Numbered from the stretch's first letter, positions 1 to 64,000 are shown. The stretch is DNA of 64,000 nucleotides from Macrostomum hystrix (GCA_950097015.1 CATNEN010000038.1:25234001-25298000), one strand, 5' to 3'. The notes: a model not told the origin generated them from the sequence alone. A program made the numbers and translations.

Positions 1-405
1 CTTGTGTGGTAAATTCATATTTTAAGTTTTTAGAAAAGTTGTCGATTTTCATTACAATACGGTTGCCATTCGTATTTAAATTTTGATACCGAAAAATTGC
101 TTTGAAATTCTCTTTGTGAATTCTGAAGCTATCAATGCCTCAGTATCTTCAATACTATCGCGATATTTATTTCAATAGGCTGTGTCAATTTTTCTAAAGC
201 CTATAGAATTTGGAAGTATAATACAATGTCGATACATAGAAATGTCTCAGTGCTTGCAAACAAACAAAATTAAGCAGTGCCAGATAAAATATGTATAGAA
301 AATTCAAATGCGGGTTCATATTTTAGAATTATGCGCCAACAGCTTAAAGAGGACAAATGACTTTGGGGAGCCTTCTTTCGCCTTCATCAACTGTCTAAAA
401 TGAGC

Positions 406-2108
<1,703 letters not shown>

Positions 2109-3404
2109 AGTGGCCAATTAAATGGACAGTGGGATGTGTCATAAATGAAATCTAGTTTCAACAGAGCGAGTGGGTGAATGATGAGGCAGAGCAAGAGAAA
2201 AAATAATCCATCCTGCTAGCTATAGCGGTGTGACAGCTCAATCGGTTCTTCATCTACCTGGGGCGCCCCCCCCCCGTTTTCATGCCCACTTTACGGCTGT
2301 CGCAGTAGACCTCACAGCAATATACTTCAGTAGCTCTAGACCCTAGACGATTCCGTCAAGGTAGAAAAATTCCTAGAGTCATGAATATTACATAGACCCT
2401 GTCTCCCCCCATTTTTACCCTTATTTAATTCTCCCGGACTCCACCCTATCGCTGGTCCGCAGTGGGGCATCGGTACAGGACTCCCCCCCGTGTCTGCATC
2501 CAGTTAAAAGCCTGCGCTTAAGATCCCCACTATATCCTTACTCTCCCTGAACTGTCTAAAGAGATGGAGCTCAGGCTCTAGTGACCAATTTCATTGTGAA
2601 TTATATACCCCCCTGTCCTGCACAGTTGCTATAATCTAAGATTTGTCTTTTACTATCTAAATGATAGCTATACCGTTGTCATGCGACCTGATTTAGCATG
2701 ATAGCTGAGTGTAACAAGCCAGCCTTGACTTGCCTGATTGCACTAACAACGGTGTCTGCTAGATGAATCTGCGTAGGTCATCATGTGAGTTCAATTGTGT
2801 CCGTGATATGTCAGTGGCCTATTTTGTGATTTCCTGTCATTTAGTAACAATTCATGCTAACACAATCTAGTTCGATTGGTGCCAGGTAAAATTCATAACT
2901 TCAATATTATGCTTTGTTATAAAAACATTTTTATAAAATGATAATTATATTTAATAAATAATCACATTCAATGCATCGCAAAAAATTACTAAATAGAATA
3001 TAGTGTATCATCAAGCCCAATGATTATCGATGATCATAGAGAAGTCCATTTTGAAAATTGAATCTAAGTTCTTGCTGTAATCCGAACTAAAATATGAAAA
3101 CGAATTACTCGCAGAAAGTAAAATATAGTCCTCTTGATATCGATGTTTAATGCACTGCAACTTAATTGCTAGTCGAAAAGCCTATTTAATACCGGCCTAA
3201 AACGAGTCCTTGTCATTATATTCGCATCTCTCCATTAAGAGTGTCGATTCAACTTTCGTGTTTATCTCAGCTGCAGACAAAAATTGACATGATAAAAGTG
3301 CATTTCTTAAAAGTACTTCGCGAGTCTAGTTGAGACTAAAACGATACAGCTAAATTTAAATTGATTTCTTGCTAAAAATGTTTGATTTCATATTTTCAAT
3401 TTAG

Positions 3405-3749
3405 GTCGATCTGCTCCTGGATACGCGAGGCCTTTGTAAACTTTTGGAAGTTAACGGCTGTATCAGGCGGTGCAGCAGAAACTGAAGCAACAACTGCTGT
3501 GGAACCATATTTCGAATTGTCAGCTACCGCAAAACAGCCAGACAACAGAATCGGTAGCGGATGCGGCGTCAACAGCAGCGGCGAAGGCGCTGGCTATCAA
3601 TTTATCCGGACGAAATTTCCGTTCTTCGACAAGTCAAATCCCACCGCCGCAACCACTAGCGGCGCAGACGAGGGCGCCACTTGCTGTCAGTTCTATGGCA
3701 GACTGAGGCACTGCGACTCCAGAAGTAGCTTTGGCGGGCCGTTGTACCG
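3405..3749 (+). CDS. Possible isolated coding exon, unknown product
   Basis: GC-richer island between a tttag acceptor and a gtgagt donor, open in the frame of ORF 3382..3753; no family recognised and no partner exons found. Confidence 0.3.
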
Positions 3750-3827
3750 GTGAGTTACAATTTTTTTAAACTTCTTTAGTTATATAATTTTAAGTACTGT
3801 TATAATCATAAGCTACATATTTACTAG

Positions 3828-3910
3828 GGGCAGTAGCCTAGTGATTAGAGGTCGGGGGCTCGATTCTAGACTTCGCTGGAACAATGTGTCCTTTGGCAAC
3901 GCAATTAACC
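3828..3910 (+). mobile_element. Degenerate tRNA-derived SINE (family B) head
   Basis: ggggcagtagcctagtgattagaggtcgggggctcgattctagact...ggaacaa resembles the copies at 13426 and 45165-45450. Confidence 0.6.
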
Positions 3911-5825
3911 ATGTTTTGTTAATAGTTAATCAACTGTTATGGATTAATTATTTCTTATATATTAGCATTGGCCAGTTGGCATAAATGTGTCATCAAATCA
4001 TGCATACAAATTCTTGGCCATGGAACCAAAGTCGATCTATAAGTCATAAATTTCCATGTGGAATCGTGTGTTTGCTTTGCTTACAAGACAAAAGTAAATC
4101 AATATACCCATATCCCATATAGTTCTACATATTTTATACAGCATGGTGACTTAGGCTCTCTTAGCTGTTACTGCCAAATATGCTACGAGTATTCGGCACC
4201 AAGAAAACGTCCAGGAGTGTTTCACGACTGTCATGACAGTGAACACATGGTAAAACAATGTTTGAAGTCTTATAACTTGCTTTTACCCAAATTTCTGACA
4301 ACTAAAATAATTTGCCCGGAATCGAAACGAAGCTGAAGGATTAGAAGGGTATGTAATTACTTTGAGTTGAGGTGGGGCTAATTAATAGTAGGCCTTCAGG
4401 CCTGCCCAAGTCACGGCCGCTATTTTAGATGCTGGCCTGTTCAGGCTTTGAAGAGTAACGAGAGAAAGCTAGTAACTAAAGGGGAGCAAGGTGATTTCTT
4501 CTGCCTTGAAGAAAATTAGCTCCTTTGAGCAGCTTATGCTACAGCCCTTTGAGCCAAGGGTGTAGCAGCATAGCTCTATAGATTGTGGGCAAAAGCTAAA
4601 AGGCTGCAGGTATCTCGTTACTTATCCTTCATTCTCTTTTCCTATCTGCAGTCATTCCCACGCCACAGCAGCTATTAGTTTTAAAATGTCAGAGAGCGAA
4701 TAGGAAATCTTGTGTTCTCTTACTCGCCTCAGCCCGTGCAGCGTGAACTGCTGCTAGAATTTATAGAGTAAATGCAGCAAAGCGTGTTTCCATGACAAAT
4801 AGATGATTAACGCTACAGGCTCTGGATGTAAATCCTATAGATTAGTCGATTCCAGGCATTGAATAACATTTTATGCACTGAGTAGGTCTGTTAGAACAAG
4901 AGCCGAGAATACAAAGCACAGTCGGGGATTATCTAATGGGACAAGGGATCAGTATATAAGCCATGTAGTTATCCACGCGTGTCATCCTATAGTGTTAATT
5001 GAATTTTTCCCATGTTTTAGCCCAGTTTAATCAAGCAACAACACACTACAATTTAGTTCCCCTGCGGATAGTGTATTTGGAATGTAATAATAAGAACTAT
5101 TGAATCTCGTGTATTCCTTTTTTATCTGGGAAATGTAATTTACATTTATAGTACAAACGATCGAATAACAAGTACAACATACAATTGCTGCTACAAATCT
5201 GAGCATACGATTGAGCAGTCGACAGCTCAATAATAATAAGAATCCAATTCTGAAGCTCACAGTTATGGAGAAATTAAAAATAGACATTTCACGGGGCTGT
5301 TTAGCGAGGTGTAAAAATTAAGCTTTCATTCAGAAGCACATGTCATCGCGACAGGAACTAAGGTCAAGCCCAAGAGGTTCTTCTTGTGTTTGTTAAAGAA
5401 ATGGCTTGAAATGTTAGTGTTTTTTGCACAGAAATCTAATTAATACTGTTCTTTGTACTTGTGTTACAAGCTAGATTCTGAAAGCCATATTTATAGCTGA
5501 ATAAATTCAGCCAGCAATGAATTGAAATAAATGTATGACAAATACTTGTTTGAGCTATTAGAATATGATGATTCACAATATTCTAATTAACAAGTTTATT
5601 AGAAAAATAGGCAAACAAATTTTTGGGCTTAACATTGCACTCTAAGTAAAATTTACCAGAGCTAAATAGTTTAAATCGAATGCATAAACATCTGTTCAAT
5701 ATGCAACAATGGAAGATAAATGTAAATTTGATAAAAAAACTATGTTAGTGACATTAAATTTAAAGAATAATATATACTAATGTACAATAATATACACGCC
5801 CTATTTATTACAACTTAATAAATAA

Positions 5826-6178
5826 TTGAAGGAGGGCTGCGGGCAATGGCACATCATTTGGTGACACTAGACCCGCAGCCAGCGAGGAGGCAATTCTGCC
5901 CATTTCGCTGACTCCTGGGCACACTCGCACACAGATACTGTACGCAGGCACACGCTCACACAGGCGTGAACATCTGCCCTGACCTTCTCATCGTCAGGCA
6001 GTGTACACTTCACTGTGCCTTGGAGGTTGGCCCTCAAGGGCGTAAATTGCACGACAAGCCCCCAAGCCTTCTCTCTGTGGCTGCGCCCCAAATAAATGTG
6101 GCCTCGCCGTGGAATCGAACTTAGGGACCGTGTTGCGAGAGGCGAACGTGAGGATAACTGCTCTGCCACTGACGCCCC
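5826..6178 (-). mobile_element. tRNA-derived SINE (family A), full length
   Basis: Minus-strand head with A-box-like TGGCAGAGCAGTT and B-box GTTCGATTCC, ~350-bp body shared with 8608, 12743 and 19375, AT-rich tail. Confidence 0.85.
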
Positions 6179-6378
6179 TTATTACTTCTTACTTATTTGC
6201 TACTTTGCTACTGAGACTTTGCATCGCACTCTTAGTAGATTAATGAATTCTGCTTGCTTATCCCATAGTGTAGTCCAGTACATGGACAAAATAAAAGTAC
6301 ACGTCGTATCAGGCGCGGCTGCGCCACTTTTGGCCGCACATTTAGGTAGGTGTAATTTCCAATTGTTTATGATTAGTT

Positions 6379-7932
6379 CTATCGGTTGACGCTGCCCACC
6401 GGGTCGGCAGTTGAGTTATGCTCTTCGTCCGTCAAAGAAGGAGCCTCAGTGCCAGACTGGTCAACTGGCCAGAAGATATTTAGGCCCAGGACGAGACTGG
6501 TGAGCGCCAGAGCGATGGCCGTAACGCCGGCATTGAGAACATACACAAATCCGGGCATCCAAGACAGCGAGTTTTTGTACAACAGAGTGAATGCAATGCT
6601 GCCCACCAGGTTGCCGAGGACCTCCAGCACTCCGACGCAGCTGAACAGAGCTCCCTGCCTGTCCGGCGGCGACGCCTGCGACATGCTGGCCCTGAACATG
6701 GGAATTGCCAGCATCGAGAACATTGAGACTGCAGCCGCTACAAACAGCATGGCAACACTATGGGCCAGTCCGGTCACCAGCGAGCCAATGGCAGCCGATA
6801 GTAGGCCAATAACAATGAGACCGATTGTTGAAACACCCAGAAGCTTTCGCAGCACTAGCAGGCCGAATGTGGCGCCAATCTGATAGCCGACAATTTTTGC
6901 GGCACTCAGGTAGCCAATGAATACAGAGTCGAGGCAGAACGGGTAGTTCATCTGGTAGAGCGAGCTGACGGTGGATGTGCCCATGAAGCAGACGCAGAAG
7001 ACACACAAAGAGGATAGCAGCAGGCCAAGACGAACTGACAGACGCGAGTTGACGGTGAATAGGCCCATGATGTTAGAGAATGGCAATGCTAGGAGGCTGC
7101 CACGGCTGCTGCGTTTAAGCCTCACCTCAGGTACCAAAAACACGATGTATAGAACATTGCAGAGGGCTACAGATGAACTGAAAATCAGCGGTACGGTATA
7201 GCCCATTGTTTTGATCCACCAGCCCATGATCAGCTCCATGACGGTGCCAGCCAAGCCGAACATCGCCTCCACCAAGGCCACACGAATCGGTCGCCACTTA
7301 CGCGAGGTTGTGTCGGCCAGGTAAGAGAAAACAGACGCGAACATTGTGCCAAAGCCGCCTCCAAGTGAACTGATTGCGCCAGTAAAGACTATGCTTATCA
7401 GAGGCAAATCTAGCAGCACCACAAGAAGTAATCCGACACAGTCCAGGGCCATCCCAACGGTTGGTATCAGCATAGACGGCTTGCGGCCAAAGTAATCAGA
7501 TGTTGAAGTGTACAATGGCAGTACCAGAAGAGCTATCAAGCTCTGCACAATGCTGCGATAGAGAGTCCACGAACTAGCCTCGTCCTGGATTTGGCTAGTG
7601 ATTTTGTGCTCGCTAGAATTCAACTGGGAGGTGGCGTCGCACACGAAGGCTCTGGAGGAGCTGCTGTTACCAGAGCTGACATTGTACAGCAGGCCAACAC
7701 GGTAATATATGTACTGAGACAACACGGAACTCTGGCTCAAAATGCTGACACAGAACAACAGCACAATGGGCTCAACGATCCATTTACGCTTGGGCAGAAT
7801 AATGCTAGGATCCAGGCCAAGGCTATCGTCCGTGTCAGCATTGACAGCCTTGTCGTCATGGCTGCAAACCCCGCGCAGCAGCGGATCACTTTCGTGCTGG
7901 TCCTCTCCATCAGCAGGCAAACTCGGCGGCAT
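6379..7932 (-). CDS. SLC46/PCFT-like MFS transporter, single coding exon
   Basis: About 12 hydrophobic segments; N-terminal VEPIVLLF, SDYFGRK MFS motif, SYLADT, RASMSQ...QGALF typical of SLC46. First ATG at 7932 (the ORF track starts at a TTG). Confidence 0.88.
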   Translation of the reverse strand: MPPSLPADGEDQHESDPLLRGVCSHDDKAVNADTDDSLGLDPSIILPKRKWIVEPIVLLFCVSILSQSSVLSQYIYYRVGLLYNVSSGNSSSSRAFVCDATSQLNSSEHKITSQIQDEASSWTLYRSIVQSLIALLVLPLYTSTSDYFGRKPSMLIPTVGMALDCVGLLLVVLLDLPLISIVFTGAISSLGGGFGTMFASVFSYLADTTSRKWRPIRVALVEAMFGLAGTVMELIMGWWIKTMGYTVPLIFSSSVALCNVLYIVFLVPEVRLKRSSRGSLLALPFSNIMGLFTVNSRLSVRLGLLLSSLCVFCVCFMGTSTVSSLYQMNYPFCLDSVFIGYLSAAKIVGYQIGATFGLLVLRKLLGVSTIGLIVIGLLSAAIGSLVTGLAHSVAMLFVAAAVSMFSMLAIPMFRASMSQASPPDRQGALFSCVGVLEVLGNLVGSIAFTLLYKNSLSWMPGFVYVLNAGVTAIALALTSLVLGLNIFWPVDQSGTEAPSLTDEEHNSTADPVGSVNR

Positions 7933-8607
7933 GTCGATGCACTTTAACAAATATTAATTTAGAGAGCCTTTTGGTCGAACAAAGTGTACCGAAAGCGAAA
8001 TCAAACCCCGCGTTAGGTCCAAGTGAGGCCTATTAAGGCAAAACATAACTGCAAACCTGCAAGGAAAAGCGACCTTAGTATAAATTATAGACCCTGGGGT
8101 GAGTCAGTCTATAAAAAACTTAGATAAAGACCTGCTGATAGATAACAGACTTGGGTGAGCTCAGTGCAAGTGCAACCCTTGCCCTCATAATGTTATTTTC
8201 TTTGCCGACTGTTTAAGGCCTTCGAGTACACTCTAATATTCTAGTTATCCAACTTACAGATGTCAAACGAAAAACCCAACACGAGTGCATATGCATTTAT
8301 TGATATTTTAGTACAAGAGGCATGTGTCGTTAAATAAGAGGCTCGAAAAAAGAAAATAGGATTGAAGACATCACAAACAAAGCCGGCGCGACCGAATGGC
8401 ATGGACAAAGAGAATAGCTAAAAATAGAGAGAGCAAAGCCAAGAGATCAAAGAGTGTCGCTTTCAAGTTCGACACAATTAGCATATGCGACGGAACATAT
8501 CCAAGAAAAAGTTGAGATGTCTATACTCAAGTTTGGACACGGTCGCATAGAAAGGCCATGCGGCCATCAGATGAGTTCTTCAGAGATTTTTGTCGAATAT
8601 TGTCGGA

Positions 8608-8975
8608 GGGGTTGAGTGGCAGAGCAGTCTAACGCGTTTGCCTCTCGCACCAAGGTCACTAAGCTCGATTATGCGGCGAGGTCACATTCATTTAAGGCTC
8701 AGCCGCGGAGAGAAGGTTTGGGGGCTTGTCGTGCAATTGACGCCCTTGAGTGCCAATCTCCGAGGCCAGTGAAAGTGTACACTGCCTGACGATGAGAAAT
8801 TCAAGGCAGATGTACACACCTATGGGAGCGTGTGCCTGCGTACAGTATCTGTGTGCGTGTGTGCTCAGGAGTCAGCGGAATGGGCAGAATTGCCTCCTCT
8901 CCCTGGCTGCGGGTCTAGTGCCATTGCGTACAGCCCTCCTGCAACTGTTATGATTACTATACTTATTATTATTAT
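8608..8975 (+). mobile_element. tRNA-derived SINE (family A)
   Basis: Reverse-complement copy of 5826-6178 with an (att)n tail. Confidence 0.85.
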
Positions 8976-9128
8976 TGTCATATATTAAGAAGTTTCCTTT
9001 GGAAAAGTTTCGGAATGATGCCCAGAACTGAATAATGGGACTAACTTCTTTGATAACTTGTTTTACTGCAAACAATGTGAGTTCTTGCAGCCTGTTAACA
9101 CCATATAAAACTATCCATTCAATTGCAG

Positions 9129-9597
9129 ATACGTGAGCAGCCTCTCACTGGAGCTACAGGCTGCGATATCGGCTCCAATAGCCGACGACGCCGCTCATCA
9201 CATTCATCGCAGCGGAGACTGCGGCAGCTCCTGGCAGGAGCGCGACATTGTGGCCACGCAACTGAGGGACAAGCTGGCTAGTAGAGACCTGACCGGAGCT
9301 GCCAGATACTGCCGACTACTGCTCACACTCGAGCCCTACAATGACGAAGCCAGTCGTCTATTGGAGACACTGGAGACAGTCGACAGAGAATCACCCCTGT
9401 TATACTGCCAAGACGATTTAGTTCACGTTGGCTACTGCTCAGACGAAATGGACTCGGACAATACCAGCTCCGAGACTCAGTTCCGTTACTTTCATCACGA
9501 TCAGCACGGCCTAAACGAGGACGAAAGGCGAAGTCGTCGGACCACATCTGAGAGTGACGCTTTCCTTGATGCCTCATCATCCTCAGAATCTTATTAA
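9129..9597 (+). CDS. Terminal coding exon, ERICH2-like (helical motif plus acidic tail)
   Basis: ttgcag acceptor at 9128; A..YCRLLLTLEPYNDEA resembles, from recall, the ERICH2 core (A..LC.MILIYEPEN.EA); D/E/S-rich tail; AATAAA at the stop. Start exon not found. Confidence 0.5.
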
Positions 9598-9719
9598 ATA
9601 AATGACTTTGCAATCAGTTTAAAAGTGGTCGACAGTCTGTTTTAGTACGTGCTTGCTTAAGAAGGGGCGAGTTTCTACTGTCTAAATTCTAAGTATGTGT
9701 GGCTCAATGTTTAACAGAT

Positions 9720-10098
9720 ACATAATACAGTGTCTGACTGTCTAATAGATACCTAATACAGTGTCTGACTGTCTAATAGATACCTAATACAGTGACTGAC
9801 TGTCTAATAGATACCTAATACAGTGACTGACTGTCTAATAGATACCTAATACAGTGACTGACTGTCTAATAGATACCTAATACAGTGTCTGACTGTCTAA
9901 TAGATACCTAATACAGTGTCTGACTGTCTAATAGATACCTAATACAGTGTCTGACTGTCTAATAGATACCTAATACAGTGTCTGACTGTCTAATAGATAC
10001 CTAATACAGTGACTGATTGTCTAATAGATACCTAATACAGTGACTGACTCTCTAATAGATACCTAATACAGTGTCTGACTGTCTAATAGATACCTAAT
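9720..10098. repeat. 31-bp minisatellite (CTAATACAGTGTCTGACTGTCTAATAGATAC)
   Basis: About 12 tandem units. Confidence 0.95.
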
Positions 10099-10574
10099 AT
10101 GATTAAATATATACACAGTTTCATATTTTCCATAATTGATACATACAAAAAATGTATAAAAAACATTACATGCGAACACATTTTTCCAAATTAAATATCT
10201 GAAAAATAGTTTCGATTTATACTACTTCTAGTAATTCATATGTTAAATGGATGCCTTTGTGAATAAAATAACATGGTGAAACAATTAAACGATTGCTCCT
10301 CAGTGATAGTTTGTCAGAGAATTTTGAAATTATTGTACAAAATGTAGAGTATTGGACAGGATCAAACAGCCAGTATATGAGACAGAAGCAATTTCAGATG
10401 AAGACAACAAAGAAATCAACATGTCTTTGAATTGAAAGCTGAAACACAATAGAAATAGTTTGCTCTGGAAACAGACTCACAGAGCAGATCAATAATCCTG
10501 GATATATGAGTCACTTCATACAAATGTAACTGGTTAAGTCTGTCACGCAAAAAAAACGATAATATTAGATACAA

Positions 10575-10956
10575 CAGATCAGATCATGTCTGACTGAACA
10601 GGTCAGGTCATAATGTCAGGTCAGATCAAGATGTCAGTTCAGATTAAGATGTCCGTTCAGATCATGATGTCAGTTCAGATTATGATGTCCGTTCAGATCA
10701 TGATGTCAGTTCAGATCATGATGTCAGGTCAGATCAAGATGTCAGTTCAGATCATGATGTCAGTTCAGATCAAGATGTCAGTTCAGATTATGATGTCAGG
10801 TCAGATCATGATGTCAGGTCAGATCATGATGTCAGTTCAGATCAAGATGTCAGATCAGATCAAGATGTCAGATCAGATCATGATGTCAGTTCAGATCATG
10901 ATGTCAGGTCAATCAAGATGTCAGGTCAGATGTCAGATAAAAATTGTCAGGTCTGG
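10575..10956. repeat. 18-bp minisatellite (ATGATGTCAGTTCAGATC) directly after the WHAMM/JMY stop
   Basis: Tandem units; explains the spurious MMSVQI ORF. Confidence 0.9.
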
Positions 10957-13900
10957 TCAGTCAGTGAATCCGGATCCGTTGTCGCTGTCGCCTTCAGAAT
11001 TGTCGTCATCGTCATGAGCTGCAGCGAATCGAATGGCATTCAGTTTGTTGCTGATTTCACCCATCAAGTCTAGCCTAGTAGGCCGCTGACCGCCAACTCC
11101 TTTGTTGCCGCCGCTGGCCCCGGAGCTGTCGCCGGAGCCAGACGATTTGGAAGGCGTCACTCGTCGAAGCGTTACACCGCGTCTGATCATGGCAAACATG
11201 TCTTCAGTTGGCACCCTTGTAGAAGCTGATGAAGGCATCTGCAGACTCTGCGGCTGCTGTTGAAGCTGACGATGCGACATTATATTGGACGAAGGTGGCG
11301 GCGGAGGAGGGGGCGGCGGCGGCGGCGGCGGTGGCGGAGGCGGCGGAGGAGGGGGCGGTGGCGGAGCCGATGGCGGAGGCGGCGGTGGAGGCGGGGGCGG
11401 CGGAAGCGGTCCGTCCTCGTCAGCATTTTCTTGCCGTCTTCTCTGCTGCTGTCTTCTGGGACATGTCGAATCAACCGGAGTTGCGGATGTCTCGTCGGCG
11501 TCGTCCACTGTTGGCGTTTCCATCACCGGTGGTAGACCGCGGCGTTCTCTGGCTGCATCGCGTTGCTTCTGAGTTTAATAAAAATAAAGCAGAAGTTAGT
11601 GGACTGTGTAAAATTGACGAGCCTAAACGGACTTTGTTAATAGTAACGGACAAATGTGAGTTAAGAGACTGACAAAAAAGTAAAAAATTAACGGAATAAG
11701 CGAAATGAAAATATATAATGTAAAATTAACGGCTTAAGTAAATTAAATGTTATTTTATTACAAATTTTATTACAAACAAATAAAATTATATGTAATATAA
11801 AAATGTATTACGAAAAAGTAACAGACTAGTTAAAAGTAACGTATTAAGCGAATGTAGCAGATAATGCGAAAGCAACGGACTTAGTATAATAATAAAAGTA
11901 TTACGTAAAAGTAACGGACTAGTTGAAAGTAATACATTACGCGAAAGTAACAGATAACGCGAAAGTAACGGACTTCGTGATTAAAGATGTATTTCGTAAA
12001 AGTAACGGACTATCTGAAAGTAACGTTTTACGCGAAAGTAACGGATTACGAAAGCAGATTAACTAAAGCAAAACTGACCGCACGGTACTGCCTTAACCGC
12101 TCGGCAGTTTTTCTGCGCTCCTCCTCTCGCCTCTCCCTCGCTCGGTCCTCGGCGGCCTCCTCTGCCACTTGTTTTGCGCGGGCTTCGCGCGCCTCCTCCG
12201 TGGCGCGGGCGGCGGCGAATCGGCGCTCTTTGAATCGTTGAGCGGCGCCCCGAACCGAGGCCTTGCGAGACCGCAGCGCAGCCAGATCCGAGTCCAGGCG
12301 CTTCAACTGGTCGGATTTGACGCCGACGCCGGAGCGGAGAGCAGCCGCGGCCAGGCTCGGAGTGTCCGGCATCAGACGCAACGAGTGAAGATCCTCCGCG
12401 GTGTCAAAGAACTCTTCGCCCTCGGCGTCGTCAAGGGTGCGACAACGGTCCAGCTCCTGACTGCGCCGAAGGTTCAACAGGCGCTCTTCGCTATCCAGAG
12501 CCTTCAGTCGGGCGTCGAATACCTGCAAAGCCGTGGGTATTGTGAAAGTAACGTAACTCAGAGAAAATAACGGACTACGTAAAGTTAACGGACTATGTAG
12601 AATTAACTGGGAAATTTTAATTAACGGACTATCTAGCGGGAAATTTAATGAATGAAACTGTTAAATTATAAAAGCGTGTACGAAGCTTTAAGAAGCGTTT
12701 CAAAAACACGAAGTTTAAACAAGCCGATATTTCGAAGTGTGGCCGTAGGCAATGGCACATCATTTTGTGACACTAGACCTTCAGTTTGCGAGGAGGCAAT
12801 TCTGCCCATTTCTCTGACTCTTGAGCACACACGCACACAGATACTGTACGCAGGCATACGCTCACACAGGTGTAAATCTGCCCTGAATTTTTCTATGCCT
12901 TGGAGGTTGGCCCTCAAGGGCGTAAATTGCACAACAAGCCCCCAAGCCTTCTCTGCGCGGCTGCGCCCCAAATAAATGTGGCCTCGCCGTGGAATCGAAC
13001 TCAGGGACCGTGGTGCGAGAGGCAAACGCGATAACCGCTCTGCCACCGACACCCCCTGTAGGGGTTTTCAAAGATGTGAAAATTTCAGGTTTGTGCCAGT
13101 GTACATTATCATGAATCATCGGTTACTCACTTTCAACTGCAGTCGATGCACAATGAGTTCCAATCTGTCTGATTCAGCTCTAACCTCTTCAACAGTGAGC
13201 TGAGAAGCAGCCAGCGAAAGCATTTCCTGCTTACGCAGCTTCACTTTGTTCTCCAATTTGCACACGTTGGCCCTCAGACGCTGAGTCTCCTCAGACAGGT
13301 GGCAACGCTGAAGATATTGCCGACGATCGCCAACATACTGTATGCTCGCCTGGGCGCTTTTGCCGTACTCTCTGAAATGAGAATTGATGCACTTTTATAT
13401 ACTCACTGATTGTAGTCTAGACAGTGGGGGATTTTAGCCTAGTGGTTAGAGTGTCGGACTTAAGAATTAAAGGTCGCTGGTTCGATTCTAGACTCCACCG
13501 GAACCATTTGCGTCATTTAGGAAGACACTTAACGTGGGCGAAGCGTCCCCCCAGTCCACGATTGTAGCCAGGTATAATTAAAAAAGTCACTGTGCTTTGA
13601 GCTTTGACCCTCATTAGTTCTAAATTGCACGACAAGCCCCCAAGCGTTCTCTCCGCGGCTGCGCCCCCAAAAAAATACGGCTTCGTCCAAATAAACTCGC
13701 TGAGGTTAAGTCAAAGCATAACAAAGAACAGAAAGTGAAAAATTTAACTCACTTGCAAGCCACATCCATTCTTTGCAAAGCCGCATTGTACATATCAGCC
13801 AATTGAGCATAGTAATCACAATATAGTTCAATAATACTCTCATTACTATTTTCAAAGCTTTCAATCCAATCAGTGATCTCAACGCCAACCGAGCCGGCGT

Positions 13901-16478
13901 CTTCTGACTCTGGCGTTGCGTCCAATTGGGACTGCGGAATTGAAAATGCGATTGAGAGGTCTAGGGTTCGATTCCGCAGTCTATATAGTGTTCAGTTGAG
14001 TAATTAACTTGAGTATCCATAGTGACAATAAATCGGTCATATATTTGGTAAAAAAATATTCGCTAATACTACTAACTTATGAGTAGTTAAACTAAACATA
14101 ATTCAAGTCTTACTTTCAGCTGGGCAATATTGTACCGCGCTAGGCCGCGCATAGTTACACGGGGCCTCAGGTGATAAGCGAAATGTTCAGCCAGATAGTT
14201 GGCTAATCTTTGCATAATCTCGTCCTCCGGTTTGAATACTAGACTCACGAGCTCAGTGAGGGTGACGCATTGCTTTCTGTGAAAATAATGTTGGAAGCAA
14301 GATAATTAAATTATATGTACCACTGAATTATATATACCGCTGTAATTACTCATATTTTTCACAGATACTTTATACTTTAGATAGTTCACTTTCTATGACT
14401 ACAATTGAACGCCTATTAAAACTTGCTGTCCAGTAGCAAAAGTGTATTTTAATGTCTTTTTGCAACTCGCAATAAGAATTTTGGAAAACTAAAGTGCGTG
14501 GTTTGCCGCTAGACCAGGGGTTGGCAAACATATTAGCGTGCGGGTCAAGGAGAGAACCTAAAAGACGGCTGCGGGCCGCAGTGACTTATGAGAAAGGGGA
14601 GACATAAATCACATGATAGATAAGACAGGGGAGATAAGACAGGAGAGATAAGACAGGGGAGAAATAAGACAGGAGAGATGAGACATGGGGGAGATGAGTG
14701 TGAGAGATAAGACAGGAGAGATAAGACAGGGGAGATAAGACAGGGGAGAGATAAGACAGGAGAGATAAGACAGGAGAAATAAGACAGGAGAGATAAGACA
14801 GGAGAGATAAGACAGGGGAGAGATAAGACAGGAGAGATAAGACAGGAGAGATAAGACAGGAGAGATAAGACAGGAGAGATAAGACAGGAGATATAAGACA
14901 GGGGAGAGATAAGACAGGAGAGATGAGACATGGGGGAGATGAGTGTGAGAGATACAATTCAGACTACTGACAACAGTAGAAAAGCAGACTTGGCTGCAAA
15001 ACTCTCACATAACACAAAAAAAGTATCGCCATAAAAATGGCAAGCTTAAAAGAGACTTCTGTGCACACTGAGAGTGGTGGGAGAGGACTGCGTGTGGCTA
15101 TGGCCGACTGACGAAGGCAAACAAGCCAGAAACCGGTCTCAGTCTGCCATCGCGAGGTTTGTTCCCCACTTTTAGTGTGTTACAATGAGACAGGGGAGAG
15201 ATGAGACAGGGGAGAGATTAGACACGGGAGAGATGAGACACGGGAGAGATAAGACAGGAGAGATGAGACATGGGAGAGATGAGGTGAGAGATGAGAACAC
15301 TCGTTTAGGTGTGTTAATCACTCTCTCTAATGGGAGAGATTAGACACGGGAGAGATGAGACACGGGAGAGATAAGACAGGAGAGATGAGACATGGGAGAG
15401 ATGAGGTGAGAGATGAGAACACTCGTTTAGGTGTTGGAAGGGGCAACGGGCGGGATTTGGGAGCTTCGAGGGCCGCATCTGGCCCGCGGGCCGGAGTTTG
15501 CTGACCTCTGCGCTAGACATAGTCAAGGATTTGTCTTATGGCTTAAGTGCCTTAAGTTGAATTTGGCGTCAATAACAATCTGCAAGTTGTGGCCAATAAA
15601 AGTACTCGTAAACAAACGAGAGACGATGTAAACAAGTCAGACCCTGAGCATGGACCTATATATATAGCGTCTATATAACGTTATTTGGTCGTAAAAATAT
15701 AAACGGAGAACTAGCCGCAATAAATAGAAAAATGTCAATCATAATAACAGCGCCGATATGTATAGAAATATTTCTGTCACCATCAAATATACCCCATATG
15801 TATCGAAAAAAAACTATAAGGTCCGTATATTGGATTTGGTACGACATGCAGCCAATGAACACTAGTTTCTCACCTATAGAAATCCAAACCAGCCAACTGT
15901 TCTCTCTGAGCAGCTATTCTATCCCGATGCCAGGCCTCCTTAAGCGAGGACAAACTATCAAAGAAGTCCTCAGCTGGCAACTCTTGGAATAGGGCGTCAA
16001 TAACAAATCTTGAGCCGCATAGATCAACAGCGGCCACTAGATAAGCGGTGAGGGCGTCCAGGTATTCGCGAGTGACTAGCGGCTTGGCCAAGAAGCTGGC
16101 TAAAAGAAATCGTCTAGACGACTGCGGCGGCTCTGGGAAATACCGATGAAGTTCGGCATTGAGTAGGCAGAGCTGAGAATTAATGCACGAGATTTCAAAT
16201 AGAGTGTAGACACCCATGTAGGATACTGGCTGCTTCGAATGACTCTGTCGGCTCTTTTGATGCCGAGACTGGCGCTCGTTGCAATTGATTGTTAACCGAC
16301 TGTTCTCTTCATCCCAACTGAGTTGGAAGTCTAAAGTTTGCGGATGCTGCTGCTGCTGCTGATTTTGAGTCGGATCTATTATGACTCGATTGATTGGCAC
16401 CCAGTCCGGGTCCAACGAGTCTAATTGTTCCTCGGCTATCAGAGCCGAAGCAGCCGCGACCGCTCGCGAAGAATGCGC
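10957..16478 (-). CDS. WHAMM: WHAMM/JMY-family actin nucleation-promoting factor; exons 16478-15874, 14276-14114, 13931-13753, 13371-13131, 12522-12079, 11568-10957 (747 sense codons, no genomic ATG)
   Basis: All GT-AG junctions join in one frame. N-terminus EEQLDSLDPDWVPI resembles WHAMM EQPDSLEGWVPV; coiled-coil middle; polyproline; WH2 (EDMFAMIRRGVTLRRV); C helix (LMGEISNKLNAIRFAA); acidic tail. Confidence 0.85.
11810..12060. repeat. Degenerate AAAGTAACGGAC repeat (also 12545-12630), flanking WHAMM exon 5
   Basis: Recurrent aaagtaacg(g/c)ac units in both adjacent introns. Confidence 0.7.
12743..13057 (-). mobile_element. tRNA-derived SINE (family A), internal deletion, intronic
   Basis: Near-identical to 5826-6178 but lacking the catcgtcaggcagtgtacac segment. 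Confidence 0.85.
13426..13535 (+). mobile_element. tRNA-derived SINE (family B) head; family A fragment nearby at 13618-13668
   Basis: ggggg...agcctagtggttagagtgtcggact...ggttcgattct with A and B boxes. Confidence 0.65.
14515..15510. mobile_element. Non-autonomous hAT (Buster/Charlie-type) MITE carrying an internal GAGACAG minisatellite
   Basis: Imperfect TIRs CAGGGGTTGGCAAAC / GTTTGCTGACCTCTG; perfect 8-bp TSD CGCTAGAC at 14507-14514 and 15511-15518 with central TA. Confidence 0.88.
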
Positions 16479-17561
16479 CTTGAAATTTATTTAGTAAAAA
16501 ATCATTTTCCACGAATACATATTCCAACTACCCTACTTGATTTGACCTATAAGTAGTGTGTTTCAAATAGTGATGCCTAAAATGTTCATAAAATTAAATT
16601 TTGAGAAACAAATGTTTAACGTTTATTTTGCAAGCACCATAATCTTGTTAAACTGGGAGGTTTTTAGTCGAGTGGTACTGAGTTCGAATCCTAGCTTAGT
16701 GAAGACGAACAACTCGAGTCATTGAGCAAGGCACTTGATACCCATTGATACCCATTTACTATCACATTAGTACATTATTGATTTAATCAAATAAGAGAAG
16801 CAACTGAATCATGATTTTTGAGCGATACGAAAACAGAAAGCACGCTACTATCTATTTATTTCTTTATATTACTAAAAGTAGCAAACTGCGATCACATTTA
16901 CAAATTCTAATATTTTTTCTACGAATTGTAGTATCACTAATTTTATAAGTATGAGATATATAATATGCTAAAATTAAGGAAGCGTTTAAATTCTAGACAC
17001 GCACACACTAAGCTGTAAAGAGTAAAGCTATAAACGACAAAAGTGGTTAAAAACGTTAATCGTTATCTTACAATAACCATAGTAAGTGCAAAACATTAAA
17101 TTTCGGCAAGAAATTGGTGTTTAACTATGCTTTTATGAATTTCTGGTTACTGATTTGCCATTAGGTGACAGCAGACAATGATTAGGAGATTCAAATTTCT
17201 AGCCAAAATTCTACCAATAATTGAGTCGTTTAATGAGTGCATAGATTTTGTACTAGCTAAGGCAAGCACAGCAATATAATTTCTAAATTACTAAATAGCT
17301 TTAGATATCTGGACAGTTCAAAGTCAATAGAAAATTCACAGTTTTGTTTTTTTTATCAAAGCAAACAGACACAGCTAACTAAAAAATATCTGAAATTGTA
17401 AAGAAGTGCATTATTATCCTTGGGTTGTAAAAAATCTAGAAATCGAAAGAATTATATCTTTCAATAAAAAACTATCGAATATTATTAAAGAAAGAGCAAA
17501 TAGGGGAGCATATAAAATGATCAACTTATTGAATTAGCCGAGAGTAAAATTCTCTTTTGGA

Positions 17562-17772
17562 TAAGCCAATAGCTTCTAACTTTCAAGGTCAGTCAGCTTT
17601 CACTATGTAGGAGACTGCTAAAAATGATTAACCAGTTATCACGTGACTGCTGAGAGCCAATAGCGTACGACTTTCAAGGTCAGTAAGCTTTCCTTTTGAA
17701 GGGGAGACAATTATAAGTTAAACCAGCTATGAAGTGCTTTGAGCCAATAGCATCCGGCTGTCAAGGTCACTC
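17562..17772. promoter_or_regulatory. Three copies of AGCCAATAG...TCAAGGTCA (CCAAT box plus NR5A/ERR-type site, 12-nt spacing)
   Basis: CCAAT at 17566, 17657, 17744; TCAAGGTCA at 17583, 17674, 17761. Confidence 0.55.
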
Positions 17773-17991
17773 GCTATTCTCTGGAAAATTCCAGTCCAAA
17801 AATAGAACTTCTACTTCAAGGCTTAAAGGCTGATAATGAATCAACTGCAGAGTTTGGTGAGAAACAAATACAAGTGCGCATGTACCATTCTGATTCATAT
17901 AAAAGAGACCGACACAAAACGTGAAATAAAAAATTGAGAATATGTTTATCGAAAATTTATTAAACGATGTTAAATGTTAACAAAATATCGT

Positions 17992-20657
17992 TCAATCAGC
18001 CGACGGCATGCACTTTAGTCGCTTGAATGCGGCCTCCTCAAGGCTCTTGCGATGATCCGGGTGAGCAATCTGGATTAGGTGATAAGCTCGTTGACGAAGA
18101 TTCTTGCCCCATAGCTGGGCGATGCCGTATTCGGTAACAATGTAGTGCACGTGAGCACGGGTAGTAACAACACCTGCGCCTGTTAGTGCCGGTATTAATG
18201 GGTGAGATTAGGGATAGGGTAAGGTAGATCGAAAGTAGGAGAGGTTAGAATACGATACGAATACCTACGAATTGCCTAGAAAACAGAATAAGAGTACATG
18301 AGTTAATGATGGATTAGATAAGATAATAATATAATAATATAATTAGCAGATCGGAAGTAGATAAAGAAGATAAGGAGTGGATGAGATAGATTGGGAGTGG
18401 ATGAGGCGGATTGGGAGTGGACGAGGCAGATTGGGAGTGGATGATGTAGATTGGAGGTGGATGAGGCAGATTGGGAGTAGATGAGGCAGATTGGATGTGG
18501 ATGAGGCAGATTGGGAGTGGATGAAGCAGATTGGAGTAGATTGTGTAGATTGGGAGTAGATGAGGCAGATTAAGGCAGTCTAATACACTGACCCTCTTTA
18601 ATGAAAGGTGTAATCTTGGTGACGCCCTTCTTTGTAGCGGACTGCAGTGCAATGATTGGCTTGCCGCGACCGTCCGTGCCAAGGGCAGCGCCCCGAATGA
18701 AATCGATCTGACCGCCAACTCCAGAATAGATTCTGGGCCCAATGGAGTCGCTCACAACCTGGCCAGTGAGGTCAACTTCGATGCAAGAATTGATAGCCGT
18801 AACTTTCGGATTCTGACAGATCACCGAGGTTCGATTCGTGAATTGAATATCGCACATATCAACAAACGGATTATCGTTAATAAAGTTGAACACTTTGCTG
18901 CTGCCAATAACAAAGCCGGAGACAATCTTTCCGGGTTTAATCTTTTTCATGGCGTTAGTAATTGCGCCTGTTTGAGTCAGATCGACAACACCATCGGAGA
19001 ACATCTCGGTGTGAATGCCCAAGTCTTTGTGCGATCCAAGTTCAGCAAGGACAGCATCCGGTATGCTGCCAATGCCCATCTGCAGGGTGGCGCCATTCTC
19101 TACAAGATTCTGAGCAATCTGTTTGCCGATAGCGGCCTCTGCTTCGTCCATTACTCTAGCCGGCATTTCTTGCAGATTCTCAGGCATGTGTACAAAGCAG
19201 TCAACGTGCGACGAATGTATGTAGGCGTCGCCTCTTGTGCGCGGCGTCTTGGGATTCACCTGGGCGATGATCACGCGAGCGTTCTGAATTGCCGCCCTGG
19301 TGCAGTCAACAGAGGGACCCAGGCTGCAGAACCCGTGCCTGGGGAATAGCAAATTGGGAAACCAAAGATGACTACTTATAACAATAACAATTGCAGGAAG
19401 GCTACGGGCAATGGCACCCCATTTGGTGACAGTAGACCCGAAGCCAGCGAGGAGGCAATTCTGCCCATTTCGCTGACTCCTCAGCACACATGTTCTGTAC
19501 GAAGGCGCACACTCGCACAAGTGTGTACATCTGCCCTCAATGGCGTAAATTGCACGACAAGCCCCCAAGCCTCGTTCGCGGATGTGTCCTAAATAAATGT
19601 GGCCTCGCCGTGGAATCGAACTCAGGAACCTTGGTGCGTGAGGCAAACGCGTTAACCGCTGTGCCACTCACCCCGTAGGTGACAAATTGTAATTCTTTAA
19701 TGATGACGTTATTTAATAGGCTAATTTTAATCCATCATTAAAGAGGCTGATTCTAATTATTTATTGGGATTATTAAATACACCGATTCTAACCCGGTCAT
19801 AGGATTATTGAAAAGGCTGATTCTACTTCTTTAAGGGAGTATAAAAGAGGCAGATTTTAATCCTTCCTATGGTTAAAATGAAGAAGCTGTTCAATAAACC
19901 GTAGCAAAGCTACAAACCTGTCAGGCGGTGTCACCATGATTAATGCCAAGTCTAGTTTGATGTGATTTCGGCGAAATAGCAATGGAATTTCCGACAGAAA
20001 TATAGGCGTAAAATCTGCTCGGCCTTCCTGAATAGCCTTGCGACAATTCGACGAAGTGAAGAGCGAATTGCTGCGAAAGGTGCCCTCAAACTCGGGCTCG
20101 TTGTACCTAAAATTTTGGGACAGATGTTAAAAGTAAGTAAATTTTGTAAATCCATCATCCTATGGATCTGAAATAAAAATCGTTAATCGTTAAGTCTTTG
20201 GATCTGGGATAACAATCGTTGATCGTTAATTTTCTGAATAATCTAGGATAGATAATCGCTAAACGCTAATCCTATGGATCCGAGAAAGCCAGTTAATAAT
20301 CCTCAGGATCTGAGATTGCTAGAGAAAAACTATATTGCAAAAATCAGTTTCTGACTTGGCTGGTCCTTCAGTGTGAATGTGCATCAGTCGGATGTCCTTA
20401 AGCTTCCTCTCCTTGGCCACTTCCACCATCTTATCGATGAGGTGATTAGGAGTGGAGGCGCCGCCGTGGATAAAGATGTGCTGCTTGCTGTCCAGATGAC
20501 GCTCGAACGCCTGTTGACCATTGAGCCATTCAGGATTACGACCGGGTATTGGATGAAATGGTTCGTGATGAATTTCGCCGGCTAAATAATAGGAGCGCTT
20601 CAATGCTAAAGTGACACGACTAGATAGACCAGCGCGACTCGTGAGTAACAGCATCAT
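17992..20657 (-). CDS. Mitochondrial acetyl-CoA hydrolase / acetate:succinate CoA-transferase; exons 20657-20356, 20106-19918, 19338-18593, 18179-17992 (474 aa)
   Basis: In-frame GT-AG splicing; motifs HGFCSLG, TLQMGIGSIPDAVL, LGIHTEMFSDG, YSGVGGQIDF, GAGVVTTRAHVHYIVTEYG; Arg/Ser/Leu-rich presequence-like N-terminus; AATAAA at ~17956-17961. Confidence 0.93.
18345..18577. repeat. 20-bp minisatellite (GATGAGGCAGATTGGGAGTG) in CoA-transferase intron
   Basis: Tandem units. Confidence 0.9.
19375..19674 (-). mobile_element. tRNA-derived SINE (family A), internally deleted, intronic
   Basis: Shared head, body and tail; creates the false N-terminus of ORF 18570..19667. Confidence 0.85.
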
Positions 20658-20871
20658 GGCTGGCTGCCTGTAGAGAGAGAATCTTTATAAGATGACAACG
20701 CGTTTACATATTAAAACGACTACATAGTTACTACATAGCAAAAATCACTTACCTGAATTCAAATATTTTGTTTATCAATAGAGCAGTCTGAATCTAAAAT
20801 GAAAACAAATCTTGTTTTAATTAATTAGAGTTATATATAACTTTTATTTTAAAAAAGCCTAGTGTTATAAA

Positions 20872-20944
20872 GTGCATCAGAAACTATTAAATATTATCAT
20901 TTTTAGTCAATAGTTGAACATGGAAAATAATTACATCATCTTAT
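20872..20944 (-). ncRNA. Box C/D snoRNA copy 1 (28S guide CCAUGUUCAACU)
   Basis: C AUGAUGU 20939-20933, guide 20923-20912, D' UUGA 20910-20907, C' AUGAUAA 20900-20894, D CUGA 20880-20877; D box 82 nt from the 3' splice site. Confidence 0.8.
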
Positions 20945-21143
20945 GATTATGGCGTCACATTTTTTTACAGAAACAATGAACTAAAAATGTACTTATAAAT
21001 TAAGAAGCTGACTCACAGATATTTGAGTGATTTCTTCGAGATAAAAAGCTCTTCTCTGAAATTAATATATTATAGTATTCTATTAAATTTGATATACCTG
21101 ACTCAAAAGAAAAAAACAATAAAGGTGAACAAGTTGTTACAGC

Positions 21144-21219
21144 ATTTCAGAAGATATTTATCAATTATCATGAAGTACAGCTCAATAGTTGAACATGGAA
21201 ATAAATTGCATCATGAAAA
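21144..21219 (-). ncRNA. Box C/D snoRNA copy 2
   Basis: C AUGAUGC 21214-21208, guide 21198-21187, D' UUGA, C' AUGAUAA 21171-21165, D CUGA 21150-21147; short terminal stem; 90 nt from the 3' splice site. Confidence 0.82.
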
Positions 21220-21402
21220 AACTTACAAATATATATACATTATTAATCTATCTACTATACATAATACATAACTTACCTTAATTTAGTGAAGTGAAGTGGA
21301 CAGTGGTAGACAGTATCTAAAACAAAAGAAACATTACACATATTGGACAAATTTCAAATAGACCAACCTTATATAAGCATATATACAATCTGTGTATCTA
21401 TA

Positions 21403-21480
21403 CATCTCAGAAAATAATATGATAATTCTTTCAGCATTCATGCTTGCAGAAGTTGAACATGGAAACAACATCATTGGATA
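21403..21480 (-). ncRNA. Box C/D snoRNA copy 3
   Basis: C AUGAUGU 21474-21468, guide 21462-21451, D' CUGC, C' AUGCUGA 21437-21431, D CUGA 21410-21407; 89 nt from the 3' splice site. Confidence 0.75.
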
Positions 21481-21683
21481 ATACACAAAAATATAGCAAA
21501 ATAATTAAAACTTTAGTTGCACAAATAGATTTAAAACACGACATAATAATGCTATCTTACCTGTTAAATGACTCAATTTTCAAGATAATTAATTTAGTTT
21601 ACTCAGTAAAGTCCAAGATGTTCTGAAAAATCATGAGTTTAAAGCTGGATTAAAAAGTTTTTGTAATGGACTACTTAAAAAGT

Positions 21684-21767
21684 TTCTTAGTACTGTAAAT
21701 TACTTTTTTTAATTGCAATCAACTCTTGTTCAGTAGTTGAACATGGAAAACAGAAGCATCATTATAT
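21684..21767 (-). ncRNA. Box C/D snoRNA copy 4 (terminal D box apparently degenerate, CUAA)
   Basis: C AUGAUGC 21762-21756, guide 21746-21735, D' CUGA 21733-21730, C'-like UUGAUUG, CUAA at 21690-21687. Confidence 0.6.
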
Positions 21768-21934
21768 GTAAATAATTATTTCTTTATTTGTTACTAGAAA
21801 AACAATTTTATTTTCAACTTTTTGTTAGGCCTATAAAAAATAAGGCCATATTTTTACAATGTGCATATCATGTATAATTTAAGCCCCATTGGAATAAGTG
21901 GACAAAGGGCATCCAACTGACTATAATATGTTAA

Positions 21935-22102
21935 TAATTGCAGGAGGGCTGCAGGCAATGGCACATGATTTGGAGACACTGGACTAGATCCATTCCATAG
22001 CTAGCAAGGGGGCAATTCTGCCCATTTTGCTGACTCCTGAGCACACACACAGATACTGTATGCAGACACTTATATAGGTAATACACATCGGCCCTGACTT
22101 TC
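21935..22102 (-). mobile_element. SINE family A, 3' fragment
   Basis: Matches the 3' half of 5826-6178. Confidence 0.75.
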
Positions 22103-24402
22103 TTAGATTGTCCATTTCATTAGCTGAATTGTTTGCTTACAAAGCAGTGAAGTCAAGGCAGGCAGGCAGCCAGTGTCACGGCACTGTAAAGTGTGACACA
22201 GAAAGACCAGAGCATAGAATGAGTGAATGACTTTTTGGAGTTATCATGGACACCAAGATAGGGCCTAACATATTCCATATTGTGTTGCTTTTTAACTAAA
22301 AAATCTACATATTAGGCCTAACATGAAAGAAGCTAGACATTATTTATAATAAAACTTATAATACAAGTAAGCCTTAAAAAATCAAGACCTAGGCCCCTAT
22401 GCTATAATGCTATAATAGGCTAGTAAATTCAAAATAGCAAATACCAAGACGTCATAATATAGATAGGGGCCTAGGGCCTATTTATAACTTACATGCTCTC
22501 AAATATATGATAGATAAATCGTATAGGCCTTGTATATTGTAGGCCTATAGTAGGCCTTTAGTATAGTATAGGTCTCAAGGTCTGAGGACAACAATGAATA
22601 GATTATAAGTATATAACCATTTAAGCCCACAAATTATATAAAATTACTTATTAAAGCTACACAATTTGCTGTTCGCGACTTGATTGTGTTTGTACGATTC
22701 GGCAAGGTTATATGCTATAACCAAAAAGTAAATAACAAAATAGTACACTAAGATACGTGATTTTTTGCAACACGCACTACATACATGATTAACCTTCATA
22801 TGAACCTCTTAAAAAACTGCGTGTTCTATGTGGTAAAACAAACTTTGTTACATAGAAAGTTGGTATAAAGAAAACCCTGCTAAAAAATATGAAACAGTCG
22901 TTTTTAGGTTAAAATTAGTAAGCATGTAAACAGAAGTTTTCTTTATCATAGAATCATTTTTTGCGTTGCTTGTGCTTTTAACAAGACGATCTTTCAGTTA
23001 TTTTTTTGCAGCAAAAAACTGAAAAAAGTTGTGCACCAGAATATTATACTAAACATGAGCTAAATATCGTCTAGAGTTGTTACAAAGACTTACTGAAATA
23101 GAAAAAAAGATTTTTTGAGCATAATATAATTAATAAATTTTGTGACTTACGTCACTATAAAACTATTAATAGTGAAAAACTATGAGTAAATTAGCCAGTA
23201 GCCAATAGCTATTAACAACTTCTAAGGACTTTGCGCCTTTTAAGATTTTTGTTTGAACCGGTGAAAAGTTCAAAAGATTAGATACGATTCTTTTCATATG
23301 GAAATTTTCTCATTGATACTGATTTCTCGATATTTTCTTATTTTCATAATTGTCTCTAGGCAGTAGCCTGTAGGCACATATCAGAAGATTGTAAGGTATA
23401 TAATTTGCATTGCTTTTTATTTGAGCTAGAAATAAATGGCTATTACGAATACTAACTAATATAATAACTAATTAACACTTAATTACAAGAGGAACACAGT
23501 ATAAGGTCAAGCTAATTTTTCTCGACTGTAGTGTATAAACTTTCAAACTTATGATAAGTTATTCAGTAAAGAAAATCGTACATAAGGATCAATGTACAAT
23601 GTACAAAACTTAATAAAATTTGGTAGTGCAACATTGCAGTCAAGTTATATCAAAAGAACAGCTTTTTATCTGCTTCCATTTAAAAAATTTAAAACGGAAA
23701 AAGTGAAGATTTCCTATCTCACTTGTACTTTTTCGTAAGAAAAGCTGCTTTCATATTTTTTCTAAGAAACTTTGTTTCCCGTCCTTCGACTCCTAGTGGC
23801 CCTTGATAATTTGCAGCAAACTCAAGAAAAATGCTTGTCAGGAACTTAGCTTCAGTGGTTTGTATGGACTTGGACCCCATCGGGCAAACTAGGCGCCCCT
23901 GTGTGATTATTGGTGACCCCTCCAACTTCTTTGTATTTAACAGTCATTCTTCTGACAATAACTTATTATAAAGTTGGTAAATATTATTATTATAAAATAA
24001 TCCCTTAGAACGTGTTAGCGAGAAAATACTTTGTTTATTGTTTAAGAATACCATATCAACCATTAAAATACTTGCACTTGGTTTTTCATTGTCACATGAA
24101 ATGAACACTTTTTTACTTTCTAGTTACTATTGAGTATTGTAAGCTCAGTAGATCTAGAAATAGTTCTTATCATTTCTGTTTTATACTTTCGATAGACTGA
24201 AATCTATCATCCGTTTAAACCTATGTTCTGCCTAGATGCATTGTATTTTTTCGCTCAGGTTTCGAATAAATATAGTAATATCGAACAATTATAAATACAA
24301 TATTTTTCTAATATAATTTCGAAGAGCACAATTTTGTTTCCGAGTTTTTTACCTAAATTTTTAATTTCTCTCAAATCCTCAGATCTGCAGTTCAAATGCT
24401 CA

Positions 24403-25689
24403 ATGATTGCGAAAATTCAAAATGTCGTCATCTTGTCAGCCGTGTTTTGTTCAATTTTACTCGGCAGCGATGTTGTCAGAATGTCGATGGCTAGCGCTGA
24501 TGTTGCCGCCATGTGGTGCGCCTGGACGCAGTGGAGCTGTCGCAAAGTGCCAGATAGCTCCACCGCTTGCCTAATGATGCGAAGTCGTAGATGCTGTCGA
24601 GTACAATCGGCAGACTATAGCGGTGCGCAAGCAACATGGTGTAACGGCAGCGGTGTGCAAGCTGTTCCAGGTAGCATTCTCAATCATGCTGCCAGGTGTT
24701 CAGTCACAAAAAATCGAGTTGGCACTTTGACTACAACCTCCACCTGTAGAATGGTTTCTTGGCGGTAAGTTTATTAGCCAGTCCATGGACTGATTCCCAC
24801 GGGGCCTGAACTGAACTGAACTGACTGAACAGCTGTCTAATCTCTCACTATATGACTATTAATCAATCTTCAAATCCGTTCCGACAGTAACACAGACTGG
24901 AAATTCAGCAATCCGGAAGTTTTAGCGAACCAATCTTCAGCTTCGATTTCGCCAGTTCAACAGTGTTCCTGCTCTGCTGGCGACTCAGGCGAAGACGTTG
25001 ACGTTGAAACATCGGCCGGATCAACGCTGCGACCGCCAACGCTGGCTGTGGCCTGGGATTTGCTCATCGCCGTGGCATGCGGTAGCGTCGCAATCGCCGG
25101 TGTCAGCGTCTGGTGCGTCGCCAGATTGCGACGATTCAAAATTCAATCTGAGAGGTTGCGAGCTGCTTCGGGAACGCAATGGATGGGGTTGGTGCTCGGA
25201 TTTCAAACGCCAACCAATGATAGCCTTGCTTGGTTTGCTGCTGGTTTAGCTTTGTTCCTTCTTCCACGAATCAGAGATTAGTTAGGCTTTGGTTAGTTTA
25301 GTTTGTTAGTTTTTCCTCTAACCAATCAGAGATTAAGGCGCTTCATATCCAACCAATTAGATATTATTGTCTTCTTAAACAACCACATCGATATATCAGG
25401 TTTCTTTGCCCAACCAATCAAAGAAATCAACATTATTTTCAAAGAAACCAGAAAAAAAGGTTTTTCACTTCTTCTAGCTAATTCTCATAATTTCATCGCC
25501 CGCAGGACGTTGGTTCGCTTCGATCGTATAACAGAACGCATCGGCGATCCGCTAACTGGAAGTAGCGCCGCAGGCAGTTTTAGTCTATGGCCGAGACCTC
25601 CGCCGTACTCTCCGCTCGCCAGCCAACAGATCGCAAACTGTTCCGAACCACCGCCACCGTACAGTGAATTTGTTTCTGACCAGGCTTGA
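24403..25689 (+). CDS. Type-I membrane protein: Cys-rich ectodomain, one TM helix, two PPxY motifs; exons 24403-24764, 24888-25154, 25506-25689
   Basis: Signal-peptide-like start, WCAWTQWSC (TSP1-like WxxWxxW), TM LLIAVACGSVAIAGVSVWCVA followed by RLRR, tail PPPYS and PPPPYS; both phase-2 junctions join in frame. Confidence 0.75.
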
Positions 25690-26291
25690 TTTTTGACTAG
25701 TTCTACTCGACTTTCTGTGTTTTTTAAACAAAAATTTTTTTTTGTAAATGTGTCCAAATATTTTTTGCGTAGAGACAAAAAAATCGGTCAAGAAGTAAGA
25801 TTTTCCCAATTTTTTTCAGTTACTTGATGGCACCTGACACGACATTTGAACCACACCTTTTTATATTTAAAGTTAAGAACCTTTTTATGTTATTTTTATT
25901 TATTTTTGCATTTCTTGCGAATTGGTTTTAATCATTATACCCAAAATATTAGTACCTAAATATGCATACTTTAATTTTAGTTAAGATTTTTTGAATAAAT
26001 TGTTTCTTGAACTTACAAGACAAGAACATTACAAGAAACTGTTAGAACACTGTTCCATTATAGAATTACATAATCTAGTAAACACATGCTTTTTACGTGT
26101 CAAAGAGTGCTAGCTAAATATAACAAAATGATTTCGTTATTGCTTCTTTGTTAAAACTTTCTTTGTCTTGTCGTTTAAATAATGATTTCTTAGAAACAGC
26201 TCTTTCAATCACCAATAAAATTGAATCCTCATAAATAATTTCAGGAAGAGTTAAATTAAAATTAAAGCAATATTTTGTTTAATCTGGTCCA

Positions 26292-29200
26292 ATGAACAGC
26301 CAATCAGTGCACTCGGTGTACACACCACGCGACTCGCTTGACGTCGCTGCACCAGCTTCCGGCGTTGTCGCTGGAAAACGGATTGGCCACGCCAAGTTTA
26401 ACCATCCTGAAGACAACGACGAAGACTTCGAAGCTGACTCTGTTGAAGGTGACGAAGAAGAATACGACGATCGAGATGATGACGAAGTGGAGGAGGAGGA
26501 CTATGAAGACGACGCAAACATCGGATTGAATGAGCAGCAGAAAGTCTACGTGGATTATCCGCATGACAAGGAGGACGATAATGAGTACCGGTTTGTCAGT
26601 AGCCGCATTGGAGACGAAACGGACGATGCGAATACCAAAGCCTACGGCGCACAGCAGAGGGTGAGTGCCAATGTTTTCACCTGGAACCAGAGGTCCCTGA
26701 GCTCGATTCCGCGACAAGGTACATGATGATAGCTCCCAAACCAAGTGACCGATTTTCGTGAAATTCCTTCGTATGAATCAACTTTTTACGCCCCTTCCGA
26801 TAAGCTAACCTTTAAAAGCCGTCCGACGGGTGTTTCGGTGTTTCCCGTCGAAGACCATGATGTCGTTGAATATCTCGTCGATGCCGATGCTTTGAGATTC
26901 TGGACATTGTGTCATCGGACAGAGCGGAAAATTTTCCTGGCGATTAGCTAAGTATTTTAGCGATGAGACTAAGAATGAAAAGCGTGGGTATTTGAAATTC
27001 CTCCCCGAGGTATTTCTACTGTTAAGAGCCAAACCCAATAAGGGCCAAGGCACAGTGAGAATGTACTCTGCCTGAGGATGAAAAATTCAGGGCAGATTTA
27101 CAAACGTTTTTTCCTATCATTCGTACACGTCAGGAACTCCAGCAGCAGCAGCAGCATCGTCATCATCATCGCTATCAAGCCATGGACCTGTCGCCAACTG
27201 GAGAGTTCAGTCATCGGCATGGCACCGCAGCCGAGCCGCTGCCTGTCTATGGTCAAAAGACTCCGTCGCTACCTAGAGACAGAAGCGAACTTGAGGCAGC
27301 GACCGAGAACAAAGCTGACAGTGATTTGGCTGGCGAGATACGCTACCAGGCCGAAATGCAGAGAAGACTCGACCTGATGGCAAGCCAGGTGTGTTGACTA
27401 ACTCACGGTTGGAGCTGTTTAGAAATATTTTTCCTGATAGAATACCTTATAAATAAAGGTACCCTAGAGCTGTCTAGAAGCTGTCTAGAGCTGTCTAGAA
27501 CAGGTACGCCATCATTCGCTATCTAACAAGTAACACAGTCAGTTTAGAACAGGCAGCCATCATTCGATTATCTAACGGGGTTACCAAGACTATTTCAAAG
27601 CGCTTTTATAATGGTCTCACTGAAGATGGCAAAGCTCGACAAGCGAGGAACTGAAGACGGTGGAGTGCCCAGACTGGACCTGCTGCACATGGAGGACGCC
27701 ACGGCGTCACAGCAGCATCTTTATCGCGACTCGCTCGACATCGACCTGCGCGACAATGACACGGAAGAAACGGACGAAGATGAAACCGCTGTCGGTCGGC
27801 ATCCAAAGCCGAGTCAGCTGCCGTCCAAGCACCGCAAGCCGGCGCAGGATTTGTCTTCGCATCGTAGGGCCGAAATTGATCACGTGACCCGGCTAAGCCG
27901 CCAACTTGGCGGATTACAAATCGAGCCGGATTATTACGACAGCGGCCGAAATCCGCCAAGTGAATCTGCTGCGGCGGACACTACAGGTAGATCGGCTGCT
28001 GCTGCTGCTGCCATACCCACGGCCGAGGATCTAGAGTTTCTAAGAAAGCTGAAGCGAGACTTAGTCTACGGTGGACAGGCGGGACCGCATCAGCAGCTCA
28101 TGGACAACGAGGCGTCTCCAATTAGACCAGAGTCGTTGAGGCAGCCGCTGCCACAGGTAATTCAGAGAAATGCGATTTTTAATCAACAAGGTTTTCCGAT
28201 TTCTAAAACCGCCTCCGTTTTCCTGCCTGAATTTACTGTAGGTCAAGCACTCCGAGCAGCAGCAAGCCATTAAGAAGCAGCAGCAGCAGTCGAGATCGAA
28301 ACTAATCGCCCAACAGCAACAGCAGCAGCAGCAGCAGCAGTTACTATCAGACAAAGACTTTGTAGAGGAGAATAAAAAATTGCCAACTAACAGGCTCCCA
28401 ACAAAGTCCTACGGGAAAATTTATCGTGAAAAACGAGAGAAGCCGCAGCAGCGTAAGGTTGCTGCCGTTAAACAACAGCAGCAGCAGCAGCCGCAGCAGC
28501 AGCAGCAACGGGCACCTCAGCAGCACGGCATCGCTCTCGATGAAAGCCTGGAGGTAACTCACCTAGACGACCAATCACCGTCAGAGCAGGTCTGGATGTC
28601 CCGCATGGCAGCGTTGCAATCGCTTGGAAGCGGAACGCAGCAGAGGAAACAGCAGGCTTCGGGAACTGTTGCTGCTGTTGCTGCTGCTGGAGCAGTCTCT
28701 AAGCAAACCAGCGCTGATCCTCGACTGCAGGGACTGCAACAGAAGCGACAGCAGCATCAGCGACAAGTTGAGGAAATACAGGTGAGCTTTAGTAGCGGTA
28801 ATATTACTCTGGCGGCGGCGGAGAGAAGGCTTGAGGGGCTTTTCGTGCAGTTTAAGCCTATGATGGCCAACCTCTTAGGTCTGTGGAATGGGCATACCAA
28901 AGTTTTTCCTAGAAATCAAAATCAACCCGTGCAACAGCGCCTATCTTTTGCACTTTCTCCAGCGTCACTCTGTCCCGATTGATCGCATGATGCACGGCGC
29001 GGACGAGGAGACACTGGCCCGAGCTGAAGCCTACAATTGGCCTTATCAGCAACAGCAGCAGCAGCCGCCGCCTTTAGCTCATTACGTAACCGCTTATGAT
29101 GTCAACGGTCAGCCAGTGACTGTACCAGTTGCAGCGCCGATGCCTCCGCCACAGGCCTTTGTGTACCCCTACCAGGCAGCATTTCCTGTCTATGGCGTTC

Positions 29201-29887
29201 CGCCTATGATGCCACCATCACACCTGCAGCAGCAGCAGCAGCAGTACGTGATGATGCCTCAGGTAATGAGACTGATTATACTATTCTGATGTTTTTAAAA
29301 AGGTGAACGACTATTTAAAAAAACATAAAAGCGATTGGACGAACAGATGACGTCAATGGCAAGCATAAGACCTGACAGTAAAACATAATATCACTGTCCA
29401 AAACATGACGTCACTGTCTAAAAAACAGCGTCATCATAAAAAATATGACGTCACTATAAAAATATGACGTCACTATAAAAATATGACGTCACAGTCTAAA
29501 AGATAGCATTATTCTCCTAATTTTGGAATCAATGTACAGAAGATTTACTTTCTTAAAATAAAAGATGACGCCACTGTCTAAAACATGGCCTCATTGTCTA
29601 AAGCATGACGTCACTGTCCGGAACATGTCGTCACTATCTAAATCATATCGTTACTGTCTAAAACATTACGTCACTTTCTAAAACATGACGTCATTCTCTA
29701 AAAACTGACGTTACTATATAAAGTATGACGTTACTTTATACAACATGACGTCATTGTCTAAAAATTTTTATAACGGAATGTTAGATATCGTTATACTAGT
29801 AAGCAATCTCTTATGATAGTCGTCACTTTATGATTCGTTTGTCTATAATGCTATCGTACACTAAATACTTTAACAGATGCAACAGTT

Positions 29888-29924
<37 letters not shown>

Positions 29925-32900
29925 CAGCAGCAGCAGCAGCAGCAGCAGCTATATCGCCAATCGCCCAGAGTGAATCTAAGCCAATCGTTCGATGCCGCGG
30001 CCACAGCCGCTTCGCCGCGAATGGTGGTGGACGAGTCGACACTAAATCGTCAGTTCAAATATGTGGGCACGAAATTGGCCGGCACAATGTCGCGCTCGCC
30101 ACCTGGAAAGTACAACCCGCTGCCGCCGATTCCTGGAGGCGGCGGTGGTGGGGGCGCAGTCGTGGCCAAACGAATCGACAGCAAAGAGCTGGACAAGGTG
30201 AGAGGGCAGGGGCGATTGCATTAACTGATTTTTATGCATAATTTTATGGGAAGTAATAAACATTAACAGTAGAACTACCCTGACAACTTTTTTTGCTACA
30301 CCCGAACGGAACAATGCAAGCACACGAAACTCAAGAAAACGGGCCAACTTTTTGTTGCGCATCTTCTGAAACAAAGAAACAAGTCGCCAGCTCTTCAGAC
30401 TGTCGAGATATTCAATGTTTCGGGCCGAAGGTCCGATTTTTCCCATAAGAGCTAGTGTATTTCATACACCCCTATACACGAATTAGCACTGCGCCTCAGT
30501 GCGGCCTTGCCAGGCCTTCAAAATTGATCAGCATGTCACCCGAGTGTGCCTGCACCATCTCCGTGTTCGGTGGTCACCTACCTTTATCTAGACGGAGCAG
30601 CTGGACCTTAAACAATTAATAGTTGAGTTTAGGCCAATATCGAGTCTTTATTAGAGAAAGTAGAAAAATTCGCTTTAGGGACTCCATTGCCAGCTGGAGG
30701 CACCCTGCTGACGGTGCTGACGGCGTCGGGGTGGTGACTGATTGGTTGACGGACTAGAGGAGCATGTGAAGTAGTTGAGTGTTGCCCAATGTCGAGGCTT
30801 GATCAGCGAAAGTAGAGAAATTCGCTTTAGGGACTGGTTAGTCGGCTGGTGCCACTTGTTGAAGGTCCAGCAGCTCCGTCTAGATAGTGTATGAAATACA
30901 CTAGCTCTTATGGGAAAAATCGGACCTTCGGCCAGAAACATTGAATATCTCGACGGTCTGAAGAGCTGGCGACTTGTTTCTTTGTTTCAGAAGATGCGCA
31001 ACAAAAAGATGGCCCGTGTTCTTGAGTTTCGTGTGCTTGCATTGTTCCGTTCGGGTGCAGCAAAAAAAATTGTCAGGGGGGGGAAATTCGATCCCCCCCC
31101 TTGGTATAAAAACGGGCGGCAAAATGGCTTGGTAGTCCTACTGTTAAGACTACAAAGCCATTTAGCCGCCCGTTCTTATACCAAAAGCCTTGAAAACTTT
31201 TTTGGCAGCGCTGAAATGCTAACAGCGTTGGGTGGTGACTGATTGGTTGACAGAATAGTCGATGGTGTCCTGTGATTGAGCTGCGCCTAATATTTCGGCT
31301 TTATCAGTGAAATTGAAGAAATTCGCGTCAGGGTGTCCATAGTGGCCTAGTTCCACCTTTTGTAGCCCTTGAAGGTCCATCAGTCCGTTTAGATAAAGGT
31401 AGGTGAAGACGGAGATGATGCAGGCACATTCGGGTGACATGCTGATCAATTTTGAAGGTCTGGCAAGGCCGCACTGAGGCACAGTGCTAATTTGTGTATA
31501 GCGTACAAGCGTCCAAGTTGAGAATAGCGTAAAAGTGTTCAAATAAATCTCGCGTACCTTTTTAAATGCACAATTGAATTTTCAAATGCGCACACAATTA
31601 ACTAATACCTAACAGTTTGTGCCGTGTTGCAAAATATTTTTTTCATTTCTAATAATCAAACAACTCAAACTAACTTAATCTCTGCTGATTGTGAATCGAC
31701 AATTAACTCCCTAAACTGTCCAGCTAACCAAGACAATCATAGCGACAACCGTTGATTCTCATCGACACCAAGAACGTCCGGCAGCCACCAGACGTGCAGC
31801 CTCACAAACTTCGGGTACTGAAGCTACAGAGACAACCGAAGATCGAACTGTCACGGAGTTGCAGTTTGAATCCAGTGCTAGCGGTGGATACCTTTCAGAG
31901 GTAGAATAATATCAGCGTAATTTTTTCCGGCTTTAAATTTACGATGCTAAATTTATGGCGAGAATTTGAATTCTCTACACTGGTTTGTAACTATTAAACG
32001 CTTCTTTGTACTTATGCAACTTGTGTAAGCTAGTATTTAAGCTAGAGTTTTGCTTAAATCTCTTAGTTTATTTATGATTTTATTCGAACATTTATTACGA
32101 ACGTGTTTTCAAAACAGTTTTACACCAATAGATATATATTGTGCGTTTTTTCCTTATTGGCTTCTCACAATCTTTACTAGCCTACTTGCGTAAGTAGTCT
32201 GTTCTGCAATTGATTTCCTATGTAAATAAATAACAAAATAAATCTAAAAACCTTCAGGAGGTGAGCGGCTATTCCAGCAAGTTCCAGCAGGCGGCCACCT
32301 CGCCAGGCTACACTCCGTACAGTGTGAGCGACTTTCAGAATCTGAAATCGGTCGCCTCATTGGGCGGTCTGGGACACGATAAAGAGAATGACGGCTATAG
32401 GATTTCCGTGAGTATTAAAAGGACCACTATTTTAAATTTCAATCTTGTTGGCGTTTTTATTTGTTTATTTGACACGTCGTTAAAAATTACCTGAATTCAA
32501 GGCTAGTGAGAGGAGAAAGATTTTGGAAATTTGTGAAGCTGCACTTTTAACTTTTACTTTGGAAATACAAAATATTAAATAAGAATTTATCACTAATTAC
32601 TAATTAACTTTCACTATTGATCTGCCCCAATCGGGTCAGATGTGCAGCCGACAGCACAGCCGCAGCCGGTACCCATTAACTTGTCTTGCTAAGGGACACA
32701 AATTGTTCCAGTAGAGTCGGGAATCGAACCCCCGAACTTCCCTGTCCTATAGCAAAAGTTTTTTAATTAAAAAATTTAGAAATATGAGAATAACTAGGTA
32801 GCTTAAAGGGAAAGACAAGGAAAAACATGAGGAGAGAGAATTGAAGACAAGGGGATATAGAATGCGAGACAGGGAGAGAAAGAATGAGAGACAGGGGGAG

Positions 32901-35900
32901 ATAGAATTAGAGACAGGGGCAGAGAGAATGAGAGACAGGGGCAGAGAAAATGAGAGACAGGGGAAGAGAGAATGAGAGACAGGGGGAAAGAGAATGAGAG
33001 ACAGGGGCAGAGAGAATTAGAGACAGGGGGGGAGAGAATGAGAGACAGGGGGAGAGAGAATGAGAGACATGGGGAGAGAGAATTAGAGACATGGGGAGAG
33101 AGAATGAGAGACATGGGGAGAGAGAATGAGAGACAGGGGTAGAGAGAATGAGAGACAGGGGCAGAGAGAATGAGAGACAGGGAGAGAGAGAATGAGAGAC
33201 AGGGAGAGAGAGAATGAGAGACAGGGGGAGAGAGAATGAGAAACAGTGAGAGAGAGAATGACAGATATATTTAGAGAATGAGAGACGGGGGGGAGAGAGA
33301 ATGAGAGACAGGGAGAGAGAGAATGAGAGACAGGGGGAGAGAGAATGAGAGACAGGGGGAGAGAGAATGAGAGACAGTGAGAGAGAGAATGACGGATATA
33401 TTTAGAGAATGAGAGACGGGGAATTGAGTTAGTAAATCATTTTAACAAAGTATTTCTTTTGAAGTTTACTGAAATCGTTCACCTGTAACAAATGAATTCA
33501 GCATCAGCTCTACAAGAAGAAGCAGCAGTACGCTAAGGCCATTAACGAGCGAAATCGTGTCACCATGGTTACTGCCGACAAGACACAGCAACCCCAGCAG
33601 CAGCAGCAGCAGCAGCAGCAGCAAGTATCTTCAAGACTTCAAGCTGACGATAAGCCAAAGATTGAACAGCAACAGACAACAACAACAACGCAACAGTCTG
33701 CAGAAAGTAAGAAAGATAAACAGGAACAAACTCAGCAGCAGCAGCAGCAGCAAAGGGCGCAGCAAATTGATTCGAAAACTGGCCAAACGTTAAGCGAAGC
33801 TGAATTTCTAGCCAAACAAGAGGCTCAGGGGAAGCGAATGAGGGTGAGGATATGTTTTGGGACTGGCCTAGTTCATGTGTCGCTCTAAGAAAATCTAATA
33901 TAGCGGATATAAAATTAGGATAAGCTGATAAAGGAATTTGCAAGCTAAAATCAATATTGACCACTTAAATAAATATAAAATTATTGAGGCACTATACCTT
34001 AAACAAACTTTTGACTTCGAAAACACTCTTATTACAGGCTTAGTTCTCACCGCATCAAAAAATCTCAATATTGCAAACTTTTTCTTAACTTGTTTCAGAT
34101 GAAACAGTACTCAAAGAGTTTACAGAATAATAAACAGCAGCAGCAGCAGCAGCAGCAGACTCAGTCGAAGAAGCCGCCAGTCAAGTCGAATCATCAGCAA
34201 CAGCAAAAGTCATCTGCAGATGTTGACAAGGTATTCTACGGTTCGAAGCAATGCCAGGACGCAGTAGGGAATGTCAGGACACAGTAGGGAATGTCAGGAC
34301 ACAGTAGGGAATGTCAGGACACAGTAGGGAATGTCAGGACACGGTAGGGAATGTCAGGACACAGTTGGGAATGTCAGGACACAGTAGGGAATGTCAGGAC
34401 ACAGTAGGGAATGTCAGGACACAGTAGGGAATGTCAGGACACGGTAGGGAATGTCAGGACACAGTAGGGAATGTCAGGACACAGTAGGGAATGTCAGGAC
34501 ACAGTAGGGAATGTCAGCACACAGTTGGGAATGTCAGGACACAGTAGGGAATGTCAGGACACGGTAGGGAATGTCAGGACACAGTAGGGAATGTCAGCAC
34601 AGAGTTGGGAATGTCAGGACACGGTAGGGAATGTCAGGACACAGTAGGGAATGTCAGGACACAGTAGGGAATGTCAGGACACAGTAGGGAATGTCAGGAC
34701 ACAGTAGGGAATGTCAAGACACGGTAGGGAATGTCGGAACACAGTTGGGAATGTCAGAACACAGTAGGGAATGTCAGGACACAGTAGGGAATGTCAGGAC
34801 ACAGTAGGGAATGTCAGGACACAGTAGGGAATGTCAGGACACGGTAGGGAATGTCAGGACATAGTGGGGAATGTCAGGACACAGTAGGGAATGTCAGGAC
34901 ACAGTAGGGAATGTCAGCACACAGTAGGGAATGTCAGCACAGAGTTGGGAATGTCAGGACACAGTAGGGAATGTCAGGACACAGTAGGGAATGTCAGGAC
35001 ATAGTAGGGAATGTCAGGACACAGTAGGGAATGTCAGGACACAGTAGGGAATGTCAGGACACAGTAGGGAATGTCAGCACACAGTAGGGAATGTCAGCAC
35101 ACAGTTGGGAATGTCAGGACACAGTAGGGAATGTCAGGACACAGTAGGGAATGTCAGGACACGGTAGGGAATGTCAGCACAGAGTTGGGAATGTCAGGAC
35201 ACAGTAGGGAATGTCAGGACACAGTAGGGAATGTCAGCACAGAGTTGGGAATGTCAGGACACAGTAGGGAATGTCAGGACACAGTAGGGAATGTCAGGAC
35301 ACAGTAGGGAATGTCAGGATACAGTTGGGAATGTCAGGACACAGTAGGGAATGTCAGGACACAGTTGGGAATGTCAGGACACAGTAGGGAATGTCAGGAC
35401 ACAGTAGGGAATGTCAGGAAACAGTAGGGAATGTCAGGACACGGTAGGGAATGTCGGAACACAGTTGGGAATGTCAGAACACAGTAGGGAATGTCAGGAC
35501 ACAGTAGGGCATGTCAGAACACAGTAGGGAATGTCAGGACACAGTAGGGAATGTCAGGACACAGTTGGGAATGTCAGGAAACAGTAGGGAATGTAAGGAC
35601 ACGGTAGGGAATGTCGGAACACAGTAGGGAATGTCAGGACACAGTAGGGAATGTCAGGACACAGTAGGGAATGTCAGGACACGGTAGGGAATGTCAGGAC
35701 ACAGTAGGGAATGTCAGGACACAGTAGGGAATGTCAGCACACAGTAGGGAATGTCAGGACACGGTAGGGAATGTCGGAACACAGTTGGGAATGTCAGAAC
35801 ACAGTAGGGAATATCAGGACACAGTAGGGAATGTCAGGACACAGTAGGGAATGTCAGGACACAGTAGGGAATGTCAGGACACAGTAGGGAATGTCAGCAC

Positions 35901-36785
35901 ACAGTAGGGAATGTCAGGACACAGTAGGGAATGTCAGGACACAGTAGGGAATGTCAGCACACAGTAGGGAATGTCAGGACACAGTAGGGAATATCAGGAC
36001 ACAGTAGGGAATGTCAGGACACAGTATAGGGAATATCAGGACACAGTAGGGAATGTCAGGACACAGTAGGGAATGTCAGCACACAGTAGGGAATGTCAGG
36101 ACACAGTAGGGAATGTCAGGACACAGTAGGGAATGTCAGGACACGGTAGGGAATGTCAGGACACAGTAGGGAATGTCAGGACACAGTAGGGAATGTCAGG
36201 ACACAGTAGGGAATGTCAGGACACAGTAGGGAATGTCAGGACACAGTAGGGAATGTAAGGACACGGTAGGGAATGTCAGGACACAGTTGGGAATGTCAGG
36301 ACACGGTAGGGAATGTCAGGACACGGTAGGGAATGTCAGGACACGGTAGTGAATGTCAGGACACAGTAGGGAATGTCAGGACACAGTAGGGAATGTCAGG
36401 ACACAGTAGGGAATGTAAGGACACGGTAGGGAATGTCAGGACACAGTAGGGAATGTCAGGACACAGTAGGGAATGTCAGCACACAGTAGGGAATGTCAGG
36501 ACACGGTAGGGAATGTCGGAACACAGTTGGGAATGTCAGGACACAGTAGGGAATGTAAGGACACGGTAGGGAATGTCGGAACACAGTTGGGAATGTCAGA
36601 ACACAGTTGGGAATGTCAGAACACAGTAGGAAATATCAGGAAACAGTAGGGAACTGAAAGCCAAATTTCTCATCAACTTTCCCTCTCAGCTATTGCACGA
36701 CCCGGAACTGGAACGTCAAATGCAGCGTCACCTCGAAGATAAGAAGCGTTCTGAGACCATCAGGCAGCAGGTGACAGCTTCTTGA
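26292..36785 (+). CDS. JHY: JHY-like (C11orf63) ciliary protein, polyQ-rich, 11 exons: 26292-26660, 27134-27388, 27626-28156, 28242-28781, 28963-29262, 29877-30197, 31724-31900, 32258-32407, 33502-33843, 34099-34230, 36690-36785 (~1070 aa)
   Basis: Continuous frame across GT-AG junctions. C-terminal YTPYSVSDF...LGGLG...QQYAKAINERN...RMKQYSKSL...RHLEDK resembles, from recall, the JHY C-terminal domain. The exon 3 acceptor is the least certain. Confidence 0.75.
29345..29830. repeat. Degenerate ~20-bp AAACATGACGTCACTGTCTA repeat
   Basis: Recurrent units, many containing TGACGTCA. Confidence 0.8.
30277..31501. mobile_element. Fold-back/inverted duplication of a probable non-autonomous DNA element in JHY intron 6
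   Basis: 30277-30469 is reverse-complementary to ~30888-31078; ~30474-30610 to ~31372-31500; internal palindrome at 31105-31180. Confidence 0.7.
32628..32737 (-). mobile_element. SINE family B fragment
   Basis: tcgggtcagatgtgcagccgacagcacagcc...attgttccagtagagtcgggaatcgaacccccga shared with 45165-45450. Confidence 0.75.
32810..33420. repeat. GAGAGAATGAGAGACAGGG minisatellite
   Basis: Tandem purine-rich units. Confidence 0.92.
34255..36653 (+). repeat. 20-bp minisatellite (GGGAATGTCAGGACACAGTA) filling the last JHY intron
   Basis: About 120 tandem units. Confidence 0.97.
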
Positions 36786-37373
36786 AGCAGCCCCATCGTC
36801 CACTAAGCTGGTGATAACCTCACTTGACTTGTCCTATTGAACGTAGGATTTCCAGGAAATATGACAATGTATTGTATTAACTATAAGTTTTTTATTACTT
36901 GACGATTCTAAAAGCGTCGAACAGTTTTGTAAAGAAATATTTTCGATTTCTGTTACCAATTGTCTCGTTTGTTAAAGTGCACTCATCATTTTCCTGGTTT
37001 TTTAAACTAATTAAACACTTTACAAGGTAATAGATCAATTTCAATAATTGTTCTAACTAACGTGTTATTTATATTGAGCCTAGTAAAAGTTACCAGTTGT
37101 TTAATGTTTGATAGTTTCAACAATTTTTTATAGAAATTGTTAGAATAGTTTTACCTAAAACACCTTTAATCCGAATACCGATTGGAATATTTTTTGGCTC
37201 ACAATATTTTACTTTCTCGAAAAATTGACACCGTCTCATAAGTGACCTTCTCTGTAATTATTTTGTTCTGAAAAGTAAATTAAACTCGTGTTCTGCACAA
37301 ATTATAAATAATGGGGAACCTTTTCTGATTTTTTAACAATCAAAAAAAGATACTTGGCGGCTTTATTTGTTTA

Positions 37374-38978
37374 ACTAGATTACAGAATCTGTCAGACTAG
37401 ATTACAGAATCTGTCAGACTAGATTACAGAATCTGTCAGAATAGATTACAGAATCTGTCAGACTAGATTACAGAATCTGTCAGAATAGATTACAGAATCT
37501 TTCAGACTAGATTACAGAATCTGTTAGACTAGAATTCAGAATCTGTTAGACTAGATTACAAAATCTGTTAGACTAGATTACAGAATCTGTCAGAATAGAT
37601 TACAGAATCTGTCAGAATAGATTACAAAATCTGTTAGACTAGATTACAGAATCTGTCAGACTAGATTACAGAATCTGTCAGACTAGATTACAGAATCTTT
37701 CAGACTAGATTACAGAATCTGTTAGACTAGAATTCAGAATCTGTTAGACTAGATTACAAAATCTGTCAGACTAGATTACAGAATCTGTCAGAATAGATTA
37801 CAGAATCTTTCAGACTAGATTACAGAATCTGTTAGACTAGAATTCAGAATCTGTCAGACTAGATTACAAAATCTGTCAGACTAGATTACAGAATCTGTTA
37901 GACTAGATTACAGAATCTGTCAGACTAGATTACAGAATCTGTTAGACTAGATTACAAAATCTGTCAGACTAGATTACAGAATCTGTTAGACTAGATTACA
38001 GAATCTTTTAGACTAGATTACAAAATCTTTCAGACTAGTTTACAGAATCTGTTAGACTAGATTACAGAATTTGTTAGACTAGATTAAAGAATCTGTCAGA
38101 CTAGATTACAGAATCTGTCAGACTAGATTACAGAATCTGTCAGACTAGATTACAGAATCTGTTAGACTAGATTACAGAATCTGTTAGACTAGATTACAGA
38201 ATCTGTTAGACTAGATTACAAAATCTGTTAGACTAGATTACAGAATCTGTTAGACTACATTACAGAATCTGTCAGACTAGATTACAGAATCTGTTAGACT
38301 AGATTACAGAATCTGTCAGAATAGATTACAGAATCTGTTAGACTAGATTACAGAATCTGTCAGACTAGATTACAGAATTTGTTAGACTAGATTAAAGAAT
38401 CTGTCAGACTAGATTACAGAATCTGTCAGACTAGATTACAGAATTTGTTAGACTAGATTAAAGAATCTGTCAGACTAGATTACAAAATCTGTCAGAATAG
38501 ATTACAGAATCTGTCAGACTAGATTACAGAATCTGTCAGAATAGATTACAGAATCTGTTATTCTAGATTACAGAATCTGTTAGACTAGATTACAGAATCT
38601 GTTAGACTAGATTACAAAATCTTTCAGACTAGATTACAGAATCTGTTAGACTAGATTACAGAATCAGTCAGACTAGATTACAGAATCTGTTAGACTAGAT
38701 TACAGAATCTGTCAGACTAGATTACAGAATTTGTTAGACTAGATTAAAGAATCTGTCAGACTAGATTACAGAATCTGTTAGACTAGATTACAGAATCTGT
38801 CAGACTAGATTACAGAATCTGTCAGACTAGATTACAGAATCTGTCAGAATAGATTACAGAATCTGTCAGACTAGATTACAGAATCTGTTAGACTAGATTA
38901 CAGAATCTGTCAGACTAGATTACAGAATCTGTTAGACTAGATTACAGAATCTGTCAGACTAGATTACAGAATCTGTAA
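37374..38978. repeat. 22-bp minisatellite (ACTAGATTACAGAATCTGTYAG)
   Basis: Tandem units. Confidence 0.97.
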
Positions 38979-39616
38979 GATGAATGTGGCCTCAACGTGT
39001 TTTTCGAGTTCAAAAGTCATTTTAGTGCGAGAATATCAGTCCATGTTTTTTACTTTTTTGTTGGCCATTGTTGAAAATTAGCAACTATAAAAATCGAATG
39101 GGATTTTTGGGATACGAAAAATGAGGATATTTCTTGCGGAGTTTTGTAAGACAACATGATCCTGTTTCCCATTCGAATGAATTCCAAGTAATTTTTTGAC
39201 GCAACATTACCCCATCAGAACAGAGCGACGAAATATTAGCCCCGTTGAAAGCCGAAGAAATGCGGAATTGTTTAGATAGAATTTACTTTATTCTCTTAAT
39301 TAGCTGCAATTATAAACAGCTTATAATAGATAAGGCATGTATATAATAAACTTTTTGTTATAATAAACAGAAAAAGTACAAATCTAACATATATCACGGC
39401 CTGATGATGGCAAGTTAGTAAAGAACGCAGTCTTAGACCTACGGCTTATAAGTTAAAATTTGTTTTCTTGATAAATACTCGTAGAAGCGCAGCAGGTGCA
39501 AGATTGGACCCCAAAAAATATGCAGAAAGATTTTTGTAGTTCAACTGGCACTGTGTGATATGATTTTTCTAAGGGTTTGCTTATAACAGTGAGAATGGAA
39601 CATGATATTAGGGATC

Positions 39617-40192
39617 AGGGAGAACGGGAGATAGAGAGAGGGAGAGAGAGGGAGAGAGAGGGAGAGAGGGAGAGAGAGGGAGAGAGGGAGATAGAGAGAG
39701 AGGGAGACGGAGAGAGATGAAGAGAGGGAGATAAAGATAGATAGAGAGGGGGAGATAGAGAGAGAGGGAGAGGGAGAGAGGGAGAGAGAGGGAGATAAAG
39801 AGAGAGGGAGAAAGGGAGATAGAGAGAGAGGGAGAGAGGGAGAGGAAGATAGAGAGAGAGGGAGATAGAGAGAGAGAGGGAGAGGGAGAGAGGGAGATAG
39901 AGAGAGAGAGGGAGAGAGAGGGAGAGGAAGATAGAGAGAGAGGGAGATAGAGAGAGAGAGGGAGACAGAGAGAGAGGGAGACAGAGAGAGAGGGAGACAG
40001 AGAGAGAGGGAGACAGAGAGAGAGAGGGAGACAGAGAGAGAGGGAGACAGAGCGAGAGGGAGACAGGGAGAGAGGGAGGGATAGAGAGAGAGGGAGACAG
40101 AGAGGGAGATAGAGGGTGAGGGAGAGGGAGAGGAAAGATAGGGACAGGGAAGAGAGGGAGATAGGGAGAGGGAGATAGGGTGAGAGGGGTAG
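39617..40192. repeat. GA-rich simple repeat
   Basis: (GA)n/GGGAGA runs. Confidence 0.92.
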
Positions 40193-40844
40193 AGGCGGTA
40201 TCGGATAATAGGCAGCGGAGAAAGAGAATTTCTGAATTCGTAATTTTCTCTCTGTTGGAATATCATTTATTACCAATCGAGCATTAACAATTATCAGTCT
40301 GCCTGTTTATGCAAAGATCTGATAAACCGAACAGCAATTAAAGACTAAATTTACACGATTACGCAACATACCAAGAATTCCCCCCCAATAAAAACGTCAC
40401 AGTGTGGGAGTTCCTAGAAATCTTCAAATTGTTAAGGAACGAATTGACTTTCCATTTTCTTCGAAGATTTTTGTTTAAAAGCCAGCCATAAAGTATTAGA
40501 AATATTTGCGCATGACAGTCATATTAGCGTCTGTCAATGTGAAATAGCAAAACTGTGTTTAGCATTTTTGACCGAGGGTAGAACCAAAAATGTTGCTTTA
40601 ACAAAAGCGGGACTTAATGGCATTTAGTTTTCTATCATTTGTGGAAAACCCAGGGTAACTTAACTGGGATAATTCACAACGTTGTTACCTCCGGAAACGC
40701 CATGTAAAAGCACTGCTTGAAAGCACTGCACAAAAATGTTTTCATTTCTCTTTTCGTCAGGTTCAGTTGATAAGATTTTTGTTGCACGACTCTGATCTCA
40801 AACGACTTCTACTAGAAGGACGCTTTTCCGACATTCATGTTGTT

Positions 40845-42027
40845 CTGACATTCCCTACTGTGTGCTGACATTCCCTACTGTGTCCTGACATTCCCTACTG
40901 TGTCCTGACATTCCCTACTGTGTCCTGACATTCCCTACTGTGTCCTGACATTCCCAACTGTGTGCTGACATTCCCTACTGTGTCCTGACATTCCCTACTG
41001 TGTGCTGACATTCCCTACTGTGTCCTGACATTCCCTACTGTGTGCTGACATTCCCTACTGTGTGCTGACATTTCCTACCGTGTCCTGACATTCCCAACTG
41101 TGTGCTGACATTCCCTACTGTGTCCTGACATTCCCTACTGTGTGTTGACATTCCCTACTGTGTCCTGACATTTCCTACTGTGTGTTGACATTCCCAACTG
41201 TGTGCTGACATTCCCTACTGTGTCCTGACATTCCCTACTGTGTGCTGACATTCCCTACTGTGTCCTGACATTCCCTACTGTGTCCTGACATTCCCTACTG
41301 TGTCCTGACATTCCCTACTGTGTCCTGACATTCCCTACTGTGTCCTGACATTTCCTACTGTGTCCTGACATTCCCAACTGTGTCCTGACATTCCCTACTG
41401 TGTGCTGACATTCCCTACTGTGTCCTGACATTCCCTACTGTGTCCTGACATTCCCTACTGTGTCCTGACATTTCCTACTGTGTGCTGACATTCCCAACTG
41501 TGTGCTGACATTCCCTACTGTGTCCTGACATTCCCTACTGTGTGCTGACATTCCCTACTGTGTCCTGACATTTCCTACTGTGTGCTGACATACCCAACTG
41601 TGTGCTGACATTCCCTACTGTGTCCTGACATTCCCTACTGTGTGCTGACATTCCCTACTGTGTCCTGACATTCCCTACTGTGTCCTGACATTCCCTACTG
41701 TGTCCTGACATTCCCTACTGTGTCCTGACATTCCCTACTGTGTCCTGACATTCCCTACTGTGTCCTGACATTCCCTACTGTGTCCTGACATTTCCTACTG
41801 TGTCCTGACATTCCCAACTGTGTGCTGACATTCCCTACTGTGTGCTGACATTCTCTACTGTGTCCTGACATTCCCTACTGTGTCCTGACATTCCCTACTG
41901 TGTCCTGACATTCCCTACTGTGTCCTGACATTCCCAACTGTGTCCTGACATTCCCTACTGTGTCCTGACATTCCCTACTGTGTCCTGACATTCCCTACCG
42001 TGTCCTGACATTCCCTACTGTGTCCTT
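40845..42027 (-). repeat. 20-bp minisatellite, reverse complement of the 34255-36653 array
   Basis: Unit CTGACATTCCCTACTGTGTC. Confidence 0.97.
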
Positions 42028-42974
42028 GTTTGCATATGGAAATGTCTTACAAATGATTTTTTATTTTACATCGGTCAGAATGCGTCATTTTGAATATTGA
42101 TGACAAAAGATATTTGTCTGTCGTGCTGTTCTACAGTTTATGACAAATCTATTTTCGTGTCTTTGAAACTGTCCACTGTCGATAATATAGACCAGACATA
42201 GACTAGGCCTAGGGAACACTATAATTACAGTAAGTTGCGACAGTTCAATAACCTACTGAATGTTTCCCGTTGTTTCTGCCCCAACTAAGACAGTACCTTT
42301 CCGTCTAGCTCTCTCCCGTGCCATCTATTTTCAGCTTTTAATTTTGCCTTCGCTTTGTCACGAGTGTTTGAAAAAAGACTAGATAATGAGGACACACTGG
42401 GAAATTTCTGCTGTTTTCTTCACGGTTATCTTTTTGAGCCCATTCCCTTACCACCCGTCGCCCCATTGCACACTATTGTCAGTCTATTTTGCGATTCAAA
42501 CAGCATTCAAATAGCATTTTTCCTTATTTTCTTTCAACAGGTCTTTCACAAGGGCAGCAGGGTATTAGTCCTGCTTCTTCTAAAAGAAGACCTTCGATCC
42601 TTCTTTCCCATGGAAACGTCAGTTCGCGTGTCTCATATTTCAGCTTTCATTTTCTTTTTTGCTCGCCGCTCTGTTTGTCTACCTGTGACGCAGATAAGCA
42701 GCCCTTTTTAATTAGGCGAAGATTTGAAGCACCAAAGGCTTTGCTTTTTGCTATTATAGGATTTGCTTTTAGAAGATTATGATTTGAAGGAAATCACGGA
42801 CAGATATGGCAATGCGGTGTTGATAAGTAATGAGTCACGAATCGGATTAGTTGATTAATCAGCTGCAACATGCCTCGTCTGACTTTCTGGCTCATTTATA
42901 TCTCCTTTATTATCTGCAAAAAACATTTTACTCACCTATTTCCGCGCCTCTTTCCAACTGCCTCACTTCTCCCA

Positions 42975-43585
42975 CTGTCTCGAGTCTTCCCCTTAACACA
43001 ATTCTCACCCCGTCTCAATTCTCCCCTGTCTCAATACTCCCCTGCCACAATTCTCCCCCTGTCTCGATTATTCCCCTGTCTCAATTCTCCCCTTGTATCA
43101 ATTCTCCCCTGTCTCAATTCTACCCTGTCTCAATTCTCCCCCTGTCTTAATTCTCCCCTTGTCTCAATTCTCCCCCTGTCTCAGTTCTCCCCTGTCTCAA
43201 TTCTACCCTTGTCTCAATTCTCCCCCTGTCTCAGTTCTCCCCTGTCTCAATTCTACCCTGTCTCAATTCCCCCCTGTCTTAATTCTCCCCTTGTCTCAAT
43301 TCTCCCCCTGTCTCGAGTTTTCCCCTTAACACAATTCCCCCCCTGTCTCAGTTCTCCCTGTCTCAATTCTCCCCCTGTCTCAATACTCCCCTGCCACAAT
43401 TCTCCCCCTGTCTCGATTATCCCCCTGTCTCAATTCTCCCCTTGTATCAATTCTCCCAGTCTAAATTCTCACCTCGTCTCAATTCTCCCCCCTGCCTCAA
43501 TTCACCCCGTCTCATTTCTCACCCTGTCTCGACTCTTCCCCTTAACACAATTCTCCCCCCTGTCTCAATTCTCCCCAAATCTCAA
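42975..43585. repeat. CCCCTGTCTCAATTCT minisatellite (inverse relative of the GAGACAGGG family)
   Basis: Tandem pyrimidine-rich units. Confidence 0.9.
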
Positions 43586-45164
43586 TTGCCGCTACATGCA
43601 ACGCTTTTAACCAGAATTATATGATGACTTTGATAAAGCGAGACACTTCGTATATGTCACATGACTTACTCAAATGAGTCGCAAATTAAATTTCATCAGC
43701 TTTTTGCCCAGTCCATATAGATGTTAAAAAGTGCAAAAATAATAGTATCAAGTCAAAATTAATTTAACTATCAGAGTAACGAATACCACTTCATAAACAG
43801 GATGCCTGTCTGTAATGAATCAATTTAGCAAGGAAAAAGTGTTACGTACAGCGCTCTCTATTAGCATCTAAAACAAGATTCCGAGCTTAAATTTTCTGCT
43901 AATGCCCTACCGAACAGCACTCCAACCTGATTAAATATTCATTAGCAAATACGAGCCACGCTCTGAAAAATAAGTAATGCTATAGATCCGAAACTAAATT
44001 ATGTGTTTTAGTTTTGTTACAATTTAATACTATGCTTTCCGCTGTTGCCAGTTTAACTACTAGAGGACAATAAATTACATCCTAGATATAATTGTTCGCA
44101 TTCTAACAATAAATATTTGTTACTTTGTTTATTTTCGATAGATTTTTTAATTTGTGGAATGAAAATATTATTTTTATTATACCCAAACAGATCCGTTGCA
44201 ACTGTCTATAGCAAAAGGCCTTAATTTTCTGTTAATGTCTATGGCAAAAAACTACATCAATATTTCATATTTCGACCATAGACAGAATTTCATCAAGAAA
44301 CGATCCATGTAAAAGAAGAGAGAATGTTGTGCGCTGATATAATTACATAATTACCTGATTATATAACACTAAATCACAGCAAAAATAAAACAATAAGAAA
44401 TATAAAGCAAAATTAGCAGCAATTTTTCAAAATAATAGCACAATATCTGATACCCAAAATATTTAACTGCCCAGAATTTATTCCCAAAAAAGAAGCTGCA
44501 ATTCTCGAGGTTTTGAAATAAAAAACCAGCAACAAGTACTATAAACATTAAAAAACCTGAAGCCTTCGAAAGAGGCAAAAATGCAAGCAGCAATCTTATT
44601 TCACAATAGCATTGGCTACGATTTGAACTGACTCGAATGAGACATTGTGGCATCGCCATGGCAACAGGTGCGGGTTGGAGAAGGTGGAGTAGCAATTTTG
44701 AATGGCGGGTAAGCATTAATGGGAGAGAAAATGCAAAAACAACATCCCCCCTACGCTTCACGTCACTCGGTTGTAGCTGAGTAGGAAGTGCTTTTCAAAA
44801 AAACATTTTTCGCTTGTTTCAGGAATAAGAAAGACAAATCAGGGACATATAATTTGCTGTTGCAGATTTCTGTTAAATTGAGAATGCGGATGGAAAAGAT
44901 TAGATAAATATTATATATAGCCAGTGTCACAGCCGCAGGTGCATACAGCTGTTTAAGTCCATAGACTGGGTGGCGGCCGACGCACCTACTCGAATATCTA
45001 CCCTGGCAGCTGATGTTGAAATCCATTTTGCAACTAAAACAGTTTTGTGCAATTGTACAAAAATAATATACTTTGGTTTGAGATTCGAACCCACGACGCA
45101 TAACAAGCCTTTTAGATATACGAGCGTATAATAATGTTTAATTAATGAATTGAATACACCTATC

Positions 45165-45450
45165 GGGCCAGATGTGCAGCCGACAGCACAGCCGCAGCTA
45201 TTGCGCGGCGCATCTGACGGCTGCGTACAGCTGTTCAGTCCATGGACTGGCGGACGCCAAACCAGCCCTTAATTATCCCAACTTACGCTGGTAACTATTT
45301 AACAGCTTCAAGTGAACTGAAGCAATGCTCAGTTAATGAGTTAAATGCTGAGTTAAGCTAAGCGAAACAAATTGTTCCAGTAGAGTCGGGAATCGAGCCC
45401 CCGACCTTCAAGTCGTGAGTCCGACGCCCTATCCACTAGGCTGCAACCCC
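45165..45450 (-). mobile_element. tRNA-derived SINE (family B), near full length
   Basis: Minus-strand head GGGGTTGCAGCCTAGTGGATAGGGCGTCGGACTCACGACTTGAAGGTCGGGGGCTCGATTCCCGACTC; body shared with 52212-52400. Confidence 0.8.
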
Positions 45451-45510
45451 CTTGTAGATACGTATGGTTGATGAAGAAGTTAGACATCTGGGAAATGACA
45501 CTCCCCAGTA

Positions 45511-46102
45511 GGGGGGCGAGTGGGTCAGCGGCTAGCGTCGCTGCCTCGCACTCCAATGGACGCTAGTTCGATTCTCCCTTCAAGTCACGATTAATTTCGG
45601 GACTTGTTGGAGGGTTTGGACAGTAGCGACCGGCGGAGGTGCACCATTTTTCATGCAATCAAAGCTTGAAATAATAGCTTCGCTCCTACCTTCTGTGTGC
45701 CTGTTCTGCGTTGTGTGAGTTGTGTGCGTTGGCGCTGGGGCGAGGCCGTGCGGGGGGTGGCTGGAGGGCGGGTGTACACCGCCGCGCGCTTTCTGGACTT
45801 CCGTCAGCGCGATTGGATAAGTGTACACTCATCACCCGGCCCCCCTGAGGACTGATTTCATATCAGCCTTCCGCCCCGGCTTGGTCTGTTCTGTGCGTGT
45901 GGTGCTGGGGTGGGGGACACTGCTGCCTATTCTGGGTGCCCCCTGCCCTCCCCGGCTGGTCTGTGCTGCTGTGCGTGGTGCCTGCTCAGGGGAGGCAGCG
46001 CGATGGGCGCTAAGCGCCTAGTTCGCCGGTCTGGGGGCGTGCGGCTCCGTCGCTTGTGCGACAAGTGCCCCGGGCCCCCCTGCAAATAGATAGATAGAGA
46101 GA
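45511..46102 (+). mobile_element. Third tRNA-headed SINE-like element (~590 bp, GC-rich) with (TAGA)n tail
   Basis: Head with B-box GTTCGATTCT; tail aaatagatagatagagaga; near-identical flanks gacactccccagta / gacacttcccagcta (TSD-like). Confidence 0.7.
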
Positions 46103-46556
46103 GACACTTCCCAGCTAGTTCGTGACACGCGGATTTGGCGAAAATTTTCTGTTTTGTTTAAAACGGCATGATAAAAACTGTTCTCCTAATCCCTTTGAAC
46201 GCATCACTGCTCTTCCGCTTACAGAGAATGCATCACCTCAAAGGGAGAGGATATAGAGGGCCTACAATTATTAGAATGAAAACAGAATTGCACAAAGGCT
46301 AAATTCTGTCTAATATCTGTGCCCTTGTGCTAAAGGAAACATTAATCTATTTGCGGTCTTTGATGTGCTGGGCTGTTAAAATTCTGTTGTAAGCAGATAA
46401 CACACGGAATACTATATTGTTGGTCAGTTCCTACCTGAGTTTTTGTTATGACTTTTGAGATTTAATTGCTTTCAAAATATATACGCTCGTATTTGGCCAG
46501 AGAAAAATATTCACGGAGTGACAAGTATAGTTAGTAGATTGTGAAGTATAGCTAGC

Positions 46557-46662
46557 GCTGACTCCTGAGCACACACGCACACAGGTGAGTACATCTGCTC
46601 CTGACTTTCTCATCGTCAGGCAGTGTACAGTCCCACAGTGTCTTGGAGGTTGGCCCTCAAGG
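46557..46662 (-). mobile_element. SINE family A internal fragment
   Basis: gctgactcctgagcacacacgcac...ggaggttggccctcaaggg. Confidence 0.7.
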
Positions 46663-46879
46663 GAGGAAATTAAAGTGTACACTTTCTAAGCATTAAGCTA
46701 GGGGGCGAGTGGGTGTCATCGTATGCGAACTGAAATAATTAATTGTTACTCGTGCTTGCTGGTTAAAATTGCATAAAATTGAAATGGAAAGTTTTAATTG
46801 AAAAAATATGCCAACTGCATTGTTTCATTTGAAGAGATGATAAATAATAGAAGAAAGATTAGAGAGGAGAAAAATTAAG

Positions 46880-47260
46880 AGGAGATAAGACAGGAGAGGG
46901 AGCGGATATATAATGGATAGAGAAGAGATAAGGGGTGAGAGAAGAGATAAGGGGTGAGAGAATAGATAAGAGGTGAGAGAAGAGACAAGGGGTGAGAGAA
47001 GAGATTAGAGGTGAGAGAAGAGATAAGAGGTGAGAGAAGAGATAAGGGGTGAGAGAATAGATAAGAGGTGAGAGAAGAGACAAGGGGTGAGAGAAGAGAT
47101 AAGAGGTGAGAGAAGAGACAAGGGGTGAGAGAAGAGATTAGAGGTGAGAGAAGAGATAAGAGGTGAGAGAAGAGACAAGAGGTGAGACAAGAGATAAGAG
47201 GTGAGAGAAGAGATAAGCAGGTGAGAGAAGAGAAAAGAGGTGAGAGATGAGAGGTGAAAA
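46880..47260. repeat. GGTGAGAGAAGAGATAAG minisatellite
   Basis: Tandem units. Confidence 0.9.
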
Positions 47261-47852
47261 GAGAGGCGAGGAGAGTAGAGAATGGGGAGGAGAGAAAAGG
47301 GAAGAGAATGAAGTGACAAAATGAGAGGCGTAAGAAGTGGAAAATTCATAGAAATTCCTAAATCTTGTGACGCCAGTCTAGCAGTGGCCCGAAAAAAAGA
47401 AATTCCTCAGCACATTAATTGGAATCGTGGGTGTATAACGCGCCATGCCGCCCTGTGACCCCGCCAGTGCCGTGATGTCTGTAGTCCATATCAGGATCTG
47501 CTAATCGTCAACAAACTGTTCACGAAATATACCAGTGACTTTCAAGTTGCAGCCAGCAGCAGCAGCAGCAGCAGGTCATCATTAGTGTCGAACCGCAGTG
47601 ATTGACAGATTGCTGGTTCGAATGCAGCCGTGGTGAATGGCTTATAGTCGCTATATTTTCCCCTACGCCCAATCTTAAAGGTTGGCTATTTTTTCAGCAA
47701 CAATTTATAATTTTAAAGTCAAGCGCTTGCTTTTGCTGTTTACTTTGAATTGAATAATTTTCGACTTTAAATATATTATTCTTTTAAACGACAAAAACAG
47801 GAAATTAGTCACTCTTTTAACTCTTTCATAGTCAGGTCGTGTAAAGACTCAA

Positions 47853-48024
47853 TCCTGTTAGACACTCGATTATCCTGTTAGACACTCGATCATACTGTTA
47901 GACACTCGATCATACTGTTAGACACTCGATCACCATGTTAGACACTCGATCACCATGTTAGACACTCGATCACCATGTTAGACACTCGATCATACTGTTA
48001 GACAAGAAATGATCCTGTTAGATA
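47853..48024. repeat. 20-bp minisatellite (CTGTTAGACACTCGATCATA)
   Basis: Tandem units. Confidence 0.9.
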
Positions 48025-48732
48025 CAATTCCGTCCTACAGGAAATCAATAGCTGCTCATATTATTTTTTTTCTAAGAAATTGTTCTCTTTAGCAAAAATG
48101 TATTCACCTGTTCGACAATCGTGTTAGGCATCAGATATGCCGATGTGCAATGTTGGCCTAGCCTTAACCTCACCATCAGCTTCAATTATAACCGAAGTAA
48201 TCAAAGAAAAACAAACAGACACCGTACTCAAAAGATTGAAGAAGTTTGCTTAACCCGTATAACAGTTTTTCTAAGCGGGAATTGAGGGTTAGGGGGTTGT
48301 GGCCCTTGCCTGCCAAACTCCATATTTCCTCATTCATTAATGTCGCTCAAAAATATGAGGAAAAGAAAGAGAGGAGAGTTGAATAAATGGGAAAACGGTG
48401 AGACGTGGAGGAAGTTTGAGCATGAGAACACCAGCTCTCGTGGTGTGCTCAACAGTTCTAGTTTTGTTGGTTGTAGCGTTGAGCAAACAGTTGGTTGGGC
48501 AAACACAGTCCTGTCCTGACCCGCCGACCCCCTTGCTTCCAACTGCTTCTAGGAGCATTGCTGCTATGGCCATTTTTCCTCAGTTTTTTCTATAATTATT
48601 GCCAAGTTCCCAAAGATGGCAGCCGTTAGCTAAAAAATACAATGCCTCCAAGTTCCCTTCCTGTTCTTTTGTTTGGCTATAAAAGTTAACTGCTGACTAG
48701 CAAAATTCTTAACATTTTAAGCTGTACAATAG

Positions 48733-49616
48733 TCTCTAACCGGTGAATACAGTGTCCAACAGCTTGATATCGTGTCTAACAGCTGAATACAGAGTCTAAC
48801 GTGTAGATACAGTGTCTAATAGGTAAATAGAGTATTTTTCACGTGGAAACAGCGTCTAACAGGTGAAAAACGGTTCTAATAGGTGGATAAAGTATCTAAC
48901 AGGTGGATAGAGTGTCTAACAGGTGTTTATTGTGTCTAACAGGTGGATAAAGTATCTAACAGGTGGATAAAGTATCTAACAGGTGAATAAAGTATCTAAC
49001 AGATGGATAAAGTATCTAACAGGTGAATAAAGTCTCTAACAGGTAGATAAAGTATCTAACAGATGGATAAAGTATCTAACAGGTGAATAAAGTATCTAAC
49101 AGATGGATAAAGTATCTAACAGGTGGATAAAGTATCTAACAGGTGGATAAAGTATCTAACAGGTGGATAAAGTATCTAACAGGTGGATAAAGTATCTAAC
49201 AGGTGGATAAAGTATCTAACAGGTGGATAAAGTATCTAACAGGTGGATAAAGGATCTAACAGGTGAATAAAGTCTCTAACAGGTGGATAAAGTATCTAAC
49301 AGGTGGATAAAGTGTCTAACAGGTGGATAAAGTATCTAACAGGTGGATAAAGTATCTAACAGGTGGATAAAGTATCTAACAGGTGGATAAAGTATCTAAC
49401 AGGTGGATAAAGTATCTAACAGGTGAATACAGTGTTTAACGTCTAGATTCAGTGTCTAACAGGTAGAATGAGTATCTAACAGGTGGATACGGCGTCTAAC
49501 AAGTGAAAACTGGTTCTAACAGATGGATAAAGTATCTAACAGTTGGATACAGTGTCTAACAGGTGGATAAAGTATCTAACAGGTGTTTATGTGTCTAACA
49601 GGTGGATAGAGTGTCT
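48733..49616. repeat. 20-bp minisatellite (TCTAACAGGTGGATAAAGTA)
   Basis: Homogeneous centre, diverged edges. Confidence 0.95.
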
Positions 49617-50111
49617 TAGAAATGTGTCTTACAGTGTCAAACAGGTTAAATGTATGTTTTTGTTCAGTTTGATTAGTAAAAAATCATTACCCCAATTATA
49701 TCTGTGCTTTTTGAACATGCATAAATTTTGGTTCGAAGATGTTTCATAACCTCAAAACTATATTTTTTAGCGAATTGATAAATCTTGGCTTAGAAGAATT
49801 AAATAAGGAATAAACTGTTAGTCTCGAAACGATCATTAAACTTTTCCCTTCTTGCAGTTAGAAAATTTGCATAAATGCAAGAGCAGATGAATATTCTCCA
49901 GATTGACTAGGCTTAAATTAGCATTTCAGATTTTCTAGAGTATGTAGATCGACTGATGAATTTAGCTGTAGTTCTACTTTGGAGCTGGTTACAAATATCT
50001 GGTTTTGAAGATAATCTGAGTTTCTTATAGTTTAGATAAATTTTATTGTATGTGTTTACCAATTGAAAGTTCTGATTTAGAAACTTTCGATTTTTTACTT
50101 ATTTTTTACTA

Positions 50112-50565
50112 AGTTTATCGATTAGTTCAGTTTATCGATTAGTTCAGTTTATCGATTAGTTCAGTTTATCGATTAGTTCAGTTTATCGATTAGTTCAGTT
50201 TTTCAATTAGTTCAGTTAATCAATTAGTTCAGTTTATCGATTAGTTCAGTTTATCGATTAGTTCAGTTTATCGATTAGTTCAGTTTATCGATTAGTTCAG
50301 TTTATCGATTAGTTCAGTTTATCGATTAGTTCAGTTTATCGATTAGTTCAGTTTATCGATTAGTTCAGTTTATCGATTAGTTCAGTTTATCGATTAGTTC
50401 AGTTTATCGATTAGTTCAGTTTATCGATTAGTTCAGTTTATCGATTAGTTCAGTTTATCGATTAGTTCAGTTTGTCGATTAGTTCAGTTTATCGATTAGT
50501 TCAGTTTATCGATTAGTTCAGTTTGTCGATTGTTTCAGTTCATCAGTACAGTTTATCGATTAGTT
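50112..50565. repeat. 17-bp minisatellite (AGTTTATCGATTAGTTC)
   Basis: Tandem units. Confidence 0.95.
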
Positions 50566-51204
50566 GTGACCCTATATTGTATTTTATGCGAATTATAAAC
50601 TTTCCGGGTCATGCATTCTGACTGAAGTGCAAAAAAGCACTTAGAAAAAAACAACGCAACTTTCCTCACCTTGGGGGCGTTAAAACAAAAGTTGTTCAAT
50701 AATGTTATTTTTATATTCGAATCAGGTTTGGCACGTGCCTGGCTGGCTGCAGTGGCCTGTCATTCTCATTGTTGTCAACTCGGTGCCAAACGTTTTAATT
50801 TCTTAATGCGTTGAAATATTTTTTGGCATATGGAATCAGGCTACACAGAATGAATAAAAAAAAATTTTTTGCAGCATTCTTAATTGTCATTCGCAATGAG
50901 TGTGCTGACAGTTTCACTGGCATTTCAAAACTGACTGACGATACACAGAAATCAACAGTGCGCAGAACTGACTAGTATCCGCAGCGACATCTGTTGAAAA
51001 GACATGCCACAATGTCATGTCATGTCATGCTGCGAAAGTAAAATGTGGTGGAGCTGAAACAAAATAACTGGGACTATAGTATAGAGGCTCCAGAAATGTC
51101 ACGTGCCACTGCAAAGTTGTTGTCGTCATTTATATTCGAATACAAGATTCGGTTTGTTAAATTTATTAAGGGACAATAAAAACAGAAATATAGGGATAGA
51201 GATT

Positions 51205-51683
51205 AAGACACAGAGACAGACTGAGAGACTGAGAGACTGAGAGACAGACAGAGAGAGACAGGCAGAGAGACAGATAGACAGAGAGACAGATAGAGAGACA
51301 GAGAGACAGACAGAGAGAGACAGGCAGAGAGACAGATAGACAGATAGACACAGAGACAGACAGAGAGACAGACAGAGAGACAGACAGACAGAGAGACAGA
51401 CAGAGAGACAGAGAGACAGACAGGCAGAGAGACAGACAGGCAGACAGATAGACAGATAGACAAAGAGACAGAGAGACAGATAGACAGATAGACAGATAGA
51501 CAGATAGACAGATAGACAGATAGACAGATAGACAGATAGACAGATAGACAGAGAGACAGATAGACAGAGAGACAGAGACAGACAGACAGAGAGGCAGACA
51601 GAGACATAAAGAGAGACAGACAGACAGACAGACAGAGAGACAGACAGACAGGCAGAGAGACAGACAGACAGGCAGAGAGACAG
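51205..51683. repeat. GACA/GATA/GAGA compound microsatellite
   Basis: Direct. Confidence 0.93.
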
Positions 51684-52211
51684 TTTGAGAAGTAGGTTAG
51701 TAGATTGAGAAGTAGGTTAGTAGATTGAGAAGTACCTTTGTAGAATGAGAAGTAGACTAAGATAAATGAAGCTTAACGCGAGTTTACATTAAGCAATTTG
51801 AGTATGAATCTAAGCGAGAAAGCAAAACTAAAACACTTTAGTCTGAAGTAGCCCCCCCCCCAAATAGTATGTACGGATTAATTCTATTGTTCTTTGAAAG
51901 GCAAGCGCACACATACATATATATATATTTGAGAATGTCATTGAGAGGATTTATGGTGTCTTTGTTCTGAGCACAAAGAAGTTTGTCAGTCCGTCGTGCG
52001 GACAATATTATGAACAGTCTCATAGAAGTGTCATTTTTTAAACGTGACTCAGTCTTTTGTAAGTGGATAATAGGTGGTCCCAGAGAAACAATTTTCCGCC
52101 AAACAAAATACCAGCAAACAGACAGATTGCCTGCGAACCGAACATTTTACCTAAGCAGTTAGGCTAATTTGTCTAATCTAATCTGCTTGTTCTATCGCCT
52201 GTAAGCAGTGC

Positions 52212-52400
52212 TAGAATGACAGTTAAGTGGCTTTTGGCGTCGCACTCACGACTTGAAGGTCGGCGGTTCGATTCCCGACTCCACAGGAACAATCAGTATC
52301 GATTAGCAAGGCGCCTAACTCAGCATTGCTTCAGTTCACCCAGCTGGTAAATGGTTACCGGCTGCACATCTGACCCAATCAATTATTATCATTACTACTA
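52212..52400 (+). mobile_element. SINE family B copy
   Basis: gcgtcgcactcacgacttgaaggtcggcggttcgattcccgactc...ctgcacatctgacc plus (att)n tail. Confidence 0.75.
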
Positions 52401-53038
52401 TTTTTAATTATAAAATAAAGGTTAGGAAAAATGTGATTTTATTGAGGCCAAACTCGAAAACTTAAAAGTACAGAAAAATTTCTTAGAATTCATTCTATTT
52501 TTTTAATACACTTTTATTCAATGTAGATATTTTTCGAAAATGGAATCGGTTTAACAAAGTTGTCATCTCTAAGCATGTTAATAGCTCTATTACTGATACT
52601 ATATTCAAGTATTCAAGTATTCAAGTACTGGACTTCCTGTGTGGTCTGTGTTGTAAAAATCAAACCGAAATAAAATTACGGATAAACTGCGCGTATGAGA
52701 CAATAGTCTAGCAAAACTATCACATCTTATATAGCATTTGGAATTTCTCAGGAAGATAATGAATAAGCGTAATTGATAAATAATGTTTCTATAGTCGTCA
52801 CGTTTTTGTCCGCAAAAGCTTGTTCTTTGGTTGAATTTAATTGGCTGACAGCGCTTTGCATGCCGTCCTCTACCAGACACCCACCCCAACCCAGGCCTTA
52901 TATCGTCCCCACCACAGCACGGGACAGAGCATTGGGTTTGTTTTGCCAAAGCTCCTTCGCGTTTTCCAACACACTTACTGCACAACTGACGATTCCAAAG
53001 AAGACGCACACACAAACAAATTCACAACAGCCTGAACA

Positions 53039-54358
53039 ATGACGCGGCTGCAGCAGCAGCGGTCGCTGACGTTGCCGACGATGCTGCTGCTGCTGCTGCT
53101 GCTGGCCAGTGCTAGGGCGAAGCCTTCGTGCCCAGTCCAGCTGCCCTGTCAGTGCACAGACCTGCGCATCAAATGCGTTCAACATGACCGGCAGCAGCTC
53201 AACTACATCAGCCGCGTTCCGTACTTTGCGCCTAGCAACTACGAGACCCGCTGGTCGTACAGTTTTCACGAGATGCGCGTCAGGGACCAGGCGCTGACAA
53301 ATTTGAGTCTACAATTCGCCTGGGGTGTGCTCAGCTTGCACCGGATAGAGGTCACTAATTCGCTGGTGCGTCGAATCCTACCAAACGCTTTTCGAGGCCT
53401 CCTCGGTGTACGGTCATTGAACTTGTCACACAATCTGTTATCTAGCCTGGCACCCGGCGACCTAACCGATTTGCCCCTACTGAGCGAATTAATTTTGCAT
53501 GGCAACCAAATTCGTGCAGTTTATCCCGGGGCCTTTCAACGCACTCCGTTTATAGTTAGACTTTACCTAAGCCATAATCGACTGTCAGAGATTCCGCCAG
53601 ATGTTCGCCTGCTGAGCGGTTTGACGCACCTCTACCTGCAGTTCAACAATATCTCCGTTGTTCGCGACTACGCATTTGCCGGCCTTCGAAAACTCATTAT
53701 CTTGGACCTCGGCGCGCTGGGTCGCATTCTGCGCGTCGAGTCGAGGGCCTTCTGCGGACTGGGCAGCGCCGACAGCAACGACGACGAAGCAGATAATGAC
53801 AATGACGTCGCGCGTTCGAATTCTGGCAGCTCGGACGAATCAAACGCGGCGCCCGTGTCCTATCAAATCAGAGAGCGCGGTTTGGCTGCACTGTACCTGA
53901 GGCGAAATATCATGCAGGATTTAAATCTGTGCGCATTGGGCAAGATTAGCGGCTTACGCGGATTAAACCTGAGCGGCAGCATATTTCCGTGCACCTGTCA
54001 ATCAGCCAGCCTAGCCAATCAGTCCATCTGGCAGTCGGCCTACGGCTTCTCTCCGCGTTACGTCACCTACGAGTCCTGGCAGGTGGCGAATTGCGAATGG
54101 ACAGCCAATCGGTGCTCAGTTGAGCAGGGACGCCAGATTTGTCCAACAACTCGATGCCAGAACCAGCCGGCCTATCGGTGGCAGTCGTTTGTCCGTGGCC
54201 ACAGTGGCGTCATTCGCGACTGGCAGTACAACGACGCCAGACTGAGCTTCGGTCGGGATGTTCAGAGTGCCGGCAGCGGGGGTCCGTTAATTTCTGTTTG
54301 GATCACTTGGCTCGGACTGGGAATAACAAAGACAATCTATTTTCATTTGTCCTTATAG
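53039..54358 (+). CDS. Secreted or cell-surface leucine-rich-repeat protein, intronless (439 aa)
   Basis: Signal peptide (LLLLLLLASARA), LRRNT (CPVQLPCQC...C), several LxxLxLxxN repeats, LRRCT-like FPCTC, hydrophobic C-terminus. Confidence 0.88.
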   Translation: MTRLQQQRSLTLPTMLLLLLLLASARAKPSCPVQLPCQCTDLRIKCVQHDRQQLNYISRVPYFAPSNYETRWSYSFHEMRVRDQALTNLSLQFAWGVLSLHRIEVTNSLVRRILPNAFRGLLGVRSLNLSHNLLSSLAPGDLTDLPLLSELILHGNQIRAVYPGAFQRTPFIVRLYLSHNRLSEIPPDVRLLSGLTHLYLQFNNISVVRDYAFAGLRKLIILDLGALGRILRVESRAFCGLGSADSNDDEADNDNDVARSNSGSSDESNAAPVSYQIRERGLAALYLRRNIMQDLNLCALGKISGLRGLNLSGSIFPCTCQSASLANQSIWQSAYGFSPRYVTYESWQVANCEWTANRCSVEQGRQICPTTRCQNQPAYRWQSFVRGHSGVIRDWQYNDARLSFGRDVQSAGSGGPLISVWITWLGLGITKTIYFHLSL

Positions 54359-54659
54359 ATAGTTTAGCAGTTGCTGTTTGCTCTGTCAGCTATGTGTAAA
54401 TACGTTCTACTCGTAGTGGTAATAAATATTCTAAATTTAATAAGCAATTGATGAAAGCAACCTGAAAGTATTTTATGTTTTAAAGGTGTCTATCTGGTAT
54501 AGAAAAAGTGATAGATTAAACTGTCTAAAAACTACTGTTTTTAATCGTTCTATCTCTGAATAACAGGTTAGATAATTTATATAGGTGGCTGATCCTCTTT
54601 GTCACACCCATTACTAACAAGTTGAGATTCAGTATATAACTTGATATACACTTGTATTA

Positions 54660-56178
54660 CTTGTCTAACAGGATAGATCCCTTGTCTAACAGAATAGATC
54701 CATTGTCTAACAGAATAGATCCCTTGTCTAACAGAATAGATCCCTTGTCTAACAGGATAGATCCCTTGTCTAACAGGATAGATCCCTTGTCTAACAGGTT
54801 GAGATCCCTTGTCTAACAGGATAGATCCCTTGTCTAACAGGATAGATCCATTGTCTGACAGGTTGAGATCCATTGTCTAACAGAATAGATCTATTGTATA
54901 ACAGGATAGATCCCTTGTCTAACAGGTTGAGATCCATTGTCTAACAGGATAGATCCCTTGTCTAACAGGTTGAGATCCATTGTCTAACAGGATAGATCCC
55001 TTGTCTAACAGGTTGAGATCCATTGTCTAACAGGATAGATCCCTTGTCTAACAGGTTGAGATCCATTGTCTAACAGGATAGATCCCTTGTCTAACAGAAT
55101 AGATCCATTGTCTGACAGGTTGAGATCCATTGTCTAACAGAATAGATCTATTGTATAACAGGATAGATCCCTTGTCTAACAGGTTGAGATCCATTGTCTA
55201 ACAGGATAGATCCCTTGTCTAACAGAATACATCTATTGTCTAACAGGATAGATCCCTTGTCTAACAGAATAGATCCCTTGTCTAACAGAATAGATCCCTT
55301 GTCTAACAGGATAGATCCCTTGTCTAACAGGATAGATCCCTTGTCTAACAGGATAGATCCCTTGTCTAACAGGATAGATCCCTTGTCTAACAGAATAGAT
55401 CCCTTGTCTAACAGGTTGAGATCCCTTGTCTAACAGGATAGATCCCTTGTCTAACATGTTGAGATCCATTGTCTAACAGGATAGATCCCTTGTCTAACAG
55501 GATAGATCCCTTGTCTAACAGAATAGATCCCTTGTCTAACAGGTTGAGATCCATTGTCTAACAGGATAGATCCCTTGTCTAACAGAATAGATCCCTTGTC
55601 TAACAGGATAGATTTCTTGTCTAACAGGATAGATTTCTTGTCTAACAGGATAGATCCCTTGTCTAACAGGATAGATCCCTTGTCTAACAGGATAGATCCC
55701 TTGTCTAACAGAATAGATCCCTTGTCTAACAGGTTGAGATCCCTTGTCTAACAGGATAGATCCCTTGTCTAACATGTTGAGATCCATTGTCTAACAGGAT
55801 AGATCCCTTGTCTAACAGGATAGATCCCTTGTCTAACAGAATAGATCCCTTGTCTAACAGGTTGAGATCCATTGTCTAACAGGATAGATCCCTTGTCTAA
55901 CAGAATAGATCCCTTGTCTAACAGGATAGATTTCTTGTCTAACAGGATAGATTTCTTGTCTAACAGGATAGATCCCTTGTCTAACAGGATAGATCCCTTG
56001 TCTAACAGGTTGAGATCCATTGTCTAACAGGATAGATCCCTTGTCTAACAGAATAGATCCCTTGTCTAACAGGATAGATCCCTTGTCTAACAGGATAGAT
56101 CCCTTGTCTAACAGAATCTATCCCTTGTCTAACAGAATAGTTCCCTTGTCTAACAGGATAGATTTATAGTCTAACAGC
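54660..56178. repeat. 21-bp minisatellite (TTGTCTAACAGGATAGATCCC)
   Basis: Tandem units. Confidence 0.97.
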
Positions 56179-56559
56179 TGAAATTTCAGCTGCTCTTCCA
56201 TCAGAAGTTTTTCTGTAATTTGTTCATGATAGCAACTTCTTTTTTAAGATCTCAGAGGTCCATAGATTGTAGCCAGTTAGCTATTTTGATTGCTTATAAT
56301 TAATTCTTTCAGCTTATCTCCGATTGTGAATATAAATATTTAATTCATTCTTAACTAAATCGTTATGTGTGTCATTAGACTTTAGACTTTAGAGTTTTAA
56401 GAATTGTTAAAATTAAAATTCGTGTTCATTGTGACGCCTGCATATTTTTCTGCTGATTGTACCATAACTCATTCGAATGTAATAATTAAAAAAACAAAAA
56501 AACATTTTTTTTCATTTTTTTGTCATAACATCGTCACATTCTTATCGCAATCTCAAGTT

Positions 56560-57345
56560 CTTCTCATCAGCTTCTCATCAGCTTCACATCGGATTCTCAT
56601 CAGATTCTCATCAGATTCTCATCAGCTTCTCATCAGCTTCACATCGGATTCTCATCAGATTCTCATCAGCTTCTCATCAACTTCTCATCAGCTTTACATC
56701 GGATTCTCATCAGATTCTCATCAGCTTCTCATCAGCTTCTCATCAGATTCTCATCAGCTTCTCATCAGCTTCTCATCAGCTTCTCATCAGCTTCTCATCA
56801 GCTTCTCATCAGATTCTCATCAGATTCTCATCAGATTCTCATCAGCTTCTCATCAGCTTCACGTCGGATTCTCATCAGATTCTCATCAGATTCTTATCAG
56901 ATTCTCATCAGATTCTCATCAGATTCTCATCAGATTCTCATCAGCTTCTCATCAGATTCTCATCAGATTCTCATCAGATTCTCATCAGCTTCTCATCAGC
57001 TTCACATCGGATTCTCATCAGCTTCTCATCAGCTTCACATCGGATTCTCATCAGCTTCTCATCAGCTTCACATCGGATTCTCATCAGATTCTCATCAACT
57101 TCTCATCAGCTTCTCATCAGCTTCTCATCAGATTCTCATCAGATTCTCATCAGCTTCTCATCAGCTTCACATCGGATTCTCATCAGATTCTCATCAGATT
57201 CTCATCAGCTTCTCATCAGCTTCACATCGGATTCTCATCAGCTTCTCATCAGCTTCTCATCAGCTTCTCATCAGCTTCTCATCAGCTTCACATCGGATTC
57301 TCATCAGATTCTCATCAGATTCTCATCACTTTCTCATCAGCTTCT
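56560..57345. repeat. 11-bp minisatellite (TTCTCATCAGM)
   Basis: Tandem units. Confidence 0.95.
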
Positions 57346-57939
57346 TATAAATGTTTTCAATGGTTTTCAAGTTAAATTTTGTTAGCAAAAGATACACTTG
57401 TGGTAAAATATTTGTTAAAACAAAAAATTTGATTTAACATACTCGTAACTTTGCAAAAAATGGTAATTGAATTACAAAAGAAAGTCGATCTCAGTTCTTA
57501 TAATGAATGGGCAAATTTAATTTGTTTAAGAAGGAGATCTGTAATCTATTAGATTTAGCGTGACAAATAATGCATGTTACCTCCCAACAATCCCTTTGGG
57601 AATAAACTAAAGCCCTGCTTCAAAAATAGTCTGGCAGTGAAGCTGGTATGTACGGGGACAATAATATCTTGAATCCTGAATATCTTGAACACGATTTTCA
57701 CCTGCAAAAATGTATAGTTTCCAGATATGTTGCAGTAAAGAAAAAATAACTGTATAAACTAGAAACTGTACAATTCTTGCGTGACTTGGCATTGTACTAA
57801 TACTTGCTAATGAACAGGAAATCGTTTGGCTGAAGACTAATACATGCAAAATATGCAAATTCTGAAAGACTTAGAATTAACAAAGATTTTTTAGTGCACT
57901 CCTATATAGAAAAATTTTGACTCCGACAGGATATTATGG

Positions 57940-59474
57940 AGAGATAGATAGATAGATTGTTAGATATATAGATAGATAGATAGATAGATAAGTAGATAGA
58001 TATTGAAATAGATAGATAGACAGTTAGATAGATAGATAGATAGATAGCCAGATAGATAGCCAGATAGATAGCCAGATAGATAGCCAGATAGATAGATAGC
58101 CAGATAGATAGATAGCCAGATAGATAGATAGCCACATAGATAGATAGCCAGATAGATAGATAGCCAGATAGATAGATAGCCAGATAGATAGATAGCCACA
58201 TAGATAGATAGCCAGATAGATAGATAGCCAGATAGATAGATAGCCAGATAGATAGATAGCCAGATAGATAGATAGCCACATAGATAGATAGCCAGATAGA
58301 TAGATAGCCACATAGATAGATAGCCAGATAGATAGATAGCCAGATAGATAGATAGCCAGATAGATAGATAGCCACATAGATAGATAGCCAGATAGATAGA
58401 TAGCCAGATAGATAGATAGCCAGATAGATAGATAGCCAGATAGATAGATAGCCAGATAGATAGATAGCCACATAGATAGATAGCCACATAGATAGATAGC
58501 CAGATAGATAGATAGCCAGATAGATAGATAGCCAGATAGATAGATAGCCACATAGATAGATAGCCAGATAGATAGATAGCCACATAGATAGATAGCCACA
58601 TAGATAGATAGCCAGATAGATAGATAGCCAGATAGATAGATAGCCAGATAGATAGATAGCCAGATAGATAGATAGCCAGATAGATAGATAGCCACATAGA
58701 TAGATAGCCACATAGATAGATAGCCACATAGATAGATAGCCACATAGATAGATAGCCAGATAGATAGATAGCCACATAGATAGATAGATAGATAGATAGA
58801 TAGCCACATAGATAGATAGCCAGATAGATAGATAGCCAGATAGATAGATAGCCAGATAGATAGATAGCCAGATAGATAGCCAGATAGATAGATAGCCAGA
58901 TAGATAGATAGCCAGATAGATAGATAGCCAGATAGATAGCCAGATAGATAGATAGCCAGATAGATAGATAGCCAGATAGATAGATAGCCAGATAGATAGA
59001 TAGCCAGATAGATAGCCAGATAGATAGATAGCCAGATAGATAGATAGCCAGATAGATAGATAGCCAGATAGATAGCCAGATAGATAGATAGCCAGATAGA
59101 TAGCCAGATAGATAGATAGCCAGATAGATAGCCAGATAGATAGATAGCCAGATAGATAGCCAGATAGATAGATAGCCAGATAGATAGCCAGATAGATAGA
59201 TAGCCAGATAGATAGCCAGATAGATAGCCAGATAGATAGCCAGATAGATAGATAGCCAGATAGATAGATAGCCAGATAGATAGATAGCCAGATAGATAGA
59301 TAGCCAGATAGATAGCCAGATAGATAGATAGCCAGATAGATAGCCAGATAGATAGATAGCCAGATAGATAGCCAGATAGATAGATAGCCAGATAGATAGC
59401 CAGATAGATAGATAGCCAGATAGATAGCCAGATAGATAGATAGCCAGATAGATAGCCTGATAGATAGATAGCCA
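57940..59474. repeat. (GATA)n-GCCA compound microsatellite
   Basis: Direct. Confidence 0.97.
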
Positions 59475-60047
59475 TGGCATGCAACGTGGGCAACTAATCA
59501 CTAAAAATACCCTCAGAGAAAATTGACTAGATTGTCGAACAGATTAGCGGCTGTATGTTGCTGTGAATTGCTTGGATAGCTTCCGCTTATCTCTAGAATA
59601 ATTTAGCATCAGCAGCAGCAGCAGCAGGGCAGTTAGGTCCGGTCAAGAGGAAACAGATGTAGCCATATAGCTGAGCAGTGCTCATCTGATCCAACCCATT
59701 ATTAGTGCAGCAGCATAACAAGTGAGGCCTATTTAAGAATCTTCCCTTATTGAGAATTCACCGAAACGAGATCAGAAGCGAATGACAAGAAAGGGTCGAG
59801 GGCAGAGAAGGAAAGAAAAATTGAGGAAGTGCATGAGCAAATATGCTTATAGGAATCTTTACACTTGATGCTGAGCAAGTGCTCAGGTCTGTGATCACTA
59901 AAAAATACCCCATGTACGAGTCTCGTATTAATCTAGGAAAATATGATTGATAGCTTTGCTCAGTGGTGTGAAGGTTAGCAACTTGACCCAAGCATGAGAA
60001 CAAGCGTAGTTTAAATCTTTGCAGGATCAGCAGCTTGGGAATCATGA

Positions 60048-60838
60048 CAGGATCCATAGCTTAAGAATCGCAGCAGGATCCGTAGCTTAGGAATCGCAGA
60101 AGGATCCGTAGCTTAGAAATCGTAGCAGGATCCATAGCTTAGGAATCGCAGCAGAATCCGTAGCTTAGGAATCGCAGCAGGATCCATAGCTTAGGAATCG
60201 CAGCAGAATCCGTAGCTTAGGAATCGCAGAAGGATCCATAGCTAAGGAATCGCAGCTGGATCCGAAGCTTAGGAATCGCAGCAGGATCCGTAGCTTAGGA
60301 ATCGCAGCAGGATCCATAGCTTAGGAATCGCAGCTGGATCCGTAGCTTAGGTATCGAAGCAGGATCCATAGCTTTTGAATCGCAGCAGAATCCGTAGCTT
60401 AGGAATCGCAGCAGGATCCATAGCTTAGGAATCGCAGCAGGATCCGTTGCTTAGGAATCGCAGCAGGATCCGTAGCTAAGGAATCGCAGCTGGATCCGAA
60501 GCTTAGGAATCGCAGCAGGATCCATAGCTTAGGAATCGCAGCAGGATCCATAGCTTAGGAATCGCAGCAGGATCCATAGCTTAGGTATCGCAGCAGGATC
60601 CATAGCTTAGGTATCGCAGCAGGATCCATAGCCTAGGTATCGCAGCAGGATCCATAGCTTAGGAATCGCAGCAGGATCCATAGCTTAGGAATCGCAGCAG
60701 GATCCATAGCTTAGGAATCGCAGCAGGATCCGTAGCTTAGGAATCGCAGCAGGATCCGTAGCTTAGGAATCGCAGCAGGATCCATAGCTTAGGAATCGTG
60801 GCAGGATCCGTAGCTTAGGAATCGCAGCAGGATCCGTA
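60048..60838 (+). repeat. 26-bp minisatellite (GATCCRTAGCTTAGGAATCGCAGCAG)
   Basis: Tandem units. Confidence 0.96.
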
Positions 60839-61545
60839 GAACAATAGAACCGTAGATTCCTTTACAACCACAACTAGGTTCGTTTTTTCTTCGTATTATC
60901 AGAAATTTAGCTGTTTTTTAAAAAGCTTTAACATTTAACTATTCTCAAATTTTCCAACGAAAGGCGAAATTAAAATTGAGTAATTAGCCTAATTTAGCTG
61001 ATCACGAAACTCTAGTGAACAATTCTTATCTCTTTAAAAAGCGTTTTCAAAGTAGCGTAATTTGACATAATTAACATTTTTTCGCATCGAAATATGGACA
61101 TAAAAATGTTCGATTTAACAATACACGCGCAATTACAGTTTTGTTACATTGCTTCGAGATACCTTCCTTGTTTGTCGCAGCTAAATGGGAGTAGAAAATG
61201 AATTCAAACTTTGTAAATTGTTCAATTTACAAACTGGTTTTTTGCTTTCAACGATTGAGCAATTATCTTTTGTAGCAGTAGCACTTAATTAGCAGTTTTA
61301 AATCGACATCAATTCGTTCTCTGTAGCAAAACTCAACAATATTTAGATCCTTCTCAGTGCTGAGCACAAGTATTTCATTCAGCGAACGGTTTCGATCAAA
61401 TATAATTTGCATACAGCACATTTGCTTAGCGTTCTGAAATTTGATACATTTATCATTAGCCAGAATTGGCGGAGAATAAAGTTACGTGAATAAAGTTACG
61501 TGGAATAATATTTTTTATCGTAAGGATATGAGTTTTCAGAATGAA

Positions 61546-64000
61546 CGATTCTAACTGTAAGCTACGATTCTTGCTGCGATTCTAACTGTAAGCTACGGTT
61601 CTTGCTGCGATTCTAACTGTAAGCTACGGTTCTTGCTGCGATTCTAACTGTAAGCTACGATTCTTGCTGCGATTCTAACTGTAAGCTATACGGTTCTTGC
61701 TGCGATTCTAACTTTAAGCTACGATTCTTGCTGCGATTCTTACTGTAAGCTACGGTTCTTGCTGCGATTCTAACTGTAAGCTACGGTTCTTGCTGCGATT
61801 CTAACTGTAAGCTACGGTTCTTGCTGCGATTCTAACTGTAAGCTACGGTTCTTGCTGCGATTCTAACTGTAAGCTACGATTCTTGCTGCGATTCTAACTG
61901 TAAGCTACGATTCTTGCTGCGATTCCAACTGTAAGCTACGATTCTTGCTGCGATTCTAACTGTAAGCTATACGGTTCTTGCTGCGATTCTAACTGTAAGC
62001 TACGATTCTTGCTGCGATTCTAACTGTAAGCTACGGTTCTTGCTGCGATTCTAACTGTAAGCTACGGTTCTTGCTGCGATTCTAACTAAGCTACCATTCT
62101 TGCTGCGATTCTAACTGTAAGCTACGATTCTTGCTGCGATTCTTACTGTAAGCTACGGTTCTTGCTGCGATTCTAACTAAGCTACCATTCTTGCTGCGAT
62201 TCTAACTGTAAGCTACGATTCTTGCTGAGATTCTAACTGTAAGCTACGGTTCTTGCTGCGATTCCAACTGTAAGCTACTATTCTTGCTGCGATTCTAACT
62301 GTAAGCTACGGTTCTTGCTGCGATTCTAACTTTAAGCTACGATTATTGCTGCGATTCTTACTGTAAGCTACGGTTCTTGCTGCGATTCTCTAACTGTAAG
62401 CTACGGTTCTTGCTGCGATTCTAACTTTAAGCTACGGTTCTTGCTGCGATTCTAACTGTAAGCTACGGTTCTTGCTGCGATTCTAACTGTAAGCTACGAT
62501 TCTTGCTGCGATTCTAACTGTAAGCTACGATTCTTGCTGCGATTCCAACTGTAAGCTACGATTCTTGCTGCGATTCTAACTGTAAGCTATACGGTTCTTG
62601 CTGCGATTCTAACTGTAAGCTACGATTCTTGCTGCGATTCTAACTGTAAGCTATACGGTTCTTGCTGCGATTTTAACTGTAAGCTACGATTCTTGCTGCG
62701 ATTCTAACTGTAAGCTATACGGTTCTTGCTGCGATTCTAACTGTAAGCTACGATTCTTGCTGCGATTCTAACTGTAAGCTACGGTTCTTGCTGCGATTCT
62801 AACTGTAAGCTACGGTTCTTGCTGCGATTCTAACTGTAAGCTACGATTCTTGCTGCGATTCTAACTGTAAGCTATACGGTTCTTGCTGCGATTCTAACTG
62901 TAAGCTACGATTCTTGCTGCGATTCTAACTGTAAGCTATACGGTTCTTGCTGCGATTCTAACTGTAAGCTACGATTCTTGCTGCGATTCTAACTGTAAGC
63001 TACGGTTCTTGCTGCGATTCTAACTGTGAGCTACGGTTCTTGCTGCGATTCTAACTAAGCTACCATTCTTGCTGCGATTCTAACTGTAAGCTACGATTCT
63101 TGCTGCGATTCTAACTGTAAGCTACGGTTCTTGCTGCGATTCTAACTGTAAGCTACGATTCTTGCTGCGATTCTAACTGTAAGCTACGATTCTTGCTGCG
63201 ATTCCAACTGTAAGCTACGATTCTTGCTGCGATTCTAACTGTAAGCTACGATTCTTGCTGCGATTCTAACTGTAAGCTACGATTCTTGCTGCGATTCTAA
63301 CTGTAAGCTATACGGTTCTTGCTGCGATTCTAACTGTAAGCTACGATTCTTGCTGCGATTCTAACTGTAAGCTATACGGTTCTTGCCGCGATTCTCTAAC
63401 TGTAAGCTACGATTCTTGCTGCGATTCTAACTGTAAGCTACGATTCTTGCTGCGATTCTAACTGTAAGCTACGGTTCTTGCTGCGATTCTAACTAAGCTA
63501 CCATTCTTGCTGCGATTCTAACTGTAAGCTACGATTCTTGCTGCGATTCTAACTGTAAGCTACGATTCTTGCTGCGATTCTAACTGTAAGCTACGATTCT
63601 TGCTGCGATTCTAACTGTAAGCTACGGTTCTTGCTGCGATTCTAACTAAGCTACCATTCTTGCTGCGATTCTAACTGTAAGCTACGATTCTTGCTGCGAT
63701 TCTAACTGTAAGCTACGATTCTTGCTGCGATTCTAACTGTAAGCTATACGGTTCTTGCTGCGATTCTAACTGTAAGCTACGATTCTTGCTGCGATTCTAA
63801 CTGTAAGCTATACGGTTCTTGCCGCGATTCTCTAACTGTAAGCTACGGTTCTTGCTGCGATTCTAACTGTAAGCTATACGGTTCTTGCTGCGATTCTAAC
63901 TGTAAGCTATACGGTTCTTGCTGCGATTCTAACTGTAAGCTACGGTTCTTGCTGCGATTCTAACTGTAAGCTACGATTCTTGCTGCGATTCTAACTGTAA
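61546..64000. repeat. 31-bp minisatellite (GATTCTAACTGTAAGCTACGRTTCTTGCTGC), runs off the window end
   Basis: Tandem units. Confidence 0.97.

Follow-up and report, generated by a model that had tools for sequence, protein, structure and literature searches.

Box C/D snoRNAs encoded in introns are released by splicing of the host pre-mRNA, and the excised introns are debranched and trimmed to the mature RNA. Among the hosts described in animals, UHG, GAS5 and the fly genes Uhg1-8 are non-coding, and the SNORD116 and SNORD115 clusters of SNURF-SNRPN are tandem arrays of exon-intron-snoRNA units with orphan guides. Protein-coding hosts have also been reported: human ATP5B contains the paralogs SNORD59A and SNORD59B (PMC3766210), and in the fly 53% of the C/D snoRNAs located inside host genes sit in protein-coding genes of several functional classes, with one host carrying the C/D snoRNA isoforms a-d (PMC11014333). 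Here we describe a flatworm locus found in a 64-kb window (the whole stretch of DNA that was analyzed). Within the 5' leader of a 4-hydroxybutyrate/acetyl-CoA transferase-like gene it very probably carries a set of paralogous box C/D snoRNA genes with a single guide each, and from these genes small RNAs and a methylation of the large subunit (LSU) rRNA are predicted. A first-pass annotation of this DNA had regarded an energy-metabolism gene as an unusual snoRNA host, a view that the case of ATP5B, a mitochondrial energy-metabolism gene, with SNORD59A/B contradicts (PMC3766210).

The array is marked by a 15-mer, AGTTGAACATGGAAA, that occurs on the plus strand at positions 20912, 21187, 21451 and 21735 of the window, in every case with 0 mismatches and at spacings of 275, 264 and 284 bp, in agreement with the four copies about 270 bp apart that had been noticed initially. 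Four matches were reached in none of 100 dinucleotide-preserving shuffles, and a repeat finder recovered the same four-copy family (D2). When the 220-Mb genome (G000, 42 contigs) was searched for exact matches to the guide in its D' register, these four places were the only ones retrieved. A profile model built from copies 2-4 (R1) scored 72 bits on copy 3, 60.6 on copy 4 and 59.6 on copy 2 in the genome search, and 27.9 bits on copy 1, where it aligned over model positions 3-65 only; among the best candidates scored, E-values below 0.001 were restricted to these four loci and no further match fell below E = 0.7. A mini-scan of the window for combinations of C box, guide and D box against the organism's own rRNAs revealed no further C/D candidates, and the same scan on shuffled windows returned 0-2 matches per 64 kb and never four at one target.

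On the minus strand, all four copies present the C box AUGAUG followed, after 4-8 nt, by UUUCCAUGUUCAACU, one further nucleotide and a D' box of the form YUGM (Table 1). The C box conforms to R-UGAUG in every copy, its seventh position being U or C, not A, and the D' box is degenerate in three copies. In copies 2, 3 and 4 a C'-like box comes next, and the D box has the canonical sequence CUGA; it lies 31-40 nt downstream of the guide and about 64-69 nt from the C box. The proposed order of C box, guide, 1 nt, D', C' and D thus stands for these three copies but not for copy 1, which has UUGAUU in place of C' and CUAA in place of D. As for the terminal stems, copy 2 can form a 7-bp external stem of -6.6 kcal/mol, and those of copies 3 and 4 are weak, with 2-4 weak pairs each. 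Counted from the D-box end, the 3' splice sites follow after 90, 91 and 83 nt, so the range of 63-90 nt given earlier has to be corrected to 83-91 nt. This is close to the optimum of about 70-80 nt that Hirose and Steitz reportedly found in 2001 for mammalian intronic C/D snoRNAs.

Table 1. Features of the host transcript and of the predicted snoRNA array (window coordinates).
Feature	Position	Strand	Remarks
AG of trans-splice acceptor	21623..21624	-	spliced leader ending ...UUGCAUG joined to base 21622
5'UTR exon E2, 62 nt	21561..21622	-	without ATG; first genomic exon
5'UTR micro-exon E3, 40 nt	21277..21316	-	joints 21316>21561 and 21055>21277, three runs
5'UTR micro-exon E4, 39 nt	21017..21055	-	joints 21055>21277 and 20793>21017, three runs
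5'UTR micro-exon E5, 41 nt	20753..20793	-	followed by 85-nt intron 20668-20752 without snoRNA; joint 20666>20752 (cut +1), four runs
First coding exon of host	20356..20667	-	start codon 20655-20657
Further host coding exons	17900..20106	-	about 19918-20106, about 18594-19338, 18179 and below
Predicted snoRNA copy 1 (defective/atypical)	21687..21768	-	C box 21757-21762, guide 21735-21749 and D' CUGA 21730-21733 intact; C' UUGAUU; CUAA 21687-21690; in outron
Predicted snoRNA copy 2 (intact)	21402..21479	-	C box 21469-21474, guide 21451-21465, D' CUGC 21446-21449, C'-like UGCUGA, D box 21407-21410; in 244-nt intron 21317-21560
Predicted snoRNA copy 3 (intact)	21144..21219	-	C box 21209-21214, guide 21187-21201, D' UUGA 21182-21185, C' AUGAUA, D box 21147-21150; in 221-nt intron 21056-21276
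Predicted snoRNA copy 4 (intact)	20872..20944	-	C box 20934-20939, guide 20912-20926, D' UUGA 20907-20910, C' AUGAUA, D box 20877-20880; in 223-nt intron 20794-21016

The 6 nt of the C box and the 15 nt of the guide are invariant across the four copies. The remaining parts were aligned separately, taking the stretch between donor and C box, that between D' and D, that between D box and acceptor, and the exon that follows; in none of them did two copies exceed mononucleotide shuffles, with z values from -0.9 to 2.3. The earlier observation that conservation is confined to boxes and guide was therefore correct, flanks, exons and spacers being at the level of shuffled sequence. Identity in the functional C/D parts together with random-level divergence elsewhere points to purifying selection, and a young repeat or gene conversion would not fit this conservation pattern. 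The period of 264-284 bp fits the proposal that an exon-intron-snoRNA unit was amplified in tandem; amplification of the whole unit is nevertheless not demonstrable, since no similarity survives outside the boxes and the guide.

The structure of the host transcript was established from assembled contigs. Three runs (X2-X4) come from one study of an organism B, with contigs 99-100% identical to the window; the kind of run is not on record, and they are taken as cDNA because the contigs skip introns. Their spliced contigs join 21561|21316, 21277|21055, 21017|20793 and 20753|20667, all on the minus strand and with GT..AG borders, and continue through the coding joints 20104>20354, 19337>19917 and 18178>18592. 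A fourth run (X1), from another study and a related organism (A) in which most aligned pieces are 90-95% alike, contains the last leader junction and two coding junctions. The last leader intron (20668-20752) was thus seen in four runs from two studies, exactly from the donor at 20752 to the acceptor at 20668 that had been predicted. In run X1 the last 5'UTR micro-exon (window 20752-20793) is identical over 42 nt and is spliced in the same way to the coding exon; for the 40 letters upstream of it, this contig gives no alignment at 90% identity.

None of the leader exons, of 62, 40, 39 and 41 nt, contains an ATG, and three of the four 5'UTR introns hold one snoRNA unit each. At the joints around the snoRNA-bearing introns contig depth was 115-154 in three runs, and in bins within these introns the depth came from exon bases only, the runs having the appearance of poly(A) libraries. 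The spliced contigs run from the micro-exons into the exon starting at 20667 and into the following coding exons, which bears out both the splicing and the CoA-transferase host that the first-pass annotation had put forward. Its further statement that each copy lies in an intron between AUG-free exons of 39-62 nt applies to copies 2-4 but not to copy 1, which is located in the outron.

By homology the host is a 4-hydroxybutyrate/acetyl-CoA transferase-like enzyme. Its protein matches the Pfam family PF13336 (acetyl-CoA hydrolase/transferase) at 8e-32, and its nearest homologues, from animals, bear the name 4-hydroxybutyrate CoA transferase and are up to 67% identical. The exons were searched separately. 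As the length window of the search leaves out full-length proteins, the homologues retrieved with the piece encoded by one exon (248 aa) were all distant ones from animals and bacteria, with identities of 67% at most. The search found no relatives of the first coding exon; the N-terminus has many Arg, Ser and Leu residues and resembles a mitochondrial presequence.

Two other stretches of the window are worth describing. An element repeated at 19390-19660, within the 579-nt host intron, and at 21930-22060, upstream of the array, reaches RNA contig depths of up to about 6400. Many contigs jump between both places or continue into sequence of no relation to them, as would be expected of a dispersed repeat that is abundantly transcribed. 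At 14545-15530 the window contains a minisatellite-like stretch with long ORFs on both strands and reiterated peptide units of the CLISPVLSL type, which is probably a non-coding tandem repeat.

The first genomic exon, E2, receives the Macrostomum spliced leader (SL) by trans-splicing at base 21622. Upstream of 21623 the contigs of three runs carry the same 22 letters, which are absent from the window and are therefore explained by a spliced leader. Allowing up to 1 mismatch, this string has at least 69 genomic occurrences, of which 33 are exact, and is adjoined by GTAAG donors; at one such locus the GTAAG donor is followed by a U-rich Sm-like site and a hairpin, as in an SL RNA gene. It equals the 3' part of the published spliced leader of Macrostomum lignano (PMC5173321), which marks the organism as a flatworm of the Macrostomum type. 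The AUG at the end of the leader opens, together with exon E2, an upstream ORF of 8 codons (MNILDFTE, stop UAA) ahead of the main start at 20657. An operon is unlikely, since the 12 kb upstream showed no coding ORF on the minus strand.

As the trans-splice acceptor opens the first genomic exon, copy 1 belongs to the outron and to no cis intron; its D' box is 107 nt upstream of the acceptor. This copy is most likely weakened or recently disabled. It is probably impaired by a single G-to-A difference at the D-box position and by its degenerate C' box, and the impairment would be recent or incomplete, because C box, guide and D' are perfectly kept. To our knowledge, maturation of a box C/D snoRNA from a trans-splicing outron has not been described. 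Since the divergence that randomized its flanks left these three elements of copy 1 perfect, one may speculate that the copy still works and that its RNA is processed out of the Y-branched outron which SL trans-splicing sets free, the array installing a lineage-specific Um where humans methylate neighbouring residues; we regard this scenario as rather unlikely.

A complement of the guide, whose absence from the organism's own rRNA would have spoken against the snoRNA reading, was found in the LSU rRNA. Extended to 21 nt, the guide complement has 17 genomic matches on three contigs, in tandem units mostly about 11.6 kb apart, and the exact complement is present in every rDNA unit found; one of these loci was identified as LSU rRNA (RF02543, 2589 bits). 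With positions counted from the Rfam-defined LSU start, the guide of all four copies pairs with LSU 1771-1783 over 13 bp (12 Watson-Crick pairs and 1 G-U), and the duplex ends 1 nt before D' in each of them. No comparable guide match was detected in SSU or 5.8S rRNA. The element upstream of the D box showed no consistent rRNA complement, and the RNAs are therefore considered single-guide. By the fifth-nucleotide rule established for C/D snoRNPs, the duplex predicts 2'-O-methylation of LSU U1774, the second U of AGUUGAAC.

Each rDNA unit (about 11.6 kb) was also seen to contain a U1 snRNA gene (RF00003, 151.7 bits, L123 8068-8230) and an SL RNA gene, both on the rRNA strand, within the spacer that separates the LSU from the following SSU (C15:2000-11999, which is L123). 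The SL copies are found at C15:9731-9752, 21376-21397 and 33021-33042, and likewise on contigs C17 and C42.

The predicted site was compared with the human and fly lists of 2'-O-methylated nucleotides (Nm). For the corresponding region the human list includes Am2401, Um2415, Cm2422 (guided by SNORD5) and Gm2424 (SNORD6) (PMC11550049). All four sites fall on the right letters of the local flatworm rRNA with one constant offset of 652. As this offset fits the four sites, LSU U1774 corresponds to what we take to be human 28S U2426, on the basis of the letter check and of the human sequence. The target is a self-complementary hairpin, CCAUGU...ACAUGG, which in humans carries Um2415, Cm2422 and Gm2424, the predicted site being 2 nt from the SNORD6 site and 4 nt from the SNORD5 site. 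The equivalent of U2426 itself is not in the human list (PMC11550049), and the fly list has no Nm site between Gm1692 and Am2183, an interval taken to span the target region (PMC11014333). Because neither human nor fly has a known Nm at the predicted target, conservation of the site lends no support to the prediction, and the Um would be apparently lineage-specific.

Concerning known snoRNA families, Rfam returned nothing in the whole window at gathering thresholds. At permissive E-values, SNORD5 and snR61 gave sub-threshold matches, the others (snoR32/R81, SNORD75 and mir-466) being evident chance. The best-scoring family for copy 4 was SNORD5 (RF01161), with 22.9 bits and an E-value of 0.85 for a gathering score of 55. 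The flatworm RNAs and SNORD5 are alike in targeting the same rRNA hairpin and in sharing the guide core UGUUCAACU, but they differ in the D' register, so that the flatworm target is a U located 4 nt 3' of the SNORD5 site, and beyond the boxes their backbones are unlike. Since the flatworm counterpart of human C2422 is mismatched with an A or U of the guide RNA, and given the score below 55 bits and the displaced target, membership in SNORD5 was rejected. A search of the organism's own genome for the SNORD5 family and for SNORD5-type guide patterns produced chance-level matches only, a small part of the candidates having been scored. The snR61/Z1/Z11 family (RF00476) was discarded as well: its matches reached 21.2 bits (on copy 2) and 21.5 bits against a threshold of 45, and the family guide fits a different rRNA segment.

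Metagenome sequences contain at least 80 loci combining a C box with the guide, none of which resembles this snoRNA. A stretch of 35 nt is common to 61 of these, many being located in contigs from gut metagenomes, and they were taken for bacterial DNA. A four-locus family from environmental contigs (L035, L037, L100 and L103) shows ATGATG, 7 nt and then CCATGTTCAACTGCTGA, which is antisense to the rRNA segment targeted here, with no recognizable C' or D box. Text searches of the literature for the guide or the target string retrieved PCR primers only, and among the papers searched we found none on Macrostomum snoRNAs.

The route by which these RNAs would be produced can be outlined from the observed splicing and the established biology of intronic C/D snoRNAs. 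The host pre-mRNA is trans-spliced to the leader at 21622 and then cis-spliced through the four short 5'UTR exons. Fibrillarin, Nop56, Nop58 and Snu13 would assemble co-transcriptionally on the C/D and C'/D' motifs, and after debranching and exonuclease trimming of the excised introns, snoRNPs with an RNA of roughly 70-75 nt would be left. In these particles the element upstream of D' would pair with LSU 1771-1783 and direct the fibrillarin-mediated methylation of U1774. The role of the host would be to supply transcription and splicing; the functional coupling of rRNA modification to energy metabolism that had been suggested for this locus is not backed by any evidence, and the locus gives no support to it.

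Other explanations for the conserved blocks have to be considered. The array might be the relic of one that was once functional, keeping box-like motifs and no longer yielding a stable RNA or methylating rRNA. Several features agree with decay, namely the lack of a canonical D box and C' box in copy 1, the degenerate D' boxes, the weak terminal stems of copies 3 and 4, the failure to reach any Rfam family at threshold and the emptiness of the introns in the spliced-mRNA contigs. Neutral decay, however, would have hit the guide too, whereas guide and C box are identical in all four copies against a background of random-level similarity, and these copies are the sole carriers of the guide in the genome, so we consider a relic highly unlikely. 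A second possibility is that the blocks are intronic cis-elements of the host pre-mRNA, controlling for instance its splicing or expression, and that their likeness to C/D boxes and to antisense rRNA is a coincidence. Their similar positions in similar-sized introns of one gene would be expected in that case, but it leaves unexplained why an exact 12-nt Watson-Crick rRNA complement should end 1 nt before a D'-type box, with a C box 4-8 nt upstream and, in three copies, CUGA 31-40 nt downstream. The scarcity of such matches in shuffled windows, which never gave four at one target, and the position of one copy outside any cis intron also speak against a cis-element, and its probability is very slight.

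The remaining alternative accepts the copies as real C/D snoRNPs and assigns them a different task, either mainly as chaperones of rRNA folding or as guides for another position; with D' in a non-canonical register this could, for instance, be the SNORD5-type C located 4 nt upstream. That the core UGUUCAACU is common to the guide and to the Rfam SNORD5 consensus, that human Cm2422 and Gm2424 are so near to the predicted site, and that the guide must open the self-complementary hairpin are all in keeping with this. The nucleotide after CAACU is nevertheless A or U in the four copies and faces the C equivalent to human C2422; this C would be unpaired and could not be the methylated residue, and no box-like motif exists 4 nt further downstream. 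We give very little weight to a different register or to a chaperone role, and retain single-guide box C/D snoRNA genes directed to U1774 as the most probable explanation of the array.

Taken together, our results describe an ordinary, well-supported example of a known gene layout, metabolic hosts of snoRNAs being known already. The locus is a cleanly documented flatworm case of predicted snoRNA genes housed by 5'UTR introns of a coding mRNA that undergoes trans-splicing, and it offers the prediction of rRNA methylation at LSU U1774, a site that neither the human nor the fly list contains. It also provides a natural comparison within one transcript, where three cis-intron copies are intact and the outron copy has a damaged D box, a contrast that bears on whether snoRNA maturation needs cis-splicing.

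Compared with ATP5B and the fly isoforms, the flatworm locus shares the arrangement of one snoRNA per intron, paralogs with the same guide, an expressed housekeeping-type host and a D box that precedes the 3' splice site by tens of nucleotides. It differs from them in that all copies lie among non-coding micro-exons of 39-62 nt in a 5' leader, in that the mRNA is trans-spliced to an SL, and in having one copy in the outron. With UHG, GAS5 and the SNORD115-116 arrays it has in common short, poorly conserved and ATG-free exons, a regular period and the conservation of the snoRNA only. The GAS5/UHG layout first attributed to it is thus apt as regards the diverged micro-exons and the single snoRNA per intron, but not as regards the host, which is protein-coding: the micro-exons splice onto acetyl-CoA hydrolase/transferase coding exons, and a non-coding host gene of the UHG/GAS5 type was rejected. 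Unlike those arrays, the flatworm locus forms the leader of a coding mRNA, consists of four units only and has a clear rRNA target.
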